Source: an uncultured virus (IMG/VR IMGVR_UViG_3300042276_000826) (Duplodnaviria; Heunggongvirae; Uroviricota; Caudoviricetes). Taken from it: a DNA stretch of 64,000 nt. A model generated the notes under the pieces. It did no database searches and was not told the DNA's origin. It was given only the letters and a program-made list of their open reading frames with translations. Position 1 is the first letter of the stretch, and the number at the start of each line of letters is the position of its first letter. Positions 1-64,000 of this stretch are shown in pieces. The stretch lies in IMG/VR virus record IMGVR_UViG_3300042276_000826; one strand, written 5' to 3'. Position numbers and translations under genes: made by a program.

Positions 1-3000
1 ATTTGCTTGAGCAATTGTTGCACCTATGGTTGCAGCACCTACAACTTTTCCTACAAATGGCATTTTTCTTAGAGTATTAAGAAACCCATTTGTCCTAACA
101 TTTGGATTATCTGGCATCGCCCCTGCTGCTTTTAATTCTGTTTCAGTTGCAAAATTATTAATTTTTGGTTGAGGATTAGGTTTTTTAGGATTTTCTATGT
201 TATCATTAGGCATATCTTTTGAGGAGGATGTCATGTCATCAGCAATTATTGGAGCATTTGTTTTATTTGTACTTGGGTTGGTTGTATCGGCACTTTGGGG
301 TTTTTTTGGTCCAGATGGTTCACGTCCAGATAGAACATAATCAATTCTACTTTTAGCACCTTTGTTATTTTCCATATATTCTTCCACATCGGTAGGGTTT
401 TTTGGATTAAATTTTTTCATCTTTCCATCATCACCTTTGCCTCTAGCATGCCCTGTAAGTTTATCTTTCATTTCATTGAATTTTTTATTAGCCCTACTAA
501 AAGCACCTCTAACTTTACCACCACTAACAACATCAGCAGCAGCTAAAAATCCTGCACCTGCAATTATTCCTTTAACTACTTCTCCTACCGTACCGCTCCC
601 AATAGTATCAATAATTGGGTCATAATTAAATTGTTCGCCTTTATTTTTAACATTTACATCTTCATTCGTTTCTGTTCTGTTTCCTGTAGTTAGACTATTT
701 AATGCTTTTGCCTCAACTGTTGCATCTTCCCCTAATGCACCTGTAAAACTCATTCCTCCTGCAATTAAAGCATTATGAGAATTCATGTTATTTGCATTCA
801 AAAAGGCTTTCGCTTTTGCAAAGTTTTTTGGCATTACTGATAGTGAACCATCTTTATTTTTCGCTAGTAATCCCGACTTCATTAAATCTTTTGTAACGGC
901 TGCACCTCTTTCATCACTCTCTTTGAAAGCTGCCGTAAGCATCTGCCCAACAAAACTTTCTACATATTGTGGATTGTCTTTCATTACATTTTGCATACCT
1001 GAAACATTACCCATTTTAGAATAAGCTTGTAATTCAGTTGCACCTGATACAGTTTTTGTTCCCTCTTTTGTTAAAGTACCTGTGTTGTCAATCATCCCTG
1101 CATCTTGACTACCTTTAAGAGTTGCAGCTGTTGTAGATATTTTTTCTCTTGCAATTTTTTGTTGGAGTTCGACATACCCACCTCCTTTTTGGTTTGCAAA
1201 ATCAATAGTTGCTATACTACTACTTGTTTTCCCCTCTGCTAGTTCTTTTGCAACTGATTTAATCGCATCCTCTATTTTTTTAACACCCATTTCTTTTGCT
1301 TTTTCTTTGTAAGCTTTTAAATCACCTTCTACTGAGCCTTCTTGCTGTGCAGCTTTGATAATACTGTCTTTATAATCTGTCTGAACTGCATTCTCAATAC
1401 CGCCTTGAGTTTTTATCTTCGCCATAGTCTTATGAATATTGCTCATTTCACCATATTTAGAAGCATCTCTATACACATCATTCCCAAATTCCTCACGGTT
1501 TCGTTTGATTGCGTGTCCTTTTCCAATTTCACTTTCAATGCCTGCGGAACTTACTCTTTGAATAGCACTCATATCATCTCTTGTTAGATTTAATCGTCCT
1601 GCTCCTAAAGTTTTGTTTGCACCAATTCTTCCCATGTTTTCTGAACCTTTTGCAAATTGATCCACTTCTGAATTTGAAACACCCCTAGAAACACCCATTG
1701 AGCTTAAATCTTTCCCTAAACCTTCTATTGCACGTCCTCGTCCAACATCGCTTGCGTTCCAATTTGTACTGTTTCTAAGAGATGAAGTATTGTTTGTCAT
1801 GTGACCTTGCACTTGCCCATCTTGATAACCAACATTGGCTGCACTGTTAAATGAAGCAGTTGCTCCATAGCCTGCTGTTTGATTAATCATATTGGCACTT
1901 TGCTTCATGTTACCACTTGCGTATGCCTCTGCTTTATCATAGCTTGCCATTGCCCCTGCTGCTTGTCCTAAACCTTTCATTCCGTTCATAACAGATTGAT
2001 AGTATTCTAAGGGCATTCGCCCTTTTGGAATATTGTCAATACCCATTTTAGATAATTTAGCCATTGCTTCTTCGTCATTTTGAATGCCTGCAACTGTTTT
2101 TTGACGTGCTGCTGAGTTTGCTGCTTTTTCTCTTGCTGTTGCAACATCATTTCCAATATATCTATTGGATAAACCTTGTATAGAAGATACGGCCATTGTT
2201 AAATCGCCTTTGAATACAATCGCAGGGATTAAGAAAATGGCACTTAGTCCTAACATACCCATAATCCCTTCCATAGTGGCAATATAATCTAAATAAGCAG
2301 GTATTTTGGTAATAGAGACTGCATTATCGCCAAACTCTGCCATTTTATCTACTGCCCCTATTGCAGCGTAAAACAAAACAAGGTTGTTTACAAGAGCCAT
2401 TGAAATTCTAATTGACTCAAATTGTATAAATCCCACAAAGTAGTTTTTAGCAATCGCAAAGCCTCCTCCAAAGCCTCGTGCAACTAAAAAGATTAAAGAT
2501 AAAATTGATGCAGCAACAATAGCTGAAAATAAAAAGTGCATAGCGTATGGCAATATCTCAACCGTCCATTTAAAACGCCCTAGCCCTTCACCTTGCAATT
2601 GTGCAGTTGAAGCTTTACCTGTAATGTTGTTTGCTATTTCAATTCCTGACATTCCCGAATTTCTATAGCTGTTGCTAACTGATGCTTCAACCAAAGGCGT
2701 TACTGCGTAATTTTGCATAAATATAGATAGTTGCTCAACCGAACCTCCTATAACATTGCTTGTCATATCTGCTAAAAGTATTCTTGAACTTGCATCAAGG
2801 TCTGATAAATTTGCTACTTTTGTTATCTCTTGTATTCTGTTTTTAACAGCAGGCTGAATAGCTAACAAATTTGGAGTGACACTGCTTGTATAAAAAGCTG
2901 AACATGATTGACTAAAAGGAACACCATCTTTATCTGTTGTTGATACAGATAAAGAAGCAGGCAAGCTTAAATTTGAAGGACTTAAAGCATCAAAAATATC

Positions 3001-3723
3001 GCCATCGGGTGATACCATTGCTTTTTTAACAAGAGGTGATATAGCCGATGCAGGAATAATACATTGCGTAATATAGTCTTTAAAGTATTTAGAAAAAAGC
3101 ATTGCAGCTTCTTTTGAAGCATCATCGTCACCTACATTTTCAATAGAGAATTGCTTAAGCAGCTTATTTGACATTTCAAAAATTGAACCAAAGCCCAAAG
3201 AAGCAAACCCCACTTTTCCAATGTCTTCCATTCCCGAATAGTTAATTGTGTTGCCTTGAAACGCTGCTTCAATCACATCTATAACATCCGAACTTACTGT
3301 TGTTGCGATTGAAGGGGCAAGAGCTGTAAGAAAAGGCACATTTGAAACCTTTTCATACCCTAAAGTTACTTCGGTATATTGAGGACTTAGCATCCCGTAG
3401 TCTAATCTTTTGTCTATAATATGTACATCTACTGGCACAAGCAAAATACTTACTGCCCCAACTGTAAAAACACCCGTTTTTGTTGCTGAACCAAAATCTG
3501 CTCTAAACAAAAGTGCAAAAGTTGTTACGACTGCTGCACTAAATACTCCTAGCCAAACCATTGTTTTGTAAATATCGTGTCCTGTAACCATAGCGATTGA
3601 ATTAAATACAGCAGCAATAGGCCTTACATCACCGTGTAAATAAATTGGAAATTCACTTATATATGTTGTTGCGAACAAACTTAATGGCGAAAAAATTAAC
3701 AGTAAAAGCAGTATTCTTTTCAT
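1..3723 (-). CDS. traG: TraG-like mating-pair stabilisation protein (TraG_N type), runs off the window start
   Basis: Not in the ORF track because it is open-ended. ATG at 3723 overlaps the upstream stop (ATGA). Reads MKRILLLLLIFSPLSLFA...IYLHGDVRPIAAVFNSIAMV...VHIIDKR...VSNVPF, then TM segments and a long Ala/Gly/Ser-rich tail. Both ends checked in the same frame; 1241 codons in the window; directly downstream of traLEK. Confidence 0.75.
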   Translation of the reverse strand, partial: MKRILLLLLIFSPLSLFATTYISEFPIYLHGDVRPIAAVFNSIAMVTGHDIYKTMVWLGVFSAAVVTTFALLFRADFGSATKTGVFTVGAVSILLVPVDVHIIDKRLDYGMLSPQYTEVTLGYEKVSNVPFLTALAPSIATTVSSDVIDVIEAAFQGNTINYSGMEDIGKVGFASLGFGSIFEMSNKLLKQFSIENVGDDDASKEAAMLFSKYFKDYITQCIIPASAISPLVKKAMVSPDGDIFDALSPSNLSLPASLSVSTTDKDGVPFSQSCSAFYTSSVTPNLLAIQPAVKNRIQEITKVANLSDLDASSRILLADMTSNVIGGSVEQLSIFMQNYAVTPLVEASVSNSYRNSGMSGIEIANNITGKASTAQLQGEGLGRFKWTVEILPYAMHFLFSAIVAASILSLIFLVARGFGGGFAIAKNYFVGFIQFESIRISMALVNNLVLFYAAIGAVDKMAEFGDNAVSITKIPAYLDYIATMEGIMGMLGLSAIFLIPAIVFKGDLTMAVSSIQGLSNRYIGNDVATAREKAANSAARQKTVAGIQNDEEAMAKLSKMGIDNIPKGRMPLEYYQSVMNGMKGLGQAAGAMASYDKAEAYASGNMKQSANMINQTAGYGATASFNSAANVGYQDGQVQGHMTNNTSSLRNSTNWNASDVGRGRAIEGLGKDLSSMGVSRGVSNSEVDQFAKGSENMGRIGANKTLGAGRLNLTRDDMSAIQRVSSAGIESEIGKGHAIKRNREEFGNDVYRDASKYGEMSNIHKTMAKIKTQGGIENAVQTDYKDSIIKAAQQEGSVEGDLKAYKEKAKEMGVKKIEDAIKSVAKELAEGKTSSSIATIDFANQKGGGYVELQQKIAREKISTTAATLKGSQDAGMIDNTGTLTKEGTKTVSGATELQAYSKMGNVSGMQNVMKDNPQYVESFVGQMLTAAFKESDERGAAVTKDLMKSGLLAKNKDGSLSVMPKNFAKAKAFLNANNMNSHNALIAGGMSFTGALGEDATVEAKALNSLTTGNRTETNEDVNVKNKGEQFNYDPIIDTIGSGTVGEVVKGIIAGAGFLAAADVVSGGKVRGAFSRANKKFNEMKDKLTGHARGKGDDGKMKKFNPKNPTDVEEYMENNKGAKSRIDYVLSGREPSGPKKPQSADTTNPSTNKTNAPIIADDMTSSSKDMPNDNIENPKKPNPQPKINNFATETELKAAGAMPDNPNVRTNGFLNTLRKMPFVGKVVGAATIGATIAQAN

Positions 3724-4019
3724 TTCTCTTCTTCTTTTCTTCTTTTTGCAATGGTGTAGTAACGTGCATCTATTGAAATTGACAAGTATCTGCTTGCAAT
3801 TACAACAACTAAAATATAGATAAAAAATGGCAATTTTGAGTCCGAAATAGAACTCCCTCCATTAATGACAAGAAATAAATAAATCGCAATAAAGGGCAAG
3901 GTTAAACAAAAAAAATTAAGCATTGTTTTTTTTGCCATTTCTTTCTCGGTAAGATGGTCTTTAAATAAAGCCTCAATCTCTAACGCTTTTTTCCCTTTTA
4001 TCCAATTTAAGACTCTCAT
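3720..4019 (-). CDS. small two-TM membrane protein in tra operon
   Basis: 99 aa, two hydrophobic helices, translationally coupled to traG. Confidence 0.65.
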   Translation of the reverse strand: MRVLNWIKGKKALEIEALFKDHLTEKEMAKKTMLNFFCLTLPFIAIYLFLVINGGSSISDSKLPFFIYILVVVIASRYLSISIDARYYTIAKRRKEEEK

Positions 4020-4030
4020 AATTTTCTCTT

Positions 4031-4888
4031 TTAAATATCTTTAACAACCACAAAAACTCGTGTCTTCTCGTTAGGCTTTAAAATACGCCCTAGCTTTTCA
4101 ACTGACACTGCATACACATTGCCTTTTTGGTAAAACATTTTTTCTTCAATTTTGAAATCCTCATTTGAAGTGTTTAAAAAAGTGTAAGCTCTTAAGTTAT
4201 AGTTTTTCCCAACCAATATTGAGTCAAGTTGAAGTAAATAGTTATCACTCTCCTCAAAACTATTTAAAATTTCTTTGGTGTACCCTTTTGGTGTTTCATT
4301 AAGATAACCACTTAACATCAGTTTTTTAATTACTGTTTCGTGTCTTTGCCCTTCAAAAGCGATAAGTTCTTTTTCGGGTGTTGAATAATCAATAAATTTA
4401 TAGTAATCATTGGTATCGCTCGTGTGTTTTTCAACCTTAATGTTTAACATTACGGGATAATCTTTAAAACCCCAAACAATTGCTTTTGTGCTTCCTGTTT
4501 GCGATGGTCTTATCTCGATAATATTTCCATCTTTGGATTTTTTTACATGAAGAGGCTTAGTATTCTTTTTGGGCGTTTCTGCCAACGGGTTCTTTTTGAC
4601 AACTGTAACCTCTTGTCCATTAATGACTCTTTTTTCTGTTATTTTTGGAACTTTAATATCACTGCTTTCAACCTCATCATTTTGTTTTAATTCATTTTTT
4701 GAAATGAAAGTAATCCTCTTAAACGGGTCGAATTGTAAATCAATGATTTTAAACGGAAATTCAAGCACGGTGGTGCTGTGATTAGATAGCGTTATATTGA
4801 TTGTTCTCTCAAGTGGATAATCTTTTGCACTAAGGTTAATTCCAAACAGTAAGATGCTAGAAACAATCAGATGCGAAATTTTCAACAT
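4031..4888 (-). CDS. traK: F-type T4SS secretin-like TraK
   Basis: Signal peptide; C-terminal LDSILVGKNYNLRAYTFLN...FYQ..VYAVSVE..ILKPNEKTRVFVV typical of TraK; order after traL-traE. Confidence 0.7.
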   Translation of the reverse strand: MLKISHLIVSSILLFGINLSAKDYPLERTINITLSNHSTTVLEFPFKIIDLQFDPFKRITFISKNELKQNDEVESSDIKVPKITEKRVINGQEVTVVKKNPLAETPKKNTKPLHVKKSKDGNIIEIRPSQTGSTKAIVWGFKDYPVMLNIKVEKHTSDTNDYYKFIDYSTPEKELIAFEGQRHETVIKKLMLSGYLNETPKGYTKEILNSFEESDNYLLQLDSILVGKNYNLRAYTFLNTSNEDFKIEEKMFYQKGNVYAVSVEKLGRILKPNEKTRVFVVVKDI

Positions 4889-5507
4889 AAGTAAGCCCCC
4901 CTTTTCTAAAATATTCTATACTTACAGTACATTTTTTTGGTTCATCAATATAACTACTTCCAAAATGTTTAACCATTTCGCCTGTTGCACTTACAGTGTA
5001 AACTTCTTTTCCGTAAGCATTTTTCTCTTCATTTTTATTTACGGCCCATCCATTGTCATTAGGAATTCTAAATTGGCCTTTAATGTTATTTTCATCAACA
5101 AGAAGTATAAAATTGTCGATTTCCTCTTTTTTATTTAAATACGCATCTTCTGTCATTTTATTAGCCAAATAAGCCATTTTTTGAGAAATATTCTTTTTGT
5201 CAAACTGTACGAATGTTTGAATGATGTCATACATTCCCCACGCCATGTAAAAATCTTCATTAGCAAAATTGTTTCCAACTTCAATTGTTCCTGTGTGATA
5301 GTTAATCGCAGGCATGTCTAATTTGACATGATTAGTCTCACGTAAACTTAAATATCCATACGTTGCAAAGCTATTCCACAAAAAAAGAATTAAAAAAATT
5401 AACCACAATATTTTGTTGTTTAAAATCTTCTTGTCAAGCTCATCTTTATATTCACGGCCAAATACAATTTTGCTCAACTTGTTAACCATTGGGTGCTCAT
5501 CACTCAT
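4857..5507 (-). CDS. traE: F-type T4SS TraE
   Basis: 216 aa, single N-terminal TM then periplasmic domain; between traL and traK. Confidence 0.65.
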   Translation of the reverse strand: MSDEHPMVNKLSKIVFGREYKDELDKKILNNKILWLIFLILFLWNSFATYGYLSLRETNHVKLDMPAINYHTGTIEVGNNFANEDFYMAWGMYDIIQTFVQFDKKNISQKMAYLANKMTEDAYLNKKEEIDNFILLVDENNIKGQFRIPNDNGWAVNKNEEKNAYGKEVYTVSATGEMVKHFGSSYIDEPKKCTVSIEYFRKGGLTYVENFASDCF

Positions 5508-5519
5508 GCACTGCTCCTT

Positions 5520-5867
5520 TTAATCTGTAAATTCTCTTATATATCCACTTGGGTAAAAATCTTCATCATCTCTAAAGTGTAGTTCTGGGTACTCTTCAAA
5601 GTCTTTTTTAGGCTTCATAATTCCATTTTTGTATAAAAAATGCCGAATAAAGCCTGGTGCTTTTTCATACTTTGCAATTTCAAACACTTGCATTGCTTTA
5701 AAGCCCAAATAAAAAGAAATTGGAATAGCAAAAATCATCATAAAAACTTTTGACAATACCCATAAAACAGCAATGGCTGTGCCAAACATTGCGAGCATCA
5801 TATCTGCCTCAAAAACAAAAAGAAGCCTTGCTCTGTCAATATACTGTGGAAACTTTACTTTTCTCAT
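5520..5867 (-). CDS. traL: F-type T4SS TraL
   Basis: FPQYID..RLLFVFEAD, TM pair, PGFIRHFLY..G, PSGYIREF are characteristic TraL motifs. Confidence 0.8.
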   Translation of the reverse strand: MRKVKFPQYIDRARLLFVFEADMMLAMFGTAIAVLWVLSKVFMMIFAIPISFYLGFKAMQVFEIAKYEKAPGFIRHFLYKNGIMKPKKDFEEYPELHFRDDEDFYPSGYIREFTD

Positions 5868-5906
5868 TTTAATCCTTGAGAAACAAGAGTCAAAACGACT
5901 CTTGTT

Positions 5907-6197
5907 TTATGGGGTTGTGGTTGCACCATTGCCAAATTGCTGAATTACACCATTTGCTAAATCGGGTGACATCGCAAACACAATCGCACCAATTAAAATA
6001 ATAATAGGGATGATAATATTTTTTTGAATAATCATTGTAAGTGCAGCAATAACAATTCCACCTACAATAAACAACCATCCAATATCACCCGAAACTTGCT
6101 GCGATGCGGTATCTTTTAATATTTCAGTTGCATTTTTTCCAAAAGCAGCACTTACAGCTGTAAACATCATTAACATAAACATAAATAGTTTTTTCAT
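5907..6197 (-). CDS. traA: conjugative pilin (TraA-like)
   Basis: 96 aa, signal peptide plus two hydrophobic helices, directly upstream of traL. Confidence 0.65.
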   Translation of the reverse strand: MKKLFMFMLMMFTAVSAAFGKNATEILKDTASQQVSGDIGWLFIVGGIVIAALTMIIQKNIIIPIIILIGAIVFAMSPDLANGVIQQFGNGATTTP

Positions 6198-6290
6198 TTT
6201 CTTCCTTTTTTATAGTTTTATTTTTAAAGCCTTTTGATTAAAACTTAAAATTTTAAGGCGGTTGGCTTTGAATAGTAACTGTAGTTTTCA

Positions 6291-7130
6291 TTATCTGTGT
6301 ACCTCAAAATCATCAAGCGTATCGTTCATAATATCCCCTGCAACGTCTGCATTAATCTCACTGATAGTTCTTGCATCAATGATGGCTTGTCTTTGCTCTT
6401 TTTGGGCTTTCATGCTAAATTTGTAAACAGCAATGTAGTACATAAAAAAATAAAAAACCCCTATGAGAATAATTGCAATGAAGTATTTTTGAAAATCAAT
6501 GAAATCAACGACTGATTTTAAAAACTTGACTTCTGGTTCAAAAAAAGAAAAATTCCCTTGAATAAGCATATATACGCTCATGGCAATAAGTATAAACAGT
6601 GCGACTAAAGAGAAACTTTCGTACCCTTTCCATGAGTTTTTCATAATCTTGTAGTATTTGTTTGTAACTTTCTCTACCACAAATCTTCTTGAACGATAAA
6701 TGATATACGCATCAAAAAGAATGCTTCCAAATAAAAGCAATCCAAAGCCTATGCCTGCGTAAAATAACCCTTTTCCATCATAGTGATTACCAAAGAAAAA
6801 TGGAATAATTAGCATTAAACAAACAAAGGTCACAATATTATATGAAACAGGAAACATCATTGTAGTATAGAGTTTTCTAAAGCCTGCATCGGTCATAGAT
6901 GAAGTTTCAATATCTCTGTTTTTATTAATGTCTCTGTTTTGCTCCTTCCAAAGTTTCTGAATTCCATCTTCTAAAAGTTGAATTGTAACCTTAAAGTGGT
7001 AATCATGGTCGTTAATTATCTCATGGTGTCCTTTTCCATTCTTTCCGCCTTTTCCACCCTCGACGTTTCCCATGTGTGAAATATCGCCAAGAGCTTCTGC
7101 ACCATGTGAGTCATAGACAACATTGCTCAT
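6291..7130 (-). CDS. four-TM membrane protein, unknown function
   Basis: 279 aa ORF with four hydrophobic segments; coupled to the 68-aa ORF 7127-7333. Confidence 0.65.
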   Translation of the reverse strand: MSNVVYDSHGAEALGDISHMGNVEGGKGGKNGKGHHEIINDHDYHFKVTIQLLEDGIQKLWKEQNRDINKNRDIETSSMTDAGFRKLYTTMMFPVSYNIVTFVCLMLIIPFFFGNHYDGKGLFYAGIGFGLLLFGSILFDAYIIYRSRRFVVEKVTNKYYKIMKNSWKGYESFSLVALFILIAMSVYMLIQGNFSFFEPEVKFLKSVVDFIDFQKYFIAIILIGVFYFFMYYIAVYKFSMKAQKEQRQAIIDARTISEINADVAGDIMNDTLDDFEVHR

Positions 7131-7423
7131 AATTCAATCTCCTTTCGCCAACTAACAACTAAATCTTTGCTTTTTTCAATAAGCTCAAGCATTGTTTTTC
7201 TTTTTTTGATATAGCTTTCTGGCTCAATTAAACCTTTTTCAAACGCAAGAGTAAGCTTGTTAACATAAGCTTCAATCTCAATTACAAGTTCGACTGAAAT
7301 ATTTGACTCTTCGTTTTGAAACTTCTTTTTCAATTCTCAATCCTAAAAGCTTTTTGATAATAATAGTAAATTATTTATTAAATGAATATAAATTATTAAA
7401 ACAAAATAAGAGTTTGTGATATT

Positions 7424-7960
7424 TTATTTGAGAAAAAAATGGGGGTATTGGACAAAACCAATCAAAATGCCTGCAATAAGTGCAGCAATTAACAAGTATT
7501 CAGTCAATGAATTGGTGTAAAATCTTAGAAAACGGGGCATCAAAGCAATTGTCTTTCCTCTAAAAAATGGAAAAAAATATCCCCTAATACCTCCTTTAGT
7601 AAGCATATCGCCTGCCGTATGAGCAAAAACTCCTACGCCAAGTGAAAAGAAAACTAATTTGACAATAGGGTCTTTTTCAAAATATGAAACAGTCAATAAA
7701 AGCAAAGGAATGATAAAAAAATGAGTTATTCCTCGATGTTTAATAAAAATAGCAAGCACGTTTGAGAATATTGGAATTTTTCTTCCAATATAGCTGCCTG
7801 GTTCGTCAATATCTGGCAAGACTGAACCAAACAACACAAGCATGTAATAAATTAATTGCTCATGTCTGCTTAATGTATCAATAAGCTCAAACTGCTCGCC
7901 ATAATACAATGCAGTTGCAGCAATAGGGATTGATAAAACCATGTGCCCTTTTGCTGTCAT
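7424..7960 (-). CDS. membrane metal-dependent hydrolase (YdjM-like)
   Basis: Motifs GH, GSVLPDID, HRGITH, HTAGDMLT..G. Confidence 0.85.
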   Translation of the reverse strand: MTAKGHMVLSIPIAATALYYGEQFELIDTLSRHEQLIYYMLVLFGSVLPDIDEPGSYIGRKIPIFSNVLAIFIKHRGITHFFIIPLLLLTVSYFEKDPIVKLVFFSLGVGVFAHTAGDMLTKGGIRGYFFPFFRGKTIALMPRFLRFYTNSLTEYLLIAALIAGILIGFVQYPHFFLK

Positions 7961-8718
7961 TGTTTTTTTCTCTCTTTAAGTTCAAGTATTTTTTTTCTTT
8001 TGAATATAATCTCTGCATACTCATCGTCTCGTGCCGAAAAGTCTGCTTTTTTCAAAAGTTCCAAAAATATATTATGCTCATTCTCATCTTTATCGTGATG
8101 CTTATTTAAGCAGTTATAAACCAATTCTTGTAAATCATGGTTTATATCATCATCTAGTGCAAAAATCCTATTTTGTATTAAGGATTTTGCATAGTTCGCA
8201 CTTATCTTGTGATGCTTGTCTTCATTTTTTGCTTCTTGTTGATGTTCTTTTTTTGCAATTTCAGATTTTCCTACATCATGCAATAAAGCCAAAAGAATGC
8301 AAATATCTCTTGTGCTCTGAGGCAACTCCCTTGTTATCTCAATCATTTTTAGGACAACATTCATCGTATGGCTAAATAAATCAATTTCTCCTAAAATTAT
8401 ATATCGCTTGTCATACTCACAAATAGCATGAGAATGTTTTGGTCCTACAGATGAAGTATTTTTCAAGTCATATCTGTCAAAGTCAATAAAAATTTGTCGA
8501 AATAAAAATTTAAAGTTTCTAGTGCACGATAATACGAATTCCAATGAAGTATGAAATTCATTATCGTGAACTAGGGGTCTAATATCAAAAATATTATGGT
8601 TGTTTTCTAATCCCCTCTTTTGATTAGAAATAGTATCAATACTCCTATCATAAATTGCATCATTAACTAAAACTGTTCCTTTTAGTTTTTGCCAAAATTC
8701 AATAGGGTCTAATTTCAT
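7957..8718 (-). CDS. HD-domain protein, possible MOBH-like relaxase
   Basis: HSH, LFSHTMNV, LLHDVGK, HHKIS, HHD, LKKAD motifs; next to the tra genes. Confidence 0.6.
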   Translation of the reverse strand: MKLDPIEFWQKLKGTVLVNDAIYDRSIDTISNQKRGLENNHNIFDIRPLVHDNEFHTSLEFVLSCTRNFKFLFRQIFIDFDRYDLKNTSSVGPKHSHAICEYDKRYIILGEIDLFSHTMNVVLKMIEITRELPQSTRDICILLALLHDVGKSEIAKKEHQQEAKNEDKHHKISANYAKSLIQNRIFALDDDINHDLQELVYNCLNKHHDKDENEHNIFLELLKKADFSARDDEYAEIIFKRKKILELKERKKQ

Positions 8719-9137
8719 TACGCTGCTTTATAGTTATATGCTTTTTTAATCAACTTTTTAAGTTCATTAAGTGTTTTTGAATATTGCTCTTCATCAAAAC
8801 ATTCTGTTTCAATTTCTGCAATATTTAAATCTATACAAACTTTTTTTCCGTTGTGAAGATAAACGTCTGCATTAAAATCTTCATAATTGATTTTAACTTT
8901 TTTAATTTCTTTCTCTTTGCAAGAGAAGTCACCTTCTTTAATTGCAACTATTTTTCCTACTGTTTTAAATGATGCAAACAATTCGCTGCATAATTGCATG
9001 TAATCATTTTCCTTAAAACAAAACAATTCTGAATTGGTTTCCAATTCACAACAAAATAATTTTTCATTGTCTTCATAATCTTCATAAATAAAAAGATTGA
9101 AGCTTTTATCTTTGAAATCCAAAATACTTTTTTTCAA
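8718..9137 (-). CDS. hypothetical protein
   Basis: 139 aa, TTG start with AGGAG RBS. Confidence 0.55.
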   Translation of the reverse strand: MKKSILDFKDKSFNLFIYEDYEDNEKLFCCELETNSELFCFKENDYMQLCSELFASFKTVGKIVAIKEGDFSCKEKEIKKVKINYEDFNADVYLHNGKKVCIDLNIAEIETECFDEEQYSKTLNELKKLIKKAYNYKAA

Positions 9138-9292
9138 TTTTCCTCCTTTAAATTATTTGTTACAATTCAGATTATAATATGTTTTTTGTTTAAAATAAAT
9201 TAATATTTGGCTTAAAATTAATAATTTTTGTAATTTTGTGTAAAAATATTCAAACAATTTAAAGAAATTCGCTTTAGTCAAGCCAATACTAG

Positions 9293-11056
9293 CTATATAA
9301 AGGACTTATTTGTAATGCTTACAACATCATTGATTTCTACATTAAAGTCAAGTTTAAATGGTGTAGCCTTGTGTTTCAAAATGACGTTTTCTTTAATATT
9401 ATTAATTTTCTCAAAAACATCATTTTTGTTAATGTCACATTGTATCATTAGCATTTGCATTGACTGTTTTATCTCATTTGAGCCAAACTTTATTTTTAAA
9501 TTTCTTTGCATTACAAAATCTTTCAAACGCCCCTTTGTTAATAATAACTTAAAATCATCGTCATAAAGATTATTGATTTTTTCAAAAAGTCTTTTTGTTT
9601 TATTTAAATCAATGCTCTCGTCTGAGTTTAAGAAATTTTGAATAAACATCTCTTCATTGTCGTGCAATTTCGCAAAAAGCCTTAAAAATAAATAAACGTC
9701 TATGTAAAGAATTTGCTCATCTAGCACAAGATCAACGAAAACCAAAGAGTTTTTTTCATCAATTAAATTATCAGGGTTTAATAAATCATGCACAAATAGC
9801 TCTATAACGGGGTTGTATTTTTCTTCAAAGTTCTCAAAAACAAAAACAGCGGAGCTTTGACTGGTTATTTTTTCACACTCTTCTAATTCTTTGCATAGAA
9901 GTAGCTTTTTAGGCTCAAAACTCGTTTCTTCATACTCTGCCTCGACTTTACTGTCGTTTGGCTCTTCTATAGTGCTTAGAATCTCTTTATTGGCATCGTT
10001 TTTGTCTTTGTTTTGCTCATTATCTTCATTGGCATCGTTTTTTATAGTTGTGTTTTCTTCTTTTTTGGCATCGTTTTTCTCGGTTTTTTCGGACTCTACG
10101 GCTTTGCTTTGTTTTCTTTTGTGGGTTTTTTCATTTTTGGTTTCTTGAGGATTGACCGTACTGTTTGCAGCTTTATCTTCATAAATTTTAAGCAAGCTGT
10201 CTATTTGGCTTATTGCGTTTTCTTCTTTAGTCTCTTGGGAATTCTCTTTTTTTTCTGTAAATTTATTTAAAAACTCTTCTTCTTCTTTTTTCTCTTCTTC
10301 TTTTATTTTTTTTCTCTTTGCTTTCTTTTCATCTTTAATCTTCTTTTCATTATCCAAAAAGGCTTGCTCGTACTCATCGACTTTTGTTTTTAGTTCATTA
10401 ACTTCACTGCTTGCTTCATGTTTGATTTTTAAATTTTCTTTTGCTGCTTCAAGCTTATTAAACTCTACACTTTCAATAACAACACCTTCTTTGACAATTG
10501 TATAACCGCAGCTTGTACTGATTTTATATTTTCCATCTTCAAGTTGTTCTATCTTTTTTTCAAAATTTGGAACATCATTATTTAAAGGTTGCTGTTCAAG
10601 CTCACTCATCTCTCTGCTTAGTTCCTCCGAAACACCTGTTTGACTATTAATTTGCTCTTGTAGTTTTTGAAAAATCACTTTGCCGTCTTCGTTAGAAAAC
10701 ATGTTGTAATTTTTCCAATGCTTTAAAATATAAATTGCTTTAGTAAAATCAACCATGATAGGGCCATCATCAGTTTCAAGTTGTTCTTTGATTTGCTTTA
10801 GTTCATTTTTGATGTCTTCACTTTCAATATCATCTTTCACTACAAAATTTTTTTTCTCTTTTTTTTCATCATCGACAATTTCAATCTCAATATTATTTTG
10901 CTTATTCTCTTTTTGCTTTTTAAGTTCACTCTTAAAAAATTTCACTGCATCAATTTTGAAAAAATATTTCAAAACAAAAAATGAAATGAACATGAAAATT
11001 GGCAACAAAAAAAACAAATATTTTAAATTTTCAAAAAACAACTCTAAAAAAAACAT
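9293..11056 (-). CDS. membrane-anchored, charged coiled-coil protein
   Basis: 587 aa, N-terminal TM, E/K-rich low-complexity middle. Confidence 0.7.
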   Translation of the reverse strand: MFFLELFFENLKYLFFLLPIFMFISFFVLKYFFKIDAVKFFKSELKKQKENKQNNIEIEIVDDEKKEKKNFVVKDDIESEDIKNELKQIKEQLETDDGPIMVDFTKAIYILKHWKNYNMFSNEDGKVIFQKLQEQINSQTGVSEELSREMSELEQQPLNNDVPNFEKKIEQLEDGKYKISTSCGYTIVKEGVVIESVEFNKLEAAKENLKIKHEASSEVNELKTKVDEYEQAFLDNEKKIKDEKKAKRKKIKEEEKKEEEEFLNKFTEKKENSQETKEENAISQIDSLLKIYEDKAANSTVNPQETKNEKTHKRKQSKAVESEKTEKNDAKKEENTTIKNDANEDNEQNKDKNDANKEILSTIEEPNDSKVEAEYEETSFEPKKLLLCKELEECEKITSQSSAVFVFENFEEKYNPVIELFVHDLLNPDNLIDEKNSLVFVDLVLDEQILYIDVYLFLRLFAKLHDNEEMFIQNFLNSDESIDLNKTKRLFEKINNLYDDDFKLLLTKGRLKDFVMQRNLKIKFGSNEIKQSMQMLMIQCDINKNDVFEKINNIKENVILKHKATPFKLDFNVEINDVVSITNKSFI

Positions 11057-11135
11057 TTTTTCATCTCCTCTGAACCTACTTCGTAGGTTTGTCTATATGA
11101 CAATTATAATATATATTACATCTTATAGATAGGTG

Positions 11136-11246
11136 TTATATAAGAGTTTTATAATTTATATAACTCTTATAAACTATATAATTCCTATATAACTCTTATA
11201 AAATATAAGAGTCTTATAAGAGTTATATATAACGTGCAAATTGCAC
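11136..11246. repeat. cluster of five TATAAGAGT motifs in both orientations plus GTGCAA-A-TTGCAC palindrome; candidate oriT/operator
   Basis: tataagagt or its reverse complement at ~11138, 11163, 11192, 11204, 11215; palindrome 11234-11246. Confidence 0.65.
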
Positions 11247-11262
11247 AACTCTAAAAACCATT

Positions 11263-11913
11263 TTACTCAAAGAGTAAACGCTGTTTATCTCTGTTTGTTT
11301 CCCAATATTTTTTTGCATTTGAGGGATTAAATGCGACTTGTTTTAAACCTTTTTTAAGTGCATAATCAATAGTCAAATTGATTAAATCTTCATCAACATT
11401 TATCTTTTTTAAGTTCTCTTTTTTAAAAGGAATTCCCTCATATTCTATTGCATTTCCGTTCTTATCTTCATACACATTCACTAAATAATAAGTGTCTTTT
11501 TGTTGAATTCTTCCTTTGAAACCCGAACTAATTTTCTTATTATTTGGGTAAACGATTTGAAAATAGTCTTGAAGTAACCCTAGAATTAAAAACCCTTTTG
11601 CTCGATTTAATTGAGCTTTTTCGTTGTAATCATCAATAGCTCTTGTCGCTTTCAAACTGAAAATTGAGAATATTTTTTCGGTTGTTTCTTTATCATCTGG
11701 CTCAAACGCTTTTGCAACACACTTGATGAAAAAGTCATAGCTTACATTAAAATTTCCTCTTTCATTGTCGTATGTAAATGGATAATAGCTCTTGGGATTA
11801 TCCTTTGCATATTGTACACAATTCGATAAAAGATAATTAAAAAAATCTCTTAAATCACCCTCATCTCTAAACATTTGTACTATGTCTGTCGGCTCTTGAA
11901 ACACTCTACTCAT
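11263..11913 (-). CDS. hypothetical protein
   Basis: 216 aa ORF overlapping the upstream ORF 11906-12286 (126 aa). Confidence 0.65.
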   Translation of the reverse strand: MSRVFQEPTDIVQMFRDEGDLRDFFNYLLSNCVQYAKDNPKSYYPFTYDNERGNFNVSYDFFIKCVAKAFEPDDKETTEKIFSIFSLKATRAIDDYNEKAQLNRAKGFLILGLLQDYFQIVYPNNKKISSGFKGRIQQKDTYYLVNVYEDKNGNAIEYEGIPFKKENLKKINVDEDLINLTIDYALKKGLKQVAFNPSNAKKYWETNRDKQRLLFE

Positions 11914-12263
11914 TGTTTTTATCCTTAATAAATTTTGTTTTATTTGTGAGTCCTAGATTTGAAAATATCTTACTCATGTGTTCATAATCCTTAAACTTAT
12001 AAGCTTCAAAAAGAGATGAAATAGAACACTTTAGATATTCATTTTCATCCTTAAGGTTATAAATTTCATCTCTCAAAAGCTCTTTGTTTTCATTAAATTG
12101 CTTTGAAAAGTTTTTAATTTCTTCCGCATCTTCCAACTCTTTTTGAACTTTTAATATATGATTTTTGTCCGAACATTTAATGATGATGCTATCTAATTTG
12201 ATAATAACTTTCGCACAAAAAATCTCTTTGAGTTCTTTAAGCCTATTAAATAAACTAAACTTC

Positions 12264-12524
12264 TTATTCCGCTCTATCTTCTTCAAAATTGTCTTCTTTT
12301 TTGAGATTAATGTCTTTCTCTTTTAATTCTTTGTACACCTTGTTAACTTCACTTTTTTCTAAAAGCTTTCCTAAATAATCTTCAACTTTAATGCCATATT
12401 TTTTGCAAATAAAATTGATTTTATCCTCCATGCTCTCTACAACCTTTGCTTTTACATGCACCTCTTTTTCTTGCTCTTGTTGCTCTATTACTAAAGCTTC
12501 AATGATTGATTTAGCTTTTGCCAT
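12264..12524 (-). CDS. putative ribbon-helix-helix DNA-binding protein
   Basis: VHVKAKV strand followed by two short helices (ESMEDKINFICKKYGIKVEDYLGKLLEK); strong RBS. Confidence 0.5.
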   Translation of the reverse strand: MAKAKSIIEALVIEQQEQEKEVHVKAKVVESMEDKINFICKKYGIKVEDYLGKLLEKSEVNKVYKELKEKDINLKKEDNFEEDRAE

Positions 12525-12648
12525 TTTTTATTACTCCTTTAAAAATTTGTAATAAATTGTATTTAATTATTAATTAAAATTGCTTTAATAATTGCTTAAT
12601 AATTTGATTGTGTTTTTAACTTTGAGATATGAGATGAATTGAATATAG

Positions 12649-14196
12649 TTATTTTGATAAAAGCATTTCTTTAATATTATCATCTATTGGACAATAGACT
12701 TCAAACGCACCCTTATCTTTTACATTGATTTTAATACGCTCATTTTTAACCAAAACGGTTTCACTTTCAAGTCTTTTTTTTGCACGTGTAATTGCAACAT
12801 AGAGTAAATAAATCTCTTCTAAATTAAATTCAGTTTTATAGCTACTTAGGTCTATAAACCCTTTCAAAAGTAGAACATGATCCCATTCAAGTCCTTTGCT
12901 TTTGTGGGCAGTAGTAAGAATAATATCTGCATCTTCTTTTTTAGCAACAACTCTACTTTTAAGCTTTCTAAGTTCTTCTGAAATTTTAGGGATTGACATT
13001 GAAACCTTAATCTTTGTAAGAATATCTATCTCATTTGAAGACTCTGCATAAGCAATGAGTTCATCTAATGTACTAAAATTTGCAAAAAAATTGTTTCTAA
13101 TATAAACCTCTTCATGCTCTTTTTTATATCTAAGCCTAACTAAATCTACTAAATCGTAAAAGTTATATTGATTAAACCCTCCAACAAAATATAATTTGCT
13201 ATTGCCTGTTTCAAAAGCAGCATACTGAAATAATTGTATGTTACTTCTTGCAATTATTGCATAATCTTTATACTTTTCTTGGTCGTCATGTATATTTTCA
13301 TTCCCAATAAACTTTTGCTCTTTATCGCAAATTTTTAGATATTCAAGTGCAATTTTTGCAATCTCTGCGGAACACCTAAAGCTTTTAGTAAGCTGTAATT
13401 TCAAAACATTAGGATTATCTCTCATTTTCTCTAAGGCATTTTCTGCACCACGCCACGCATAAATTTGTTGAAAAGAATCACCAATAAAAGCTTTTTTTGC
13501 TCTTTTTTGTTGAAGTAGAATATCAATAACGCAGTTGTTAGCATCTTGTGCCTCATCTAGTAATATATAATTGTAGTAATCCAAATATGGGTTTTCAAGT
13601 TGAAACTCTTTTAAGTAAAAGTCATGTTCATAAGGCATATCTTCATTCTCTTTTAAATCATCCCAAACGAATGTAATCTTAGATAAAAAGTAGTTAATTT
13701 TAATCTTATGAGTATCTTCAAATTCTCTTTTATTTAATCTTAAAAGCTCTAAAAACTCATCCATTGTATAAGAAGAGTATGCAAACTGCTTTAATAATTT
13801 TGACATAATATAAGCATATCTATACCTATTACTTTCCTCAACATCCATGCAGTATTCTGCATAAGTAAGTACAGGTATTTCCATTCCATGCTCTTCAAAA
13901 CGCTTTGAATATTTAGCACCAAATTGAGAAAAAGAGACTCCATGAGTAGTTTTTACTACTACATTTTTAAGATGTTTAAACTTCTTTTCTGCATCAATTT
14001 TATTAGCTCTCCCATAAGCCAGGTAAAGAATTTTAGAATTTGGGCGTGCAGCAGCAAAGCCAACTATTGTATGAGTTTTTCCACTTCCTGCTTTGGCTTC
14101 TACTACTAATATATCATCAAAGGGGGATATAATAATATGCTGTTGTTCTTCTGTGTATGAGTCTAAATCTACGTTATTTAAGATATTATCTTGCAA
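12649..14196 (-). CDS. UvrD-like SF1 DNA helicase
   Basis: AKAGSGKT, LDEAQD, GDSFQQIYAWRGA, LTKSFRC, TAHKSKGLEWD, LYVAITRAK. Confidence 0.92.
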   Translation of the reverse strand: MQDNILNNVDLDSYTEEQQHIIISPFDDILVVEAKAGSGKTHTIVGFAAARPNSKILYLAYGRANKIDAEKKFKHLKNVVVKTTHGVSFSQFGAKYSKRFEEHGMEIPVLTYAEYCMDVEESNRYRYAYIMSKLLKQFAYSSYTMDEFLELLRLNKREFEDTHKIKINYFLSKITFVWDDLKENEDMPYEHDFYLKEFQLENPYLDYYNYILLDEAQDANNCVIDILLQQKRAKKAFIGDSFQQIYAWRGAENALEKMRDNPNVLKLQLTKSFRCSAEIAKIALEYLKICDKEQKFIGNENIHDDQEKYKDYAIIARSNIQLFQYAAFETGNSKLYFVGGFNQYNFYDLVDLVRLRYKKEHEEVYIRNNFFANFSTLDELIAYAESSNEIDILTKIKVSMSIPKISEELRKLKSRVVAKKEDADIILTTAHKSKGLEWDHVLLLKGFIDLSSYKTEFNLEEIYLLYVAITRAKKRLESETVLVKNERIKINVKDKGAFEVYCPIDDNIKEMLLSK

Positions 14197-14701
14197 AAAC
14201 TTTTACCTTTATGGATTTAATTTTATTTATTGATTTATTAATTTATTTAAGTTTATTATAGTTTAAATGAGATAAAAAGATATTGAAAGTTTGTATTTTT
14301 AAGGATTAAAATCAGATTTTATCAAAAAAAAGAGCTTGAAGTTTTGGACTCTTCTATTTATATTTTTTGAGATTAAAACTAAAGCTCTTCCGCACTTAAT
14401 TCAAAAATTTTTCTATTTTGCTCATTGGGAATTAAAAATGAGGGTATTAAAAATTTAAAATAATGCTTAGAAGAGATTGTTTTATTGAAATTTTTACTCT
14501 CAAAACTTAAGTAAAAAGGGGGTTTTATTCTGCATAATAATGTAAGTGTTGTCTCTTCTTCTAGGTTAACATACAAGTCTATTTCTGAATTTATTACAAA
14601 ATGTACATCATCTGTGCTCTCAACAATTCTTTTGGTTTTAATTGAATTAACTGTAATCATTTCCATCTATAATCCTTTATACTTCTTTTGATAAATGTCC
14701 T

Positions 14702-15352
14702 CTATTTCTCAATAAAATCTGATTTCAATACTGCAAGTTTGACAATAGTATTAATGTCTATGTTTGAGCTGCTTGCAACATCAGTGAGATTTTTATATTG
14801 CTCTTGAGATAGATTTAGCGTGAACGTATAAGAATTTTCCTCTTTGTTTACCTGGCCAACCTCATTAAGAGCTTTTTTAAAATCGCCTTGTATAATTTTA
14901 TCACAAGAGCATGAGACCATTAAATTAAGTGGATTATTAAAATCCTCAATGATAAAACCATCTTTGCAATAAATCATCTCATCTATTTTGTTCTTTTCAT
15001 TTGGTCCAAAAGTTTCAATGTAATCTTTGGTGTTGTCCATATAGCCAATAACTGTTTTTCCTAACGCTTTTGCATAACCACACTCCCAAACCGTTCCGCT
15101 GTCTGGTTCTTTGCCTCTAAATGGATTAAGATTAGCTATTACAACATCACATTTCTCAATCATTGTCTTGTTGGCTTTGTAAATAGCATAAGCTGTTTGT
15201 TGCTTTGTGGTATCGCATGGCAAGTTCAACTCATTATCAAGAGGAAACAAGCCGATGAGGTTGTGCTTTTTGCACAAAGAAGTGTACTTTTTACCAATCT
15301 CTTTTGCGTTAGGTTCAAAAACATCAAAACCTGCGATGTAAATTTTTATCAT
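14702..15352 (-). CDS. nucleoside 2-deoxyribosyltransferase family protein with C-terminal RHH-like extension
   Basis: IYIAGFDVF, CDVVIANLNPFRG.EPDSGTVWECGYA..LGK, NLMV. Confidence 0.85.
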   Translation of the reverse strand: MIKIYIAGFDVFEPNAKEIGKKYTSLCKKHNLIGLFPLDNELNLPCDTTKQQTAYAIYKANKTMIEKCDVVIANLNPFRGKEPDSGTVWECGYAKALGKTVIGYMDNTKDYIETFGPNEKNKIDEMIYCKDGFIIEDFNNPLNLMVSCSCDKIIQGDFKKALNEVGQVNKEENSYTFTLNLSQEQYKNLTDVASSSNIDINTIVKLAVLKSDFIEK

Positions 15353-15660
15353 TGTGTTCCTTTTTTTGCATCATCTCTCTTCTGGACTTTGCATATACCC
15401 TTTAATCATTATTAGTAAACCTTTTGAAAACTGCTCAAAAATAGTATTAGTGAATACTCCATCACTAAAAATTTCATATTTTCTATCAACTGGATATTTA
15501 TATTTTCCGTTTAAATAGTAGCCATCGACTAAAAATACTTTACACTTCTTTGTATCCATAAGAAGCATTTTTTTTGAAATCAAAAAAGGCTTTTCGGTTT
15601 CAGAATAAACATAGCTTGATGCCTCTTTTTTATTTTTTCCGATATAAAAAGTTTTCACCT

Positions 15661-16278
15661 CTATCTCTTTTTTTCTCTTTGTAAAAATGTAGCGAATGAA
15701 GTCAATCCATACATAAAATGTTCATCTTCGTCTTTTATTAAATCTCTAAACCCCCATTTTGAATAAAGCTTTTTGAGTTTTTTTTGAGCAATTTTAAACT
15801 CTCTTTCATCAAATTTTTCATTTAAGTTTTCAAACTGCAAGGGGAATACTTTAAGATAAATTGCGTGGTCGTCCAAATTTAAAATATCTAACGCCTTAAT
15901 TAGTGCCTCTTTTGCTAATCCAGTGCCTCGATACTCTTTCTCAAACTCAATCCTATCCAAAATGTACAAATTGTTAAAATTAAAAGGATAGTGTGTTTTA
16001 AAAGCTATATCTATAACCTTTTCTGACACACCATTTTTATCCACAAGACTTGCAAAACAATCTGTTTCGGAAGCTGAGTCTAAAACATCATAAGGAGAAC
16101 CTTTGCTAAAATCAGTTTTGATTATTCGTATTGTTCCAATAGTTTTTGCATCATCTGGATTTTCGCCTAAATCATAATAGATGTTAAAATTATAAAAAGT
16201 TAATCCTATATAAGGTGAGCAATCATCATCCATGTTAGTTTTTACTTGCAGCTCAATATTAAAGTTATACAGTTTCAT
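15661..16278 (-). CDS. GNAT-fold protein
   Basis: LDRIEFEKEYRGTGLA and KLYSKWGF acetyl-CoA-binding motifs. Confidence 0.6.
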   Translation of the reverse strand: MKLYNFNIELQVKTNMDDDCSPYIGLTFYNFNIYYDLGENPDDAKTIGTIRIIKTDFSKGSPYDVLDSASETDCFASLVDKNGVSEKVIDIAFKTHYPFNFNNLYILDRIEFEKEYRGTGLAKEALIKALDILNLDDHAIYLKVFPLQFENLNEKFDEREFKIAQKKLKKLYSKWGFRDLIKDEDEHFMYGLTSFATFLQREKKR

Positions 16279-17173
16279 TATTTTCCTTTTTACACTAATT
16301 TTATAATGCCATCTTGCCTAAATTCATAAGCAATACTATTTTTCTCAAGTTGCTTTGCCAATTCTTTTTGGTGAGTCACAAAAGACTTAAACCAATCCTT
16401 GTGAGCCTCAAGCTCTCTTATGGCTTCGTCAAGCTCCTCTATTTTACCTTTGTAGCTTTCCAATTCATCTGAATATTCATCGCCCATAAATATTCTAAAT
16501 GCTATTTCTCTCTCTTTTTTTAAAATATCTAACGCCCTCATATTTCCCTCTTTTTAAAATTGCCGTAGGTCCACATTCCTAATGCCACTGTTCCTATGGG
16601 AAAAAGCAAACAGCCCAATGCAAAAAGAGCAATAATTATTGGCAATCTTAGCAGCTCTCTTGCTCTAAATCTTCCGTCTTGAATGCAAACAGATAAAACT
16701 GCAAAAATGAAATTTAGCAGTATAAAGAATAATCCAATATTTCGTGTGTGCTCGTGTTCAAAAAACATAAAAACCATGCTGTTCCTTTTTTAAAATATTG
16801 CAATTTGTAAAGCTCTATACTTGCTTTGTGAACTCTTCTTTTACTTCATCGTAATTTTTAGAATAGCCACCCTCTGAAATTTTTGCACCGAAAATTAAAA
16901 TTTGTTTAATGACTTCATCATCAATCTTATTTCCTAATTTGTCAAGATCAATATTTAAAATATTCAATACATCAGTAACCATGTATCTTTCAATTTTTGT
17001 ATTGTATTTCATTTTCTTCTTCCTTTTTAATAATCACGTAGTTGTGATTCGTTTCAAACTTAAATTTTAATACGATTTGCACTTCATAGTTATCTTCTTC
17101 TCGTTCTGTTTTTAAAATGATTCTAAAATCTTTTTCCGTATTTCTTCTTATTGCTAACATTTTAAACCTTTCT

Positions 17174-17623
17174 TTACTGCATTTCTTTTTCTACCTCTTC
17201 AATTCTATCTTTTAAAGAAATAGAAGTATTGTGCAGCAACTCCCAAGCTTCATCAAAATATTCATTGTTAATTTTAACCTTAGGCAAACAGGTTTTATTG
17301 TAAAAATCCTTTGTGTTTTTTTGCCATAAACCACTTGCTAAAATACAATAAGAGTATTCGCTTGCTACACTATTCTCATTTTCCTCTTTTTTAATAAGCC
17401 CATCTGCTTTCTCTTTGAGTGCAATTAATTCATCTTTTGTCATAGCACTTAACATCCAATAAAGATGAAATCTCCAATCATTTTTTTTGCTTTTCCAACT
17501 TCTCATTGTACTTAAAGGTATTCCGCAAATCTCATGGATTTTTGCATCTGATATATTTCCTTTTCGTTTTGTACTGCCTTTATGTCTAACCGTAAAGACA
17601 CCTTGTAAATTTTTTTTCTGCAT
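17174..17623 (-). CDS. HTH-containing protein
   Basis: SDAKIHEICGIPLSTMRSWK helix-turn-helix pattern. Confidence 0.55.
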   Translation of the reverse strand: MQKKNLQGVFTVRHKGSTKRKGNISDAKIHEICGIPLSTMRSWKSKKNDWRFHLYWMLSAMTKDELIALKEKADGLIKKEENENSVASEYSYCILASGLWQKNTKDFYNKTCLPKVKINNEYFDEAWELLHNTSISLKDRIEEVEKEMQ

Positions 17624-17657
17624 CTGCTATCCTTTTTTATCCTGCTTTAAAAGCAGC

Positions 17658-18041
17658 TTATGTATTTTTTTTGATGAATTTCTTCAACACTATTAAAAGC
17701 TCATTTTTCTTTTTACTGTCTTTTTCAACTACTACACTTGATAGTTTAAACAAGTACAATAAATCATCATCTAGTGAAATCTTGTCATTTTTTGCAATAC
17801 TATTATCAGAGGCAAGCTTGTCCTCATAGAAAAAATAATCAAGAGATGTTTTTGTTTCATTAATGCAATGAAAAATATATTTATCTGGAACGTTTCTATT
17901 CCTTTTCCAAGCATCAATTGCGGAAAGGGTGATTTCCAATCGCTTCGCCAATTGAAGATTGGTTTTGATTCCATAGGCATTTTTAATTTTATTGATTATT
18001 ACATGCACACCCATTTCTTTTTTTAGCTTTTCTATGCTCAT
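17658..18041 (-). CDS. phage CI-like HTH transcriptional regulator
   Basis: KIKNAYGIKTNLQLAKRLEITLSAIDAWKRNRNVP...SLDY. Confidence 0.75.
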   Translation of the reverse strand: MSIEKLKKEMGVHVIINKIKNAYGIKTNLQLAKRLEITLSAIDAWKRNRNVPDKYIFHCINETKTSLDYFFYEDKLASDNSIAKNDKISLDDDLLYLFKLSSVVVEKDSKKKNELLIVLKKFIKKNT

Positions 18042-18831
18042 TAGTTCTCGCTTTTGATTTTTTTATTCTACTTCCGAAAGTAGTTCTGCTCTATGCTTGA
18101 TAAAAAGTTCTACAACCTTATTGCTAGACAAGGCATCAATCTCTTTGTCCTCATCTTCATTGTGTCCATAGTAGCCCATATAGTAAAGATAATCTTCTTT
18201 TAGCACTTCTGCGAACTCATCATTAATTTTATAATTTGACAAGTCTATGTCTTCAATAATATCATCAAGGATATGGTTGTCCACATCTCTTATAAAATCT
18301 TTAACTATTTGCATAATGTCCTCCTTTGAAATTACTCATAATAGGGAAAATTGTTGTTAATGCATGAAGCCACCCCATAGTAATAGTCTGAACCGTCTTT
18401 ATCTACAGTTATTTCTAAAAAGCTTCTTTTGCACACCCATTGAATCTCAACGTTACTTTCAAATGCTTTGGTGAAAACATCACCGCAAGCAAATATATAC
18501 TTTTCATCTTTTAAATTGAGTAAGTCTTCAATGTTTTGTTGCTTTTCTATTTTATTATTTACATAAGAACAATTTGGAATGGTTGCTATAAAATCTTCTC
18601 TTAGCATGATTGCCCTCTTTTTTCTTGAATTTTTTGAATAATTTCATCAAATGACAAAACAAAAACTTCAATATCATTTTGAATCACTTTTAAAACCTCA
18701 TCACCTGTGACATCAAATTTATACTCGCTGTTTAGTTGAAAAATAATTTCATCTAAGGTGAACAATAAATTAGCCCCAATAGTTGATTTAATCTCGTACA
18801 TAACGAACCCCTTTAATCTTTTTATGCCACA

Positions 18832-18860
18832 ATTATATAATAAAATGAATTAAATGTCAA
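18832..18860 (-). promoter_or_regulatory. sigma70 promoter TTGACA-17-TATAAT
   Basis: tgtcaa 18855-18860, attata 18832-18837 on the + strand; inverted repeat tttacagt/actgtaaa just upstream. Confidence 0.75.
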
Positions 18861-18920
18861 GAGTTTTACAGTGAAATTGACTGTAAATTTGAAGTTTTAA
18901 AGGTATTTTTTAAGAGGAGT

Positions 18921-19742
18921 CTAAAACTCCCCTTTTTGCAAAAGTAGATTAATAAGCTTTTGTTTGTACAGATTTAAGTACATCTCTTTATTTTTAGAGT
19001 TAGATAATGACTTGTAATTAATCTCTAGCAACAATGCGATTGAAATTAAAGAGACATCATTTAATGTAATGCTATCAATTTTTTTTAAATAGCACAGCAG
19101 TTCCCTGTTTTCAATTTCATCTAAAGAGAGTAAGCTTAACTCATCAAAAGCAATTCGCTCTACTGCAAGCAAAGCACAGCGTGCTAAATGCATATTTTCT
19201 TCACTCTTTCTTTCATCAAGCGAAAAAGTATAAATCAAATCATCTTCATTCATAAAGGCAACGCTGTTTTTATATAGGACAAAAGAAAAATATCTTTCTT
19301 CTTCCTCGTCTAAAACAGATAAACAATCAATAGAATTATCATCAAAAGCAATTTGGCACACTTTAATCAAAGTAGGATATATCTCATCTCTTTCATCGAA
19401 ATCAACATAATCTACGCTTGAACAAAAAGTAAACTTTTCACCATTGATAGTCTCTTCATCTAAGTCAACCCAGTTGCCCTTTACAAAAACATTACTTAGG
19501 TCAAGCACGGCTGAAACAGATAAATCATCTCTATTTGAGTACATTACCTCATCTAGGTATTCATATTTTTCACAATAAACTGTATCTAACAACTTAAACG
19601 GCTCTTTGGTGAACATACTAAAAGACTTTTCAAGCAGTTCGTTTTTATTCGTCAGTGCAAAAAATTTTGAACCATAATCATAAATCTTAGAACCATCATT
19701 ACAAGAGCCAATTAAAACTCTTTTGTTTAGTGCTAAACTCAT
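18921..19742 (-). CDS. hypothetical protein
   Basis: 273 aa acidic ORF within an operon. Confidence 0.6.
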   Translation of the reverse strand: MSLALNKRVLIGSCNDGSKIYDYGSKFFALTNKNELLEKSFSMFTKEPFKLLDTVYCEKYEYLDEVMYSNRDDLSVSAVLDLSNVFVKGNWVDLDEETINGEKFTFCSSVDYVDFDERDEIYPTLIKVCQIAFDDNSIDCLSVLDEEEERYFSFVLYKNSVAFMNEDDLIYTFSLDERKSEENMHLARCALLAVERIAFDELSLLSLDEIENRELLCYLKKIDSITLNDVSLISIALLLEINYKSLSNSKNKEMYLNLYKQKLINLLLQKGEF

Positions 19743-19744
19743 AT

Positions 19745-20170
19745 CTACTCTTCCACTTCTACAAGGAGATATTTGAAACTAAAACCCTCAGGTAGAGTTG
19801 TTGACCCCTCAGGCAATCGTCCACCTTGCAGCTGTGCAACAATTAAAATATCGCCTTTTCTTAAAGAAACGTTTACTCTGCTGCACTCAACACCTAAAAC
19901 ATTGGCGGTATCTTGATGCCCAACGGCACTTTTTAGATGAGGTTTAATCATATCAAAACACTCACCATCAATTTCCGAAATTGTAAGCTCTGAATAGCTT
20001 ACGTCTTCCAACATTTGTAAGCTGAATGCGTTTGCAATATAGCAATCTAAAATATGTGGAGTATCGTAATCTGTTTTATCACCTTGCCCTACATAAAAAA
20101 TAACTTCGCTATCTACAACCTCACACGTATAATCTCTTCCTAAAGTTTTCATATTAATTTTCTCCTTCAT
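19745..20170 (-). CDS. AcrIII-1/DUF1874 (STIV B116/YddF)-like ring nuclease
   Basis: YIANAFSLQML, SAVGHQDTANVLG, SRVNVSLRKGD, GRLPEG signature motifs. Confidence 0.75.
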   Translation of the reverse strand: MKEKINMKTLGRDYTCEVVDSEVIFYVGQGDKTDYDTPHILDCYIANAFSLQMLEDVSYSELTISEIDGECFDMIKPHLKSAVGHQDTANVLGVECSRVNVSLRKGDILIVAQLQGGRLPEGSTTLPEGFSFKYLLVEVEE

Positions 20171-20679
20171 TGTGAACTACCCTTTCACTTTATTGCATTT
20201 TTAATTTAATATATTCATCATTTGTTTTAGGTTTAGGACATATTTCCAAAGGTATTCTTCCTGCACTTAATCCCTCGAAACCTTTAATTGTTTTGTTTTC
20301 ATTTTTATAACCTAAAAGACAACCCCAATAATCATCTGCTTTACAACCATGACAAGTTTTTTTAATTCTTAAAATAATGTTTTCATTGTCGCTCATGCTC
20401 TTCTTCCTTATGGCACAACATTATTTATTATCAGCAATACTACATTGCTTTTCCAAAAATGATTTTGTATCATTTTCTAGTTTTTTTGCCCAACCATAAA
20501 TAGGTATATTGTATTCATTTAAAGCCAATTTTTCATTTTTATATTCAAGTATTTCCGCTTTAAACAATGTAAGCGTACCTAGGTAAAAGATACTAATACT
20601 AATGTAGCAATTAGTAAAATTCTTTTGTCGGAACTTTTCATAATTTTCCTTTTTTATAAATCAATTTCTCTATAAAGAC

Positions 20680-20708
20680 AGTATATCAAATTATCTTAGA
20701 CTTGTCAA
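20680..20708 (-). promoter_or_regulatory. sigma70 promoter TTGACA-17-TATACT
   Basis: tgtcaa 20703-20708, agtata 20680-20685. Confidence 0.65.
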
Positions 20709-21864
20709 CGGTCTTATCCATATTTTATGGATATTTGCTTTAAAAATTATTTGAGTTTTTTCTTGATACTCCCTGGTAGAAAATATTTTACTATTTCTTG
20801 CTCAATTATATTTGTACAAAGTTTTTCTTCGCACTCAACAAACAAACCTCTTATCGCTTGCCTTATTCTAATTTGCTTCTCTTTGTCTAAATCATTATAT
20901 TTTTTACCATAAAGATATATCGAAAAAATATCTACAAAAAAAATATCAATTTTATAGGTTTTGTAGTTTATGCTTAAAGCTAATCGTTCTTTCAAAACTA
21001 ACTCCTCTTTTTATTTTCATTTGGCTTATAGTTATAAAAAAAGATAGCAGCAGCTACGCCAATAAAAAGCTGTATTCCAACTATTATTAAAATATCTAAC
21101 AGCATTTTCAACCTTAAGTAGTTGGAAAGAGCTGAGGGGTTGCCTTTAGTACTTTATTCATTACGTTGTGTAGCTTTACCGCATCCTCTCTTGTTAGCTC
21201 ATAGCTTTTATCACCTATTCGCAAAATATATTTATTTTTATCTATATCAAAATAGAACTCTTTAATTACTGACATGTTTTAATCCTTCAATGAAACAAGT
21301 TCGCTTTGAGACTCTTGAAACTGATTATAAGCAGTCGCTACTGACCTAAGGGTCTTAAGTCTTCCTCTTAACGCTTCTAAAATCTCCTCTTTGTTCTTCC
21401 CCTCGTAGCTTGTAACTATAAAATCAATCTTTTTTTCAGTTTCACTCTCTGTAAGATTATTGATAATCTCAATTTGTTCTACACTTAGCATCCTCAATCT
21501 CCTATTCGTTAGTTTTTAAATATACAGCAAACATTAAAAAAATACTATTTATTATAATTACTGCTATTGAAATCAAAAAGTGAAAGTCCATAAGATTTAT
21601 CCTTCCAATGTGGTTGCCCACTCTTTAATTTTAAACTGCTCATATATTGCATCCTCCTTATAATACTGTGCTGTCTTGCTCCAACTGTCAAAACAGTAGT
21701 TGCAAAGTGCCATATTGAGACAAGCCACAAGATTAACACCTTCAAGTAGTGAACCGCCACAACGGTCACATATTCCTAAACTATTTAATTTAATAACCAA
21801 TTGAGTATGGTCTGTTTTAAGATATTTGTGTCCTTTTTTGGTCTCGTGAATTTTTACATCATAT

Positions 21865-22542
21865 TTATTTTTTTCCATTTTTTCTTTTTTTACCTCTCTT
21901 TTTAGTATTTAGCCCGTTTGTTTTAATGAGCTTTTGAGAAATCATATCCGCTGCATCATACATTAACTTAATGCACGACTCTTGTGTGGTCGCCTTATTA
22001 TTAACCGCAACATGATTGTATTTGTCTAAAACAGATTGAAAATCATACTTAGACAAGAGTGCGTGATAAGTTGATGTGTTTTTTGAGTGTTCAACTCTCC
22101 AATAGACAATCAAAGAAACAGCGAATAAGTCTGGAATCCAAATACCATTATCTTTAATTATTTTTTCGCACTCAAGCACAATAGTGTTATAATATTTAAT
22201 AAGTGGTACACATTGTGAATATGCAATTGTCTCAATAACAGTTGGCGGTCTTCCAAGATTTTTTAATTTTTCAATATATTGTTCTAAGTCGTCAAATTTC
22301 GGAACATAGGATTTTAAATCTTCGACAAAATTACAATAAAAGTTGCGAACAAACTTTTCATCATCTTTGTTTTTAAAGACGGATTTTTCTTCCGAACAAT
22401 AATCATAATTATAAACAGCATGTTCTAGTCGTGCCAGTGCATACACCAAAATTGCTTGCAGCTTAAAATCATTGCTTCCCGTTGGCTTTGGAAAATCTTT
22501 CAAAATTCCCAAATTCTTATTTAAAATGATATTGCTTGACAT
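21865..22542 (-). CDS. hypothetical protein
   Basis: 225 aa ORF in a tightly packed run of small minus-strand genes (20.7-26 kb). Confidence 0.6.
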   Translation of the reverse strand: MSSNIILNKNLGILKDFPKPTGSNDFKLQAILVYALARLEHAVYNYDYCSEEKSVFKNKDDEKFVRNFYCNFVEDLKSYVPKFDDLEQYIEKLKNLGRPPTVIETIAYSQCVPLIKYYNTIVLECEKIIKDNGIWIPDLFAVSLIVYWRVEHSKNTSTYHALLSKYDFQSVLDKYNHVAVNNKATTQESCIKLMYDAADMISQKLIKTNGLNTKKRGKKRKNGKK

Positions 22543-23192
22543 TATTTCTCCTTTAAAATTTTAAACACATCTTCATTGGTAAATCGTTTTACTTTAGGCA
22601 ATAAAATCTCTCTTAGGGCTTCATTTTTAAAAGCATCGTCAATATTTTTTAAAATCTCAACAACCAAAACCCGATATTCAGTTGAGAAACTTGTCAATAC
22701 TTCGCCATATTTAGGTTTTAAGTAGTTCTCTTCAAAAGAAGTAAGTGAATTTGATAAGAACACTAAGCCTAAATGTTTTGACTCTTTAAAGCCCATGTTA
22801 ATGAGTCCTGCTTCACTTTTTGCAAGTTCTTTTAGTTGTATGATTTCTTCATTCGATAAAATTTTCAAACTATCGTCCTTTTTTTGTTTTTGTTGCTTTC
22901 ATTAGATTATCGGCTTCATAATGAAAATGCATTCTGTCAACAAATGGATTAAGAGGTTTTGAAGGTTCTATTGTTATGAGCTTTTTTAATAAAGCATGTA
23001 AGCGTGCATTTTCTTTAACAATCGCCTCAATCTTTTCAATCGTTTCTTCAAGCGTATCTCCACTTCTGAAAGAATACATAGGTTCTTCCGTGTTTCCAAA
23101 AGCAAACTTATCAAATTTTGTTTTGCCCAAAAGATACCCCAAATAAAACACACATATTAAAAGAACTATACTAGCCCACATAAAATTTTCCA

Positions 23193-23588
23193 TTATATAT
23201 CTCCTTTAAAAAAATTCAATCTTTTTTTCACAATATAAGCAACATCATGAACTAAATTCTCTGGCAGCTTATCTTTATCAAATAAAGATACTTTTTCATC
23301 CGTTGGACTTTGAAACTGCTCAATCTCTTTAGAAGAAATGCTTGCTTGATATAAATACAATGTAATCCCGTTAGAATAAGAAAAAACATCAATTTCAAGC
23401 CAATCTTTTATTTCAAGTCCTGTTTCTTCTTTGGCTTCTCTAACCATTGCTTCCAAAGGTGTTTCATTTTCTTGTACAGCACCACCAACACCATTGAGTA
23501 AGCCTTTTTGGTTTTCGGGTCTATTCTTATTAATTAACAAAACTCTTTTACCATCAGTAATAAATCCGACTACTAATGTTTTTTTCAT
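23193..23588 (-). CDS. NUDIX hydrolase
   Basis: Nudix box GGAVQENETPLEAMVREAKEETGL. Confidence 0.9.
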   Translation of the reverse strand: MKKTLVVGFITDGKRVLLINKNRPENQKGLLNGVGGAVQENETPLEAMVREAKEETGLEIKDWLEIDVFSYSNGITLYLYQASISSKEIEQFQSPTDEKVSLFDKDKLPENLVHDVAYIVKKRLNFFKGDI

Positions 23589-23826
23589 ATCATTTCCTCA
23601 TTGTTTCAAAGTATTAATTTAATAACGCCATCGGCTCTAAATTCATAAGCAACATTAATTTTTTCAAGCTGCTTTGCAAGCACTTTTTGATGCTCATAGA
23701 TAGCTTTAAAATGCTCTCTACTTCTTTCGTTTGAGCTTTTCAAAGCCTCTTCAAGTGCTTTGATTCTTCGTCTTAATCCTGCCTCATTGGTTTTGTCTGT
23801 TAAAAAATCCTCTTTAATCATTTTTT

Positions 23827-24339
23827 TTAGCCCCCCTGTTTGAATTCTGGGTCATAAACAGTACCTTTAAACTCAACGGGCATAAAAACATCGTCAACCA
23901 TCGGCTTTTCTAAAAAAGACTCTTTGATTGTAAATCTAAAGCCTTTACCTGCCGTTCCAAATAGTCCGTAGCTTTTCCAATCGCACACTTTGCCGTCTTC
24001 ATCTTTATATCCACTTTTACACTCATACGGGTTTGATTGTATTTGATTACAAGCAGGGCAAATGAACTGTTTGGATTTAATAGACTCCATTAGCTCTTCT
24101 TGTGTCTCAAAAATTTTAACTTTATCATCAAGTTTGGGAAAATTAGCTTCTTGATAATAGTTAGCTGCCCAATATTTTCGTTTATTCTCAAAAGCTTGTA
24201 AAATATCCTCTTTTTTAAAACCTAAAACTTCACTGTAATGATCAACTCTTTCTCTTATCCATTGAAGCTTTGTTTCAAATCGTTTATCATCGTTTAGATT
24301 TACTCTAATTTGTTCCATTAATTTTTCAAATTTACTCAC
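23827..24339 (-). CDS. phage-like hypothetical Zn-binding protein
   Basis: FICPAC...EC...VCDWKSYGLF. Confidence 0.6.
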   Translation of the reverse strand: MSKFEKLMEQIRVNLNDDKRFETKLQWIRERVDHYSEVLGFKKEDILQAFENKRKYWAANYYQEANFPKLDDKVKIFETQEELMESIKSKQFICPACNQIQSNPYECKSGYKDEDGKVCDWKSYGLFGTAGKGFRFTIKESFLEKPMVDDVFMPVEFKGTVYDPEFKQGG

Positions 24340-25177
24340 TGCTTACTCCTCTTTAATATTTGTGGTTCTTTATAAGCGAATGTCGATAAGTACCAATTAC
24401 CGAAATGCTCTTTTAGTGTTTCATTGTGGCAAATCATAATTTCCCCGTATCCATTTTTCGCATAAAAATTCTCTAAAGTCTTATATTTATCTTCAAGCCC
24501 TGCCTCAATGAGTTTTTCAAGCTGTATAATGTAATAAAACTTCAAATGGTTATGTTTAGATTTTAAAGCAACTTCACATTTACCGTCTATATCTACTCTT
24601 GAAATACCCTCTTTTGTTGCAAAGTAATCATAGTATTTACTCATCTTTGAAGCTCTGTTTGTACTAAATTCAAGGGTATCAAACTGTACTTTTAAGTTTT
24701 TAGGTCTTACGTGTCTAAAAAGTTGATTAAATGATGATATTTTTTTGCTCATTATGCAATCCTTCCTACTTTATAATCACCCATTCTTTTATTAAAATCA
24801 AGAAAAGCTATTAATTTTTCATAACATCTTTCTTTTCCAAATGCTTCTTCAAAAGAGTCAAGATAGCTCCACCCATCATTGAAAGATAAACAAATTGGAA
24901 TAAATTTTTTACAGTTGTTCGCACTGCAATATGGAAAACATTTTAAATTACTTAACTTTTGTTTTTCCTCACATTCATACCATCCAACTGTGTCGTAGTC
25001 ACCATAGTCGTGTGTTAAATAGATACAAGCAGTACAAACTGTTTGATACCATTTTTTAATTTTAATTTTTGGTGTTGGACTGTACTTTTCTTGTTGTGTT
25101 CTTTTACTTGAATCTAAAAAATCAATCATCATATAAACCTTTAAATCTTCTAGTTTTTTGCTCATGCTGATGTTTTC

Positions 25178-25930
25178 TTAATTGTTGTTGTATGGCAACA
25201 TAGGATTACTGCCCGTAGCAATAAGCTGCAATAATTTTTCTTGCTCAAAAGTATTATCCTGTATCATCTTGCTCATCTTCGCCATGCTGTAAAGCAAACT
25301 GTAAAAGAACTCTGCGGCTTCATCTGTGTATGGCATTTCTTTACAGGTATCATAGTCTAAATTGAACGCTGCCCAATTGTTTAATTGTTGTGCAGGGTTA
25401 TCTCTTCCTAGGTGCGACTCACCTTTATAATAAGGCTTGTATTTAACCTTTTTCCCATCGCCATAAAAGTATGTCGTCTTCATCATAGCTTTAGCACCTA
25501 TTGTTAAACAGTAACCCCCTTTGGAGGGTTTGGCTGCATGATGTTCCCCATAACGATTGTAATCCATATTCCAATTTGCATTTGGATAGCATGCGTTAGG
25601 AAAGATATTTCCATCTTTGTCTTCTGCAAACACAACATGACTCTCAATGTTATATAAAATAACAGGTTCTTCTGTAATTTTTGGCTCATAATGATTTCGA
25701 TAAATTTTTTCAATCAAGCTCTTAAGAGTATTTAATGAAGATGCAATAACTTTAATCTTTTCGCCTTCAATAAATTGCTGCTTTAACACTCCCTCTGCAC
25801 TGATTCTTACATCTGATTCTAAATTGGCATAAAACTCCCCATTGGCGTTTACGGAAATCTTAACTTTTGGGTAGTGCCAAACATCGGCTTCGGTTTTAAT
25901 TTTAAATGTTTCTGTTTTTAAATGCGGCAT
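25178..25930 (-). CDS. hypothetical protein
   Basis: 250 aa ORF with RBS. Confidence 0.65.
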   Translation of the reverse strand: MPHLKTETFKIKTEADVWHYPKVKISVNANGEFYANLESDVRISAEGVLKQQFIEGEKIKVIASSLNTLKSLIEKIYRNHYEPKITEEPVILYNIESHVVFAEDKDGNIFPNACYPNANWNMDYNRYGEHHAAKPSKGGYCLTIGAKAMMKTTYFYGDGKKVKYKPYYKGESHLGRDNPAQQLNNWAAFNLDYDTCKEMPYTDEAAEFFYSLLYSMAKMSKMIQDNTFEQEKLLQLIATGSNPMLPYNNN

Positions 25931-26049
25931 AAAATATCCTTAGTAAAATGTAAATTATATAAATGGCTCATATTCTCAATAAGCCAATGACACATAAAAG
26001 CCGATGTTCGTCCACCCGAAAATGAAACCATAATGTTTTCTTTAGTCAT
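25918..26049 (-). pseudogene. truncated PP-loop (PAPS-reductase-like) gene fragment
   Basis: Manual translation MTKENIMVSFSGGRTSAFMCHWL... stops after 43 aa; SFSGGRTS is a PP-loop motif. Confidence 0.55.
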
Positions 26050-26288
26050 TCGTATTTCTCAATTATCAAATCTACAACTTGTTTTATCGTTTGACACACG
26101 TGAACCTCTTCAAATAATATGTAATTTAGAGGAAAAAGTTCATCTATTTTAATTGTTAATATTGCTAATAATTCTGGGTTATCAGATATATCGGTATCTT
26201 CATAAAACTTAGTTTCAAAGTTTTCTTCTGCAATGGCACAAATTAAATCGGTTATTTCTTTGATATTTTTATTATCCATTTTTCTCTC

Positions 26289-27878
26289 CTACGCAACTTT
26301 ACTGTTTTCCACTGTCTGCACTTGATAGTTAGCTTTAACAATGGCCGCAATTACTTGAGGCACAACACTGTTGCCACACATTCGCACTTGACTTGCCTTA
26401 TTTAATGTTTTACCATTCGGCATTACAATATCAATTTTATAATTCTCTGGAAAACCTTGAGCATTGTAAAGCTCTCGTGGAGTAAGCATTCTAAAACCAA
26501 TGTCTTGTAATACATATTCAGTACCCTTAATCTCGACTAATCCGAAACAATCTTTTGTTCTAATAGTGTGTAAAGGGTCTGTAATCCTTTGTCGCTCTTC
26601 TACTCCATAATATTTATGGAAAAAAGCAGCAACAACACCATGTCGTGCTTTGGCAGTAATGGTTGTCAATGGAGCTTCAATATCCCATGAACTGTTTTTA
26701 CTGCTTGTGTGGTCAATTGCCATAATGTGTGGCACCATTAAGCTATGATGGTCTTGCGTAGTAACTGTGTGCATTGGCTCATTCATTTTAAATCCCGTAG
26801 CACCTGTATAATGTTTTGCAATATAGGGAACGGCTAAACCATGCCGTAAACCACCTGCTGTAATTGTTGCCAATGGTTTACTGATTTCTTGCCCTCTTGC
26901 TTGAGTGTTTTGTGTTTTACCATAATATGTAGATACAAAAGGTATAGTTAAATAATGATGATTACCTGTTAAAATAGTAGATAACGGTTCACTAATAAAT
27001 TTTGGTACATTTTTATTCATGTTTTTTACAATATAAGGCTCTGGACTTTCTAAAACAAACTTTTGAAAGCCTCGTGCAATACGTTCCATTGTCTTATCGC
27101 TTAAAGGTCGTCTCACACCATATTTTTTGCCCTCTTCTTTTGATAAAAAGATTGAATACGTTGGCAAACTCCAATCAATAATGTCTGCCGCAGTTCTATA
27201 CGGCATTAATTTCCCTTGCTTTACTTCTTCACTCTTTACATCACCGTGAGTTGGCTCTGGCCATACAATTGGTTGTCCATCACATCGTGCAATCATAAAA
27301 AACCGTTTTCTGGTCGTAGGTGCTCCAAAATCACACGCTTTTAGCTCTTTAAATTCTACGGCATAACCCAGTTTATTAAACTCTTGGATAAACTTCTTAA
27401 AGGTCTCACCTTTTTTGCTCTCGATAACTTTTCCGTTTTTGTCAATCGGACCCCACTCTTGAAACTCATTAACATTCTCAAGAGTGATTACCCGCGGTCT
27501 TACTTTTTTAGCCCATTTAACAGCAACCCACGCAAGTGAACGTATTTTTTTATCTTTAGGCTTACCGCCTTTTGCTTTAGAAAAGTGTTTACAGTCGGGT
27601 GAAAAATGAGCATATCCAACGGGTCGCCCCATTGTTGTAATCAAAGGGTCCACTTCAAAAATATCTGAAATATAATGATGTGTTTTAGGGTGATTTGCCA
27701 TGTGCAGTGCAATGGCTTCATAGTCATGGTTAATGGCAATATCGGGTGACACTCCTAAAGCCATTTCAATGCCAGTGCTTGCACCCCCACCGCCTGCAAA
27801 ACCGTCAACAATAATCTCTTTGCCAAATTCAAAACTTTGTTGGTAAAAATGAAGTGGTGTATGTGGATTTTTACTCAT
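26289..27878 (-). CDS. orphan DNA (cytosine-5) methyltransferase
   Basis: DGFAGGGG, SPDCKHFS, LENV, TTRKRFF, RMLTPREL..AQGFP, GNSV; repeated PLxTIT units; likely start MSKNPH at 27878. Confidence 0.92.
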   Translation of the reverse strand: MSKNPHTPLHFYQQSFEFGKEIIVDGFAGGGGASTGIEMALGVSPDIAINHDYEAIALHMANHPKTHHYISDIFEVDPLITTMGRPVGYAHFSPDCKHFSKAKGGKPKDKKIRSLAWVAVKWAKKVRPRVITLENVNEFQEWGPIDKNGKVIESKKGETFKKFIQEFNKLGYAVEFKELKACDFGAPTTRKRFFMIARCDGQPIVWPEPTHGDVKSEEVKQGKLMPYRTAADIIDWSLPTYSIFLSKEEGKKYGVRRPLSDKTMERIARGFQKFVLESPEPYIVKNMNKNVPKFISEPLSTILTGNHHYLTIPFVSTYYGKTQNTQARGQEISKPLATITAGGLRHGLAVPYIAKHYTGATGFKMNEPMHTVTTQDHHSLMVPHIMAIDHTSSKNSSWDIEAPLTTITAKARHGVVAAFFHKYYGVEERQRITDPLHTIRTKDCFGLVEIKGTEYVLQDIGFRMLTPRELYNAQGFPENYKIDIVMPNGKTLNKASQVRMCGNSVVPQVIAAIVKANYQVQTVENSKVA

Positions 27879-28203
27879 TACAGCTCTCCGTTGGGTCATA
27901 TTCCCATGTTGGCTGTGCATTTTTATCATTTTTACCGCACACCATCCAACCCATATCTGGCATACCCTCTTCTCTTAACTCACTTGGTGTAGTCTGCCAA
28001 CGCACAAACTTCTCTTTAAGCATTGCAGGTAAAACCTCATCATCTTTTAAAAGCATTTCACGGGCAAAGATTTTAGATGCTTCTTCTTTTGTAAACTGCT
28101 TCCGTGATAAATGAAATCCATTAGGATAAAAACCAACGATACTTGAAAATTCAACATCAAACCGACCCATAATATCCCTTTATGTATGTAATAATTAATT
28201 GAA

Positions 28204-28232
28204 ATTATACAGTAATTATTGCCTATTGTCAA
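28204..28232 (-). promoter_or_regulatory. sigma70 promoter TTGACA-17-TATAAT
   Basis: tgtcaa 28227-28232, attata 28204-28209; upstream of the MTase operon. Confidence 0.75.
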
Positions 28233-28348
28233 TAATAATGATAAAATATTTATTAAATTTATAAACTTTATTAAAATAATAGCATTTTTGCTATACATTT
28301 TTATAAAAAAAGTGTATATTTATAAAATATTTTTATTAAAGGGAAAAA

Positions 28349-28597
28349 ATGTACACTTTAGATAATTATAAGGACAAAGTCTTTGACATTGATACTGAAA
28401 CATTTGCATCAAAATACAGATACATTGAAAATTACGATGATTATGTAGAAAATATAGAAACTCAGATTGTATATAAGGCAACATTTAAGGGTTTTGCTGT
28501 AGAACTTGTTGAGGTAAGTAATATTCAAGCAATTAAAACATTTGAAAAAAACTTTGCAAAAGTAAGAGCGGATATTGAAAAGAGATTAGCACTTTAA
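28349..28597 (+). CDS. small hypothetical protein (divergent)
   Basis: 82 aa with RBS, one of very few plus-strand genes in this arm. Confidence 0.55.
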   Translation: MYTLDNYKDKVFDIDTETFASKYRYIENYDDYVENIETQIVYKATFKGFAVELVEVSNIQAIKTFEKNFAKVRADIEKRLAL

Positions 28598-31102
28598 TAC
28601 TGCCTTTCGTCTCGGTCAAGTTGTAAATCAAAAAAATGTGGCTGATGTTGTTGGTTGTCATCCTACCACTCATAGAGGCTTTAGAAAAACTTACCACCAA
28701 ATAGAAAAATAATACTATTAAAGGATTGATGTTTTATTTTCTTAGTAAATAAATTAAAAAGCAGTAAAAGCCCCATAAAATAGATGTTTATTAGATATTT
28801 ATTTTTTATTTTATTTATTTTTTATTTTTTATTTACCAATGAGTAGGTCATATTTTTTTTACTGCCTTCTCTTGTAATTTCATTATTTTTATGCATTTTA
28901 TAAATTACTCTTCTTAAGTAAGATAAGTCTAAATCATCCATAAATCTTACTTTTATATATCCGAACTTTATCGGCTAACTTGCCACACTTAGGGCATTTC
29001 CTGTTTACTCTTACATCATACTGATGTCCACACTTGCATTTAATGTTTAATGGTTTTAATAAAGATAGTGCTGCCCATATTGCAATTGCAGAAGCCCCTA
29101 AAAAACCACCTGTAAACATCTCCATAAAATCCTCCTTTATTGCGTATTCATATTTTACTTAGACACTCAGAACAAGTATCAAAACCATTAGCTGTATTAA
29201 CACCATTAATACCACAAATACAACATTTAGTATTTTCGCAAGACTTATGAAACATTAATTCATCCAGTTCTTTATCTTGTTCTTCTGAAAGGTCACTTGT
29301 ATTAACTTTTGTTTTTTGAATTTCATAATCCACATCTTTTAAAATGCCCTCTAATATTTTTTTTATATCCCACAATGAATAACCTTGTTCTTGATGAGCA
29401 ACTTTCATTATTTTTTCGATTTCTTCTTGCATGAGTAACCCCATTCTTTATATGTTTTGTTGAACAAATTCAACACATTCATTGCTAGTTACTGGAAGTG
29501 ATTTAATATTGAAGTTTTTAATTAAATTATTTGCAATTTTTTCTATTTCATCATCTACCATACAAGATTCTTCTATGGTTAAATTCTCACTCTTAAATCC
29601 ATCCCCTAATAAAAGTTGTGAAGCGATATAAAGTTGTGCTATCTTTTTTGCATTTATTTTCTTCATTATACCTACTCCTAATCTTTATTGTATGCTATTT
29701 CGTTCCAAATCTCTTTTGAAACACATTATCAATAGCCCAATCATATATTCTAATATATGATAGTAATTTAGTATTTTCAATTTGAAAATACACACATTCA
29801 CCATGCAACATTACATCAACTTGACAATCAACAGAGGACTTTTCTGGATTATGAATATACTTACTTACTAACTTAAAAAGATTCTGATTATAAAGATTCT
29901 TTTCTATTCTTTTATACAAAGTTTCTAATTCAATATCTTCAACAATATGTTCTAATGTAGAGGTATCATTTTTGTAAAAATCATGCTCATAATAAACTTT
30001 AACTTTACCATTTTCCGTTAGTTTTAAAAGTTCTATCTTGTAAGATTCTTTTGCTTTGTCAAAACCTTTATTTAATTGCAAAATTTTATTTGTTAACACA
30101 TCTAAATCATTTGCTGTTACATTTGAAATATTGGTACCCATTTTTTTAATCTTTAAGTTGGTATCTTTATTGCATAAACAAGGAAGCAACTAAGCTACCC
30201 TATTTCTCTCTTTTGAAAATTCATCCCAAGCTTTCATGATTTCTTCTTCTTTAAAACCATCTTCTTTCATAAAGTTATTTATTTCTTCTGCTTGAACTTC
30301 TGATATATCATCCCAAGTCGTATCTTCATTATTGTTAAATACAATACACCAACCTTTAAGTTCTTTTAATATATTTGCCATCTTTGAATCCTTTATTGCA
30401 GTTTATTTTCTTGAAACAAAAGGTCAATTATTATGTTTTTCCCAACATAAGCACCTTGCCCTTTATTCCAAAATTCTTCTTTATTTTCTCTAATTACATA
30501 TATCTTATCTTCATCACAATAGTAAAAGATTTTTTCAAGAAGCATTAATTTAATGTCTTTTAGTTTTAATTTTTGAACATCAAACTCATTTGATATTTTC
30601 TCAAACTCTAAACAGTTATTTATAATTGCAATGTTATCTATGAATTTTTCTTGCTCTACAAAACTAAATTCACATAAACAAACATTTTCATCATTATTGC
30701 TGTTATAAACTTTTGCATTAATCATTAAAGAACTTTCTTTTATCATATTATTGATAGTATTTTGTAGTTCTTTTGCGAAGTCAATTAAGTTGTTATTCAT
30801 AGACTTACCCTTTATTGCATAAAATTATGCTTATTTACTCTCGTAACTTTTCTTTAAAAAAAACAAACATCCAAAACTCTAAACATCCAATAATAGTTGC
30901 TGCAATAATTAAATAAATAATTGTATTTTCACTTGGAAGATAAGGAGTTATGAACATCCCTATTAGAACATGTATCAGTACAAGTAATTGCGTTTTCATT
31001 TTAAACTCCTACTTTATTATTGCATAACTTGTATGCGTTTTTTATTTATATTAGTATTTTATCTGAATTTATGTTTACTCAACTATGTTAAGTACATAAA
31101 GT

Positions 31103-31131
31103 ATTATATCTTATGTAGAGTACAATGTCAA
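31103..31131 (-). promoter_or_regulatory. sigma70 promoter TTGACA-17-TATAAT
   Basis: tgtcaa 31126-31131, attata 31103-31108; tacataa/ttatgta inverted repeat spans the -10. Confidence 0.75.
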
Positions 31132-31139
31132 GCACATAA

Positions 31140-31538
31140 TTAACTTTTTTGATTTTTTTCTAAATTTTCTATATAAAGTTTTAAACTCATAATTTGTTCA
31201 ACCAATTTATTGTTAGTATCTTTTAAATCTCTATTTTCAGAACTAAGAGTTTTATTCCTTTGATTCAACTCTTTTACTTTATGCTCTAATTCTTGCACTT
31301 CATTGGATTTATTAACTGTTATTGTAGTGTGTTCTCCTATAAAATCTCTATATGTATATAATGTATTTCTTGATACTCCTGATTCTTTAGAGATTCTACT
31401 AAAATTAATTTTTTCTCTTTTCTTTTTTAGCTTTTCTATTGCTTCTAAAATCTTCTTTTTAGTCTCTTCTTTTCTTTGTTCTTCTTGTCTCTTAAGACCT
31501 TCGTTTTTCACTCTTTTTTTAATCTTATCATTTTCCAT
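31140..31538 (-). CDS. HTH plus coiled-coil protein (TnpC/DUF6262-like)
   Basis: KINFSRISKESGVSRNTLY followed by a heptad coiled coil. Confidence 0.65.
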   Translation of the reverse strand: MENDKIKKRVKNEGLKRQEEQRKEETKKKILEAIEKLKKKREKINFSRISKESGVSRNTLYTYRDFIGEHTTITVNKSNEVQELEHKVKELNQRNKTLSSENRDLKDTNNKLVEQIMSLKLYIENLEKNQKS

Positions 31539-31652
31539 TATTGTTAACCTCTTTGTATATCTCTAATGCTCTTCCGTCTAAGCTCTCATCTTGATTAAGC
31601 TTCAAAAGAAGATAGAATCTGAATACCTTTAGCGGTAGATTTGGAATTGTTT

Positions 31653-33059
31653 TCAATTTTCACCCTTGTTGTTTTTTCTTCTATAAAGCTCTTTTTTTGC
31701 ATTCTTTATGGTATCTGTATTTTTTGCTAGATTTTCGATATACCAATCTAGTGTTAAACTAGGCACATCTCTCCATGCCATATCTTTGTATTTCCCACTT
31801 GTGATTATTTCAAGCCCATCCCATTTGAGAGGTCTGTTTTGCTCTAAAACCTCCATGCTTTTGCCATCGACTATCATAAACTTAAAATAAAGATGCTTAT
31901 CACAAAGCATTTGATAATATCTACTCTTTTTGTTTAAAAGCTTTTGATATTTAATGTCATTATATCCCGACACCTCAACAATAATAATATGTCCTTTTTT
32001 AAGAAGTATAAAGTCACTTCTGTAAACTATATGCGGAATTTTCTTAACATATTGAGGCAATCCAATTTTATATGGATAAATCATATCAAGCTCATCATTG
32101 CTAATGGGTTTAATAAATGGGATATTGTTTTGATATAGCCAGTTAGCGTACTCTCTTTCATATCCACTATCGACAAAACAAATATACTCATTGTTTATAT
32201 AAATAGGTGCAATGTAAAATCGTACAATTTTTCTATTGTTATAAACAGCAATATAAAAATATGGAATAGCCGTAATATTTGAAAAATTAGTAACAAGTTT
32301 TTTGGCCGTTTTGAGTCTTCCATAGCCTATTGAACTTTTTTTCTCTTTAAGGATATAACAATTCTCTTCTTTGCTATAAGACACAGGGTTTAAGTCAATC
32401 TCAAACACTTCATTATTATTAGAGCAATTTAAGAGGTCCAAGTTTCCTACAATATCATAAGGCACAATTCCGAACTCAAAAAAACTGCCTTTATTTTTTT
32501 TGCAGTAATTAATAACATTTCCATTACCAACTATTTTAACGTCCATGCAAGCAGCATAGAAAGCTTTAAAGAAATTATCACGCTTGTAGCTTTGCAACTC
32601 TTTTGAATTTTTGTTGGCCATTAGAAAAGCAATTTTATTTGCTTGAGAGATTAAGTCATGGCAATACATGTAAAAAGTATGCCTTTTTGCTTGCTCATGT
32701 GGGTGTCTTGAAGATTTGCTTTCCTCACTATTTTGCTCAGGCTCTTCAAAAATTGAGCTTTTATAGGCAATATTTTCATCTTCAATTTGAAGCAAATCAT
32801 TAATCAAAGTATGAAACACGCATTGAGAGTGATGTTCTTCTGATTTTGGATATTTTGCAAGATAATATAAATTACCAATTTTTTTAACACTTAAATAAAG
32901 CTCTTTGTTCATGTCACACTTGCATCTAACTGCATTAGTTTTGAGATGCACGCTCTTTAAGAGATATTGCATTGAATTTTGTTTCAAATCATTTTTTGAA
33001 TTAAAACTATAATCTTGAAAATACTCGCCTTTTTTTATCTGCACGGTGTTTTTAAACAT
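31653..33059 (-). CDS. putative PD-(D/E)XK nuclease with N-terminal Cys/His motif (DUF1173-like)
   Basis: CKC...H...C, VDSGYER, SDF..IVEVSG; C-terminal GKYKD..W.DVP...LDW. Confidence 0.55.
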   Translation of the reverse strand: MFKNTVQIKKGEYFQDYSFNSKNDLKQNSMQYLLKSVHLKTNAVRCKCDMNKELYLSVKKIGNLYYLAKYPKSEEHHSQCVFHTLINDLLQIEDENIAYKSSIFEEPEQNSEESKSSRHPHEQAKRHTFYMYCHDLISQANKIAFLMANKNSKELQSYKRDNFFKAFYAACMDVKIVGNGNVINYCKKNKGSFFEFGIVPYDIVGNLDLLNCSNNNEVFEIDLNPVSYSKEENCYILKEKKSSIGYGRLKTAKKLVTNFSNITAIPYFYIAVYNNRKIVRFYIAPIYINNEYICFVDSGYEREYANWLYQNNIPFIKPISNDELDMIYPYKIGLPQYVKKIPHIVYRSDFILLKKGHIIIVEVSGYNDIKYQKLLNKKSRYYQMLCDKHLYFKFMIVDGKSMEVLEQNRPLKWDGLEIITSGKYKDMAWRDVPSLTLDWYIENLAKNTDTIKNAKKELYRRKNNKGEN

Positions 33060-33602
33060 AGCTTATTCCTTGAGTTGGTAGTCTTCCTCATCTAACCTTT
33101 TGACATGTAAAATATCACTTAGGTTGCTCATATCTGCTTCGTTGTCTGGGTCAAACAAACAGTTAAAACTGTCCACAAACCTAGCAGCTTGATTATAAGC
33201 TTCTATGAGTTCTTCTTTGTCTGATTCATATATATCATCACCATAAGCTTTTAGAATATTGTCCAATTTTAAATGAAGAGTATTCATGCTTCTTGTAGCA
33301 TTTTTTCGTAGTCCATCAAAACTTACTGTCATTACAATCTCCTTACTCTGATATATAATACTATTTCTCTAATTTATATTTTTTATAAATGTTTTTTGTT
33401 GAATTATACATTTCGCTTGCTGCTTCAATACTTCTGAATTCACATGTAATTACATTTGTATAGCCAGATCCACCACCTGTACCAATTAAATAAAACTCTA
33501 TTGACATTTTGCTTTTTGTCATAAAAACTAATTCATCAAAATGAAAGAAAAATTCATATTCATTTTTATCAAAGTCAGAAGCTTTCTTGTGAACCTCACC
33601 GT

Positions 33603-35027
33603 CTAAGCTATTGAAATAGCTATAGGCGGGGCTTCTTTATCTTGAATACGAGATACTTCGGCAATACTAGCAATACTAGATACCTCATGTAACTTAATTA
33701 ACGAAGATAAAGTATGACTGGTTCTGTTTGAAAGTAGAGAAACTTTAGCCTCTAAATCCAACCTTGCCTTTTCAGACAAGGGTTTTAAAATAGCTCTTGT
33801 AAAATATCTTGAAGCTATATTATATGAAGCTGATAGGTCGGCATGATACATTTTATTGTTTTTAAATTTAGCAATATCTTTTTTCTTGCTTCTCTTAACT
33901 AATCCACTTCCATCAAACGCATACATAGAAGTTCCTCTTGCTAATACCTTAGAATATCTAATACTTTTAGAATGAGCTTTTTTAAAGCTTAAGTCTTGAA
34001 TTTTAGATTTTGCCCAAAATTGAAGTTTTGCTCTTAATCTTCTTGCTCCAAAGAAATGTTTTGGTAATCTCATCTTACCTAGATACTCAAACACAACAAC
34101 ATCTGCATTATTCTTGATTGCAAATTCTATAATCTCATCTACTGTATTTTGAATAATAAATTTTTGAAGATTATTTATCTTTCTCCAAAGTTTTGGTTTT
34201 TCATTTAGTATTCCTGATTCTCTTTTAGCTTTAGCAAGTTTATTTATAGCTGTTTTTAAACGGTCTTTTTCTATAGATTGATTGATAAATTTTCTATCTA
34301 TGACAGTTCCATTATAATCTATACAACTACAAACTGCACTATTAGTTAAGCCTAAATCCACACCAATTACTCTTTGTTGTTTAAGTGATGTCGAGTTAAG
34401 TTTAATCTCTGTTTGATATGGGATATGTAAAAAGTATTTTTTGCCTTTTTGTACTAAAGATGGATTTAGCTCTTTATATCCACTAAATCTAAACATTTTA
34501 CCTGAAAGTAATTCATTTGCTTTATAATCTATCTCTACCCATACCCAATCATTATTTTTATATAGTTTTATTTTGCCTTTTCCATCACTAATCTTATTCC
34601 ACATATTATCTTTATAAAATACTGGAAAGCTTTTAGGCTCATAATTTAATGTTGGTGGTTTTTCATAAAACTTTTTATTGTTTTTTATTTTATTTTCTTT
34701 TTTCTCCTTATAAAGCTTTAATCTTGAAAAGTGAGAATCACATACTCCTATAGCTTCCATTATAGTTGAACGTCTAAGATAACTTGGATATTTATAGAAC
34801 TCTTCACTAAAATCATATTTTATATTAGTATTTTTCGACGTTCTATGAGTTATAGCCTCTATATAGTTTAGCTTTTCTTTTGAATTTCCAAGTTCCAATA
34901 ATTTACTATACTCTTTTTCGCAAACTCTTATATAGAAGCTCAAAGCCTTATTATAGATACTAAGTGTCTCTTTGAAAATATTAGTATGGCTAGTGATTTT
35001 TAGTTTAGCTGTTTTTGTAATTTTCAT
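33603..35027 (-). CDS. tnpB: TnpB RNA-guided nuclease family protein
   Basis: RuvC motifs GVDLG, VFEYL, HADLSASYNI; no CxxC zinc finger; likely start MKITKTAKLKI at 35027. Confidence 0.88.
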   Translation of the reverse strand: MKITKTAKLKITSHTNIFKETLSIYNKALSFYIRVCEKEYSKLLELGNSKEKLNYIEAITHRTSKNTNIKYDFSEEFYKYPSYLRRSTIMEAIGVCDSHFSRLKLYKEKKENKIKNNKKFYEKPPTLNYEPKSFPVFYKDNMWNKISDGKGKIKLYKNNDWVWVEIDYKANELLSGKMFRFSGYKELNPSLVQKGKKYFLHIPYQTEIKLNSTSLKQQRVIGVDLGLTNSAVCSCIDYNGTVIDRKFINQSIEKDRLKTAINKLAKAKRESGILNEKPKLWRKINNLQKFIIQNTVDEIIEFAIKNNADVVVFEYLGKMRLPKHFFGARRLRAKLQFWAKSKIQDLSFKKAHSKSIRYSKVLARGTSMYAFDGSGLVKRSKKKDIAKFKNNKMYHADLSASYNIASRYFTRAILKPLSEKARLDLEAKVSLLSNRTSHTLSSLIKLHEVSSIASIAEVSRIQDKEAPPIAISIA

Positions 35028-35248
35028 ATTAAGTCTTCCATATCCCAATCATCAAACTTTCCACTCCTCACTAACTCTATTCTCTCTTTTAAGGTTTTAC
35101 CTAATTCTAAATTAATTTCATCATTTATTTCTTTTTCAGTCATTCCATCTTTTAAGCCCCAAAACATCATTTGGGGAATTAGTGTGTTATTGATAAATCT
35201 TTTGATTCTATTATTTGATTTTGTGCTTATTGGTAACACTAAAGACAT
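35024..35248 (-). CDS. 74-aa ORF inside the IS, coupled to tnpB
   Basis: AGGAG RBS; TTGACA-17-TAAAAT promoter at 35277-35305; ATGA overlap with tnpB. Confidence 0.6.
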   Translation of the reverse strand: MSLVLPISTKSNNRIKRFINNTLIPQMMFWGLKDGMTEKEINDEINLELGKTLKERIELVRSGKFDDWDMEDLI

Positions 35249-35298
35249 CTTGACTCTCCTTTAAAATATAGGTACAATTTTACCTAATATAAATTTAG

Positions 35299-35721
35299 TT
35301 GTCAAGGACATTAATGCAATTTAAGAGAAATAGACACAGTGTTTATAATTTACAATTTCATTTAGTTGTAGTTACTAAATATAGACATAAGTGTATTAAC
35401 AAGGAAATGAATCAAAGATTAAAAGAGATAGCTTATGATATATTTGAAAATAGGTGGGGTTTGAAAGTTATAGAGATTGAAACAGAACAAGACCATTTGC
35501 ATATTGCTTTTGAGTCAAATCCTCAAACCCAACTTTCTAAGCTTATTAATAATTTTAAAACAGTATCAAGTAGACTAATTAGAAAAGAGTTTAAAAGCCA
35601 TGTGGACAAATACTATTGGAAACCATATTTTTGGAGTCCATCATATTGTCTTTTAACTGTTGGTCATTCTACTATTGAGAAAATACAAGCATACGTAAGA
35701 AATCAAGAAGTGCCTAGTTAA
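35299..35721 (+). CDS. tnpA: Y1 HUH transposase TnpA
   Basis: HSVYNLQFHLVVVTKYR, DHLH, FWSPSY, YVRNQ. Confidence 0.95.
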   Translation: MSRTLMQFKRNRHSVYNLQFHLVVVTKYRHKCINKEMNQRLKEIAYDIFENRWGLKVIEIETEQDHLHIAFESNPQTQLSKLINNFKTVSSRLIRKEFKSHVDKYYWKPYFWSPSYCLLTVGHSTIEKIQAYVRNQEVPS

Positions 35722-35923
35722 TCCTTAACCTCTCCTAAATCAAAGAATATAGAAGAGGATTGCGGATTATGTTTGTTCAATAGTTATAAAATTGTTTTGT
35801 ACTTCTATGTTACAAGTAGCCGAAAACAATACGCTTGCAAAAAATACTAAACAAAACACTATTTTTTCCATTTTTTTCTCCTTCAATAAACTTCTCTGGT
35901 GTTTATTCTAAGCATTACAATTC

Positions 35924-36391
35924 TTATTGTTTTTTTAGCTTGCCATGATTATGTAGGTAATTAATATCCGATGCTAAGGTCATAAGAATTTCGCCTAACT
36001 CTCTTTCCGTTTCTGCTTCAACAATTTCATCAATATAGCTAACCGCAAGCGTTGCTGCATTTTTATATGCAAACTCGGCTTTTTTGTCTTTTTTGTCAAT
36101 TTCGGCAAAAACTGTTTCTATTTGTGCTTCTAGTTTTTTAGTAGTATTTACCATATTAAGGTATGATTCTTTATTTTTTTCAATCTGTTGTTTGCAAATA
36201 CTATAATTCTCATATCCTAATATCTTCGATAGCAACTCAAGTGCCTCATCGTTTGAAACCGTTACCCCATGCTCTTGCAACTCTTTTTGAAGATTGCTGC
36301 TTACTTGATTAAGATTAATATTGTTTGATAAAATCATGCTTTTCCTTTTTATTTTGACATACACTGCATTACGCTTTGATGTGTTCTCCAA
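35924..36391 (-). CDS. hypothetical protein
   Basis: ORF with EALELLSKILGYENY segment; true start probably internal. Confidence 0.55.
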   Translation of the reverse strand: MENTSKRNAVYVKIKRKSMILSNNINLNQVSSNLQKELQEHGVTVSNDEALELLSKILGYENYSICKQQIEKNKESYLNMVNTTKKLEAQIETVFAEIDKKDKKAEFAYKNAATLAVSYIDEIVEAETERELGEILMTLASDINYLHNHGKLKKQ

Positions 36392-36849
36392 AGCCCTGCT
36401 CTATTCCGTTTCGCTTCTTTTGCAGCTTGTGCAAACTCTCTTTTTTTACTTGAAGGAATATACTGCATATAAGGTATAGCATATCCATCGTGAACTATTT
36501 GTTTATTGTAGCCCCCAATTTCGCACACCGAACGCCCATATCTGTCTTTGTCAATAATATTAATTTTATGCTTGCTTCCTGTTTTGAAATACTGCTTTGC
36601 GTAGCTTGTGGCTTGCTTGCCTGCATCAACCATCGTATCAAGAGTTAAGCCATTGCAGTTATTAGCATCACGTTTGGCTTTTTTGTTTCTTGATTTCTCT
36701 GGCGTATCAATATAGGCAACTCTACATTTTATCTCTTCGCCTTGAGCTTTAAAATATACAGTATCTCCATCAACAATTTTTGAAACCGTTGCGTAATTTG
36801 CAAACAATAAACTTCCTGTTAAAATCAACCCTAAACCTATTTTTTTCAT
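36349..36849 (-). CDS. secreted thermonuclease (SNase-like)
   Basis: Signal peptide; IVDGDT, RVAYIDTPE, DRYGR, AKRNRAGLW. Confidence 0.92.
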   Translation of the reverse strand: MKKIGLGLILTGSLLFANYATVSKIVDGDTVYFKAQGEEIKCRVAYIDTPEKSRNKKAKRDANNCNGLTLDTMVDAGKQATSYAKQYFKTGSKHKINIIDKDRYGRSVCEIGGYNKQIVHDGYAIPYMQYIPSSKKREFAQAAKEAKRNRAGLWRTHQSVMQCMSK

Positions 36850-36972
36850 ATCTTCCCTTTGTTTGATTTATTTTTTGTTTAATTTTCTCATGAAATAAAA
36901 AACAGTTCTAAATGCTCTGCCTACTCTCAAAATTGAGAATATTGAATAAAAACGCATTATGCCCCTCCTTTT

Positions 36973-38193
36973 TTAAATTTTTTGTGCCGCAATTATTGAC
37001 TCAAAACGCCCCTCTTTGCAAACCTTAGTTGTTTGGGTGTAATACTTTTTTGCATTAGCTGTAGATACTTCAAATAATTGCAAATATCCTTTTTCGTAAA
37101 ACTCTGCTAATTTAAAAGTAGCATAGCAATCATCAAAATAAGCTGCACTTAAAAGCAATTTTTTCAATGATGTTTTGTACTGATCTAAGTTTTCATATCC
37201 TAAAGTTTTTTCAAGATTTTTAAGTAAATAATCATCAACTCTTTTATCTTTATAATTAATCTCCCCCAACATAAGCTTTAATGCTTCACCTAAAGCTCTC
37301 TCATCCTTATCTTCATATACTGCTTTTTGCAAAAAGAAAAGTGCCTTTTGTAAATCAGGATTTTTTATCTCTATGGTGTGCGTTCCATCATCAATCTCAT
37401 CTACACCAAACTTCTCTTTCATAATTTCCGCATTCTTGCAAAAATCATACGGACAATTCGGTAAAGTCTTTACTGTAACGCTTGCACCTCTTTCTCCTTT
37501 ATAATAAGCCATACCAATTTCATAGTGGTCTATTTTTTCTACCTCTTTTGCAAAAGAAGTATTGCTTAAAGACACCAATAAGGCGACAACTAAAAAAGAG
37601 TTAAATTTTAGCATATTAGAAATCCTTGATGATTTATTTTTATTCTCTCTATAGACAACCATAAATATATGTCCTACAATTAATACACCATACGCATACG
37701 ATGTATATAAATGAATAGCTCTGCAAATATCTTGAATATTCATAGGAATATCAATAAAGGCTCTTATGTATAAAGGAATGCCTGTTGCAAACATAATTGT
37801 TAGCATAAAAGCATTAAAAGCTATCATTTTTTTAGAAAAAGAAGAGATTGTTTTAATGTTCCTCTTTAGTAAGCCAATCAAAGAAACAATCATAAGGCCA
37901 AACAAAACACATCCGCCATAAAAATGCCATACCCAACCCTCTCGCCTCTCAATTCTTGCAATAAATAACTGGTCCGCACTGCCAACATCGTAAATATCCA
38001 AAATAGGAAACGAAAACTTAAAACTCTCCATGATAGCCTCTTTAGAGTAAAAGGTTGTATTCATAATCGCTGTACCTGCAACCAATAAAAAAACTAAGAA
38101 CATGGCCCAATGTAAAATCTTATAACTACTATTCAATTTCAACTCCTTGCATAAAATAGGTATTAATATAGGGGCATCCATAAGGTAAGTCAA
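36973..38193 (-). CDS. cytochrome b-like four-TM domain fused to Sel1-like repeats
   Basis: ILHW, WHFYGG, AIHLY, GHI (four TM His); C-terminal IGMAYYKG and LAEFYEKG...AKKYY. Confidence 0.6.
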   Translation of the reverse strand: MTYLMDAPILIPILCKELKLNSSYKILHWAMFLVFLLVAGTAIMNTTFYSKEAIMESFKFSFPILDIYDVGSADQLFIARIERREGWVWHFYGGCVLFGLMIVSLIGLLKRNIKTISSFSKKMIAFNAFMLTIMFATGIPLYIRAFIDIPMNIQDICRAIHLYTSYAYGVLIVGHIFMVVYRENKNKSSRISNMLKFNSFLVVALLVSLSNTSFAKEVEKIDHYEIGMAYYKGERGASVTVKTLPNCPYDFCKNAEIMKEKFGVDEIDDGTHTIEIKNPDLQKALFFLQKAVYEDKDERALGEALKLMLGEINYKDKRVDDYLLKNLEKTLGYENLDQYKTSLKKLLLSAAYFDDCYATFKLAEFYEKGYLQLFEVSTANAKKYYTQTTKVCKEGRFESIIAAQKI

Positions 38194-38992
38194 TACTTAC
38201 AATGCCTTTGCTGTTTTCAATAATAACTTTAAAAACGGCATTTTCCTGAATCTCTTTGTCAATCTCTTGTGTATTGTTTTCACCATCAAAAACAAAATCG
38301 TTTATCTCTGTAAAAATATGTTTTTTTGTAATAGGCTTAGAATTAAAGCTTTTAAAAATTACTTGCTGAGGTTCTGTATCTTGAATATCAACTTTTGAAA
38401 CGGCCATCAGTTCATTGTGTTTATTATAAAGCGAAATTAAGTGTCGCCCTTTTTCATGAGTAATAAAACCATTAAAAACAGTTGCATTTTCCCAAAGACG
38501 ATAATAATTACTTGCAAAGCCGTCTTCTTCTGCCAAATACCAAGTCGGGTATTTGCTTACATCATTGTTTTCTGGAATAATTGAAGGAAAAAGTGTATGC
38601 TCATTAATAAAGAGTCGTGTGCTTTTGTAGTGTGTTCTGTATGTAAGTTTTTTTGTAGGGTTTACATCTTCTCTTTCATTGGCCGTACTGATACAAGTAA
38701 TGCCGTCTTTTTCAATTTCAATATCTTTTTTAAGCTTTACATAACCTGGAATATGTACCGAAGAGACAATGTGCGACCCAAAACGAAAACGCTTGCTCAT
38801 GTTGTGCATTTGATAGCACACAATGCTTTTAAAATCATCACTGTTGTAATATCTCTTAAAAACAATTATGTCATCGTCAAGTTCACCATTCATTTTTAAA
38901 TTAAAATATTTTTTTGCCTTTGCAAAAAGTGGGGTTAAAAATAAAAACGAACCCGTAGCAGCTATAGCTTTTATAAAATTACGTCTTCCCAT
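38129..38992 (-). CDS. Tat-exported hypothetical protein
   Basis: N-terminal MGRRNFIKAIAA twin-arginine signal. Confidence 0.65.
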   Translation of the reverse strand: MGRRNFIKAIAATGSFLFLTPLFAKAKKYFNLKMNGELDDDIIVFKRYYNSDDFKSIVCYQMHNMSKRFRFGSHIVSSVHIPGYVKLKKDIEIEKDGITCISTANEREDVNPTKKLTYRTHYKSTRLFINEHTLFPSIIPENNDVSKYPTWYLAEEDGFASNYYRLWENATVFNGFITHEKGRHLISLYNKHNELMAVSKVDIQDTEPQQVIFKSFNSKPITKKHIFTEINDFVFDGENNTQEIDKEIQENAVFKVIIENSKGIVSIDLPYGCPYINTYFMQGVEIE

Positions 38993-39791
38993 TAAATTTC
39001 CTTGTTTTAGTATTTTTAGTATCGTTAATGTAAATTATTTCAAAATCATCAAGCTCCGCAAGTTCTTCTTTAAAGAAATCTTGTATTTTTTTAGAAAAAT
39101 ACATTTTTACAAACAAAGTGACACGCTTTCTTTTTAAATCAATAATACACTTGTTGTAACCATAGCTTTTTCCAAGCTCTTTGAGTTTATTAAAAATTGA
39201 GTTGATTTTATGCCTAACCACTTGCTCATGTACACGTATGGCTTTTACTTCAAAACGTCCATTTTTTTGCTTAATTTTTTCTCTTTTTGGGATATAAAAT
39301 AAAAATCCCTCGCTGTCATATTTAAATAGCTCTTCTTTGAATTCATTTGAAAAAAAGTTATTAGGCTTAATCTCAACTTGTGCAAAGAAGTTATTTATTT
39401 TTTTATTATTTTTGTTATAAAACTCAAACTCTACTTTATTGTCTTTTGTAATCTTCACGGGGTGTCCAAAGAGAATGTTTTTATTAGCTTTTAAGATTCC
39501 TAAAAAAAATGTTTTAATTTTATTAAGTGAGAATTGCATCAGTTGCTCATTCAATAATCTCTTAAAAAGCTTGTGTTTCTCATTGGACATAATATAATAC
39601 TCTGTTTTGTAATATCCTTGCTTGTCACTTAAACCTATAAAATATCCTGTTTGAGACAAAGAGACATCAAGAAAGCCATACGTTTTAGAAACAGCTTTTT
39701 TAATAATTTCCCTCACCTCGAAATCTTCAAGATTATAGTGTTTGCAAAGCTCTTCAATTTCATTGTTTATATTATCTTTTCCAAGCAACAT
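38979..39791 (-). CDS. hypothetical protein, weakly NusA-N-like
   Basis: 270 aa; IEELCKHYNLEDFEVREIIKKAV resembles the NusA N-terminus. Confidence 0.5.
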   Translation of the reverse strand: MLLGKDNINNEIEELCKHYNLEDFEVREIIKKAVSKTYGFLDVSLSQTGYFIGLSDKQGYYKTEYYIMSNEKHKLFKRLLNEQLMQFSLNKIKTFFLGILKANKNILFGHPVKITKDNKVEFEFYNKNNKKINNFFAQVEIKPNNFFSNEFKEELFKYDSEGFLFYIPKREKIKQKNGRFEVKAIRVHEQVVRHKINSIFNKLKELGKSYGYNKCIIDLKRKRVTLFVKMYFSKKIQDFFKEELAELDDFEIIYINDTKNTKTRKFNGKT

Positions 39792-40219
39792 TATTCACCA
39801 ATCAAAGTTTATTAAATTATAGTAACTTATTAATAAAAGATAAATTAATTTTATTAAATCATTAAAATTTTATTATTTTGAAGCCCACCAGTAAACGAAA
39901 TTGCTTGAAATTTTGGTTATATAAAGAAGAGATATGGTGGGCTATATAGAATTATAACAAAGAAAATCCAAAAAAACTTAATTTTTTAATAAAATTTAAT
40001 TAATTAATAAAAAAACTTTTTTATTTATAGATTTTTAAGTTTCCATAGATTAAAATTATGAATATTTTTTTTAATTTTATTGTATTTTACAATAATGAAC
40101 GCATTTTTCTTCTTCTTGCTTTATAGAAGTTAAACAGCGTGTCCTAATAAGGACAAAGCGATAATCAATAGGCACTCTTGCAAGAGAGTAATATCGCTAG
40201 GTGTAAAACCTAAAATAGC

Positions 40220-41445
40220 CTTGAAACGGTGAAATTTGCCGTTTTCAAATTCCTTAAATTGACGGGGAGTACCTAAAGTTTTTTGGTACTAAGCATGTAT
40301 AGTGATATATATGTGGCGATGGGTAATTCCATTGATTGTATAAAAATTTGTGACCATAGCACAAATAAAGATGCAATCTTAATCGGTACAGTAACAAGCC
40401 AAAAAAATAGATAAGAGCAGCAGCTCTTTGATAAATGGGCAATCCGCAGCCAAGACACTTAAAGAGTGTAAGGTTCAGAGACTAGGAATAGCTTACGCAC
40501 ATCTATAAAAGCGTAAGTCAAGTAGGCAATAAGCAACTTCTTAATCGACTCCAATTTTCTTTTTTATTTTACAAATAAAGAATGACAATATAGGAGATCA
40601 AAATGTCAAACAATCAAACACTAAGAATAGATATACAAGCAATTCAAAAACTAAAGTTTTTTGAAACACTGGATAAAACAACACAAAACAGTTTAACTTT
40701 TATGTTAAGAAACCCAAGCCACACAAGAGTAATTTACATGGAAGACCCAGAGGGTATTTCAGATAGATTGTTTTCAAGTGTTGCTAGAATTGATGCAACT
40801 AAAGGGTTTTTAAACAATGCACTCAATGGTATTATTAAGCCAACAGATCCACAAAAGTTTTTTACAAAATATCCCGAATACGGTATTGCATTTCAAGAGT
40901 TAATTGATGCAATTAAAAAAGTTGAAAACATGGGATATGACTTAGCAAGTACACTGCCTGTTTCATCATTAAGAAACAAAGCAATTAAAAGAGAAATCAC
41001 AAAAAGAAAGCCAAAACAAGAGGCTGCACCAAAAGCAAAGGCTGAGGTGAAAACACCAAAAGAAAAAGAAACGCCAAAAAGTGATAAAAAGGTTGAAACA
41101 GCACCAAAAGCTGAAACAAAAGATGCAAAAGTTGAAGCAGCACCAAAAGCTACTGCAACACCAAAAGCATCAGAAGTTAAGAAAACCGAAACAGCAGCAA
41201 CAAAAGCTTCAACAACAGCATCAGAAGTTAAAACAGAAGTAAAAGCTGCAACCTCAACTGAAAAGAAATAAAAAGTTTGATTAAGAAGTAATGATTGTCG
41301 AAAAAGGGAACATAGAAGATATAGTCCGTCCGTGTATGACTTAAGATAAGTTTGGTTTAGCTTTGTCATGCACCCTGCTTTAGAAATAAAGCTTGTCATA
41401 CGAAAGGTATGAGCAGTTGCCTGTATTACACGGGTAAACGGGTAG
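40220..41445 (+). ncRNA. group I intron-like ribozyme (IC1-like P4-P6 with P5abc) with internal ORF; boundaries approximate
   Basis: P AAATTGACGGGGA 40256-40268; Q AATCCGCAGCCAAG 40441-40454; R GTTCAGAGACTA 40473-40484; S AAGATATAGTCC 41316-41327; A-rich bulge GGTACAGTAACAAG 40385-40398; P9 hairpins downstream of S. Confidence 0.85.
40603..41271 (+). CDS. ribozyme-embedded protein with Ala/Lys/Thr/Glu/Pro-rich (histone-like) tail
   Basis: 222 aa, strong RBS; no LAGLIDADG/GIY-YIG/HNH motif; lies between the R and S elements. Confidence 0.8.
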   Translation: MSNNQTLRIDIQAIQKLKFFETLDKTTQNSLTFMLRNPSHTRVIYMEDPEGISDRLFSSVARIDATKGFLNNALNGIIKPTDPQKFFTKYPEYGIAFQELIDAIKKVENMGYDLASTLPVSSLRNKAIKREITKRKPKQEAAPKAKAEVKTPKEKETPKSDKKVETAPKAETKDAKVEAAPKATATPKASEVKKTETAATKASTTASEVKTEVKAATSTEKK

Positions 41446-41808
41446 TGTATTGCGAACACTATTGAACACAAGAGTTATTTAATAAACCATAAAAAATATA
41501 CCGTACTAGACGGTGACAAGTGAATAATGATAAAAGAGTACCGTAAGGGAAAAACATTACAATCAAGTTATCTAGTAGCCAAAGAGGCTCTATTTTTTAC
41601 AAAGCCTCTTGAGGCTACTTCTGTCTAGTGCAGAGTTTTTGTAAAGAATACACCTCTAATGGCGTTCATCCGAATCTCACAAAATAAATTTAACAGAGAT
41701 AGTAAATTAGTTGGTAACAGCTATGATGATGCGTACACCTAACAGTGCAAACTGACGTTTTCTTTTTAATTAAAGAATAAATAGGAAACCCGTTGGAGGC
41801 GGAAAAAA

Positions 41809-42003
41809 ATGGAAAATATTAAAAATGAAAGACTTGAGAGAATCAAGTCGCATTTGAGCAAATTTGTTTGCTCAAAAATCTTAGCTAAGGCTAAGATACA
41901 AAAAATAAAGGGAAGCAAACAAACGCTTCCACACTACTTGATAGAGTGGTGGGATGACGAGGAAGGCTATCAAAGCCTTTCTATCCCCCTTAAGTGGAGA
42001 TAA
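41809..42003 (+). CDS. small hypothetical protein
   Basis: 64 aa, GGAGG RBS, followed by hairpin aagagga/tcctctt plus T-run. Confidence 0.5.
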   Translation: MENIKNERLERIKSHLSKFVCSKILAKAKIQKIKGSKQTLPHYLIEWWDDEEGYQSLSIPLKWR

Positions 42004-42253
42004 GAAGAAGAGGATTAATTTCCTCTTTTATAACTGTTCAAAGCCAATATTTGCTTTATGATACTTATTGGCTTTGCCAATATTCCTATCATTTCCTTAT
42101 ATGGTTTTGAAGAGTTATATACTCTTTTTAGACTTCATGATTAATTTCATGAATTTGTGGGTACTTAAACAGTAATGTTTGCTGTCACACAAAGTCGAAT
42201 TGCAAAATGAGTTATATGGCAATTCATTATATGAAATCATAGAGGAGAGAACT

Positions 42254-42796
42254 ATGTATAGTAAAACGATAATGGTAGGAAATTTAACCAGAGATATAGA
42301 ACTAAGATATTTGCCAAGTGGTGCAGCGATTGCTAAAAGTGCGATTGCAGCTTCTTATAAATATAAGACACAAACAGGTGAACAAAAAGAGGAAGTCTGT
42401 TTTTTAGACTTTAATATCTTTGGACGAAGTGCTGAGGTTGCTAACCAATATTTAAAAAAGGGTTCTAAAGTCTTATTAGAAGGGCGACTTGTGTTAGAGC
42501 AATGGACAGCTCAAGATGGAACAAACAGAAGTAAACACTCACTAAGAGTAGATACTATGAAGATGCTAGATAGCAAATCAGATGCACAACAAAATAGTGG
42601 AAATTCGTATGAGAACCACAATGCGTATGCACAACAAAGTGATGCTTCACCTTCATATAATCAAAACCCTGTTCAACATCAAGCAGCTGCTTCAAGTGCC
42701 TATGCAAACTCCAATGTTGGTGGTGCGAGTAATCAAAGAAAAGAGGATTATTCAATACCTGAAATTGATATTGATGAAGACGAAATACCATTCTAA
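42254..42796 (+). CDS. ssb: single-stranded DNA-binding protein
   Basis: MVGNLTRDIELRY...YLKKGSKVLLEGRL; acidic tail DEDEIPF; start at 42254 with RBS. Confidence 0.97.
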   Translation: MYSKTIMVGNLTRDIELRYLPSGAAIAKSAIAASYKYKTQTGEQKEEVCFLDFNIFGRSAEVANQYLKKGSKVLLEGRLVLEQWTAQDGTNRSKHSLRVDTMKMLDSKSDAQQNSGNSYENHNAYAQQSDASPSYNQNPVQHQAAASSAYANSNVGGASNQRKEDYSIPEIDIDEDEIPF

Positions 42797-42860
42797 CAGC
42801 TATTTGTTAGAAAGTATTTATAAGGTGCAAGTATCTTAACTCTTAGATACTTGCTAACAA

Positions 42861-42925
42861 GGCTATATTTTCTAATGTAGCCAACCCATTAAGGGGATAA
42901 ATTTTATATCCCCTGTGGGATATTA
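42861..42925 (+). repeat. two-hairpin intergenic element, copy 1 (others at 53841, 62086, 62708)
   Basis: hairpin-GCCAACCCA-stem-TGGGATA architecture shared by four copies. Confidence 0.55.
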
Positions 42926-42970
42926 CTGCTTATTTATCCCCTTATAGACATTAACTATAAGGAGAACAAA

Positions 42971-44179
42971 ATGTCAAAAAATCTTACAACAACAACTACT
43001 ACAAGCCAATTTTCTTTAGCACCAACTAATTTCGAGCAATTAACAACCTTTGCCGAAATGGTCGCCAACTCAACGTTAGTTCCAAAGGATTATATTGGAA
43101 AGCCAGGCAACATAATCGTTGCGGTGCAAATGGGTGTTGAAATTGGCTTAAAGCCAATGCAGGCTTTACAAAACATCAGTGTAATTAATGGTCGTCCTTC
43201 ATTATGGGGTGATTCATTATTAGCACTTGTTAAGGCTTCTGGGGTATGCGAATACATCCATGAAGAAATTAGTAAGGATGGGCAAACCGCAATATGTGAA
43301 ACAAAACGTAAAGGTGAGCCTAAATCGGTTGTTCGCAAATTCTCAATGGATGATGCAAGACGAGCAGGTCTAATGGGAAAAGACAATTGGCAAAAGTACC
43401 CTCAAAGGATGGTACAACATCGTGCAAGAGCATGGTGTTTAAGAGATACTTATCCTGATGTCCTAGGGGGGCTGCAAGTTGCCGAAGAGCAAGAAGACAA
43501 AGAGTATCACGATACTCAAAAAGCAGAAAATGCTCCAAAAAGCCTTGAACAACTAGGATTAAAAACCATTGAAAAAGATGGTTACTTGGTTGTTGAAGGC
43601 AACACCTATGGGAAAACAGATTTTCTTAAACAATTAGGATTTTCCTACACCACCGACGGCAACGTCTGGCGTATGGAAATGCCTAAAAAACAAGAGGTAA
43701 TTGAAACCTCCATACAAGAGCAAGGGGATGCTGAAACCAAAAAGGTTGAAGTAGAAGTTCAAAATGAGCCAAAACCTCAACCAACCCCTCCAACAATCAA
43801 TTCATTAAATGAATTGAAAGAACATATCCAATTTTTAGGATATGAGTTGGAAACAAAAAAAGCAAACGAAAAAACGTTTGCGAAACTGTCTTGCTCTATT
43901 GAAGAAGCAAGCGAAGATAAAGAAATTCTCAATGCTATAGGTTTTAGATTTTATAAAACCAAAGGTGTTGTAATGGATATTACTTCGCTTGTTACGAAAA
44001 CTGCATCACACAATGATGTTGAAACAGATACTTCGGATGAGGTTGAAGAGGAAACAGCACAAAACGATGCAACAGTTGCTCATGTACATTATGAAAATGA
44101 AGTACAAGAGCCAAACGTTGAGGGCACACATGCAGCAGCTGCATACTCTTGTACACAAGAGGAGTTGCCATTCGACTAA
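42971..44179 (+). CDS. RecT/Bet-family single-strand annealing protein
   Basis: GKPGNIIVAVQMGVEIGLKPMQALQNISVINGRPSLWGD, WQKYPQRM..HRA...LRD.YPDVLGG; C-terminal ELPF. Confidence 0.88.
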   Translation: MSKNLTTTTTTSQFSLAPTNFEQLTTFAEMVANSTLVPKDYIGKPGNIIVAVQMGVEIGLKPMQALQNISVINGRPSLWGDSLLALVKASGVCEYIHEEISKDGQTAICETKRKGEPKSVVRKFSMDDARRAGLMGKDNWQKYPQRMVQHRARAWCLRDTYPDVLGGLQVAEEQEDKEYHDTQKAENAPKSLEQLGLKTIEKDGYLVVEGNTYGKTDFLKQLGFSYTTDGNVWRMEMPKKQEVIETSIQEQGDAETKKVEVEVQNEPKPQPTPPTINSLNELKEHIQFLGYELETKKANEKTFAKLSCSIEEASEDKEILNAIGFRFYKTKGVVMDITSLVTKTASHNDVETDTSDEVEEETAQNDATVAHVHYENEVQEPNVEGTHAAAAYSCTQEELPFD

Positions 44180-44554
44180 CCCAATAACCCTTTTGGGGTT
44201 ATTTAATTTCTACTAAGGAGATCAACATGAAAGTAGAATTAAAAAAAATATTCACGGACTTTTTACATAAGTATGTGAATGTTCATAGCGAAATTCGTGC
44301 AAATAAACACGGGTTTCAAACAAGTGAAAGCTTGTATTCTCAAACAGGTCGCTACAGTGTATCAAAACACTCAATGACAATTACCCGTTGGTATTATGAC
44401 CGACACGGTAAGGAGTTTGAGGAGTTTAAAATCGAGCAACACATGGGTAAGTTACTCATTACCAAAGGTGATGAAAAGCTTAATAACAAAAAGGTTTTGA
44501 TGGAATTTAAACATCCAACAGAACCGTTAATTTTGACAAAATAAGGAGATCAAC

Positions 44555-45511
44555 ATGTCAAATACAACAACTAACAAAAAAAGCTTCAAGGAGTTCATTG
44601 AAGCGAATTTCATCAAAACGATGGAGCAAAAATCTGTTTCATCTTTAGGTGATAGAAGCAAGTATGTCGGTGCAAGCGACATTGGTGGGTGTCCATTTAA
44701 GACAATAAAGTCAAAATTGACACCAAAAAAATACGATATTAAACAACATATCGTGTTTCAAAGAGGGCATATTGCTGAAAAAATGGTGGAATCCATGTTT
44801 AATGGGCTACCTTATGACAAGCAAGTGTGCCTTGAAGGGGAAATGAATAATTTTCCACTAAAAGCCCACTTGGACTTTTTAATAGAGGGTAAAAACCGAA
44901 AAATAGTCGCAGAAGCGAAAACGGTTGATGCCCCAATTAAAGAGCCAATGGAAGCATGGATTTTACAAGTCCAATTCCAGATGGGTCTTTTGATTAATCA
45001 GTTACAAGATGAAAACATTCAAGTTGAGGGCAAAATAATTGCTGTCAATGTAAATACAGGCTGGTATGAAGCTTGGGATGTTGAGTTTTGCGATGATATT
45101 TTTGAGTTATGCTTAAGTAAAGCCGACCATTTAACAGATTGTCTGCAAAATGGGGTTGAACCAAAAGCCATAATTCAAAACTACTGCGGCACTTGCCCTT
45201 TTGTTATGGAATGTCCAAAACAAGGCTTGCACGCAATTGAATTGCCAGAGGACTTGAAAGAAGCGTTAGCTGAAATCAAAGCCTTTAAAGCAAAAGAAAA
45301 GGAGATTAAGACTCTTGAGACAAAAATCAAAGAGTATTTAGTCAACACAGGAACTGAGACAGCAAAAGTTGAGGGGGAAATAAATGCCGTTGTTAAATGC
45401 AAGGAGTCACAATCTAACAGATTTGACACCAATAAATTTAAAGCGGATCATCCCGAACTTTATAAAGAGTATGTAAAAAGCTCTTCAAGTTTCAGAATGA
45501 CAATTTCTTAA
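44555..45511 (+). CDS. PD-(D/E)XK exonuclease (YqaJ/Cas4-like), recombination partner of RecT
   Basis: YVGASDIGGC, RGH, HLDF...EAKT, QVQFQM, CGTCPF...C. Confidence 0.82.
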   Translation: MSNTTTNKKSFKEFIEANFIKTMEQKSVSSLGDRSKYVGASDIGGCPFKTIKSKLTPKKYDIKQHIVFQRGHIAEKMVESMFNGLPYDKQVCLEGEMNNFPLKAHLDFLIEGKNRKIVAEAKTVDAPIKEPMEAWILQVQFQMGLLINQLQDENIQVEGKIIAVNVNTGWYEAWDVEFCDDIFELCLSKADHLTDCLQNGVEPKAIIQNYCGTCPFVMECPKQGLHAIELPEDLKEALAEIKAFKAKEKEIKTLETKIKEYLVNTGTETAKVEGEINAVVKCKESQSNRFDTNKFKADHPELYKEYVKSSSSFRMTIS

Positions 45512-45995
45512 GGAGTGGACAATGCAATATGTGGCTTCACTTCTAATAATAATTCTAAGCGTGCTAATGCTTTGCATAGGACTTATCAAGGGTTTAATCA
45601 CCGACAATCATTTTCAGTGGTTGATTGATAAGTCAAGACAAAGTATCACATTTAGAAACAACGTGCTCTCTTTCTTATATTTCATAAGAGATATAGGTCC
45701 GAATGTTTCAAGTTTTGCAATTATCGCAATGGTGGTTGCTTCAAAAGAGACTCTTTTACAGCTCTTTATAGTATTTGTCTTAGGATTTATACTCAAAGAA
45801 GCTGCTAGAAGAACTACTGCTGCATTTATGCAAAAAGTAGGAAAGGATGACTCATGGAAGGAGCATTAACCGCAATCGGTATTTTAATATTACTGATTGT
45901 GTTTCTAAAAACACTCAATAAGAGTTTGAAAAAATAGGTGCTTCTTTTTAAAGAGGCTAATTAAATTTAGCTTCTAAAGAAGCAAAGGAGTAAAA

Positions 45996-47420
45996 ATGGA
46001 AAATAAACCATTGTCTCAGTTACTCAAAGATGAGATATATCCATTTATTGATATATCTATTGCTTTGAGTGAATTGAGTCCACGCAAAGGTGCAAAGAAT
46101 TATTCTTGCGAATGTCCTTCGTGTGGTAAAAAAAGAGCCTATGTCTCTTTGAGCAAAAGTGGCGTGCCACAAATTATTTGCAACAGAAGAGACAGTTGTG
46201 GCTATTACAGCAACTTGTGGGGATATATTCAAGATAGGGGGAATTTGTCTAACTATGACACTCTAAAAGAGTTAGCAAGGTTAGCCAATTACGACCTATC
46301 GGAGAACTCTTCAAACGACACATACCACACGCCAACGTGTTACACGCAAGCTAGAGCAACTGAAAAAGTTGTTGAAGTGGACTATGTTGAATTTAAAGAG
46401 GAAAAAGAATATAGCAAAATTGCTATATCTGAATATATCCCTAAATATGCAAAAATGAGTATTGAACAAAAACTAAAAGTGGTTTACACTTTTATTTATC
46501 AATACTCATTAAATACAAACCACGACAAAAAAATTGAATACTATAAAAGTCGTGGTATTGATTTGTCTAATCGCTACTTAAAAGAGATTGGATTTTTGTC
46601 TTCTGGTGATGTCAAAAAATTAAGTGATGAGTTATTGGATTTATTTCCAATTCAAGATTTGCTTGAATTTGGCGTTATGAAAAAGAAGATAAAAAATGAT
46701 ATTGAAATCCTTGATAAGGATGGTAATCCTGTTTATAAATTTAAACAATATTGCTATAAGGGTTTTTGTGTCATACCCAACTTCGATTTGTACTCAAACA
46801 CTGTTACGGGGCTTAAGCTTCGTAACATTGAGTTAGCCGATTGGCAAAGTAAAAATCTAAAAGAGCCTGAGATGAGCAATAGACAAATTTGCTATCCCAT
46901 GCCTTTTGGATTAACAAGAGATGTACTGTTGGATAAAAACAGTTGCATCTTTTTAGTTGAAGGTCACATTGATGGCCTTTCTTTACCTGTAACATCTTCA
47001 AGACTCGGACAAAGCAAAATTGACTACCAAAAAGCCAATACTTATTTTATTGCATCACCTGGTGTTAATGGAATGAGTCAAGAAATTCTTGGGCTTTTAA
47101 AAGGGAAATTTGTTTGCTTGTGTTTCGATCAAGATGAAGCAGGACAAAAAGCTGCACATGGCAGCATAAATATCCAATATGGAGATAATGAAAAAGCATC
47201 GTTTATTAATACAGTTGAAGGACAAAGAGCGGCCAAAGAGCTTATTCAAAGTTTAGTGGACAATCAAATTCCATACAGCATGTATAAAATAAAAGGCATG
47301 GCTGAAAAGCTACGTCTTGCAGGGGCTAGAGTAATCATCAAAAATTGGAACATCAATTTGGGTGGCGATTGTAATGAATTGTTGCAAAACGGCAACCTAA
47401 ATAAAGTGTTTAACTTTTAG
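45996..47420 (+). CDS. DNA primase-like protein (Zn ribbon plus TOPRIM)
   Basis: CPSC...CNRRDSC; LVEGHIDGLS; CFDQDEAG; GDCNELL. Confidence 0.85.
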   Translation: MENKPLSQLLKDEIYPFIDISIALSELSPRKGAKNYSCECPSCGKKRAYVSLSKSGVPQIICNRRDSCGYYSNLWGYIQDRGNLSNYDTLKELARLANYDLSENSSNDTYHTPTCYTQARATEKVVEVDYVEFKEEKEYSKIAISEYIPKYAKMSIEQKLKVVYTFIYQYSLNTNHDKKIEYYKSRGIDLSNRYLKEIGFLSSGDVKKLSDELLDLFPIQDLLEFGVMKKKIKNDIEILDKDGNPVYKFKQYCYKGFCVIPNFDLYSNTVTGLKLRNIELADWQSKNLKEPEMSNRQICYPMPFGLTRDVLLDKNSCIFLVEGHIDGLSLPVTSSRLGQSKIDYQKANTYFIASPGVNGMSQEILGLLKGKFVCLCFDQDEAGQKAAHGSINIQYGDNEKASFINTVEGQRAAKELIQSLVDNQIPYSMYKIKGMAEKLRLAGARVIIKNWNINLGGDCNELLQNGNLNKVFNF

Positions 47421-47480
47421 TTTTCTCCTTTAAAGGAGTTCAACATGAACTCCTTGCGGAGTTAATTATAAGGATTTAAA

Positions 47481-48062
47481 ATGATTAAAAAAATTATAAA
47501 AAGAGTGATTACACAACTCACGTATGCACTCATCAAAAAAGAACTAGAAAGTGCAATTTTAATGGATGGAAAAGGTAACTTTTTCAAACCATTTAACCAA
47601 AATTGCAAAACGATTGATATTGAGGTTATAGCAACCTCTTTGTCAAGAGTTAAAAGATTCTTCGGGCAAACGAAGTATTCAGTTGCTCAACACTCTGTGT
47701 TGTTGGCCCGACACTTCTTAAAAAAAGGTGAAACAGAACTTGCAAGACAAGCACTGCTTCACGAAGTTGGAGAAGCCTATATGGGTGATTTAGTATCGCC
47801 TATAAAAAGAGCTTTTCCGTTGTTTAAAATGATTGAAGAGTCAATCATTAAAAAAGTCTTTGGCTGCTTAGATATTCAATATCCTATTTCTCAAGAAGTA
47901 GATAAAGCAGATAAAAGACTAATGGTTGATGAAGCAATACAACTATTGCCGAATCAAGAACATTGGTTAGCCATGAATGAACCATTGGATATAACAGTCA
48001 TTCCTTGGAGTGAAAAAGAGTCCTATGAAGCTTTTATGGCTTTAGCAAAAAAAATCATTTAG
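47481..48062 (+). CDS. HD phosphohydrolase (YfbR-like 5'-deoxynucleotidase)
   Basis: RFFGQ, YSVAQHS, LLHEVGEAYMGDLVSPIK, ADKRL..DE. Confidence 0.85.
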   Translation: MIKKIIKRVITQLTYALIKKELESAILMDGKGNFFKPFNQNCKTIDIEVIATSLSRVKRFFGQTKYSVAQHSVLLARHFLKKGETELARQALLHEVGEAYMGDLVSPIKRAFPLFKMIEESIIKKVFGCLDIQYPISQEVDKADKRLMVDEAIQLLPNQEHWLAMNEPLDITVIPWSEKESYEAFMALAKKII

Positions 48063-49000
48063 TTTGAAAAAGGAGATCAACATGTCAAATTCAAACAAAT
48101 TTTGGTTAGAGGGGCACGCAAGAGCAGCTTTGCACTTGATTGTAGCCCCTGTGGTGCTATTTACGGTATTAGTTTTTATAGAAAAAACTTACAGTTTAAT
48201 AGTGCCAATTAGTTATTTGGTGATTATTAGCATTTTGCAATACATCCGACTTAAAAAAGCTGAAAGCTTGAAGTTAAAAATCTACAGCAGAAGCTTTTTC
48301 GACCACTTAAAGTTTCAAGCAACCTTATTGTTAGGATTGTTTTTAATTTTATTTGGGATAGGAGTGATGCAATGAGTGCAAATACCCTAAACAACACAAC
48401 CCAGTTGCTTAATGCTTACAATGGGCTAAATGTTGCAATTATTTCCACAAAACATTTTAGAGATGCTTTAGAAGATAGAGTTTTTCCTTTAAATGTAATT
48501 GGAAATGCTGCAATCATTGCTCAAAGCATGAGGGTTGGGGAAATCAAAGAGGTATTTACTTCTACGAAGTTTAAAGCGACTGTAGAGTTAAAAAAAGTAT
48601 CTCATACTGTTGCCATTCTAATCACGGGTTGGAAAGGCGTTAGAAACTCAAAAAAGATTAAGGAGTAACCTATGAAAATCTTTTTAACAATAATTCTTTT
48701 GGTGCAACTATCAATTGCTCAAGAGAATTTTATGACACAAAGCGGTTTGGCTAAAAAAGAGGATTTTGTTCATACAAAATCTGAACCCAAAGATGATGGG
48801 ATTACGGCTAAAGATGTTTTATTAAGTCCTGTGTACGCAATTTTCGGTATTGGCTATGTTGCTAAAAAAACCGTTGAGGTTGCAGTCATGGGAACAATGA
48901 TTGGCGTTGCTAAAACAGCAGAAGCAATCAAAGATGGTGTTTCTTCTTCAAAAGAAGATGAAGCAAACAACAAATAAAAAGCCACTTTAAGGAGATCAAC

Positions 49001-49906
49001 ATGGCAAATACAAAACTATACGAAATGCTTGATGAAATTAATCAAGCATTCATTAAAAAACTAACGGAGTCAAACCCGTTTGAAGCTTTAGGCTCTATCC
49101 CTGTTAATTTTAACACGGGAAAACACTACACAAAGTTCAACCGACTGCACCTATCAATGGTAATGAAATCACAAGGCTATAAAACCTCACATTTCTTAAC
49201 CTTTAAGCAAATATGTGCAAAAGGTGGTTGCGTGATAACGGGTGAAAAATCTCACCCTATTTTCTTCACATCGTGGGTTTATAAGTTTAATTTTCAAGGC
49301 AACAAATTTAATATTACTGCTTTTAGCAGCAATGAAGCTGTTGAATTGGCAAACAAAAAACAAGGCGTTACAAGTATTACAAAGAACAATATTTATGACA
49401 AATATTGCTTCACCAAATACTTTAATGTCTTTAACCTACAACAAAGTGAAGGTATTGAGTATGAAGAGGATAATACAGCATTTGTAAAAGCAAGTGAAGT
49501 AATTGAAGCTTCTAATGTTGCGGTTAGGAGTACATCGGGTTTAACTCGATTTAACTCAAGAGATAACGTTTTAATGTTGTCTGAACAAACCGAAACTGAC
49601 TCGGAGTATTACCCAGAAGTTTTTAAAGCTTTAGGTGATGCACACCTTCACAGTCTTTGTATGAGTGGAGAAAAGGAGCTTGAGTACGCTGAGAGAAAAA
49701 TGGTAACGCACATTGCCGCAGCGTTTTTATCTCAATCTTGTGGGCTTAAAACTCCTGTAATAAAAATAGCCGACCCTTCATTAATTGAAGAGTGGCTAGA
49801 GCAGTTAAATGAGTCGTATTACTTTTTGTGGCGTTGTGCTACAAAAGCTCAACAAATTCACGACTCATTGTTAGAAACAGTTGCTTCAAAACATGAAGCT
49901 GCATAA
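49001..49906 (+). CDS. ardC: ArdC-like ssDNA-binding antirestriction protein
   Basis: PVNFNTGKHY...N.L.L, FLTFKQ...GG.V..GEK, YFNVFNLQQ; the C-terminal HExxH appears degenerate. Confidence 0.8.
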   Translation: MANTKLYEMLDEINQAFIKKLTESNPFEALGSIPVNFNTGKHYTKFNRLHLSMVMKSQGYKTSHFLTFKQICAKGGCVITGEKSHPIFFTSWVYKFNFQGNKFNITAFSSNEAVELANKKQGVTSITKNNIYDKYCFTKYFNVFNLQQSEGIEYEEDNTAFVKASEVIEASNVAVRSTSGLTRFNSRDNVLMLSEQTETDSEYYPEVFKALGDAHLHSLCMSGEKELEYAERKMVTHIAAAFLSQSCGLKTPVIKIADPSLIEEWLEQLNESYYFLWRCATKAQQIHDSLLETVASKHEAA

Positions 49907-49935
49907 AAAAATAAACATATAAGGAGATCAACATT

Positions 49936-51396
49936 ATGTTTACAAAAGCAGGACTATTAGGTTGGTATGATGAAGCCGAAGCACATCCAGATTATATAAC
50001 GGATGACTTTCAAGTCACGCCATACCCTTTTAGGGATATAGATACAAAGGCAACTCGTTTTTCAGTTGCTTATGTAGGTAACATGGTAAGTTTAAAAGAT
50101 GCCTCAAAAAGACACACTGTTGTATTGGCTTTTGATGGTACAAAGTATGCCTTTTGGTGCGGTGATGCGTTCACCGACAAGTCAAAAATGACTAAAAAAG
50201 AGGCACAAGAGTATATTAATGAGGCTCTAAAAGAGGTTCATTCTAGTAAAAAAGATGAGGTAGAGTCTAAATTAAATGAACTCTACTTTATGTATGAAAA
50301 ATCAAGCGGATGTCGATTCTGGGCTTCTTACAAAGCTAGTGGAAAAATATGCCGACACATAAAAAATCTTTTGCAAGTTGCAAAGGATCAAAGTCTAGCT
50401 GATAAGCTAGAATATGAATATTACAAATACACAAAAGGAACAACAACCATGAAAACAACAACTACACAAAAACAACTCCAAAGATATGCTTTCAAAAAGC
50501 ATTGTTTAATAACTGGGCCAAAAGGGTTTGGTAAAACATACGGTGCTTATCAAGTAATTGATGAGCTAAGTATTCCAAAAGAGTCTGTTTTTGAAGTTGG
50601 TGGCTATGAAGGGTTGGAAAGTGTTGACCTATTGGGTCAAAATATTCCTTTTGTAAAGGAAGTAAAAACTTCAAAAATGAGTGCTGTATCATCATTGAAA
50701 GCCAATGCTAACAGTTTTGGACGAACTGAGGAAACTCAACACATTCAAGATTTAGTATGGCTAGATGGTGCATTAAGTGCAGCGTTTAGAAGTGCCTCTA
50801 AGGGTGAACAAACAGTTCTTTTAATTGACGAACTGTATCGAATACCCTCAAGAGAGCTTTCGATTCTAATAAGCTCCTTAACGCCTGATAACAAAGGTTT
50901 CTATACGCTCCGAACTAGACGAATAATTGGTTTAGATAAAGACGGTTGTGGTATTGAAGAGGTTATCAAGTGCAAAAAAGAGCACTTATGGGTAGTTGCA
51001 ACAACAAATGTTGGTGCAGACTACGACATAGAGGATATTGACTCCGCTTTAGAGGATAGATTTATGATTATTCATAAAGCTGCCAATAGAGATGAAGTCA
51101 AAGCAATTGTCAAAAAATTAATCAATGAGAGAAAATACAAAGCCTCATTGGTGTCCATGCTAATGGAATTTTACGACAAAATGGAAGGGTACAAAAACAA
51201 AGGTACTCTTAATAAGTTGATAAATTCAAGACACCTAGCCGAAGCAGTTGAACTTTCACTTGATGAAAAAGACATTGCTGAGGTTCTCAAAGACAATCAC
51301 ATTAAATGGATTGACAGGGATATTAATGGTGAGCTTGATAAAACACAACAAAGTCTTGTGTTTAAAACCGTTGATAGCGTTTTTGCAGGGGTATAA
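49936..51396 (+). CDS. MoxR/CbbQ/CobS-like AAA+ ATPase with N-terminal SWIM-like Zn motif
   Basis: GPKGFGKT, LLIDELYR, ATTN, ALEDRF; C..F..C.H motif upstream. Confidence 0.85.
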   Translation: MFTKAGLLGWYDEAEAHPDYITDDFQVTPYPFRDIDTKATRFSVAYVGNMVSLKDASKRHTVVLAFDGTKYAFWCGDAFTDKSKMTKKEAQEYINEALKEVHSSKKDEVESKLNELYFMYEKSSGCRFWASYKASGKICRHIKNLLQVAKDQSLADKLEYEYYKYTKGTTTMKTTTTQKQLQRYAFKKHCLITGPKGFGKTYGAYQVIDELSIPKESVFEVGGYEGLESVDLLGQNIPFVKEVKTSKMSAVSSLKANANSFGRTEETQHIQDLVWLDGALSAAFRSASKGEQTVLLIDELYRIPSRELSILISSLTPDNKGFYTLRTRRIIGLDKDGCGIEEVIKCKKEHLWVVATTNVGADYDIEDIDSALEDRFMIIHKAANRDEVKAIVKKLINERKYKASLVSMLMEFYDKMEGYKNKGTLNKLINSRHLAEAVELSLDEKDIAEVLKDNHIKWIDRDINGELDKTQQSLVFKTVDSVFAGV

Positions 51397-51884
51397 AGAT
51401 GAATACAAAAGAAAATTTGGAAAAGCATATTGCTTTGTCTATAAAAAGACATAACGGGCACAGGCTTGTTAAATTCCATGACGGTTTGTATCGTATGATA
51501 TATCCTGGTAATAAAATCATAATGATTGGCTCTGTGCATTCAGAAGCTTTGTCGTTTTGGTATCGCTATTGGAAAAATAAAAAATAAAATACACAAAAAC
51601 AAAGGAGATCAACATGTGTAAAAATTTAGATAATTTAAAAATTGAGAAAGTTCTTACTGCAAAAGTAAGTAACTTTTCAGAAGAGTTCATGGAAAGAATA
51701 GATGGTTATGCCGACTACAACTCTGAGCATGGACAAGCACAATGGTTTTATGAATTAGAAACTTTAAAATCAATCTTTAAAGATGATTTTTCAGATGAAC
51801 CATTAACAAGCCAACTCAAATATGAGTTTGAGCGGCTTATGACTCTTATGAGTGATAATGCCACTGAATTACTTTGTGTAAGAG

Positions 51885-53381
51885 GTGATTGAAATGAAAA
51901 AGCCCACCAATGCAGAAGTAATAGAGATTACAAAGCAAGAGTATATAGAGATGCTTGTTGCTGATTATGTGCCAACGGAAGGGGTAACAATTTCTTTAAA
52001 GAAGAAGTTTGATACTGCTTGTTGGTACTTCAACCGTAAGTTTAAAAAGCACTTTATCTACTTCGGTGATAAAGCAATGGACATGGTGGTTAAAAAGAGC
52101 AAACTTGGTACTGAGTATTTTGTTAAAACTCTTTTACATCACGAAATGGCCCATGCTTGTTTCACTTCAAGAGACCATAAGGGCTTGCAAGCTTGGCTAA
52201 AAGAAAATGGTGTTCCATTTACTCTTTATAACTTGTTTGAAGATGCTCGAATTGAGTACCTTTGGAGAGTGAAGACAGGAAGAGAATTTAAAAGCGATGA
52301 GTTTATCAATATTCCTGATATTAACAAAGACTCAAACGCAAACACCATGTTTTTTGTCTATTTAAGAAAAGATGGAAAGCACAGAAGCCGTTTAGCAAAA
52401 ATGAAACGTGTTCGTGAATATTATGAGCGAATTGTGGATTGTGCTACTTCGGAAGATATGCGGCCAATCATGCTTGAGTGGATGAAGGAGTTTCCAGAAA
52501 CTAAAGAGGAGTTGGACGATTTAAAATCTCAAGGTTTCCTTGATGATGATTTAGAAGACAACTCTGAATTAGAAGATGGCGGTGCTAAAGCACAAAAGCT
52601 TGATGAAAACTCAGAAGATATTGCAGGTGAAAAATCTGAGTATAAAGATGAGTTTTCAGAAAGAGATGAAGTAGAAGAGTTGTCAAATATTGATTATGAT
52701 TACTCTACTGCTGATACAGCTTGTATTTACAACAAAGGGCGTGAATATGAGTTTAATAAAGACTTGGGAAATAAACTTTTACCAATCATGGAAAAGATTT
52801 TCAAGTCTAAAAAAAGAAAGATATGCCAATCAAACCCAACAAATAGGGTGAATATAAGAAATTATATGAACTCACGGTTTGATAAGATGTATCGAAAAAA
52901 AGCAGTGGAAGCAAAGGCAAAAATGAAAATCAATTTAATTATTGATTGCTCTGGTTCAATGGAAGGAAAACCTATTGAACATGCAAGAACACTTGCCTAT
53001 ATGCTTTCATGTTTTGCACGAAAGGGTGTAGTCGATGGAAACATCATACTAACAGGTGCAGAAGAACGAAGCCATCAAACAATGACCTTAAAATTGCCAT
53101 TAAGCGATGAGGAAATATCTCATATTTATGCCTATGGTGATGCAGAAGGAATTGCAGGTACGGTTAATCTGACAAAAAAACTACTCAAGCATGCGGATTA
53201 CAATTTTTGTTTTACAGATGGGAATATCAGCGATAATCCTCTTTCAAACACAAAAGGTTTAAATCTTCTTGGGATGTATGTTGGTAGAGATGGTTACGAC
53301 ACCCTTTCAAAATGGTTTGAATTGTATCTTTCAAGAGAAACCTTAGAAGATTTAGTTCAAAAACTAATTATTAAATTATAA
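51885..53381 (+). CDS. vWA-domain protein with N-terminal HExxH (CobT-like partner)
   Basis: LHHEMAH, NLFEDARIE, acidic linker, IDCSGSM MIDAS motif, FTDG. Confidence 0.85.
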   Translation: MIEMKKPTNAEVIEITKQEYIEMLVADYVPTEGVTISLKKKFDTACWYFNRKFKKHFIYFGDKAMDMVVKKSKLGTEYFVKTLLHHEMAHACFTSRDHKGLQAWLKENGVPFTLYNLFEDARIEYLWRVKTGREFKSDEFINIPDINKDSNANTMFFVYLRKDGKHRSRLAKMKRVREYYERIVDCATSEDMRPIMLEWMKEFPETKEELDDLKSQGFLDDDLEDNSELEDGGAKAQKLDENSEDIAGEKSEYKDEFSERDEVEELSNIDYDYSTADTACIYNKGREYEFNKDLGNKLLPIMEKIFKSKKRKICQSNPTNRVNIRNYMNSRFDKMYRKKAVEAKAKMKINLIIDCSGSMEGKPIEHARTLAYMLSCFARKGVVDGNIILTGAEERSHQTMTLKLPLSDEEISHIYAYGDAEGIAGTVNLTKKLLKHADYNFCFTDGNISDNPLSNTKGLNLLGMYVGRDGYDTLSKWFELYLSRETLEDLVQKLIIKL

Positions 53382-53840
53382 AGGAGATCAACATGAAAGC
53401 AATTAAAGAAATTAAGGCAATGATTGAAATATCTGAATGTTCCATTGCCGATGTTTGGTTTAAAGAACCAATCAGTGTTAATGGCAAATTAACTGAATTT
53501 ATAGAGGTTGAAGCCATTAATATAAAAAAACAAGATGTTGTTTTTGCTCTTGCAAACACTAAAGAAAAAGTAATTATGAAAAAATCGTTTTTCAATAAAG
53601 TGTTTAAAAGCACAAACGACACAATTCCGTTTTAATTAAGGAGAAAAAAATGGAGAACAATTGTGCCGCATGGCAAAATAAAATCCTTTATGAAAGTTTG
53701 AAATATAACTTCATCAAGGAAGAGGAAGTTGACGAGGCAATTAAAATCCTTAGCAAATACAACAGCGAAGATGATTTTTTTTGTGATTGTTGTGATGCAA
53801 AAGGGTTGGCGTATATGCTTGCTCTAGCTTCTCAAATTTA

Positions 53841-53900
53841 GTTGCTCATAAGAGCTAACCCATTAAAGGGATATGAATTTATCCCTTTGGGGATAGTTCT
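53841..53900 (+). repeat. two-hairpin intergenic element, copy 2
   Basis: GTTGCTCATAAGAGCTAACCCA...stem...TGGGGATAG. Confidence 0.6.
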
Positions 53901-54688
53901 ATCTCTTAATATTTTTAGGAGATCAATATGAGACTTGATAAATTAGATAAAAAACTAAAAAGGGATTTTCTTGCAGCAATTGCGAATGACCCTAAGTTAG
54001 ATGCACAAGCTTTTTTAAATAGAGTTTGTAACTCAATCGAAAATAATGGCGTAGAGTTTACGGCTGAGATTTACGATTTAACCGAAGCTTTAGTTGAGGC
54101 TATAGCAGATGCTGAAAAATCTTCAATAACATTAATTGAAGTAAATGGCATCTTCATAGACACAAAAGAACAGTTCACGGCCGATGCAGCAGTAGGACAA
54201 TGGGATGGAGTGTCTAACGATGAACACATCTTTTATTGGTTTGATGACTTTGATATGGTTATAGGAGAACATCCAGACTTTATTATTACATCATACGGGG
54301 AGGTGTGAAATGTGTATGTATTGTGAGAAATCAGAAGAAAATGAGCATTTTGCTTGTGAAGTATGTGGCGTTGGCATGTGCGATGATTGCTATCATCAAG
54401 ATATAGATCATATTAACCATTATCATGAGATTTTGGAAAATTGTGATGATGATAGAGAAATAGAGCTAATCACTAAAGCTTGTGGTGGCACAGAACCTGC
54501 CTATATTTGCGAAAATTGTGTATATGAGATTTTAAACAATGGAAAATCTTAATCAATAAAAACGACTAATTGCAAATAAAACTGTTTTATCCTTTATGGG
54601 GTGCTTTTAATCCCATAAAGGGATAATAGTGCACTTTATTTTGGATTTTGATTTACTAGCCATTTGGCTTATTAATTAGGAGAATATA

Positions 54689-57028
54689 ATGAGTGCAAAC
54701 TTAATTAAAACACTAAAAAACAAGGGTGAGGACTTTGAGTTCTACCCTACTACAAAAGAAATATTGGAAGCAATGTATTGGGATTTGCTACCAACTAAAT
54801 ACGATGAGTCCTATTATCGTGCAAACGGTAAAAGATTTAGTATTTTAGATGTTGGTGCAGGCCAATGCAAGTTACTTTCTACCTTTGAAGAGATTGCCGA
54901 AGAGCAACCTCTTTTAAATAAGTGGCATTATCCAGAAATTGATAAAGCTGAATACTATGAAAGTTGCAAACTTAAAAAAGTAATCAGTTTAGAAGAGTAT
55001 GGGCGAAGATACAAGATTGAATTGGATAAAGATGGCTCAGTGCTTGAAGAAAATATTCATCTTGATCAATTAATGATTATGTTAAAAAATACAAAGATTG
55101 AGGATGTTGATTTAACTTCTCTTGATGAATTGTATTCTACGCATAGTGCCACAACGAACAAAGAACTTCTGTTGAATAAAATTAAGGAATATGAAATTCC
55201 AAAGAACTTCAGAAGTGAAAGAGAAAGAAATGCAAACCGCATTTTTGTCTCAAAATATATGGCTATTGAGAAAAGTCAAACATTGATTGACTCAATGCCA
55301 AATGAAGCGTTCGTTGTGGGAACTGATTTCCATGAAAATACGCTTCTTGATAAAGAAACGGATATTGTGTTTTGCAATCCCCCCTATAGTGAATATTCAC
55401 TGTGGGCTGAAAGGATTATAAAAGAAGCCAATGCAAAGCTTATCTATTTGGTTATTCCAAAAAGATGGGGAAAACAAGGAAATATAGCAGCAGCTATAAA
55501 AGCCAGAAGAGCAACGGTTTCAATTGTAGGAGATTTTAACTTTCTTCAAAGTGAAGACAGAAAAGCTCGTGCAAAAGTGTCATTAGTCAAAATCGACTTA
55601 ACAGGCAAAGCCTTTGAAAATTTAAGAGGCTATAAAATTAAGTCGGATGAAATAAGAGTTGACCCGTTTGATTTGTGGTTCAATGAAACCTTTAAAATCA
55701 ATGCGAAAAAAGAAGAGGAATACGACTATAAAATCCGTAAGCAAAAAGAAAAAAGCCACAAAGAAAAAGTGGAAAATGCTTTAGTAAACGGAAGTGATTT
55801 GGTCTCTTCTTTGGTTGAACTATACAATCAAGAATTAAATGCTCTTGTGTCTAACTACCAAAAGTTAGGCGAACTTGATGCAGATTTGCTAAAAGAACTC
55901 AATGTTGATATTGAAAGCTTATTGCAAGCTTTTAAAGAAAAAATATCGGGTTTAAAAAATCTGTACTGGCAAGAGATATTTAACAATCTTGATGCAATAA
56001 CTTCAAGGCTTACAAGCCGAACCCGTGAAAGCTTACTTAAAACCCTTACATCAAATACAAATATTGACTTTACAATAGGAAATGTTAGAAGTGTTGTAAT
56101 TTGGGTTATTAAGAATGCGGAATCATACTTTAACAGTCAAATGTTAGAGGTTTATGATGATTTCACTACGGGTGATGGTATCAACTTATATAAATCTAAT
56201 AAAAACTTCAACAATGACACTTGGCGTTATTGTAGAAGTAATAAAGATAGTCTTGGTAAGTATAGCCTTGATTATCGAATAGTTTGTCACGGATATAGAA
56301 GTGAGTATGGATATAGAGATGACTTTTCTTTATCGTATGCTCAACAACAATATGTACGTGATGTTGTAATCATCGCCAAAAACTTAGGTTTTACGGTTGA
56401 TGAATTCCGATACAACATGACTTTAAAAGACAAACACTATATCACTTTTAATCCTCATAGAAAAAAGCCATATAAAGTTGGAACAAAAACTTTAGATGGA
56501 AAAATTGAAGAGGTTTATTGCCAATCACATTTACCGAATGAAAACGGTGAAGACGTGATGGAAAAAGATGGTGTGCTTTATGTGTATCGAAAAGAACAAA
56601 AAAGTTCTTACTACCAATACAAGATTGATGGATATTACATCAATCATAGTGCGGTAAGAACTGAGAATGACATTCTTACTACTGTAAGAGGTCATGGGAA
56701 TGGCAACGTTCACTTTCAATTCAACAAAGAGTTTATTAAAAAATTCAATTTGGAAGTTGGACGAATTAGAGGTTGGATTAAAAACCCACAAGATGCGGCC
56801 AATGAGTTTGATATTAGCATTGAAGAGGCTAACGCTTATTGGAACACATCTTTTAAGGTGTTGCCTTCAACTCTTTCTAATTTGTTGCCTAATAATGAAA
56901 AAAAGGTTGACGAAACAGCGAATAAAAATATTGCTGAAAATGAATTAGCCTTAGAAAGTGAAGATGCTAATGAAGTGCTTTACGATAAAGAAGTAAAAGA
57001 GTGTTTTAAAAATGGAACGCTTTTTTAA
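54689..57028 (+). CDS. DUF4942-like DNA adenine methyltransferase
   Basis: DFEFYPT, ILDVGAGQ, FCNPPYS, C-terminal GNGNVHF. Confidence 0.8.
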   Translation: MSANLIKTLKNKGEDFEFYPTTKEILEAMYWDLLPTKYDESYYRANGKRFSILDVGAGQCKLLSTFEEIAEEQPLLNKWHYPEIDKAEYYESCKLKKVISLEEYGRRYKIELDKDGSVLEENIHLDQLMIMLKNTKIEDVDLTSLDELYSTHSATTNKELLLNKIKEYEIPKNFRSERERNANRIFVSKYMAIEKSQTLIDSMPNEAFVVGTDFHENTLLDKETDIVFCNPPYSEYSLWAERIIKEANAKLIYLVIPKRWGKQGNIAAAIKARRATVSIVGDFNFLQSEDRKARAKVSLVKIDLTGKAFENLRGYKIKSDEIRVDPFDLWFNETFKINAKKEEEYDYKIRKQKEKSHKEKVENALVNGSDLVSSLVELYNQELNALVSNYQKLGELDADLLKELNVDIESLLQAFKEKISGLKNLYWQEIFNNLDAITSRLTSRTRESLLKTLTSNTNIDFTIGNVRSVVIWVIKNAESYFNSQMLEVYDDFTTGDGINLYKSNKNFNNDTWRYCRSNKDSLGKYSLDYRIVCHGYRSEYGYRDDFSLSYAQQQYVRDVVIIAKNLGFTVDEFRYNMTLKDKHYITFNPHRKKPYKVGTKTLDGKIEEVYCQSHLPNENGEDVMEKDGVLYVYRKEQKSSYYQYKIDGYYINHSAVRTENDILTTVRGHGNGNVHFQFNKEFIKKFNLEVGRIRGWIKNPQDAANEFDISIEEANAYWNTSFKVLPSTLSNLLPNNEKKVDETANKNIAENELALESEDANEVLYDKEVKECFKNGTLF

Positions 57029-57122
57029 ATAAATTGTTGCCTAAAAGGGTATTTATTGCCCTTTTGGGTGATACTCTTTTGGTTAATTTTGCCTTATGGC
57101 GTACTAATTAAAGGAGTTTAAA

Positions 57123-57533
57123 ATGTATGTTGCAGAAAGTAAACCAATATACAATAATAAAAACAAGATAAGTAGTGCAAAAGATGTTTTTAATGAGGTT
57201 TCAGAACTTCAAAAAGAACAAAAAGAGCACTTTATAGCAATCTATTTAGATGGTGCAAATAGGGTTCTAAAAAAAGAGACCGTATCAGTAGGAACACTAA
57301 ATCAAAGCTTAGTGCATCCACGAGAGGTTTTTAGAACGGGAGTGATGTTAAATTGTGCAAGCATTATTGTTGTACATAATCACCCTAGCGGTGTTTGCAA
57401 AGCAAGCGAGGAAGACATTGTTGTCACACAACGCTTGCGTGAAGCAGGGAAAATACTAGGTATTGAACTGTTAGACCATCTCATTATTGTTGAAGACGGG
57501 TATCTGTCTTTAAAAGAAGAAATAGTTTTTTAA
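57123..57533 (+). CDS. radC: RadC-family JAB domain protein
   Basis: EHF, VHPREVF, HNHPSG...SEED, LLDHLI. Confidence 0.93.
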   Translation: MYVAESKPIYNNKNKISSAKDVFNEVSELQKEQKEHFIAIYLDGANRVLKKETVSVGTLNQSLVHPREVFRTGVMLNCASIIVVHNHPSGVCKASEEDIVVTQRLREAGKILGIELLDHLIIVEDGYLSLKEEIVF

Positions 57534-57551
57534 ATCAAAAGGAGATCAACA

Positions 57552-60500
57552 ATGAATGATTTAAACACAACAAATTTTACAGTTTCTTCGGTAGTAAGTT
57601 ATCCAAATAGAGATAATCGTTTCGGTAACAACAGTTATAGAGGAAACTGTACAGGCTTATTGATTAAAGATATGATTAATTTCTTTAAGCCAAAACTTTT
57701 TGTAGATGCTTGTGAGGGAAGCGGTACATCAAGAGATGTATGTAAAGCCTTGGGCATCAATTATGTAGGTTTAGACTTACGCTATGGCAATGACTTCACA
57801 AAGATGTCAATTGCAAAAGAGTTGCCACACTTAGCCGATTTGTGTTTTACACATCCTCCGTACCACGATATGATTAAATACAGTGGTCAACAGTGGAATA
57901 AAGGACAAGGTTTGGTTGAAGGTGACACATCACACTGCAAAAGTGTTGATGAATTTTTAGCGATGTCACAAGTAATGTTGTTAAATCAAAGAGAAGCCAC
58001 ACGAAATGGTGGAGTTTATGCTACTTGTGCGACTTGTTGAATAGTGAAAAGCTATTCTGCCAATAAGGTCATTAAATATATTGGCAAACTAATTTTTCGA
58101 TAAGTGGAATGATGGAGTAACGCCCTGAAACGCTTACACTGATACTACGGATAGCAAATTGTATCGCTAAATACGAAATGTTATAAGCCCGTTGAAGTCG
58201 GCTAAGAGCTACCCTAACACAAGAATTATCTTGATGAGGCAATGCGAACCAGAGGTGGTCGAGTAGTGATAGGTCGGGTGTCTATAAAATATCTATGATG
58301 AGAATGTGCATAAGCACTGACGAATTTCCGAATGTAAGGGTCTAAACATAAAATATACAGAAATGTATATACTACAAACTGTAGGGCATAAGTGGTAAAG
58401 TAAAAATGGGTTGTATGAAATACCATATAGTGTTAAAGGCACTATCAATATGCAGGCTCAAAGGAAACATCTAAGGATATATGCAAAGATAGAAAGATTG
58501 GAACAAGGAAAATTAGAGATATGGAGACTTAAGCGGTCTATGAAATATTAAGATATATAAATTCGCAAGATACTAAAATCTTTTAACTCTAATGAAAGCG
58601 AAGCCACTACCGTTATATTATACTGACTATATAATATTGAAAGAAATCTGTAATGGATTTGTTAGGAAAGGGCTTTAGTCAAAGTTTATTAAACAAATAA
58701 AACTAAATACAAATCAAAAGTTCGAGTAAGATTAAGAGAGAATTTCCTATAAGGAGTTCGATTTTGAATAATCAAAAGAATCTGAAAAGACAGAAATTAA
58801 GAAATAATGAATACTACCAAATGCAAGATATTCAAGATAGATTATATATGCAAAGTTCAAAAGGTACAAAATTCACTCATTTAATGGAAATCATTACAAG
58901 TGAAAACAATATCTTACTAGCATATAGAAATATTAAGAAAAACAGCGGTAGTAACACAAAAGGTGTAGATGGTAAAGACATTAGTCATTTGGCTAGTCTT
59001 GAACCTGAAACACTAATAAAATTAGTTCAAATCAAATTAAAAAACTACTTCCCTAACAAGGTGCGAAGAGTAGAAATACCAAAACCTGATGGGAAATTAA
59101 GACCATTGGGGATACCGACAATTATGGATAGACTAATACAACAGTGTATATTACAAGTATTAGAACCTATTTGTGAAGCTAAGTTTTACAAACATAGCTA
59201 TGGTTTTCGCCCTTTAAGAAGTACAAAACACGCAATTAGTAGGGCTAATTTCCTAGCCCAAAAGAACAATCTACATTATGTTGTAGATGTTGATATAAAA
59301 GGCTTCTTTGATAATATAAATCACGGAAAACTTATTAAACAACTGTGGACTTTGGGAATAAGAGATAAAGCATTAATTACAGTAATTTCAAAAATGTTAA
59401 AAGCAGAAATCGAAAATGTGGAAATACCCGATAAAGGTACACCACAAGGTGGAATATTATCTCCGCTCTTAGCTAATGTTGTTCTAAATGAATTCGACTG
59501 GTGGATTAACTCTCAATGGGAAAGTATTCCAACCAAAAAACAATACGCTAGTTATTCAAAAGACCCAAATGGGAAAAAATATCGAGCACTAAAAACAACA
59601 AATCTAAAAGAAGTATATATCGTAAGATACGCAGACGATTTTAAACTCTTTTGCAGAAATCACCAAGATGCAGTTAAACTCTTTGAAGCCTCTAAACAGT
59701 GGTTAAGAAATAGATTACATCTTGAAGTAAGCAAAGAAAAATCAAAAATTGTAAACTTACGAAAAAACTACTCTTACTTTCTAGGTATAAAATTTAAAGT
59801 ACACAAAAAAGGTAAGAAGAAAGATAAAAACACTAAGTGGGTGGTAAAATCCCACATTCAAGAAAAAGCTTTGAACAAAATGAAAGAAAATATTAGAAAA
59901 CATATCAAAAATATACAAAAATCAAAGGTAAATTTAAATCTATCAATAGATTTATATAACTCCTTTGTAATAGGAATACACAACTATTATAGTTGTGCTA
60001 CGAATTGTAATTTAGATATGGCAAAACTTTCTAATCAAACACGAACTAAAATCTTTGTAAGACTAAAAAGCAGAAGAATAAATAAATCAGATAAATTACC
60101 TGACTACATTAAAAAAGTATATGGTAGAAGTGAAATGTTAAGAATGTTAGGTGAAAAAGCAATTTTGCCACTTTCATATATTCAACACTCAAAGCTAATG
60201 AACTTTAGCCAAACCAATATCTATAATCCAATAGATAGAGAGAAAATTTACAACTCTCAAAAAGTTGCGGATAACAAGATAATCAGATATTTAATTGAAA
60301 ATCCTATTCAAGGACAATCAACTGAATATAATGACAATCGTATATCTCTATATATAGGACAATTAGGTAAATGTGCAGTAACTAAAGAAGAATTAGAAAT
60401 TGGAAATATGGAATGTCATCACATTCATCCAAGAAGCAAAGGTGGGCTAGATAGTTACAAAAATTTAGTATTAATTACTAAAGAAGTACATAAACTAATA

Positions 60501-61197
60501 CACTCAACACAATTGGAAACAATTAGCAAATATCTGAAATATATACCTACTGATAAAATTACCCTTGAAAAGCTAAATAAATTTAGAACTAAAGCTGGTA
60601 ATCTTGAAATTTGTCTATAAAGATTTAATTGATTAAGTATTTAAGTATAAAGTTAAATAAACTTTGATGGAACGCCGTGTGCGGTGAAAGTCGCACGCAC
60701 GGTGTGAAGCGGGGGAAAAGTTGGAGATAACATCAAATTCTTACCTATCGCTATTGATTGGCGACCAAAAAGTTGCAGGTGTGTGCAGCTCATATCAAGC
60801 GGATTTTATTAAAATGATGCCTAAAAATGAGCTTTTGAATGTTGTAATTAAAATGCAATATAACACACACAGTGCAAACATTCAATACTCAAATAGAAAT
60901 TTTATTCCTATTAGCCATGAGTATTTGATTCTTTGGAAAAAGAAAGCAGCTTCTATTTATCAAGTGGCTTTCAGTATTGCCAAAGAAGGACAAAAACAGA
61001 TTGCTAATACATGGCGAGCTGTTATAAGAATTGTGATGATGCAGTTTAATGGTTCAGTTTCATTAAATACAATTTATGATGAGGTTGAAAAAGTTGCATC
61101 TCACTTGATTGCAAAAAATGCAAACTACAAAGCAAAAATCAGACAAGTCTTGCAAAAACACCATACAAGTGTTGCAAGAGGCGTTTGGGCTGCGTAA
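57552..61197 (+). CDS. amino-DNA methyltransferase with C-terminal winged helix, split by a group II intron (exons 57552-58026 and 60755-61197; 305 aa spliced)
   Basis: DACEGSGT and THPPY in exon 1; junction restores GVYAT-L-IGDQK in frame; HEYL in exon 2. Confidence 0.88.
58027..60754 (+). mobile_element. group II intron
   Basis: 5' GTGCG at 58027; domain V GAACGCCGTGTGCGGTGAAAGTCGCACGCACGGTG ~60670-60705; domain VI ending CCTATCGCTAT at 60754. Confidence 0.95.
58764..60620 (+). CDS. ltrA: group II intron RT/maturase/HNH endonuclease
   Basis: RPLGIPTIMDR, GTPQGGILSPLL, RYADDF, C-terminal CHHIHP...GG...YKNL..HKLIH. Confidence 0.95.
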   Translation: MNNQKNLKRQKLRNNEYYQMQDIQDRLYMQSSKGTKFTHLMEIITSENNILLAYRNIKKNSGSNTKGVDGKDISHLASLEPETLIKLVQIKLKNYFPNKVRRVEIPKPDGKLRPLGIPTIMDRLIQQCILQVLEPICEAKFYKHSYGFRPLRSTKHAISRANFLAQKNNLHYVVDVDIKGFFDNINHGKLIKQLWTLGIRDKALITVISKMLKAEIENVEIPDKGTPQGGILSPLLANVVLNEFDWWINSQWESIPTKKQYASYSKDPNGKKYRALKTTNLKEVYIVRYADDFKLFCRNHQDAVKLFEASKQWLRNRLHLEVSKEKSKIVNLRKNYSYFLGIKFKVHKKGKKKDKNTKWVVKSHIQEKALNKMKENIRKHIKNIQKSKVNLNLSIDLYNSFVIGIHNYYSCATNCNLDMAKLSNQTRTKIFVRLKSRRINKSDKLPDYIKKVYGRSEMLRMLGEKAILPLSYIQHSKLMNFSQTNIYNPIDREKIYNSQKVADNKIIRYLIENPIQGQSTEYNDNRISLYIGQLGKCAVTKEELEIGNMECHHIHPRSKGGLDSYKNLVLITKEVHKLIHSTQLETISKYLKYIPTDKITLEKLNKFRTKAGNLEICL

Positions 61198-62085
61198 GGA
61201 GTTTATCATGTTGTTAAAACTTAAACTCATTACAGGAACTATTGCATTGGCTGCAATTGTTGCATTTAGCTCAAAGCTATATGTAGAAAAAATTGCATCA
61301 AATAATCTTGGGCCAAAAATAACCCAATTGATTTTGAATGCACAAAGATAGGAGTTTAAAATGAATTTCTATCTTACAAACAAAAAAATATGTAAACTAG
61401 AGAAAATAGCAAAAAGAGATGAGTTATACATGCACATGTATGCAAATTCTCTTAAAGAGCTATTTAAGCTCAAAGATAAGTTCTTTGAGCTTAAACACTC
61501 AATTTACGAAAAAATTGTTGACAACAGGAGGTTTTCTGTTGTCTTTATAAACAAAAAAGAGGTTGTCTTGTCAAAACCAATGTATAGAGTTTTTTTTGAG
61601 CAACCTAAGGAAAAAGAAATTAAATACAAAGAGGATAAACATACATCCTCTTTATTTTAATTAAATAGTTTTACTCCATAGTTGGAGTTTCAACCTATAA
61701 AGGTTTTAGAAGCTCCACTATGGGGTTTTCTATACCTTTTTACAATAAAAGGAAAAAAGATGAAATTATTAAGAAGAGATGTTCAAGACATCTATATTCA
61801 AATAGACTCAATAGGAGGATTGGATAAACCAATCGAAGCAAGAGTATTTAAAAATAATCAAGAGGTTCATAATGAGCCTTTGGTTTTTAAAACAAATTCA
61901 AGTTTTATCAAGGCTTTAAAAAAGCTTGATGGCTTTGAGTTTGAAAATGCCCTTAATGGCATCATTGGTTTTAGAAAAATTGCCGATGAAAACAATTATT
62001 ATCATATTCAACTTTTAGTATTTGAAGGTGTTGAGTATGCAACGTCAATAGAATTGAACTAACATTTAATTCTATTTCAAAAACA

Positions 62086-62182
62086 GTTGCTCATTTGAGC
62101 CAACCCAATAGGGGGTACAATTAGTCACTGCCCTATGGGTAGGTGTATGCTCTTTTTTTTACATATCAAAGGAAATATTATG
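62086..62182 (+). repeat. two-hairpin intergenic element plus RBS leader, copy 3
   Basis: Similar to 62708-62800 over ~95 nt including agtcactg and TATCAAAGGA.ATATTATG. Confidence 0.65.
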
Positions 62183-62632
62183 TTTATAGAGCTAAGAAAA
62201 AAAAACGAGATTGAAAAAAAAGAAGAGGAGATTTTAAGAAAACAAAAGGAAAAAAGCGACTACGATTCGTTCATAGCCGCAATCCCTAAGAATTTTGTGA
62301 TGCATCTAATGCATCCAATGCACATAGGCGAGGAGTGTACACCTCCAAACCTAAAAAAAGCCCTTATTAATGAGGGGGAAGTAAGTATCAAGAAGATGGT
62401 GTTTTACTTCAAAGGTGAGCATCCTGAGATGCTTAATGGAAGCATATCCACCAGCTATGATGCATTGGGGTCTCTTCCTGTGTATGAAAAATACGCCAAA
62501 GTTGTTCTCAATTCGGAGAACAAAGAGATCATTGAAAAAACAGTAGCATTAATCCATGAAAGTAATATTGGATTAAGTGCAGTTTATGATGAGTTGACAA
62601 CACTGACAATTAAAGTGAAGTCAACCCACTAG
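62180..62632 (+). CDS. hypothetical protein
   Basis: Likely start MFIELRKK at 62180 after an RBS. Confidence 0.6.
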   Translation: MFIELRKKNEIEKKEEEILRKQKEKSDYDSFIAAIPKNFVMHLMHPMHIGEECTPPNLKKALINEGEVSIKKMVFYFKGEHPEMLNGSISTSYDALGSLPVYEKYAKVVLNSENKEIIEKTVALIHESNIGLSAVYDELTTLTIKVKSTH

Positions 62633-62707
62633 GGCATATATGTTGAGTATGGATATACCGTACAAGGCATCATTGTTCTAATGCAAGAATATTTCGACAA
62701 AAAATAA

Positions 62708-62800
62708 GTTGCTCATAAAGAGCCAATCCACAAGGATACACAAAAGTCACTGTCCTTGCGGATAGGTGTGTCCTTTTTATATATCAAAGGAGATATTATG
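62708..62800 (+). repeat. two-hairpin intergenic element plus RBS leader, copy 4
   Basis: GTTGCTCATAAAGAGCCAATCCA...stem...GGATAGG. Confidence 0.65.
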
Positions 62801-63709
62801 ACAATTCAAGAAACAAAAGTAGAGTATATCACCAACTCAAGAACAATCCACGAGATCAACAATTCAATTGCCTACTATAACTATGAAGGTAATCATTTTA
62901 GAGTATTTGAATCATTTGAAGATGCAAAAGCGTTTACAAATGGAGAAGATGTCTATATAAAAGAGGATTTTGACTCAGAAGAAGATTTAGACGTATTTTT
63001 AGAAAATACGGATATTTGTTCAGTATGTGGAGAAATTTGTGGGCCAGATGATGAGTGCTATTACGATGAAGAAACGAGTGATGCTTGTTGCACTATATGT
63101 TGTTTCTACGATGAACGAGACAATGTTTACCGAAAAGGTAATGAATTAGAGTTTAGGCTTAAAGAATTTGCTGAAGGTAGTGAATGTTGTCCTCATTGTG
63201 GGGGTGATTATAAACAAGTTGAAAACGATGAAGATTTTGATTGTATAATTGAAAATTATCAATGCAATGAGTGTAATAAACGATGGTTTAAGCGATACTC
63301 TTTTGACAAGGTTGGAGCAGGTGATTCAATGCATATAATTACATCAGAGGATGAAGAGATGCTTGCATCTGAAAACAAAGCAATGGGTGATTTTCTTGAA
63401 AACCAAATTGGTTTTTCACAAGAAGATGTGTCAACTATTGCTAATGATAGCAAGCAATTGTATTGCGTACATGTGACATGCAACAATTCATTGCAGCACT
63501 ACTCTATGTATGTAACGGAAGACAAAGCAAAAGAGAAATATTTAGAGCTTTGTAAGAAGTGGTATGCCGAAAATGGTGTAGAAAATCTTAGAGAAGTCGT
63601 AGAAGACTTAAAACTTAATGATATTCAATTCTATGATGGATATTATGGTTCAGAAGAATACTACGATGCTTGTGATGGTGCACATGTTGCGTGGGAGAAG
63701 TTATCGTGA
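62798..63709 (+). CDS. acidic multi-CxxC (Zn-binding) hypothetical protein
   Basis: CSVCGEIC, CCTICC, CPHC, CNEC; start after an RBS at 62798. Confidence 0.65.
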   Translation: MTIQETKVEYITNSRTIHEINNSIAYYNYEGNHFRVFESFEDAKAFTNGEDVYIKEDFDSEEDLDVFLENTDICSVCGEICGPDDECYYDEETSDACCTICCFYDERDNVYRKGNELEFRLKEFAEGSECCPHCGGDYKQVENDEDFDCIIENYQCNECNKRWFKRYSFDKVGAGDSMHIITSEDEEMLASENKAMGDFLENQIGFSQEDVSTIANDSKQLYCVHVTCNNSLQHYSMYVTEDKAKEKYLELCKKWYAENGVENLREVVEDLKLNDIQFYDGYYGSEEYYDACDGAHVAWEKLS

Positions 63710-64000
63710 GAAAACATCTATCTATTTTAAAAGAAGAAGAGGAAGTGGTTATTGAAAAAAATCAACTCATTTATCAAATCTTTCTAAGATGCGATGGAGA
63801 TTATGAGTACAACGTTTTTGATTTAACCGATTTTATTCCAGGGGATGTTTTGAATGTTCACGATGGTGGAACTATTGACACAATAGAAGACGTGGCTGAG
63901 TTCTTAAAAACACTTTAATTATTAAAACAAGGAGATCAACAATGAAAATTAATAATTATACAACGAAAAAAATTGGATATGCGGGGTTGCTTAAATTAAG

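Follow-up and report, generated by a model that had tools for sequence, protein, structure and literature searches.

The DNA that we analysed, hereafter the window, is a stretch of 64,000 nucleotides from a conjugative plasmid, and a group I intron lies in the non-coding leader of its early-gene arm (Table 1). The genes downstream are ssb, a RecT-like gene, a gene for a RecE-like exonuclease and ArdC, in agreement with an initial annotation that had placed a ribozyme at the head of an ssb-recT-exo-ardC arm. This arm probably enters the recipient first. The same annotation had found neither flank to resemble a tRNA, an rRNA or a split coding sequence, and this holds: the flanks contain no tRNA or tmRNA and match no Rfam family at E ≤ 10 (39900-41900), and all three forward frames are interrupted by stops, so that the flanks are non-coding. 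No riboswitch beside P1 was found in Rfam over the same interval and at the same threshold. The sequence 40128-40250 folds at -33.1 kcal/mol (z -4.1), with 0 of 200 shuffles equally stable. A promoter scan returned 5 sites, compared to 9.4 expected from shuffles, and thus offers no usable promoter.

Table 1. Features of the intron and its leader, in window coordinates.
Feature	Position	Strand	Basis
Structured non-coding leader, predicted 5' exon, three hairpins, outside the ribozyme	40128..40222	+	fold, frames, Rfam
P1: 5' exon strand 40223-40230 with guide 40238-40246	40223..40246	+	sequence, relatives' P1
P3 5' strand AUUCCU, J3/4, P4 5' strand with bulged A (element P)	40249..40268	+	20-mer, RF00028, R1
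P5 and P5abc-type extension	40270..40439	+	R1 alignment
P5a	40279-86 with 40399-406	+	R1
P5b, GUGA loop	40294-40313	+	R1
P5c, enlarged	about 40317-40384	+	R1
A-rich bulge	40385-40398	+	R1
Extra hairpin	40413-40428	+	
P4 3' strand (Q), P6 (GCC/GGU), P6a (ACACU/AGUGU), J6/7, P7 5' strand (R)	40441..40484	+	
Proximal alternative P3' strand GGAAU, then 8-bp hairpin 40491-98/40511-18	40485..40520	+	sequence
ORF cassette, closed by 11-bp helix 40536-46/41279-89	40536..41289	+	
ORF222, 222 aa	40603-41271	+	AGGAG 6 nt before ATG
J7/3 and P3' strand homologous to relatives', AAAAAGGGAAC	41301..41311	+	relatives' RF00028 alignment
J8/7 and P7 3' strand (element S); UAGUCC pairs with 40478-84	41316..41327	+	
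P9 domain: five hairpins, two with GAAA-type loops	41328..41472	+	fold, variants

The ribozyme core

In a motif search each of the elements P, Q, R and S has a single occurrence, at 40256, 40441, 40473 and 41316, and the order is the conserved one, just as the initial annotation had read them. The Q...R pattern has one match in the window and none in 100 shuffles; element S is exact and is the sole match at up to one mismatch in 64 kb, where 0.24 would be expected. The proposed P7, G(A)GACUA/UAGUCC, can be read from the sequence as a pairing of 40478-84 with the S strand. With the Rfam model RF00028, suggested as a check, nothing reached the gathering score (the Rfam cut-off of 50 bits), but a partial match at 40257-40486 (25.7 bits, E 5.9e-4) covers model positions 57-150 only; the model is unable to bridge the 0.8-kb ORF insert between the two halves.

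The covariance model R1, made from 15 phage and giant-virus introns with the window excluded, matches the window once, at 40247-40484, over its full length (1-164) with 94.4 bits and E 5.8e-20. It aligns P4, P5, P5a, P5b, P5c, the A-rich bulge, P6 and P6a; relative to the model, P5c of the window is longer by a 59-nt insert, and a further 28 nt are inserted behind P5a. This alignment bears out the complete P5abc extension with its A-rich bulge as well as P6 and P6a, both claimed earlier; P4 and P6 are also aligned by RF00028, and P5a is complementary in all 16 sequences, with 10 distinct pairs. For the 15 relatives the pairing in the R1 structure amounts to 98.2%, and both sides have changed in 25 of its 40 pairs, which 0 of 500 shuffles equalled. 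The P4-P6 pairing thus covaries among the relatives, as anticipated for a true ribozyme, and the window fits the model. We conclude from motifs and structure models that the element is a genuine group I ribozyme or intron with a P5abc-type extension.

Relatives of the intron

As far as sequence comparison reveals, the intron is related most closely to introns in DNA-polymerase genes of phages, in Clostridium dnaE and in viral Hsp70 genes, and not to those of eukaryotic rDNA. The 20-mer that spans P3, J3/4 and P4 in the window is identical in 24 group I introns from IMG/VR (L253-L276), all located in a phage DNA-polymerase gene (PHROG 1252) at what we take to be its DxxSLYP motif. One of them, L256, lacks an ORF, matches RF00028 over its full length (93.7 bits) and splits PHROG 1252 at profile positions 356|359. 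The window shares with these introns the 20-mer with its bulged A, a P1 directly 5' of P3, a P5abc-type extension with an A-rich bulge, the P3' strand AGGGAAC and the S element. The relatives' counterpart of the window's AAAAAGGGAAC, assigned from the RF00028 alignment of L256, is AAACAGGGAAC; the window strand pairs with 40250-55. The phage introns split a coding gene whose frame is restored, whereas the exons in the window are non-coding. In most phage introns the ORF lies inside P8 and is, by eye, of the GIY-YIG type, whereas the window has an unrelated ORF between P7 and P3'. P10 of the phage introns has 4-6 bp and covaries, but at 41472 of the window it is weak. In the window, moreover, P5c is enlarged and the P9 domain larger, and P8 is missing from the place where the phage introns carry it.

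The P4-P6 architecture with P5abc recurs in a bacterium, in the intron of a Clostridium DNA polymerase III alpha gene (L003); six further loci from Clostridium or Clostridiales reach 119-135 bits with R1. The L003 intron, however, resides in an essential chromosomal gene and encodes a recognised homing endonuclease of the LAGLIDADG type. Introns in Hsp70 genes of giant viruses share the P5abc architecture too. More specific patterns returned little. The A-rich bulge combined with Q had 0 matches in both the IMG/VR viral contigs and the JGI metagenome contigs, and Q...R combined with GGAAT had four metagenome matches, none of them close to the window (one intron in a gene that by eye is tRNA-like, two Hsp70-gene introns and one short fragment at a contig end). 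The generic Q...R pattern had at least 120 matches each in genome contigs and viral contigs, and among the matches listed none is similar beyond the core. PLSDB contained no match to the ribozyme, and in GenBank phages 25 records matched the core only, over at most 20% of the query.

The initial annotation had called the ribozyme IC1-type and eukaryote-like. Subgroup IC1 is defined by P2 and P2.1 between P1 and P3. In the window the 3' strand of P1 runs to 40246 and P3 begins at 40249; P1 abuts P3, which leaves no room for P2 or P2.1. Tetrahymena-type IC1 introns of nuclear rDNA do share the P5abc with A-rich bulge, the GNRA loops and the multi-hairpin P9 domain, but the window differs from them in lacking P2 and P2.1, in its bacterial-plasmid host and in its phage and bacterial sequence relatives. 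The absence of P2/P2.1, the closest relatives in phage DNA-polymerase genes and the occurrence of P5abc in Clostridium dnaE and viral Hsp70 genes all speak against that assignment.

The Clostridioides difficile group I ribozyme controlled by a c-di-GMP-II riboswitch likewise occupies a non-coding 5' leader and not a gene, but the ribozyme in the window has no adjacent Rfam aptamer at E ≤ 10, and no logic of start site and ribosome site is evident. In bacteria, group I introns are known from tRNA and rRNA, from phage genes and from a small number of essential genes. A 2008 survey (PMC2504315) states that none had turned up in plasmid genes outside prophages, and we found no paper that joins a group I intron with a plasmid leading region. 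IStrons, as described in PMC4227781, resemble the present intron in coupling a group I ribozyme to a foreign gene cassette; within this intron and next to it, however, there is no IS200/IS605 transposase (Pfam detects none in ORF222 or in a 64-aa ORF), and its cassette is inside the core rather than at the 3' end.

Splice sites, missing P8 and cargo

The initial annotation had found no canonical P1. In all 24 parsed phage relatives the U at the splice site pairs with a G in P1, directly 5' of P3, and the window has a helix at this place that matches in position and polarity: U40230.G40238 sits on top of an 8-bp exon-guide helix with U40242 bulged and a loop at 40231-40237. The predicted 5' splice site is therefore 40230|40231, and the intron would start at 40231 instead of 40095. 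Upstream of 40226, no candidate stood out in a brute-force scan for P1/P10. Compared with the phage P1, the window's P1 has three A-U pairs in flipped orientation, that is, complementarity was rebuilt on a different exon sequence, which argues that the intron has lived at its present site. For the 3' end the candidates are G41472 (P10 of 4 bp, offset 1), G41633 (P10 of 6 bp) and G41696 (4 bp). G41633 falls inside a 539-bp block that is missing from one variant, no G occurs within 41475-41506, and the X14 contig retains 41316-41492 and is then joined to 42032. These variant boundaries favour a 3' site at or before 41474, with 41472|41473 and an omega-G at 41472 as the best candidate. The limits first given, 40095-41670, are too wide on both sides.

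The AGGGAAC strand (41305-11) is followed by only 4 nt (41312-41315, AUAG) before S, and this leaves no P8 in the canonical place. At this position a wastewater variant of 97% identity (a contig from run X15) is longer by 13 nt, which fold into a 6-bp hairpin, P8. The four-element core described earlier is thus intact in P, Q, R and S, but its P3-P8 arm is incomplete, with no P8 behind the P3' strand homologous to that of the relatives. The proximal GGAAU is complementary to 40249-53, and judging from its pairing potential the module at 40485-40520 might serve in place of P3'/P8 or correspond to a P7.1-like element. The form without P8 is present in 12 of 24 listed runs with a word share of 0.79-1.00, and is therefore not a rare defective copy; none of the 24 is an RNA run. 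The P9-type hairpins reported downstream of S are supported by their fold (z -2.8) and by the variants, compared as DNA contigs from four runs, including X14 and X15. One P9 hairpin carries a compensatory change (41377 G>C with 41392 C>G) in addition to loop and wobble changes (X15 and X14), and overall the differences are biased towards loops and spare the helices. As judged from the compensatory pair and the loop bias, the P9 domain is shown to be under structural constraint.

The ORF222 cassette is a 0.8-kb insert in J7/3, between P7 and the P3' strand common to the relatives. The protein has no match in Pfam, PHROG, NCBIfam or the PDB sequences. Among 1.84 billion representative proteins 15 relatives were found (P0002-P0016), and none in IMG/VR or PLSDB. 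Its predicted model is helical; the best VIA Z is 6.1, to generic helical hairpins, and Foldseek returned nothing at E ≤ 0.001. The ESM Atlas model is poor and gave no usable look-alike. By its sequence, ORF222 belongs to a small unnamed family whose tails resemble histone H1, and it is not recognisable as a homing endonuclease of the LAGLIDADG, GIY-YIG, HNH, His-Cys or PD-(D/E)xK type. A 16-mer common to ORF222 and 41466-81 is at chance level, as 18 of 300 shuffles did as well.

A passenger, a relic or a working part

We favour, with a probability of about 60%, the interpretation that this is a mobile intron of the P5abc lineage parked in an operon leader, a passenger rather than a domesticated device. 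The leader would be transcribed rightwards, P1 would arise from pairing of the exon sequence GAAACGGU and the guide GCCGU(U)UUC, and an exogenous G would attack 3' of U40230. Exon ligation near 41472|41473 would remove about 1.24 kb including ORF222, cargo that would be translated from its own AGGAG site. The mobile element would be parked where its own loss or failure costs little. In the window copy the P8 hairpin adjacent to the ancestral P3' has been lost, and splicing would then require the proximal GGAAU and hairpin module as a substitute; going by the sequence, we would bet slightly against this copy being active. That the element is a bona fide intron is supported by relatives that split known genes (DNA polymerase for L256, DNA polymerase III alpha for L003). 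Counting against a passenger are the perfect P, Q, R and S motifs and the covarying P9 hairpins, which a useless passenger could dispense with; the intact motifs and the P9 covariation fit either a recent arrival or selection for function.

An alternative explanation is that the element is a dead relic of an intron from a phage or bacterial gene, its catalysis killed by the J7/3 cassette and the loss of 13 nt of P8, now inert and not yet decayed. P8 is missing where the relatives and the X15 variant have one, the insert in J7/3 measures 0.8 kb, P10 is weak and no coding exon requires splicing. However, P1, P3, P4-P6, P7 and the G-site motifs are intact, the proximal GGAAU with its 8-bp hairpin could replace P3'/P8, and the differences between variants spare the helices; we consider this explanation unlikely, at perhaps one chance in a few.

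We regard it as more unlikely still that the ribozyme was domesticated in the leader, its catalysis kept to process the first transcript of the incoming plasmid. Such a ribozyme might set the ORF222 message free or turn it into a circle, shorten the ssb-operon leader or, by switching between its two P3'/P8 modules, act as a control. A perfect core and covarying P9 hairpins where no reading frame requires rescue, the position ahead of the ssb, RecT-like, exonuclease and ArdC genes, two alternative P3' strands, the strongly structured leader upstream (z -4.1) and the commonness of the window's form among runs all speak for this. However, the canonical P8 is lost, neither a riboswitch nor another Rfam family is adjacent, and a conserved job finds no support elsewhere: nine loci with relatives of ssb were found in IMG/VR, none of the seven scanned has a group I or other Rfam match at E ≤ 0.01, PLSDB has no match, and RF00028 has none in the Malaciobacter plasmid whose TraG is the closest. 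With the specific patterns, neither the JGI metagenome nor the IMG/VR collection yielded a close relative, and so gave no evidence of conservation across plasmids. Homologues upstream of ssb, which the initial annotation had suggested collecting, are accordingly absent from the scanned loci, and its domesticated, free-standing ribozyme is unsupported, with P8 absent here and kept in a near-identical variant. Finally, a chance resemblance, or a DNA-level element (an origin of transfer or a single-strand promoter) mistaken for a ribozyme, would suit the divergent intergenic location, where such DNA elements are expected, and the AT-rich inverted repeats immediately upstream, but is refuted by the Q...R shuffles (0/100) and by the match of the independent structure model R1 at E 5.8e-20, which make it extremely improbable.

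The location of the intron, on a conjugative-element backbone and in no gene, is unusual; its P1 has been remade to suit a non-coding target, and its cargo, ORF222, comes from an unnamed family. The near-identical natural pair with and without P8 provides a test of how much of the core is dispensable. A bolder proposal, to which we give somewhat less credence than to domestication in general, is that the plasmid retains the ribozyme as a functional component of its establishment programme. Transcribed before anything else in the arm, the ribozyme would excise the ORF222 message as linear or circular intron RNA and shorten the ssb-operon leader, and the two competing P3'/P8 modules would form a folding switch. 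If this were the case, a group I ribozyme would serve the gene expression of a conjugative element and not the survival of the intron. ORF222, whose family has histone-H1-like tails, may be expressed before any other gene of the incoming plasmid. The case also shows that introns of this kind can settle in operon leaders.

The ribozyme and its relatives

The ribozyme is genuine: it belongs to a lineage of introns found in phages and bacteria, of which it is a decorated example. A motif search returned the core elements P, Q, R and S exactly where the initial annotation had placed them (40256, 40441, 40473 and 41316). The Q...R pattern has a single match in the window and none in 100 shuffles; element S, with one mismatch allowed, matches at just this place in the 64 kb (0.24 expected). 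The bare Q...R pattern is generic, with at least 120 loci each in bacterial genome contigs and IMG/VR viral contigs, and none of the loci listed from these two sources is similar to the window beyond the core. RF00028 stays below its gathering score in the window, where S is separated from R by 0.8 kb. In E-value mode it aligns 40257-40486 with model positions 57-150 (25.7 bits, E 5.9e-4), and the alignment is partial because the model is unable to bridge the distance between R and S.

A P4-P5-P5a-P5b-P5c-P6-P6a structure was written on an alignment of 12 phage DNA-polymerase introns and three viral Hsp70-gene introns. In this alignment 98.2% of cells are paired and both sides have changed in 25 of 40 pairs; none of 500 shuffles and no slid register approaches the real pairing. 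A covariance model of these 15 introns, with the window excluded, gives a single match in the window (40247-40484, 94.4 bits, E 5.8e-20, model positions 1-164 of 164), in which P5c is enlarged by 59 nt and an additional 28-nt hairpin follows P5a. All 16 sequences have a complementary P5a, in 10 different pair sets, one of which is the window's UUUUUUGG/CCAAAAAA. The match to a window-free model and this complementarity show that the P5abc recognized in the initial annotation is real. Read on the minus strand, where a T run comes after it, the extra hairpin of the ribozyme (40413-40428) has the score of an intrinsic terminator, which is probably coincidental.

A 20-mer over P3-J3/4-P4 with a bulged A is common to the window and 24 IMG/VR loci (L253-L276), whose exon sequences place all 24 introns at one identical site of one gene. 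The host gene was profiled in one locus, L256; its ORF-less intron scores 93.7 bits on RF00028 over the full length, and its exons match PHROG 1252 (DNA polymerase) at profile positions 50-356 and 359-659. Most of the other loci carry an ORF within P8, GIY-YIG as judged by eye. Together these loci make up a family of phage DNA-polymerase introns that have a P5abc-type domain, and they provide a clean natural data set on guide-exon co-evolution. Among the first 100 of at least 120 genome loci, the 15-intron model reaches 119-135 bits over 161-163 nt in seven from Clostridium/Clostridiales, one of which (L003) interrupts DNA polymerase III alpha and contains a LAGLIDADG ORF. Phages and bacteria are thus among the natural homes of P5abc-type group I introns. 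The eukaryotic rDNA-like framing proposed earlier is unneeded, as phage and bacterial introns share P5abc. According to a review, the subgroups that occur in bacteria include IC1 (PMC3984707). In the window's intron P1 abuts P3, which leaves no P2 or P2.1.

Splice sites and exons

In all 24 phage relatives P1 is a hairpin immediately 5' of P3. The exon ends in ...GUU(U/G)CGU, the final U pairing with the second G of GGCG, and exon joining at that U restores D-V-S/A-S-x-Y-P; P10 measures 4-6 bp, and across the 21 loci with a located 3' end it covaries with the 3' exon in six combinations. The initial annotation had missed a canonical P1, which is present in the window in the same place as in these relatives. 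Compared with phage P1, three U-A pairs are flipped to A-U, and U40230.G40238 stands at the top of the helix; this places the predicted 5' splice site between 40230 and 40231, 136 nt further in than the previously assigned start. Because a proper P1 is present, the element is an intron in a leader rather than a host-less ribozyme, and the complementarity of the guide to a non-phage exon suggests that the intron has been maintained at this very site. The predicted 5' exon (40128-40222) has an unusual amount of structure: it forms three hairpins, one with a GCAA cap, and matches no Rfam family; the fold with z -4.1 spans 40128-40250, so that it includes the P1 hairpin.

For the 3' half, comparative data come solely from contigs of related plasmids in wastewater sequencing runs. 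P9-type hairpins do follow S, as had been noted: the predicted fold of this part comprises five hairpins (z -2.8). In a variant from run X15, 41377 G>C and 41392 C>G exchange the closing pair of one P9-domain hairpin, C41431>U converts G-C to G.U, and the remaining changes fall in loops. A contig from run X14 matches 41316-41492 and then joins 42032 with TAC between. Because this contig skips 41493-42031 and G is absent from the window at 41475-41506, the terminal G most likely lies at or before 41474. The part of the skipped block that holds a 64-aa ORF has diverged in X15 at equal length.

Coordinates of features in and just downstream of the intron, and of the group II intron
Feature	Position	Strand	Details
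P1	G40223-U40230 with G40238-C40246	+	U40242 bulged; read from sequence, position as in phage P1
ORF222	40603-41271	+	AGGAG 6 nt ahead of start
Candidate terminal G	G41472		P10 4 bp, offset by one base
Candidate terminal G	G41633		P10 6 bp; within 539-bp block dispensable in X14
Candidate terminal G	G41696		P10 4 bp; within 539-bp block dispensable in X14
539-bp block	41493-42031		strong hairpins 41500-14 and 41574-41619; 64-aa ORF 41809-42003 with GGAGG site; missing from X14 contig
Group II intron	58084-60754		RF02004 154.8 bits, RF00029 60.5 bits; RT/HNH ORF 58764-60620

The J7/3 cassette and the P3'/P8 region

The order in the relatives is P7, AAAC, the P3' strand AGGGAAC, P8 and J8/7. The window has AAAAAGGGAAC at 41301-41311 and then four bases to S, which leaves P8 absent. 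At this exact spot an X15 contig has 13 additional bases, which a hand reconstruction from the contig comparison table renders as a 6-bp hairpin (GCAAUG-UAUUUA-CGUUGC). The P8-less form is not rare, as 12 of 24 listed runs contain 0.79-1.00 of the region's words. Other group I introns carry P7.1/P7.2 in J7/3. In the simplest history, an ancestral intron resembling the phage ones would have received a 0.8-kb cassette in J7/3 (40485-41300), and P8 would later have been lost in the window's lineage. The cassette starts with GGAAU, complementary to the P3 5' strand, followed by an 8-bp hairpin (40491-40518); these could be a substitute for P3' and P8, or a remnant of something else. The P3'/P8 pairing is the main unexplained point of the ribozyme, and it is doubtful whether the window's copy is active.

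An 11-bp helix (40536-46 with 41279-89) loops out ORF222, a 222-aa reading frame. Sequence searches of Pfam, PHROG, NCBIfam and PDB gave no match for it, and a word-index search returned only itself. An exhaustive search with residues 1-135 among 1.84 billion representatives gave 15 relatives at E<=1e-3; the ten looked up are "hypothetical protein" wherever named at all. The family has a common N-domain of ~130 aa, together with a variable tail rich in Lys, Ala, Thr and Glu, which matches Pfam HC2 (histone-H1-like nucleoprotein) in 2 of the 16 members. AlphaFold, given the family alignment, predicts a helical N-domain for ORF222 (mean pLDDT 70, 85-95 over residues 50-130), and the model has no informative structural neighbor. 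ORF222 thus bears no mark of a homing endonuclease, though it may still be one. With its relatives it makes up a small unnamed family (P0001-P0016; 16 representatives at 50% identity, conserved N-domain) found in metagenomes only.

The plasmid setting

Leftward genes (TraG_N, TraK_C and others) reach 39791 and rightward genes start at 40603; Rfam, tRNA/tmRNA and reading-frame checks bear out the earlier view that the flanks are non-coding. The ribozyme indeed heads a rightward arm with ssb, a RecT-like gene (Pfam 22.5 bits, under the cut-off; tblastn matches annotated RecT), a RecE-like exonuclease (PHROG 434, E 1e-29) and ArdC. This arm, which we infer to be a leading region, also encodes a Toprim protein, RadC and a group II intron. 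The latter lies between small ORFs with weak DNA-methylase (57552-58040) and DpnI_C (60721-61197) matches, and may therefore split a methylase or restriction-related gene. The divergent intergenic region 39791-40033 contains AT-rich imperfect inverted repeats (26-40 nt arms, 70-81% complementary) flanking a GC-clamped hairpin (39881-39945), and shows depth peaks and many loose ends in related contigs; it is a possible origin, oriT or repeated element. A 481-aa ORF (33603-35048, minus strand) with RuvC_1/OrfB_IS605 matches has a TnpB-type look.

The best match of TraG is to a Malaciobacter plasmid (31% identity), which has no group I match. In PLSDB, an ORF-less relative matched three Clostridium botulinum plasmids and no others, and the window's ribozyme had no match. 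According to a survey, plasmid genes outside prophages had no known group I intron (PMC2504315). The setting is unusual, with a plasmid backbone, no host gene, a cargo within J7/3 not recognizable as an endonuclease and P8 missing. The domestication suggested in the initial annotation implies a function beyond self-removal, which is unsupported. What varies here is the placement of a group I intron on a plasmid backbone outside any host gene, its J7/3 cargo and its P8-less core, in a lineage that is itself already known in phages and bacteria.

Follow-up and report, generated by a model that had tools for sequence, protein, structure and literature searches.

An orphan three-way-junction RNA beside a group I intron in an uncultured phage

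Positions 41503-41631 (+ strand) of the window, that is, of the whole stretch of 64,000 nucleotides that was analyzed, form a genuine, compact three-way-junction RNA that belongs to no described family and is an orphan. Its fold is exceptional for the contig. The junction is more likely to serve the small gene that follows it than to pair, as half of an exon, with the 5' flank of the neighboring group I intron, or to be a domain of the ribozyme. With regard to function, we infer, tentatively, that a small cassette with an accessory gene carries the junction as its leader or as an ncRNA module in its own right. The domain consists of the following parts:

41503-41631, + strand: three-way-junction RNA domain of 129 nt (MFE structure)
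41503-41511 / 41623-41631, + strand: H1 of the junction, GTACTAGAC pairing with GTCTAGTGC, 9 bp with one G.U
41512-17/41567-72, 41521-23/41563-65 and 41525-29/41555-59, + strand: H2 arm of the junction (MFE structure)
41537-41551, + strand: tip of the H2 arm, S-turn (bulged-G) signature AGUA/GAA around a 2-bp helix, capped by a GUAA (GNRA) tetraloop
41574-41580 / 41613-41619, + strand: outer helix of the H3 arm, AGTAGCC with GGCTACT (read in the sequence)
41582-41589 / 41603-41610, + strand: inner helix of the H3 arm, AAGAGGCT with AGCCTCTT (read in the sequence)

The H3 arm is a 15-bp helix. The junction as a whole has an MFE of -39.8 kcal/mol (z -4.55), and none of 1000 dinucleotide shuffles was equally stable; this z-score lies beyond those of all 255 background windows of 129 nt from the same contig, the lowest of which was -3.43. 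The full 318-nt stretch 41443-41760 reaches z -2.73, which is not beyond chance. The original prediction had placed nested helices at 41503/41623, an AGTAGCC/GGCTACT helix with another enclosed in it, and an AGTA-CC-GTAA-GG-GAA motif of the loop-E/bulged-G type with a GNRA cap, and all of these are present at the positions given for them. The surrounding ~320 nt, described there as ORF-free, turned out to be ORF-poor instead. The only + strand ORFs inside 41443-41760 encode 33 aa (41527-41628, with no clear ribosome-binding site on reading of the sequence) and 27 aa (41659-41742); on the - strand, the stretch contains an ORF of 35 aa (41459-41566), and ORFs of 29 and 192 aa overlap its start up to 41471.

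At the tip of H2, AGUA lies opposite GAA, beside a Watson-Crick helix, as in bulged-G motifs. The combined S-turn and GNRA signature matches once in the 64 kb, both strands included, against 0.045 matches expected, and at least one match was found in 4% of 200 shuffles. S-turn motifs are known protein-binding modules, and this hairpin would be the likeliest site of a protein or tertiary contact.

The junction is followed on the same strand by a tail, a small ORF and a terminator-like hairpin, which together delimit a block:

41632-41795, + strand: linker or tail up to the ribosome-binding site, with no better-than-chance fold overall
41653-41662, + strand: anti-SD-like CCUCUAAUGG in the tail
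41708-41723 and 41743-41754, + strand: GNRA-capped hairpins of the tail (the former with z -2.43)
41809-42003, + strand: orphan ORF of 64 aa, preceded by a GGAGG ribosome-binding site (41795-41799)
42006-42029, + strand: intrinsic-terminator-like hairpin of 9 bp followed by UUUUAU (MFE -11.4, z -3.83, 0/200 shuffles equally stable)
41493-42031, no strand assigned: 539-nt block of junction, tail, small ORF and terminator, absent as a unit from one related contig (X14)

The arrangement is that of a leader: the junction ends at 41631, 165 nt ahead of the SD sequence (41795-99), and both precede the ORF. The sequence in between has a chance-level fold (z +0.35 for 41624-41770, which begins within H1), and a candidate terminator between junction and ORF, at 41731-41768, was rejected (hairpin of -4.8 kcal/mol, z -0.14). 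Given a strong terminator after the small ORF and no convincing one before it, the junction and the ORF probably share a transcript. The ORF may not be a real gene: Pfam and PHROG offer no family for it, and a search of 5.8 billion clustered proteins found only the ORF itself.

Comparison with related contigs suggests that these parts travel together. In a contig of run X14, position 42032 follows 41492 after just 3 other letters, with at least 143 letters on each side; the joint is seen in this one contig, at depth 4.9. This contig keeps the 3' part of the intron (41316-41492) and lacks the junction, the tail, the 64-aa ORF and the terminator, so that the domain appears to be dispensable and to travel with the ORF and the terminator. 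As judged from these contigs, related phages either have or lack the block 41493-42031 as a whole. Where it is present, the comparison with a second relative, X16 (~95% identical), indicates that the junction is nearly invariant. Its 129 nt contain a single substitution, T41544C, at the N of the GNRA loop of the S-turn hairpin, where X16 has GCAA and GNRA is retained. The 129 nt that follow contain two: C41748A, at the N of another GNRA loop and again retaining GNRA, and T41758C, which would turn a possible G.U pair into G-C. The variation thus comprises 3 informative changes in one contig. In the same relative, the comparison region 41299-41442 shows 7 substitutions and 15 inserted letters, and a diverged stretch of the same length replaces the small ORF. 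Two further matches were set aside as most likely chance or unrelated, namely an apparent joint 39982->41047 in X13 (side 24) and a 32-nt high-depth match at 41441-41472 in X16.

These observations are consistent with the following scheme. The 539-nt accessory block, located between an SSB gene and the group I intron in the leader of a rightward early operon, would be transcribed rightward from an upstream promoter, through the intron; the junction would be the structured front of the untranslated RNA that precedes the 64-aa ORF and the terminator, and would act in cis on the small ORF. A scan for sigma-70-like consensus promoters found none on the + strand in 39823-41298 and none at the left end of the block. 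Access to GGAGG may be controlled via a relay of SD-like and anti-SD-like segments, with AAGAGGCU (41582-89), AGCCUCUU (41603-10), 41632-50, CCUCU (41653-57) and GGAGG (41795-99) as its proposed members. The segment 41632-41650 is able to pair with 41591-41609, and pairing of 41590-41611 with 41630-41652 (-16.6 kcal/mol) would compete with H3, but in equilibrium folds this competing hairpin is much less stable than the junction. In the MFE fold, a 10-bp helix (41653-62/41790-99) covers the SD region. The best SD/anti-SD duplex (-17.7 kcal/mol, compared with -13.8 +/- 2.3 for shuffles) was equaled in 6.4% of 1000 shuffles (p~0.06), and the duplex of the SD region with upstream segments is stronger than those of all 14 other genes tested. 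Alternatively, the junction may act as a stabilizing or processing structure on the 5' side of the mRNA.

Searches for families and homologues left the junction isolated. At gathering thresholds, the only matches of Rfam 15 in the whole window were to two models of group II introns, at 58-61 kb; the set included GOLLD, ROOL, HEARO, OLE, riboswitches and self-cleaving ribozymes. With E up to 10, the best score in 41480-41810 was 17.7 bits against thresholds of at least 50, and a search of 39500-42500 gave the same result; the 5' flank (39860-40235) had no match, and no aptamer family was detected there or in 41480-41810. Of the claim of an unrecognized structured RNA, the part that stood is accordingly a structured candidate 3' of the ribozyme without an Rfam family, and the part that did not is its pairing to the 5' flank (see below). 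Pattern searches were equally negative, with the 21-mer of the S-turn hairpin in viral contigs, with a two-part pattern of this hairpin and AGTAGCC in metagenome, genome and viral contigs, and with the stem of the 5' flank in viral and genome contigs. Against phages and plasmids, blastn of 40000-41800 returned only a 49-nt match in the intron core, and against phages, with E up to 1, 41443-41800 returned only matches of ~30 nt (E 0.3). Nine loci around SSB relatives showed neither similarity nor an intron. Among 69 loci with related introns (58 viral and 11 metagenomic), blastn found matches to the core and P4-P5 only, and the junction domain in none; a covariance model of the junction (R1), run on 79 loci and the window, retrieved only the junction itself, the next best score being 19.6 bits (E 0.11). 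The 222-aa ORF, a 270-aa ORF and the exonuclease, used as protein anchors, yielded no relatives in viral contigs. In the collections searched, no junction homologues were found outside near-identical wastewater contigs, hence no covariation.

The neighboring intron and the flanks on its two sides bear directly on the alternatives. The relevant features are:

~40203-41442, + strand: group I intron, IA2-like, with approximate boundaries and predicted splice sites
40221-48, 40250-55/41305-10 and 40260-66/40443-48, + strand: P2, P3 and P4 of the intron
40478-84/41322-27, 40492-98/40511-17 and 40537-46/41279-88, + strand: P7, P7.1 and P7.2, the ORF lying inside P7.2
41316-27, + strand: J8/7-P7', with the S box AAGATATAGTCC
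41332-40/41365-73 and 41377-92, + strand: P9 and P9.1, followed by hairpins at 41396-41412 and 41420-34
40603-41271, + strand: 222-aa orphan ORF within the intron, with a ~130-aa N-terminal part and a repetitive tail rich in Lys/Ala/Pro/Thr/Glu
41443-41461, + strand: 6-bp hairpin right after the putative 3' splice site (MFE -4.5, z -2.5), common to the X14 and X16 relatives
40140-40198, + strand: structured 5' flank, with a hairpin at 40140-40155 and a stem 40157-63/40192-98 that encloses a GCAA-capped hairpin (40174-40189)
41662-41669, + strand: GCGTTCAT, proposed closing helix, exact complement of ATGAACGC at 40095-40102

The intron contains the core elements P4 (P/Q), P7 (R/S) and J8/7. A partial match to Rfam RF00028 at 40257-40486 reaches 25.7 bits (E 1e-4); with the model split by the ORF, this falls short of the gathering score of 50. 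The 3' part of the intron alone gave no Rfam alignment. Over 49 nt, the core is 89.8% identical to an intron region in the capsid gene of a Vibrio phage, and the X16 relative carries a compensatory change in P9.1 (G41377C plus C41392G). The P8 hairpin is absent, with 5 nt only between AGGGAA (41305-10) and J8/7. In X16, 13 extra letters between P3' and J8/7 complete a 7-bp P8 hairpin. A hairpin of -3.6 kcal/mol or better that ends within 3 nt of the box is found in 23 of 31 distinct related introns, compared with -2.1 in the window. The lack of P8 in this copy makes splicing doubtful in this genome, and the intron is evidently decaying, the P8 hairpin being polymorphic in the population. Three candidate 5' splice sites have a U.G pair in P1 (after T40179, T40202 and T40230); T40202 is favored as a candidate site, its ATAGCC aligning with the guide sequence of the Vibrio phage intron. 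Inspection for P10 by hand and enumeration of P1 gave several, equally weak solutions. At the other end, G41442 is the candidate omega-G, and GG 41440-41 could form a 2-bp P9.0 with CC 41330-31. For the 222-aa ORF, Pfam and PHROGs gave no family, protein clusters contained only the ORF itself, and the Atlas gave no usable match; it contains repeats D1 and D2, and the AlphaFold2 mean pLDDT is 37.6. Among the literature matches listed on group I introns of phages that lie in intergenic or non-coding RNA, none was pertinent.

Under one alternative, which we consider unlikely, the flanks (~40100-40202 and 41443-~41770) are two exons of a single novel phage ncRNA of ~350-450 nt that is spliced and hosts the intron. 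A group I intron must reside in something transcribed, and neither flank has plausible protein-coding exons, all three frames being broken on both sides; ARAGORN found no tRNA or tmRNA that could be the host. The 5' flank, like the junction, folds beyond chance (40136-40200: MFE -18.8, z -3.79, 0/200 shuffles equally stable), and the locus is richer in GNRA-capped hairpins of 4 bp or more, with 6 in 1.7 kb compared with 66 in the 64-kb window. The original prediction further held that the 8-nt complement 40095-102/41662-69 closes the whole ~1.6-kb unit. The exact complement exists, and the MFE fold of the join proposed there uses it, but closure by this helix is at chance level: four perfect 8-nt complements between the flanks were observed against 2.3 expected, and at least one occurs in 81% of 2000 shuffles. 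Folding the joined flanks added no significant pairing energy between them under any of three join models; when the 5' flank was shuffled 100 times, the gain was equaled in 8, 9 and 17 cases (p 0.08-0.17). Elsewhere in the window, the flanks recur only as AT-rich words of up to 22 nt. The proposal of a host ncRNA thus keeps the structure of both flanks, but is weakened by the X14 relative, which retains 41316-41492 without 41493-42031, and by the loss of P8, which makes ligation doubtful here while the junction is conserved. The search for intron-less homologues, in viral, genome and metagenome contigs, found none. A broader version, in which the flanks are either exons of a new phage ncRNA or the sensor of a ribozyme-coupled leader, with the S-turn junction as the functional head, seems quite unlikely; if true, the structured ncRNA in which a group I intron lives, and with which it is perhaps regulated, would be neither a tRNA nor an rRNA nor a tmRNA.

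The junction might instead be a stable trans-acting RNA cut from the early transcript, for example, a decoy or binding platform that engages a host or phage protein via the S-turn. A compact, exceptional fold closed by a 9-bp helix, a motif of a protein-binding type and conservation far better than that of the adjacent ORF in X16 would all fit. We nevertheless regard this possibility as distinctly unlikely, given that there is no sign of processing sites, of an own promoter or of a terminator right after the junction, and that no homologues show independent occurrence.

Another alternative is that the inverted repeats function as DNA or on the other strand: at the edge of the replication module, they might be an origin of replication, a palindrome bound by protein or an antisense hairpin. 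On the - strand, the fold is as good as on the + strand or better (-40.7 kcal/mol, z -6.11), H3 lengthening to 12+7 bp with the use of G.U pairs, so that the assignment to the + strand rests on motifs and context. The element also lies near a switch in strand and GC skew at ~40 kb and is adjoined by genes for SSB, RecT, exonuclease and primase. However, the S-turn/GNRA signature and three GNRA loops are meaningful on the + strand only, and both loop substitutions in X16 retain GNRA; H2, which together with H1 includes three G.U pairs in the MFE structure that would become A.C on the opposite strand, forms poorly there. Iterons and direct repeats are absent around the junction. To the right of the element, the window has no - strand gene, and the + strand holds every ORF of at least 130 aa between 40.6 and 64 kb. 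A DNA-level or - strand function is therefore improbable.

It is rather improbable that the structure is a product of chance or a relic that has no function as RNA and may overlap a gene for a tiny peptide of 33 or 27 aa. The sequence is an orphan in the collections searched, T41544C is also synonymous in the 33-codon frame 41527-41628, and the adjoining intron, having lost P8, is itself decaying. Yet the junction is the most extreme fold of 256 windows and carries a motif that is improbable by chance, whereas the 33-aa ORF has no clear ribosome-binding site and open frames of that length are estimated to be frequent in such AT-rich DNA. Finally, the peripheral domains of group I introns typically contain GNRA loops and three-way junctions, and candidate G|UUG 3' splice sites exist at 41710 and 41792, but an extra 3' domain of one large ribozyme, docking on the intron core with the true 3' splice site downstream of 41631, is highly improbable because the X14 relative lacks the domain although it keeps the 3' part of the intron to 41492, neither blastn nor the covariance model detects the domain in any of the 69 related-intron loci, and a P9.0 before G41442 would place the 3' splice site upstream of it.

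The preferred reading is that of a leader or ncRNA module of the accessory cassette. If the fold is real in vivo, it would represent a new class of structured RNA in a wastewater phage that is uncultured, AT-rich and at least 142 kb long, and the S-turn hairpin invites the search for a protein partner. Being small (129 nt) and well bounded, the junction is suited to probing or structure work, and the decaying intron beside it, which lies in untranslated RNA, provides a natural test of intron fate once precise splicing is unneeded. If the junction is only the leader of an orphan 64-aa gene, the reach of the finding would be local.

Several known systems offer points of comparison. The IA2-type phage group I introns include those of the T4 and Twort type, and the intron next to the junction shares with their architecture the P, Q, R and S core boxes, the order P7-P7.1-P7.2-P3'-(P8)-J8/7, an ORF in a peripheral loop and GNRA-capped P9.x hairpins; in contrast to them, it is inserted in non-coding RNA rather than in a protein, tRNA or rRNA gene, its ORF encodes no recognizable homing endonuclease, P8 is missing, and the junction lies outside the intron. 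The AGUA...GAA signature around a short GNRA-capped helix resembles the bulged-G (sarcin-ricin type) hairpins of large rRNA, a likeness that, for 41537-41551, is one of sequence signature; here, however, the motif belongs to a phage element of 129 nt, and the Rfam LSU models have no match in the region.

In Clostridium difficile, a c-di-GMP aptamer and a group I ribozyme are combined in a 5' UTR, the aptamer, which is of a known class, lying upstream of the ribozyme and the choice of splice site building or removing a ribosome-binding site (reviewed in PMC3984707). The phage locus likewise combines a group I ribozyme in an untranslated leader with a second structured domain and a downstream ribosome-binding site, but the extra domain is downstream here, no aptamer was detected in either flank, and P8 is missing. 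On reading of the sequence, no ribosome-binding site or start codon is created at the candidate exon junctions. Phage morons are comparable in another respect: here too, a block with a small orphan gene and its own terminator (42006-29) is present or absent between the same neighbors, as seen in one X14 contig, although an own promoter was not detected and structured untranslated RNA makes up more than half of the block.

The preferred reading has a parallel in the structured 5' leaders of bacterial and phage genes, which are riboswitch-like or serve as translational operators that bind a protein. Unlike these, the junction is without a family, homologues, covariation or ligand, the switch statistic is p~0.06, the SD lies 165 nt away and the 64-aa gene is an orphan. 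Like them, it is located upstream of a same-strand ORF in a terminator-bounded unit, its compact multi-helix fold precedes segments with alternative possible pairings, among themselves or to the SD, and it is better conserved, in the X16 relative, than the gene that follows it.

Reading of the sequence found every helix and motif named in the original prediction where it had been placed, and in the minimum-energy fold the helices combine into a single three-way junction. The features of this part of the window are as follows.

40203-41442 (approximate), + strand: group I intron, IA2-like
41503-41631, + strand: predicted three-way junction (H1, H2 arm, H3 arm)
41632-41795: tail, between the junction and GGAGG
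41582-89 and 41603-10 (forming H3), 41653-57: SD-like and anti-SD-like words in the leader
41795-99: true GGAGG
41809-42003, + strand: small orphan ORF, 64 aa
42179-42796, rightward: SSB gene
40724, 40894, 41469, 7246, 36639, 47644, + strand: copies of CAAGAGTWA

H1 of the junction comprises 9 bp and the H3 arm 7 + 8 bp, and the tip of the H2 arm reads AGUA-CC-GUAA-GG-GAA (41537-41551), an S-turn hairpin presumably similar to bulged-G hairpins in large rRNA. The structure is real, and statistics mark it as exceptional: its 129 nt have a minimum energy of -39.8 kcal/mol (z -4.55), a stability that 1000 dinucleotide shuffles never attain, and a z that no other 129-nt window of the contig matches (255 tested; minimum -3.43, mean -0.33). 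The S-turn and GNRA signature occurs once on both strands of the 64 kb, against 0.045 expected. The stretch 41624-41770, essentially the tail, is ordinary (z +0.35), and the full 318 nt (41443-41760) reach only z -2.73. This interval had been described as ORF-free but is rather ORF-poor: apart from the ends of two minus-strand ORFs, its ORFs are short (27-35 aa).

For the reverse complement of the junction, the fold has -40.7 kcal/mol (z -6.11), owed mainly to a longer H3, and fold stability does not settle the strand. Features in favour of the + strand are the S-turn and GNRA motifs, the three G.U pairs of H1 and H2, the orientation of the neighbouring genes, all +, and the substitutions in a relative (below). 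The junction is an orphan element, outside every described RNA family. Neither flank of the intron matched Rfam, and no homologue of either was detected among GenBank phages and plasmids, at 9 loci of SSB relatives or at 69 loci of related introns; nor did pattern searches for the junction and 5' flank in viral, metagenome and genome contigs, or a covariance model run over 437 kb, yield one.

The region lies in the 2.4-kb gap between two divergent gene blocks of an AT-rich (27-37% G+C), phage-like sequence, with genes oriented leftward as far as 39791 and rightward starting at 40603, the latter including those for a RecT-like protein, a RecE-like exonuclease and a primase. The DNA was found in wastewater metagenome runs, and the ORFs adjoining the junction region are present on contigs as long as 142 kb. 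The cumulative GC skew has its minimum at ~38000-40000, where gene orientation flips; this could reflect a replication origin or a mere change of transcription direction. The divergent promoter region contains a G+C-rich 8-bp stem, AGCCCACC / GGTGGGCT (39882-39944), with a ~47-nt loop; the fold of 39875-39950 has z -4.46 (0 of 300 shuffles equally stable), and the stem region had no match in Rfam. CAAGAGTWA, a pattern picked after the repeats had been seen, has six + strand copies where 1.6 are expected (a count attained by 2 of 100 shuffles), and three of them (40724, 40894, 41469) fall inside 750 nt, in and just 3' of the group I intron. A group II intron lies at 58084-60754, with Rfam matches for D1-D4 (58084-58288, 154.8 bits) and domain V-VI (60670-60754, 60.5 bits) and a 618-aa ORF (58764-60620) between them.

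Because an ORF splits the model, the group I match at 40257-40486 stays below the gathering score (25.7 bits, E 1e-4). The Q-R core shares 89.8% identity with a Vibrio phage intron region that has a capsid gene on one side and an HNH gene on the other. In our reading, which assumes an IA2 architecture, the helices follow in the order P2, P3, P4-P6, P7, P7.1, P7.2, P3', J8/7-P7', P9 and P9.1, followed by two further hairpins. When ATAGCC is aligned with the guide sequence of the Vibrio intron, a candidate 5' splice site after T40202 is favoured, other candidates lying after T40179 and T40230; at the candidate 3' splice site, G41442, the preceding GG can pair with CC 41330-31 as P9.0. Folding is also strong in the 5' flank and at the start of the intron (40136-40200, z -3.79; 40196-40250, z -3.83), and a GCAA-capped hairpin at 40174-40189 could be read as P1 with a U.G pair. 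The 222-aa ORF (40603-41271) lies in P7.2, ends in a Lys/Ala/Pro/Thr-rich repeat and has a predicted structure of low confidence. Neither Pfam nor PHROGs assigns it to a family, 5.8 billion clustered proteins contain no relative of it, and it is not recognisable as a homing endonuclease.

The comparison with relatives draws on contigs only. One, from metagenome run X16, is ~95% identical and spans 41248-41826. Of 31 distinct related introns, 23 carry a hairpin whose end lies at most 3 nt from the J8/7 box, where the window reaches only -2.1 kcal/mol. The window lacks 13 nt between P3' and J8/7 (41305-41316) that the X16 contig has; together with five letters of the window they form a 7-bp hairpin (arms GCAATGT / ACGTTGC), that is, P8. 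On these sequences, the population is polymorphic for the ribozyme core, and the window copy, without P8, may no longer be able to splice. In P9.1 of the X16 contig, G41377C and C41392G form a compensatory pair. Its single difference within the 129-nt junction, T41544C, turns GUAA into GCAA, and the two in the next 129 nt, C41748A and T41758C, change GCAA to GAAA and a possible G.U pair to G-C. Across 41826-42006, over the small ORF, it carries a stretch of the same length, diverged by >20%, flanked by upstream RNA and downstream DNA that are nearly identical to the window; the gene would either be evolving fast or represent an exchanged allele. The contig from run X14 (depth 4.9, ~89% identical) passes from 41316-41492 to 42032 with three other letters between, and therefore lacks the junction, tail, small ORF and terminator together.

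That terminator, a strong one (42006-42029, z -3.83), directly follows the small ORF; a hairpin followed by a T-run, located between junction and ORF, is unconvincing as a terminator, and a consensus scan detected no + strand promoter between 39823 and 41298. Junction and ORF would thus share one transcript that comes from further upstream and runs through the intron. A 10-bp helix in the fold of 41620-41812 pairs 41653-62 with 41790-99, and 41590-41611 could pair with 41630-41652 (-16.6 kcal/mol). The best upstream duplex of the SD region has -17.7 kcal/mol; shuffles give -13.8 +/- 2.3, with 6.4% of 1000 as good, and 14 other genes range from -7.5 to -16.4. These models suggest that the small ORF may be under folding-dependent control; a stabilising or protein-binding role of the junction is equally compatible. 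In the likeliest reading, held at somewhat less than an even chance, the junction would belong to a small accessory cassette, as its leader or as an ncRNA module.

Less likely, though compatible with the tests below, is that both flanks serve as exons in a single transcript, an ncRNA hosting the intron. Neither flank can encode protein exons. When they were concatenated under three splice models, shuffled 5' flanks, 100 per model, equalled the inter-flank energy gain in 17, 9 and 8 cases. The helix proposed to close a ~1.6 kb unit (40095-102 with 41662-69) is at chance level, with four complementary perfect 8-mers between 40040-40230 and 41443-41760 against 2.3 expected, and at least one in 81% of 2000 shuffles. 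Taken with the X14 joint and the absence of P8, these tests speak against both a unit closed by the flanks and an obligatory ribozyme domain.

Among known systems, the block made up of junction, tail, small ORF and terminator resembles a phage moron in its behaviour, although no own promoter could be detected. For pairing with a ribozyme, the closest system is the aptamer and group I ribozyme in a C. difficile 5' UTR, whose defining features, as described in a review (PMC3984707), are lacking here. The closest functional analogues of the junction are structured translational leaders.

Follow-up and report, generated by a model that had tools for sequence, protein, structure and literature searches.

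A 64,000-nucleotide stretch of DNA (the window) from a wastewater replicon carries an RNA that is likely to be a phage-type, IA2-like group I ribozyme in the leader of a plasmid, with the slot that holds an endonuclease gene in its relatives filled by the gene of an unrelated helical protein. The ribozyme was located in the non-coding leader heading a + strand early-gene operon, in which ssb, recT, a recE-like gene, a primase gene, ardC and radC follow 3' of the ribozyme in this order. Pfam and PHROG searches of the window matched the TraK_C, TraL, ArdcN, RadC, SSB and RecT families, and matches of the ssb region to plasmid records were from Campylobacterota in five of five cases; the replicon carrying the ribozyme is probably a conjugative plasmid of a Campylobacterota host. 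The window was compared with a ~95% identical relative from another sample (sequencing run), termed X15, with a more distant metagenome contig, L015, and with IMG/VR introns located in DNA polymerase genes (L036, L079) or in a capsid gene (L002-L013). The elements of the locus are as follows:

~40100 to ~41470, + strand: group I-type ribozyme stretch, phage-type, with an IA2-like layout
40096..40220, + strand: conserved structured 5' leader, either 5' exon or 5' peripheral domain
40223..40246, + strand: candidate P1, GAAACGGU with GCCGUUU(UC); a U40230.G40238 wobble closes a 7-nt loop
40250..40255, + strand: P3 5' strand UUCCUU; AATTCCTTAAATTGACGGG is identical in L036 and L079
40257..40486, + strand: J3/4, P4, extended P5, P6, J6/7 and P7 5' strand, from the partial RF00028 match
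40485..40489, + strand: GGAAU directly after P7, typical of the clade and an alternative P3 partner
40491..40518, + strand: hairpin H1, P7.1-like, 8 bp with a 12-nt loop, from the L015 comparison
40519-24, + strand: linker CAAGUA between H1 and the ORF arm
40525..40548, + strand: clamp 5' strand, P7.2-like (6 bp, internal loop, 13 bp), from sequence and folding
40549..40601, + strand: arm interior 5' of the ORF, with a predicted CUCC/GGAG pairing
40603..41271, + strand: ORF of 222 aa, all-helical N-domain (~1-132) and basic K/A/T/E/P-rich tail (133-222)
41277..41299, + strand: clamp 3' strand, from sequence and duplex energy
41305..41310, + strand: P3 3' strand AGGGAA, by homology to L036/L079; no listed difference in X15
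41311..41315, + strand: CAUAG, the site of the missing P8; X15, L036 and L079 carry P8 here
41316..41327, + strand: S element, J8/7 AAGAUAU and P7 3' strand AGUCC, consensus in all relatives
41332..41463, + strand: P9-region hairpins, from local MFE folding

Rfam model RF00028 matched the window with 25.7 bits (E 6.2e-4) over model positions 57-150 of 253, about half the gathering cut-off of 50 bits; beyond these positions the alignment is disrupted by the 820-nt insertion and the absence of P8. The match in L015 was also partial (23.3 bits), and L036 matched over the full length with 93.7 bits. The P3-P7 core is near-identical between the window and the phage DNA-polymerase introns, and the P3-J3/4-P4 string as well as the R and S elements are common to the window and L036, with identities of 20 nt. 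The R element GGTTCAGAGACTA was found at 40472-84 and the S element AAGAUAUAGUCC at 41316-27, and GACU (40480-83) can pair with AGUC (41323-26). All conserved core strands are thus present (J3/4-P4, P6, J6/7-P7 in R and J8/7-P7' in S) and able to form P7; AAUUGACGGGG, AAUCCGCAGCCAAG and AAGGUUCAGAGACUA aligned to the RF00028 consensus with high posterior. The 5' half of the ribozyme folds with a z-score of -4.78, and the P5 and P6 hairpins contain compensatory pairs relative to L015. Judged from these strands, the window RNA is a group I ribozyme; the sequence-only reading had recognised this core, and the partial RF00028 match together with the near-identity to the 93.7-bit intron bears it out. 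The score below the gathering cut-off would be expected if the resemblance were due to chance and the RNA no ribozyme, an explanation we regard as extremely improbable, since the match includes each of R, S, J3/4, P4 and P6, the 20-nt identities are to an intron of 93.7 bits, and covariation in L015 and X15 already contradicts it.

The L015 contig ends before the 3' strand of the arm, and the comparison with it covers the ribozyme 5' half. Identity to the window was 83% in this half and 91% in P3-P5, compared to 64% in the DNA of the ORF and 71% in the neighbouring gene. RNAalifold, run on the window and L015 only, found 10 of 93 pairs to be compensatory. On the evidence of these alignments the ribozyme RNA is under purifying selection.

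L036 and L079 share the P3 5' strand of the window and pair it with AGGGAA, in the order P7-AAC-AGGGAAC-P8-J8/7. The same P3 pseudoknot can be formed in the window between UUCCUU (40250-55) and AGGGAA (41305-10), as had been proposed from the window alone; no covariation was seen in P3. With AGGGAA as P3', the position of P7.1/P7.2 is taken by hairpin H1 and the arm with the ORF, and this part of the earlier proposal agrees with the layout of L036/L079 and with the location of P8 right after AGGGAA in X15. The segment between the P7 5' strand and P3' comprises 820 nt, and the R-to-S distance is 834 nt. The H1 stem is formed by GCTTACGC (40491-98) and GCGTAAGT (40511-18); it is kept in L015, where one pair has changed in a compensatory manner (G-C to A-U) and one further change affects a single strand, and the L015 loop contains an insertion of ~130 nt. 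A GUA linker between P7.1 and P7.2 is described as a mark of IA2 introns in PMC3428280, and in the window H1, the CAAGUA linker and the clamp-closed arm (40525-41299) are all located before P3' (41305-10). The topology had been called unusual, which does not apply to this clade: it is the IA2 layout as described in PMC3428280, and the ORF arm corresponds to the endonuclease site of the relatives.

In an alternative topology, GGAAU (40485-89) would be P3', H1 would be P8, and the ORF arm would be an insertion between P8 and J8/7. The two P3 candidates are equal in energy (-6.2 kcal/mol for the 6 bp of AUUCCU/AGGAAU, -5.8 kcal/mol for UUCCUU/AGGGAA), H1 starts one base after GGAAU like P8 in non-IA introns, and the complementarity is kept in L015 (GGGAU, with a G.U pair); such a fold might also rescue an allele that has no P8. 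We nevertheless consider this topology unlikely, because L036 and L079 use AGGGAA with the same P3 5' strand and, in X15, AGGGAA and J8/7 are separated by a proper hairpin. It would moreover need a large arm and a 22-nt spacer before J8/7, an arrangement for which we know of no precedent. R followed by GGAAT is found exactly in 14 IMG/VR introns, whatever their P3 sequence, and the P3 5' strands of those examined are mostly not complementary to GGAAU. In these relatives GGAAU is the 5' strand of the P7.1 arm; in L001, L003, L006, L008 and L010 its partner is an ATTCC further downstream, which is followed by CA(C/A)GAGTR and P3'.

With AGGGAA retained as P3', no P8 helix is present between P3' and J8/7 in the window allele. 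X15 contains 13 extra bases here (G, AATGT, TT, CGTT and C after 41310, 41311, 41312, 41314 and 41315, respectively), which together with the window bases form a 7-bp hairpin with a 4-nt loop when read by hand, and L036 and L079 have a P8 of 9 bp at the same place. Comparison of these sequences indicates that the window copy has lost P8 through a 13-nt deletion. The earlier description of a ribozyme with almost no P8 is thus true of the window allele, but the lack of P8 is an allele-specific deletion and no design feature. Because P8 is lost, splicing of the window copy is probably impaired; the loss could be tolerable because no reading frame is interrupted. No + strand ORF of at least 40 aa was found in 39792-40282 or 41272-41808, the search for tRNAs within the window and for Rfam families other than RF00028 gave none, and no interrupted functional gene (protein, tRNA or rRNA) was detected at the locus. 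Group I introns typically interrupt a coding gene, a tRNA or an rRNA, and the lack of such an interruption counts against our best explanation, an IA2-like group I ribozyme in the leader.

The same features would fit a decaying relic, with an idle ribozyme, an ORF that is no more than the leading gene of the operon, and pieces of RNA that survive as mRNA leader or stabiliser or by hitch-hiking. The 13 nt of P8 are deleted relative to X15, L036 and L079, the P8-less allele is nonetheless widespread (at least 80% of the sampled words were present in 12 of 24 listed sequencing runs), the context is non-coding with no frame that needs restoration, and the ORF uses the ribosome-binding motif of the operon. 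We judge such decay to be rather unlikely, since the ribozyme 5' half is better conserved between the window and L015 than the flanking genes, the changes in L015 and X15 respect the helices, and all core strands other than P8 are intact and match the consensus. None of the listed runs containing the stretch was an RNA run. Reads of four runs compared with the window contained no intron-less allele, and contigs joining across the element were absent from these runs, apart from one joint of 39982 to 41047 (side 24, low likeness), which was dismissed as coming from unrelated contigs.

The ORF at 40603-41271 lies between R and S and encodes 222 aa, as the sequence-only reading had it, and the clamp of 13 and 6 bp proposed around it was recovered at the same position. 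In the outer helix GGCAAT (40525-30) pairs with ATTGTC (41294-99); in the inner helix, which begins 5 nt past the stop codon, ACTTCTTAATCGA (40536-48) pairs with TTGATTAAGAAGT (41277-89). The duplex energy of 40520-40602 with 41272-41315 was -21.5 kcal/mol, compared to -12.9 +/- 2.75 kcal/mol for dinucleotide shuffles, 5 of 1000 of which reached the observed value, showing that the clamp is more than chance pairing. It is also present in the MFE structure of the whole 1385-nt RNA. In X15, T replaces C41299, so that pairing to G40525 is preserved as G.U, and the loop base 41292 is missing.

Inside the arm, folding predicts a helix of CUCC (40549-52) and the GGAG (40593-96) of the Shine-Dalgarno motif AGGAGATCAA (40592-40601), with pair probabilities of 0.98-1.00 in the local fold; an analogous pairing is predicted in L015 (0.78-0.98). 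The use of one start motif by the ORF and ten downstream genes, another point of the sequence-only reading, was confirmed by 11 exact copies of AGGAGATCAA in the window, all on the + strand, at this ORF and at ten downstream sites; an ATG follows within 1-4 nt in all 11. With up to one mismatch, 16 copies were counted against 5.03 +/- 2.34 expected, and none of 100 shuffles reached 16. The ribosome-binding motif of the ORF is therefore that of the operon itself. Folding may be coupled to translation as follows. The clamp would bring P7 and P3' together, and the core would fold around the gene. The Shine-Dalgarno motif would be masked by a helix stacked on the clamp. We propose that translation and ribozyme folding compete, because ribosomes finishing the ORF would open the clamp. 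Competition between translation and ribozyme folding is found in phage endonuclease introns.

The ORF is a real gene; 18 of the 26 listed differences between the window and X15 are in codon position 3. Its family comprises 16 clusters at 50% identity. The tail described earlier as about 90 residues rich in A/K/T/E/P corresponds to residues 133-222, with 83% A/K/T/E/P and a pI of 9.8. Pfam and PHROGs contain no family that matches the 222-aa protein, no nuclease family was found in any of the 16 family members at E<=0.1, and hhalign against the LAGLIDADG ORFs of related introns gave probabilities of <=0.1%. Sequence and profile searches for LAGLIDADG, HNH, GIY-YIG, His-Cys, PD-(D/E)XK and EDxHD signatures of homing endonucleases were negative. 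AlphaFold with the family alignment predicted an all-helical structure of moderate confidence (block-mean pLDDT 69-95 over residues 11-140), and pLDDT was 40.5 when the alignment was left out. Foldseek of this model against PDB and BFVD gave nothing at E<=0.001. VIA-align reached a best Z of 6.1, to generic helical hairpins and with a model of moderate confidence. There was no usable match in the ESM Atlas, and the PDB profile search returned nothing below E 2. These blanks, together with the all-helical model that lacks a convincing fold match, agree with the claim that a homing-endonuclease motif is absent. PADLOC returned three isolated weak rows, the best of them with E 0.003. Pfam HC2 matched 2 of the 16 family members (best E 7.4e-5) and NCBIfam Rv3852_fam matched 4 of 16 (best E 2.9e-5), in both cases through low-complexity tails; the window protein itself matched neither Pfam HC2 nor the NCBIfam Hc2/Rv3852 models. 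Tails vary greatly in length and composition within the family. The protein is most likely a small all-helical, nucleic-acid-binding protein with a histone-H1-like basic tail.

Searches for further homologues with DNA context were mostly negative. A single-protein word search returned the query itself only among 2609 candidates, and a profile word search matched 4 of 8000. Family homologues were found in none of 179 stretches from genome contigs, in one of 352 from metagenome contigs (L015), and in none of 15, 374 and 591 stretches from IMG/VR. The family profile, run over the six-frame ORFs of 107 loci, detected L015 only, and no match to the N-domain or to the family member P0005 was detected by tblastn in plasmids and phages. 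A genome search found none in sets of 3, 401 (a sample from one class) and 1, blanks that are uninformative since the search had no positive control. With the whole element as query, blastn found no plasmid match and one phage match of 49 nt.

ORF and ribozyme are conserved together in the distant L015 and the close X15, which are the only relatives with DNA context and are both syntenic plasmids. The ORF accompanies the ribozyme in both, but neither is an independent case, and because of the synteny the link between ORF and ribozyme is not independent evidence. The joint conservation would suit a protein that acts as a cofactor of its own ribozyme, a chaperone of the maturase kind, with a basic tail that assists folding of the interrupted core; the tail is basic and disordered, and H1-like models match the tails of other family members. 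This function seems quite improbable to us, since synteny explains the joint conservation, the tails differ so much within the family, and the tail matches are of low complexity. Besides a chaperone, the sequence-only reading had put forward an RNP partner or cargo of a stable or circular RNA as possible roles.

Upstream of the core, conservation with L015 starts at 40096 and amounts to 86% identity in the leader. The leader contains hairpins at 40112-29, 40141-54, 40158-97 (inner 40175-86) and 40199-40211; relative to L015, two pairs in hairpin 40141-54 and two in helix 40158-63/40192-97 show compensatory changes. BLAST with the leader among the 107 loci found L015 only, and at E<=10 no Rfam family matched it, including c-di-GMP-II and other riboswitch models. 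The promoter scan called no sigma-70-type promoter just upstream of 40096. A hand-read TACAAT at 40088-93 is a candidate promoter element.

The candidate P1 is located 2-4 nt upstream of P3, like the P1/IGS of the P2-less relatives L003, L004 and L036; it has no covariation because it is identical in L015. Pairing in this hairpin places the 5' splice site most likely after U40230. Cleavage there would make the 130-nt structured leader the 5' exon and the RNA toward ssb the 3' exon. CUUCU/AGAAG (40112-29), the first hairpin, lacks a U.G pair and was for this reason not accepted as P1. The P9 region folds into hairpins at 41332-73, 41377-92 (GAAA loop), 41393-41416 (GAAAG loop), 41417-37 and 41442-63, and X15 contains a compensatory pair (G41377C and C41392G) and the change C41431T, which keeps a G.U pair. 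The 3' splice site is probably located between 41445 and about 41475, with 41445, 41464, 41472 and 41474 as candidate omega-G positions. A hand search for P10 partners of either candidate IGS yielded no more than 3 bp adjacent to a G. The pairing of GCUUUAU (40118-24) with AUAAAGC (41386-92) was rejected as P10 because the AUAAAGC strand is part of a local hairpin; in X15 the closing pair of this hairpin covaries, with 40118 unchanged.

To our knowledge, bacterial group I introns are almost confined to genes for tRNA, rRNA and proteins of phages or prophages, and the ORFs they carry that we know of encode homing endonucleases or, in IStrons, transposases. In the full-text literature covered, with subscription journals outside coverage, we found no group I ribozyme in a plasmid leading region and none with this protein family. 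The locus departs from this pattern in two respects, the non-coding plasmid leader as a site and an uncharacterised family in the endonuclease slot, and the ribozyme adjoins the genes on which a conjugative plasmid depends first after entering a new host.

The closest known systems are group I introns of the IA2 type in phage genes, such as those in DNA polymerase genes of the T7-like phages PhiI, W31 and Pf-WMP3 (PMC3428280) and of L036 and L079, and those in the capsid gene of L002-L013. Common to these introns and the window are the core sequence of the P3 5' strand, J3/4, P4, R and S, the placement of P7.1/P7.2, joined by a GUA linker, between P7 and P3', the probable absence of P2, GAAA-loop hairpins in P9 and an ORF housed after P7 at a similar R-to-S distance. 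Ten of the 14 relatives with R and GGAAT carry an ORF of 232-286 aa that starts 19-64 nt after R, assigned to LAGLIDADG_2 (four) or HNH (one) in the five of these ten ORFs that were tested, and their R-to-S distance is 720-852 nt. In contrast, the window ORF is not of the LAGLIDADG, HNH or GIY-YIG type, the ribozyme interrupts no protein-coding exon, a 130-nt structured RNA precedes it, the ORF arm is closed by a helix other than the GGAAU/AUUCC of the relatives, P8 is missing in this allele, and the element resides on a plasmid and not on a phage.

A c-di-GMP-responsive allosteric group I ribozyme is described for a 5' UTR of Clostridioides difficile in PMC3984707. It resembles the window RNA in its site, a non-coding leader, in the structured RNA domain that precedes the ribozyme, and in an output that consists of RNA processing and not of the repair of a reading frame. 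It carries no ORF, however, and the leader in the window matches no riboswitch model; a regulatory role of the window RNA is hypothetical. If active, the window RNA would be the second natural group I ribozyme working on a leader, after that of C. difficile. If inactive, it would be an example of intron decay once no reading frame depends on the intron. The natural alleles with and without P8 amount to an experiment, already set up, on the tolerance of the core to P8 loss.

As a long shot, domestication might have turned the ribozyme into an RNA gate that acts on the earliest transcript after conjugative entry, with three parts acting together: the leader as an unrecognised, possibly pseudoknotted sensor, a core that switches its P3 partner between GGAAU and AGGGAA, and the gene of an H1-like protein that coats DNA or RNA. 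Splicing or 5' cleavage would then choose between the protein, made from an excised intron stabilised by the clamp, and the ssb, recT and anti-restriction genes.

Fungal mitochondria offer a further case of a group I intron that houses a gene of its host replicon other than a nuclease gene, rps3 in the rnl intron; this case differs in being organellar, in an rRNA gene and with a protein of known function. IStrons, group I introns fused to an IS200/IS605 element, resemble the window element as bacterial group I ribozymes with a cargo other than a homing endonuclease (PMC4227781). Their transposase cargo gives mobility, whereas the window ORF has no transposase or nuclease signal. An IS200/IS605 pair is present in the window at 33603-35721, 5 kb from the ribozyme and separate from the ribozyme element.

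The ribozyme and its ORF lie in a gap (39792-42178) between a minus-strand gene block, whose last gene is 38979-39791, and a plus-strand operon beginning with ssb (42179). The sole sizeable plus-strand ORF of this gap is 40603-41271 (222 aa). The sequence-only reading had described this ORF as clamped into an arm of a group I ribozyme, and every string it named was found in the window sequence where it had been placed.

Elements of the ribozyme-ORF stretch in the window sequence
40525-40530 and 41294-41299, plus strand: outer clamp helix, GGCAAT with ATTGTC
40536-40548 and 41277-41289, plus strand: inner clamp helix, ACTTCTTAATCGA with TTGATTAAGAAGT
40250-40255 and 41305-41310, plus strand: candidate P3 strands, UUCCUU and AGGGAA
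40491-40498 and 40511-40518, plus strand: hairpin H1, GCTTACGC with GCGTAAGT
40472-40484 and 41316-41327, plus strand: core elements R and S, which form P7

The clamp duplex has an energy of -21.5 kcal/mol, compared with -12.9 ± 2.75 kcal/mol for shuffled flanks (the observed value was matched in 5 of 1000), and the MFE fold of the entire 1385-nt RNA includes the clamp.

At Rfam gathering thresholds the only match in the window is a group II intron (58084-60754). A search with an E-value threshold yielded a match to RF00028 at 40257-40486 (25.7 bits, E 6.2e-4; gathering cut-off 50), which is restricted to model positions 57-150 of 253 and covers J3/4, P4, P5, P6, J6/7 and the P7 5' strand. The large insertion breaks the alignment at this model. 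The low score was made up for by comparison with relatives, fetched with a P4/P5-derived pattern (78 IMG/VR loci and 14 genome loci). The window has AATTCCTTAAATTGACGGG in common with the phage DNA-polymerase introns L036 and L079, in which the downstream order is P7-AAC-AGGGAAC-P8-(A)TGATATAGTCC; L036 gives a full-length RF00028 match of 93.7 bits. From these sequence comparisons we conclude that the window RNA is homologous to genuine group I introns. Another set of phage introns (L101, L093, L060, L048 and L106) shows the highest BLAST similarity to the window P3-P5 (79-82% over 72 nt); these introns carry a P2 hairpin and a P6-loop ORF with a start that is LAGLIDADG-like by sequence. The window core thus combines traits seen in relatives with P2 and in those lacking it. 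A related group I intron, L078 (2300-3400, minus strand, on the same IMG/VR contig as L008), splits a GC-rich Hsp70 gene; an AT-rich ORF precedes its core, and its P7.1 arm is closed by GGAAU/AUUCC and contains a CCUAAAG/UAUGG receptor-like motif.

The P3 strand UUCCUU can pair with AGGGAA or with GGAAU directly after R. The second pairing is energetically as good (-6.2 versus -5.8 kcal/mol for AGGGAA) and is therefore kept as a rival. R followed by GGAAT was found exactly in 14 IMG/VR introns, whose P3 5' strands are mostly unable to pair with GGAAT, and in five introns (L001, L003, L006, L008 and L010) GGAAT pairs with a downstream ATTCC, followed by CA(C/A)GAGTR and P3'. Judged from these sequences, GGAAT is a clade feature that is independent of P3. 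The linker joining H1 to the ORF arm is CAAGUA. According to a passage of PMC3428280, subgroup IA2 is marked by "P7.1 and P7.2 linked by G-U-A", and phage DNA-polymerase introns of this type lack P2. Pairing of UUCCUU with AGGGAA is supported by the homology to L036 and L079, the P8 hairpin of a ~95% relative in sequencing run X15, the GGAAT pattern and the CAAGUA linker. These four lines place the 820-nt segment 40485-41304 in the P7.1/P7.2 position, as had been proposed.

Ten of the 14 R+GGAAT loci, among them two duplicate pairs, carry a 232-286-aa ORF starting 19-64 nt past R, and the distance from R to S is 720-852 nt in the relatives and 834 nt in the window. Five of these ten ORFs were tested, giving four LAGLIDADG_2 and one HNH match. 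The topology had been called unusual; this does not hold for the ORF slot, which is normal in the clade, but the ORF itself, which is without nuclease signal, is unusual. The window protein has no match in Pfam or PHROG, nuclease families were matched in none of the 16 members of its family, and hhalign of the family against six LAGLIDADG ORFs of relatives gave probabilities of at most 0.1%, in line with the reported absence of a homing-endonuclease motif.

HMMER was run exhaustively with residues 1-139 to collect the family, which comprises 16 cluster representatives including the query at E<=0.001 (seven at <=1e-10, three at <=1e-30). All consist of a ~130-aa domain, in which S53, D64 and F86 are invariant across the alignment, and a variable basic tail. 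The A/K/T/E/P-rich tail noted earlier spans residues 133-222 (83% A/K/T/E/P, pI 9.8); tails of other members give low-complexity matches to Pfam HC2 (2/16) and NCBIfam Rv3852_fam (4/16). AlphaFold modelling with the 16-sequence alignment (mean pLDDT 70.4; block means 85-95 over residues 51-130) predicts an all-helical domain, whose long helices span residues 52-74 and 83-115. Foldseek found no match to this model in PDB and BFVD at E<=0.001, and the partners in VIA-align (top Z = 6.1) are generic helical hairpins. Most plausibly, we infer, the protein binds nucleic acid and belongs to the early programme of the plasmid; a role as ribozyme chaperone is a less likely possibility.

Relatives with DNA context are L015, a 2379-nt metagenome contig and the only family-search relative with retrievable DNA, and X15, both syntenic with the window. 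L015 contains homologues of both upstream minus-strand genes and the same ribozyme 5' half (RF00028, 23.3 bits) upstream of an ORF with 46.5% identity to the window ORF across the 115 aa present on the contig.

DNA identity between the window and L015
Ribozyme 5' half: 83%
P3-P5: 91%
ORF DNA: 64%
Upstream intergenic: 72%
Upstream gene: 71%

RNAalifold predicted 93 pairs for the two sequences, and in ten of these both sides are altered with the pair kept, for example in hairpin 40141-40154, helix 40158-40163/40192-40197, a P5 hairpin, P6 and H1. The H1 loop of L015 contains a ~130-nt insertion (1815-1945), with the stem retained.

The stretch was found in DNA runs from wastewater, sludge and bioreactors; none of the listed runs is RNA. 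Four runs with intermediate word shares were compared, revealing the relative in X15. Its differences from the window comprise 40 listed ones, 26 of them in the ORF, nine from the 3' clamp strand to just downstream of the 3' part (41299-41544) and five in a P5-extension hairpin, and 12 further ones. The 26 listed ORF differences fall on third (18), first (6) and second (2) codon positions, an excess at position 3 as is typical of translated genes. Listed changes in the RNA parts respect the helices: C41299T maintains pairing with G40525 as G.U, G41377C and C41392G compensate each other in a hairpin with a GAAA loop, and C41431T maintains a G.U pair. Furthermore, X15 has 13 additional bases between 41310 and 41316 (G, AATGT, TT, CGTT, C), which, interleaved with CATAG of the window, can be read as a hairpin of 7 bp and a 4-nt loop (by hand from the indel table). 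This hairpin occupies the exact place of P8 in L036 and L079, between AGGGAA and J8/7, showing that P8 was lost from the window allele. Since the P3-P8 stack is generally important for group I ribozymes, the window allele, in which P8 is missing, is probably impaired in splicing.

By ORF, tRNA and Rfam scans of the window, the ribozyme interrupts neither a reading frame nor a tRNA nor another known RNA. Conservation with L015 starts at 40096, directly past TACAAT (40088-40093), which we read as a putative promoter. The first hairpin (CUUCU/AGAAG, 40112-40129) is without a U.G pair and was rejected as P1. In hairpin 40223-40246, just before P3, U40230.G40238 closes a 7-nt loop, and its position is that of P1/IGS in P2-less relatives. 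Exon pairing is seen in L003 (...ACGGAT with GTCCGT) and L004 (CGACTAT with GTAGTCG), and similarly in L036. On account of the U.G pair and the P1/IGS-like position we favour, at about even confidence, a 5' splice site after U40230, which would make a 130-nt structured leader the 5' exon. The P9 region (41332-41463) forms five hairpins, two with GAAA-type loops. A hand search brought up no convincing P10. In the leader, AGGC (40170-40173, internal loop) could pair with GCCU (40218-40221, before the candidate P1) to form a pseudoknot; L015 has AGAC/GUCU at these sites, one apparent compensatory change that depends on gap placement. RNAalifold instead pairs GCCU with GGGC (40437-40440), which covaries too.

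With TraK_C and TraL domains, ArdC-N, RadC, SSB, RecT, a RecE-like exonuclease, a primase and DNA methylases, the window has the gene set of a conjugative plasmid. Its plus-strand operon resembles a leading region in the genes it carries (anti-restriction, ssb, recombination genes). DNA-level plasmid matches to the ssb region were limited to five Campylobacterota plasmids (66-78% identity). The motif AGGAGATCAA occurs in 11 exact copies (40592-63939), always on the plus strand and 1-4 nt before an ATG, the first being that of the ORF; sharing its start motif with ten other genes, the ORF has the plasmid-native translation signal ascribed to it. This 10-nt ribosome-binding motif is far more uniform than the usual Shine-Dalgarno sequence; the L015 homologue carries AGGAGAAGAA at this position. 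The group II intron (RF02004 154.8 bits, RF00029 60.5 bits) encodes an RT-HNH ORF (58764-60620) and appears to divide a DNA methylase gene (pieces 57552-58040 and 60721-61197). An IS200/IS605-type pair (33603-35721) consists of a TnpB-like ORF (33603-35048, minus strand; RuvC and OrfB_IS605 matches) and a Y1 transposase (35299-35721, plus strand). This pair shows no association with the ribozyme, and a reading of the ribozyme element as an IStron was rejected.

The clamp would rejoin the parts of the core on either side of the gene. The Shine-Dalgarno GGAG (40593-40596) is predicted to pair with CUCC (40549-40552) immediately atop the clamp (pair probabilities 0.98-1.00), and an analogous pyrimidine-tract pairing is predicted in L015. 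The 3' clamp strand begins 5 nt past the ORF stop codon. Terminating ribosomes would melt the clamp, and we propose that translation and ribozyme folding would thus be mutually exclusive. Masking of the endonuclease start site is known from phage introns.

Between ribozyme and ssb, 41466-42180 (715 nt) consists of near-perfect 7-10-bp hairpins in series and is extraordinarily structured, with an MFE of -216.4 kcal/mol, compared with -143.8 ± 6.6 kcal/mol for 20 shuffles (z = -10.97). BLAST of this region against the 107 loci gave no match. A 64-aa ORF overlapping the hairpins (41809-42003) is without a Pfam match. Seven terminator-like sites were called in 39700-42300 (1.2 expected); six are on the minus strand, five of them in 41500-42030. 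The region could represent oriT, single-strand initiation or promoter-type DNA hairpins, or 3' exon RNA.
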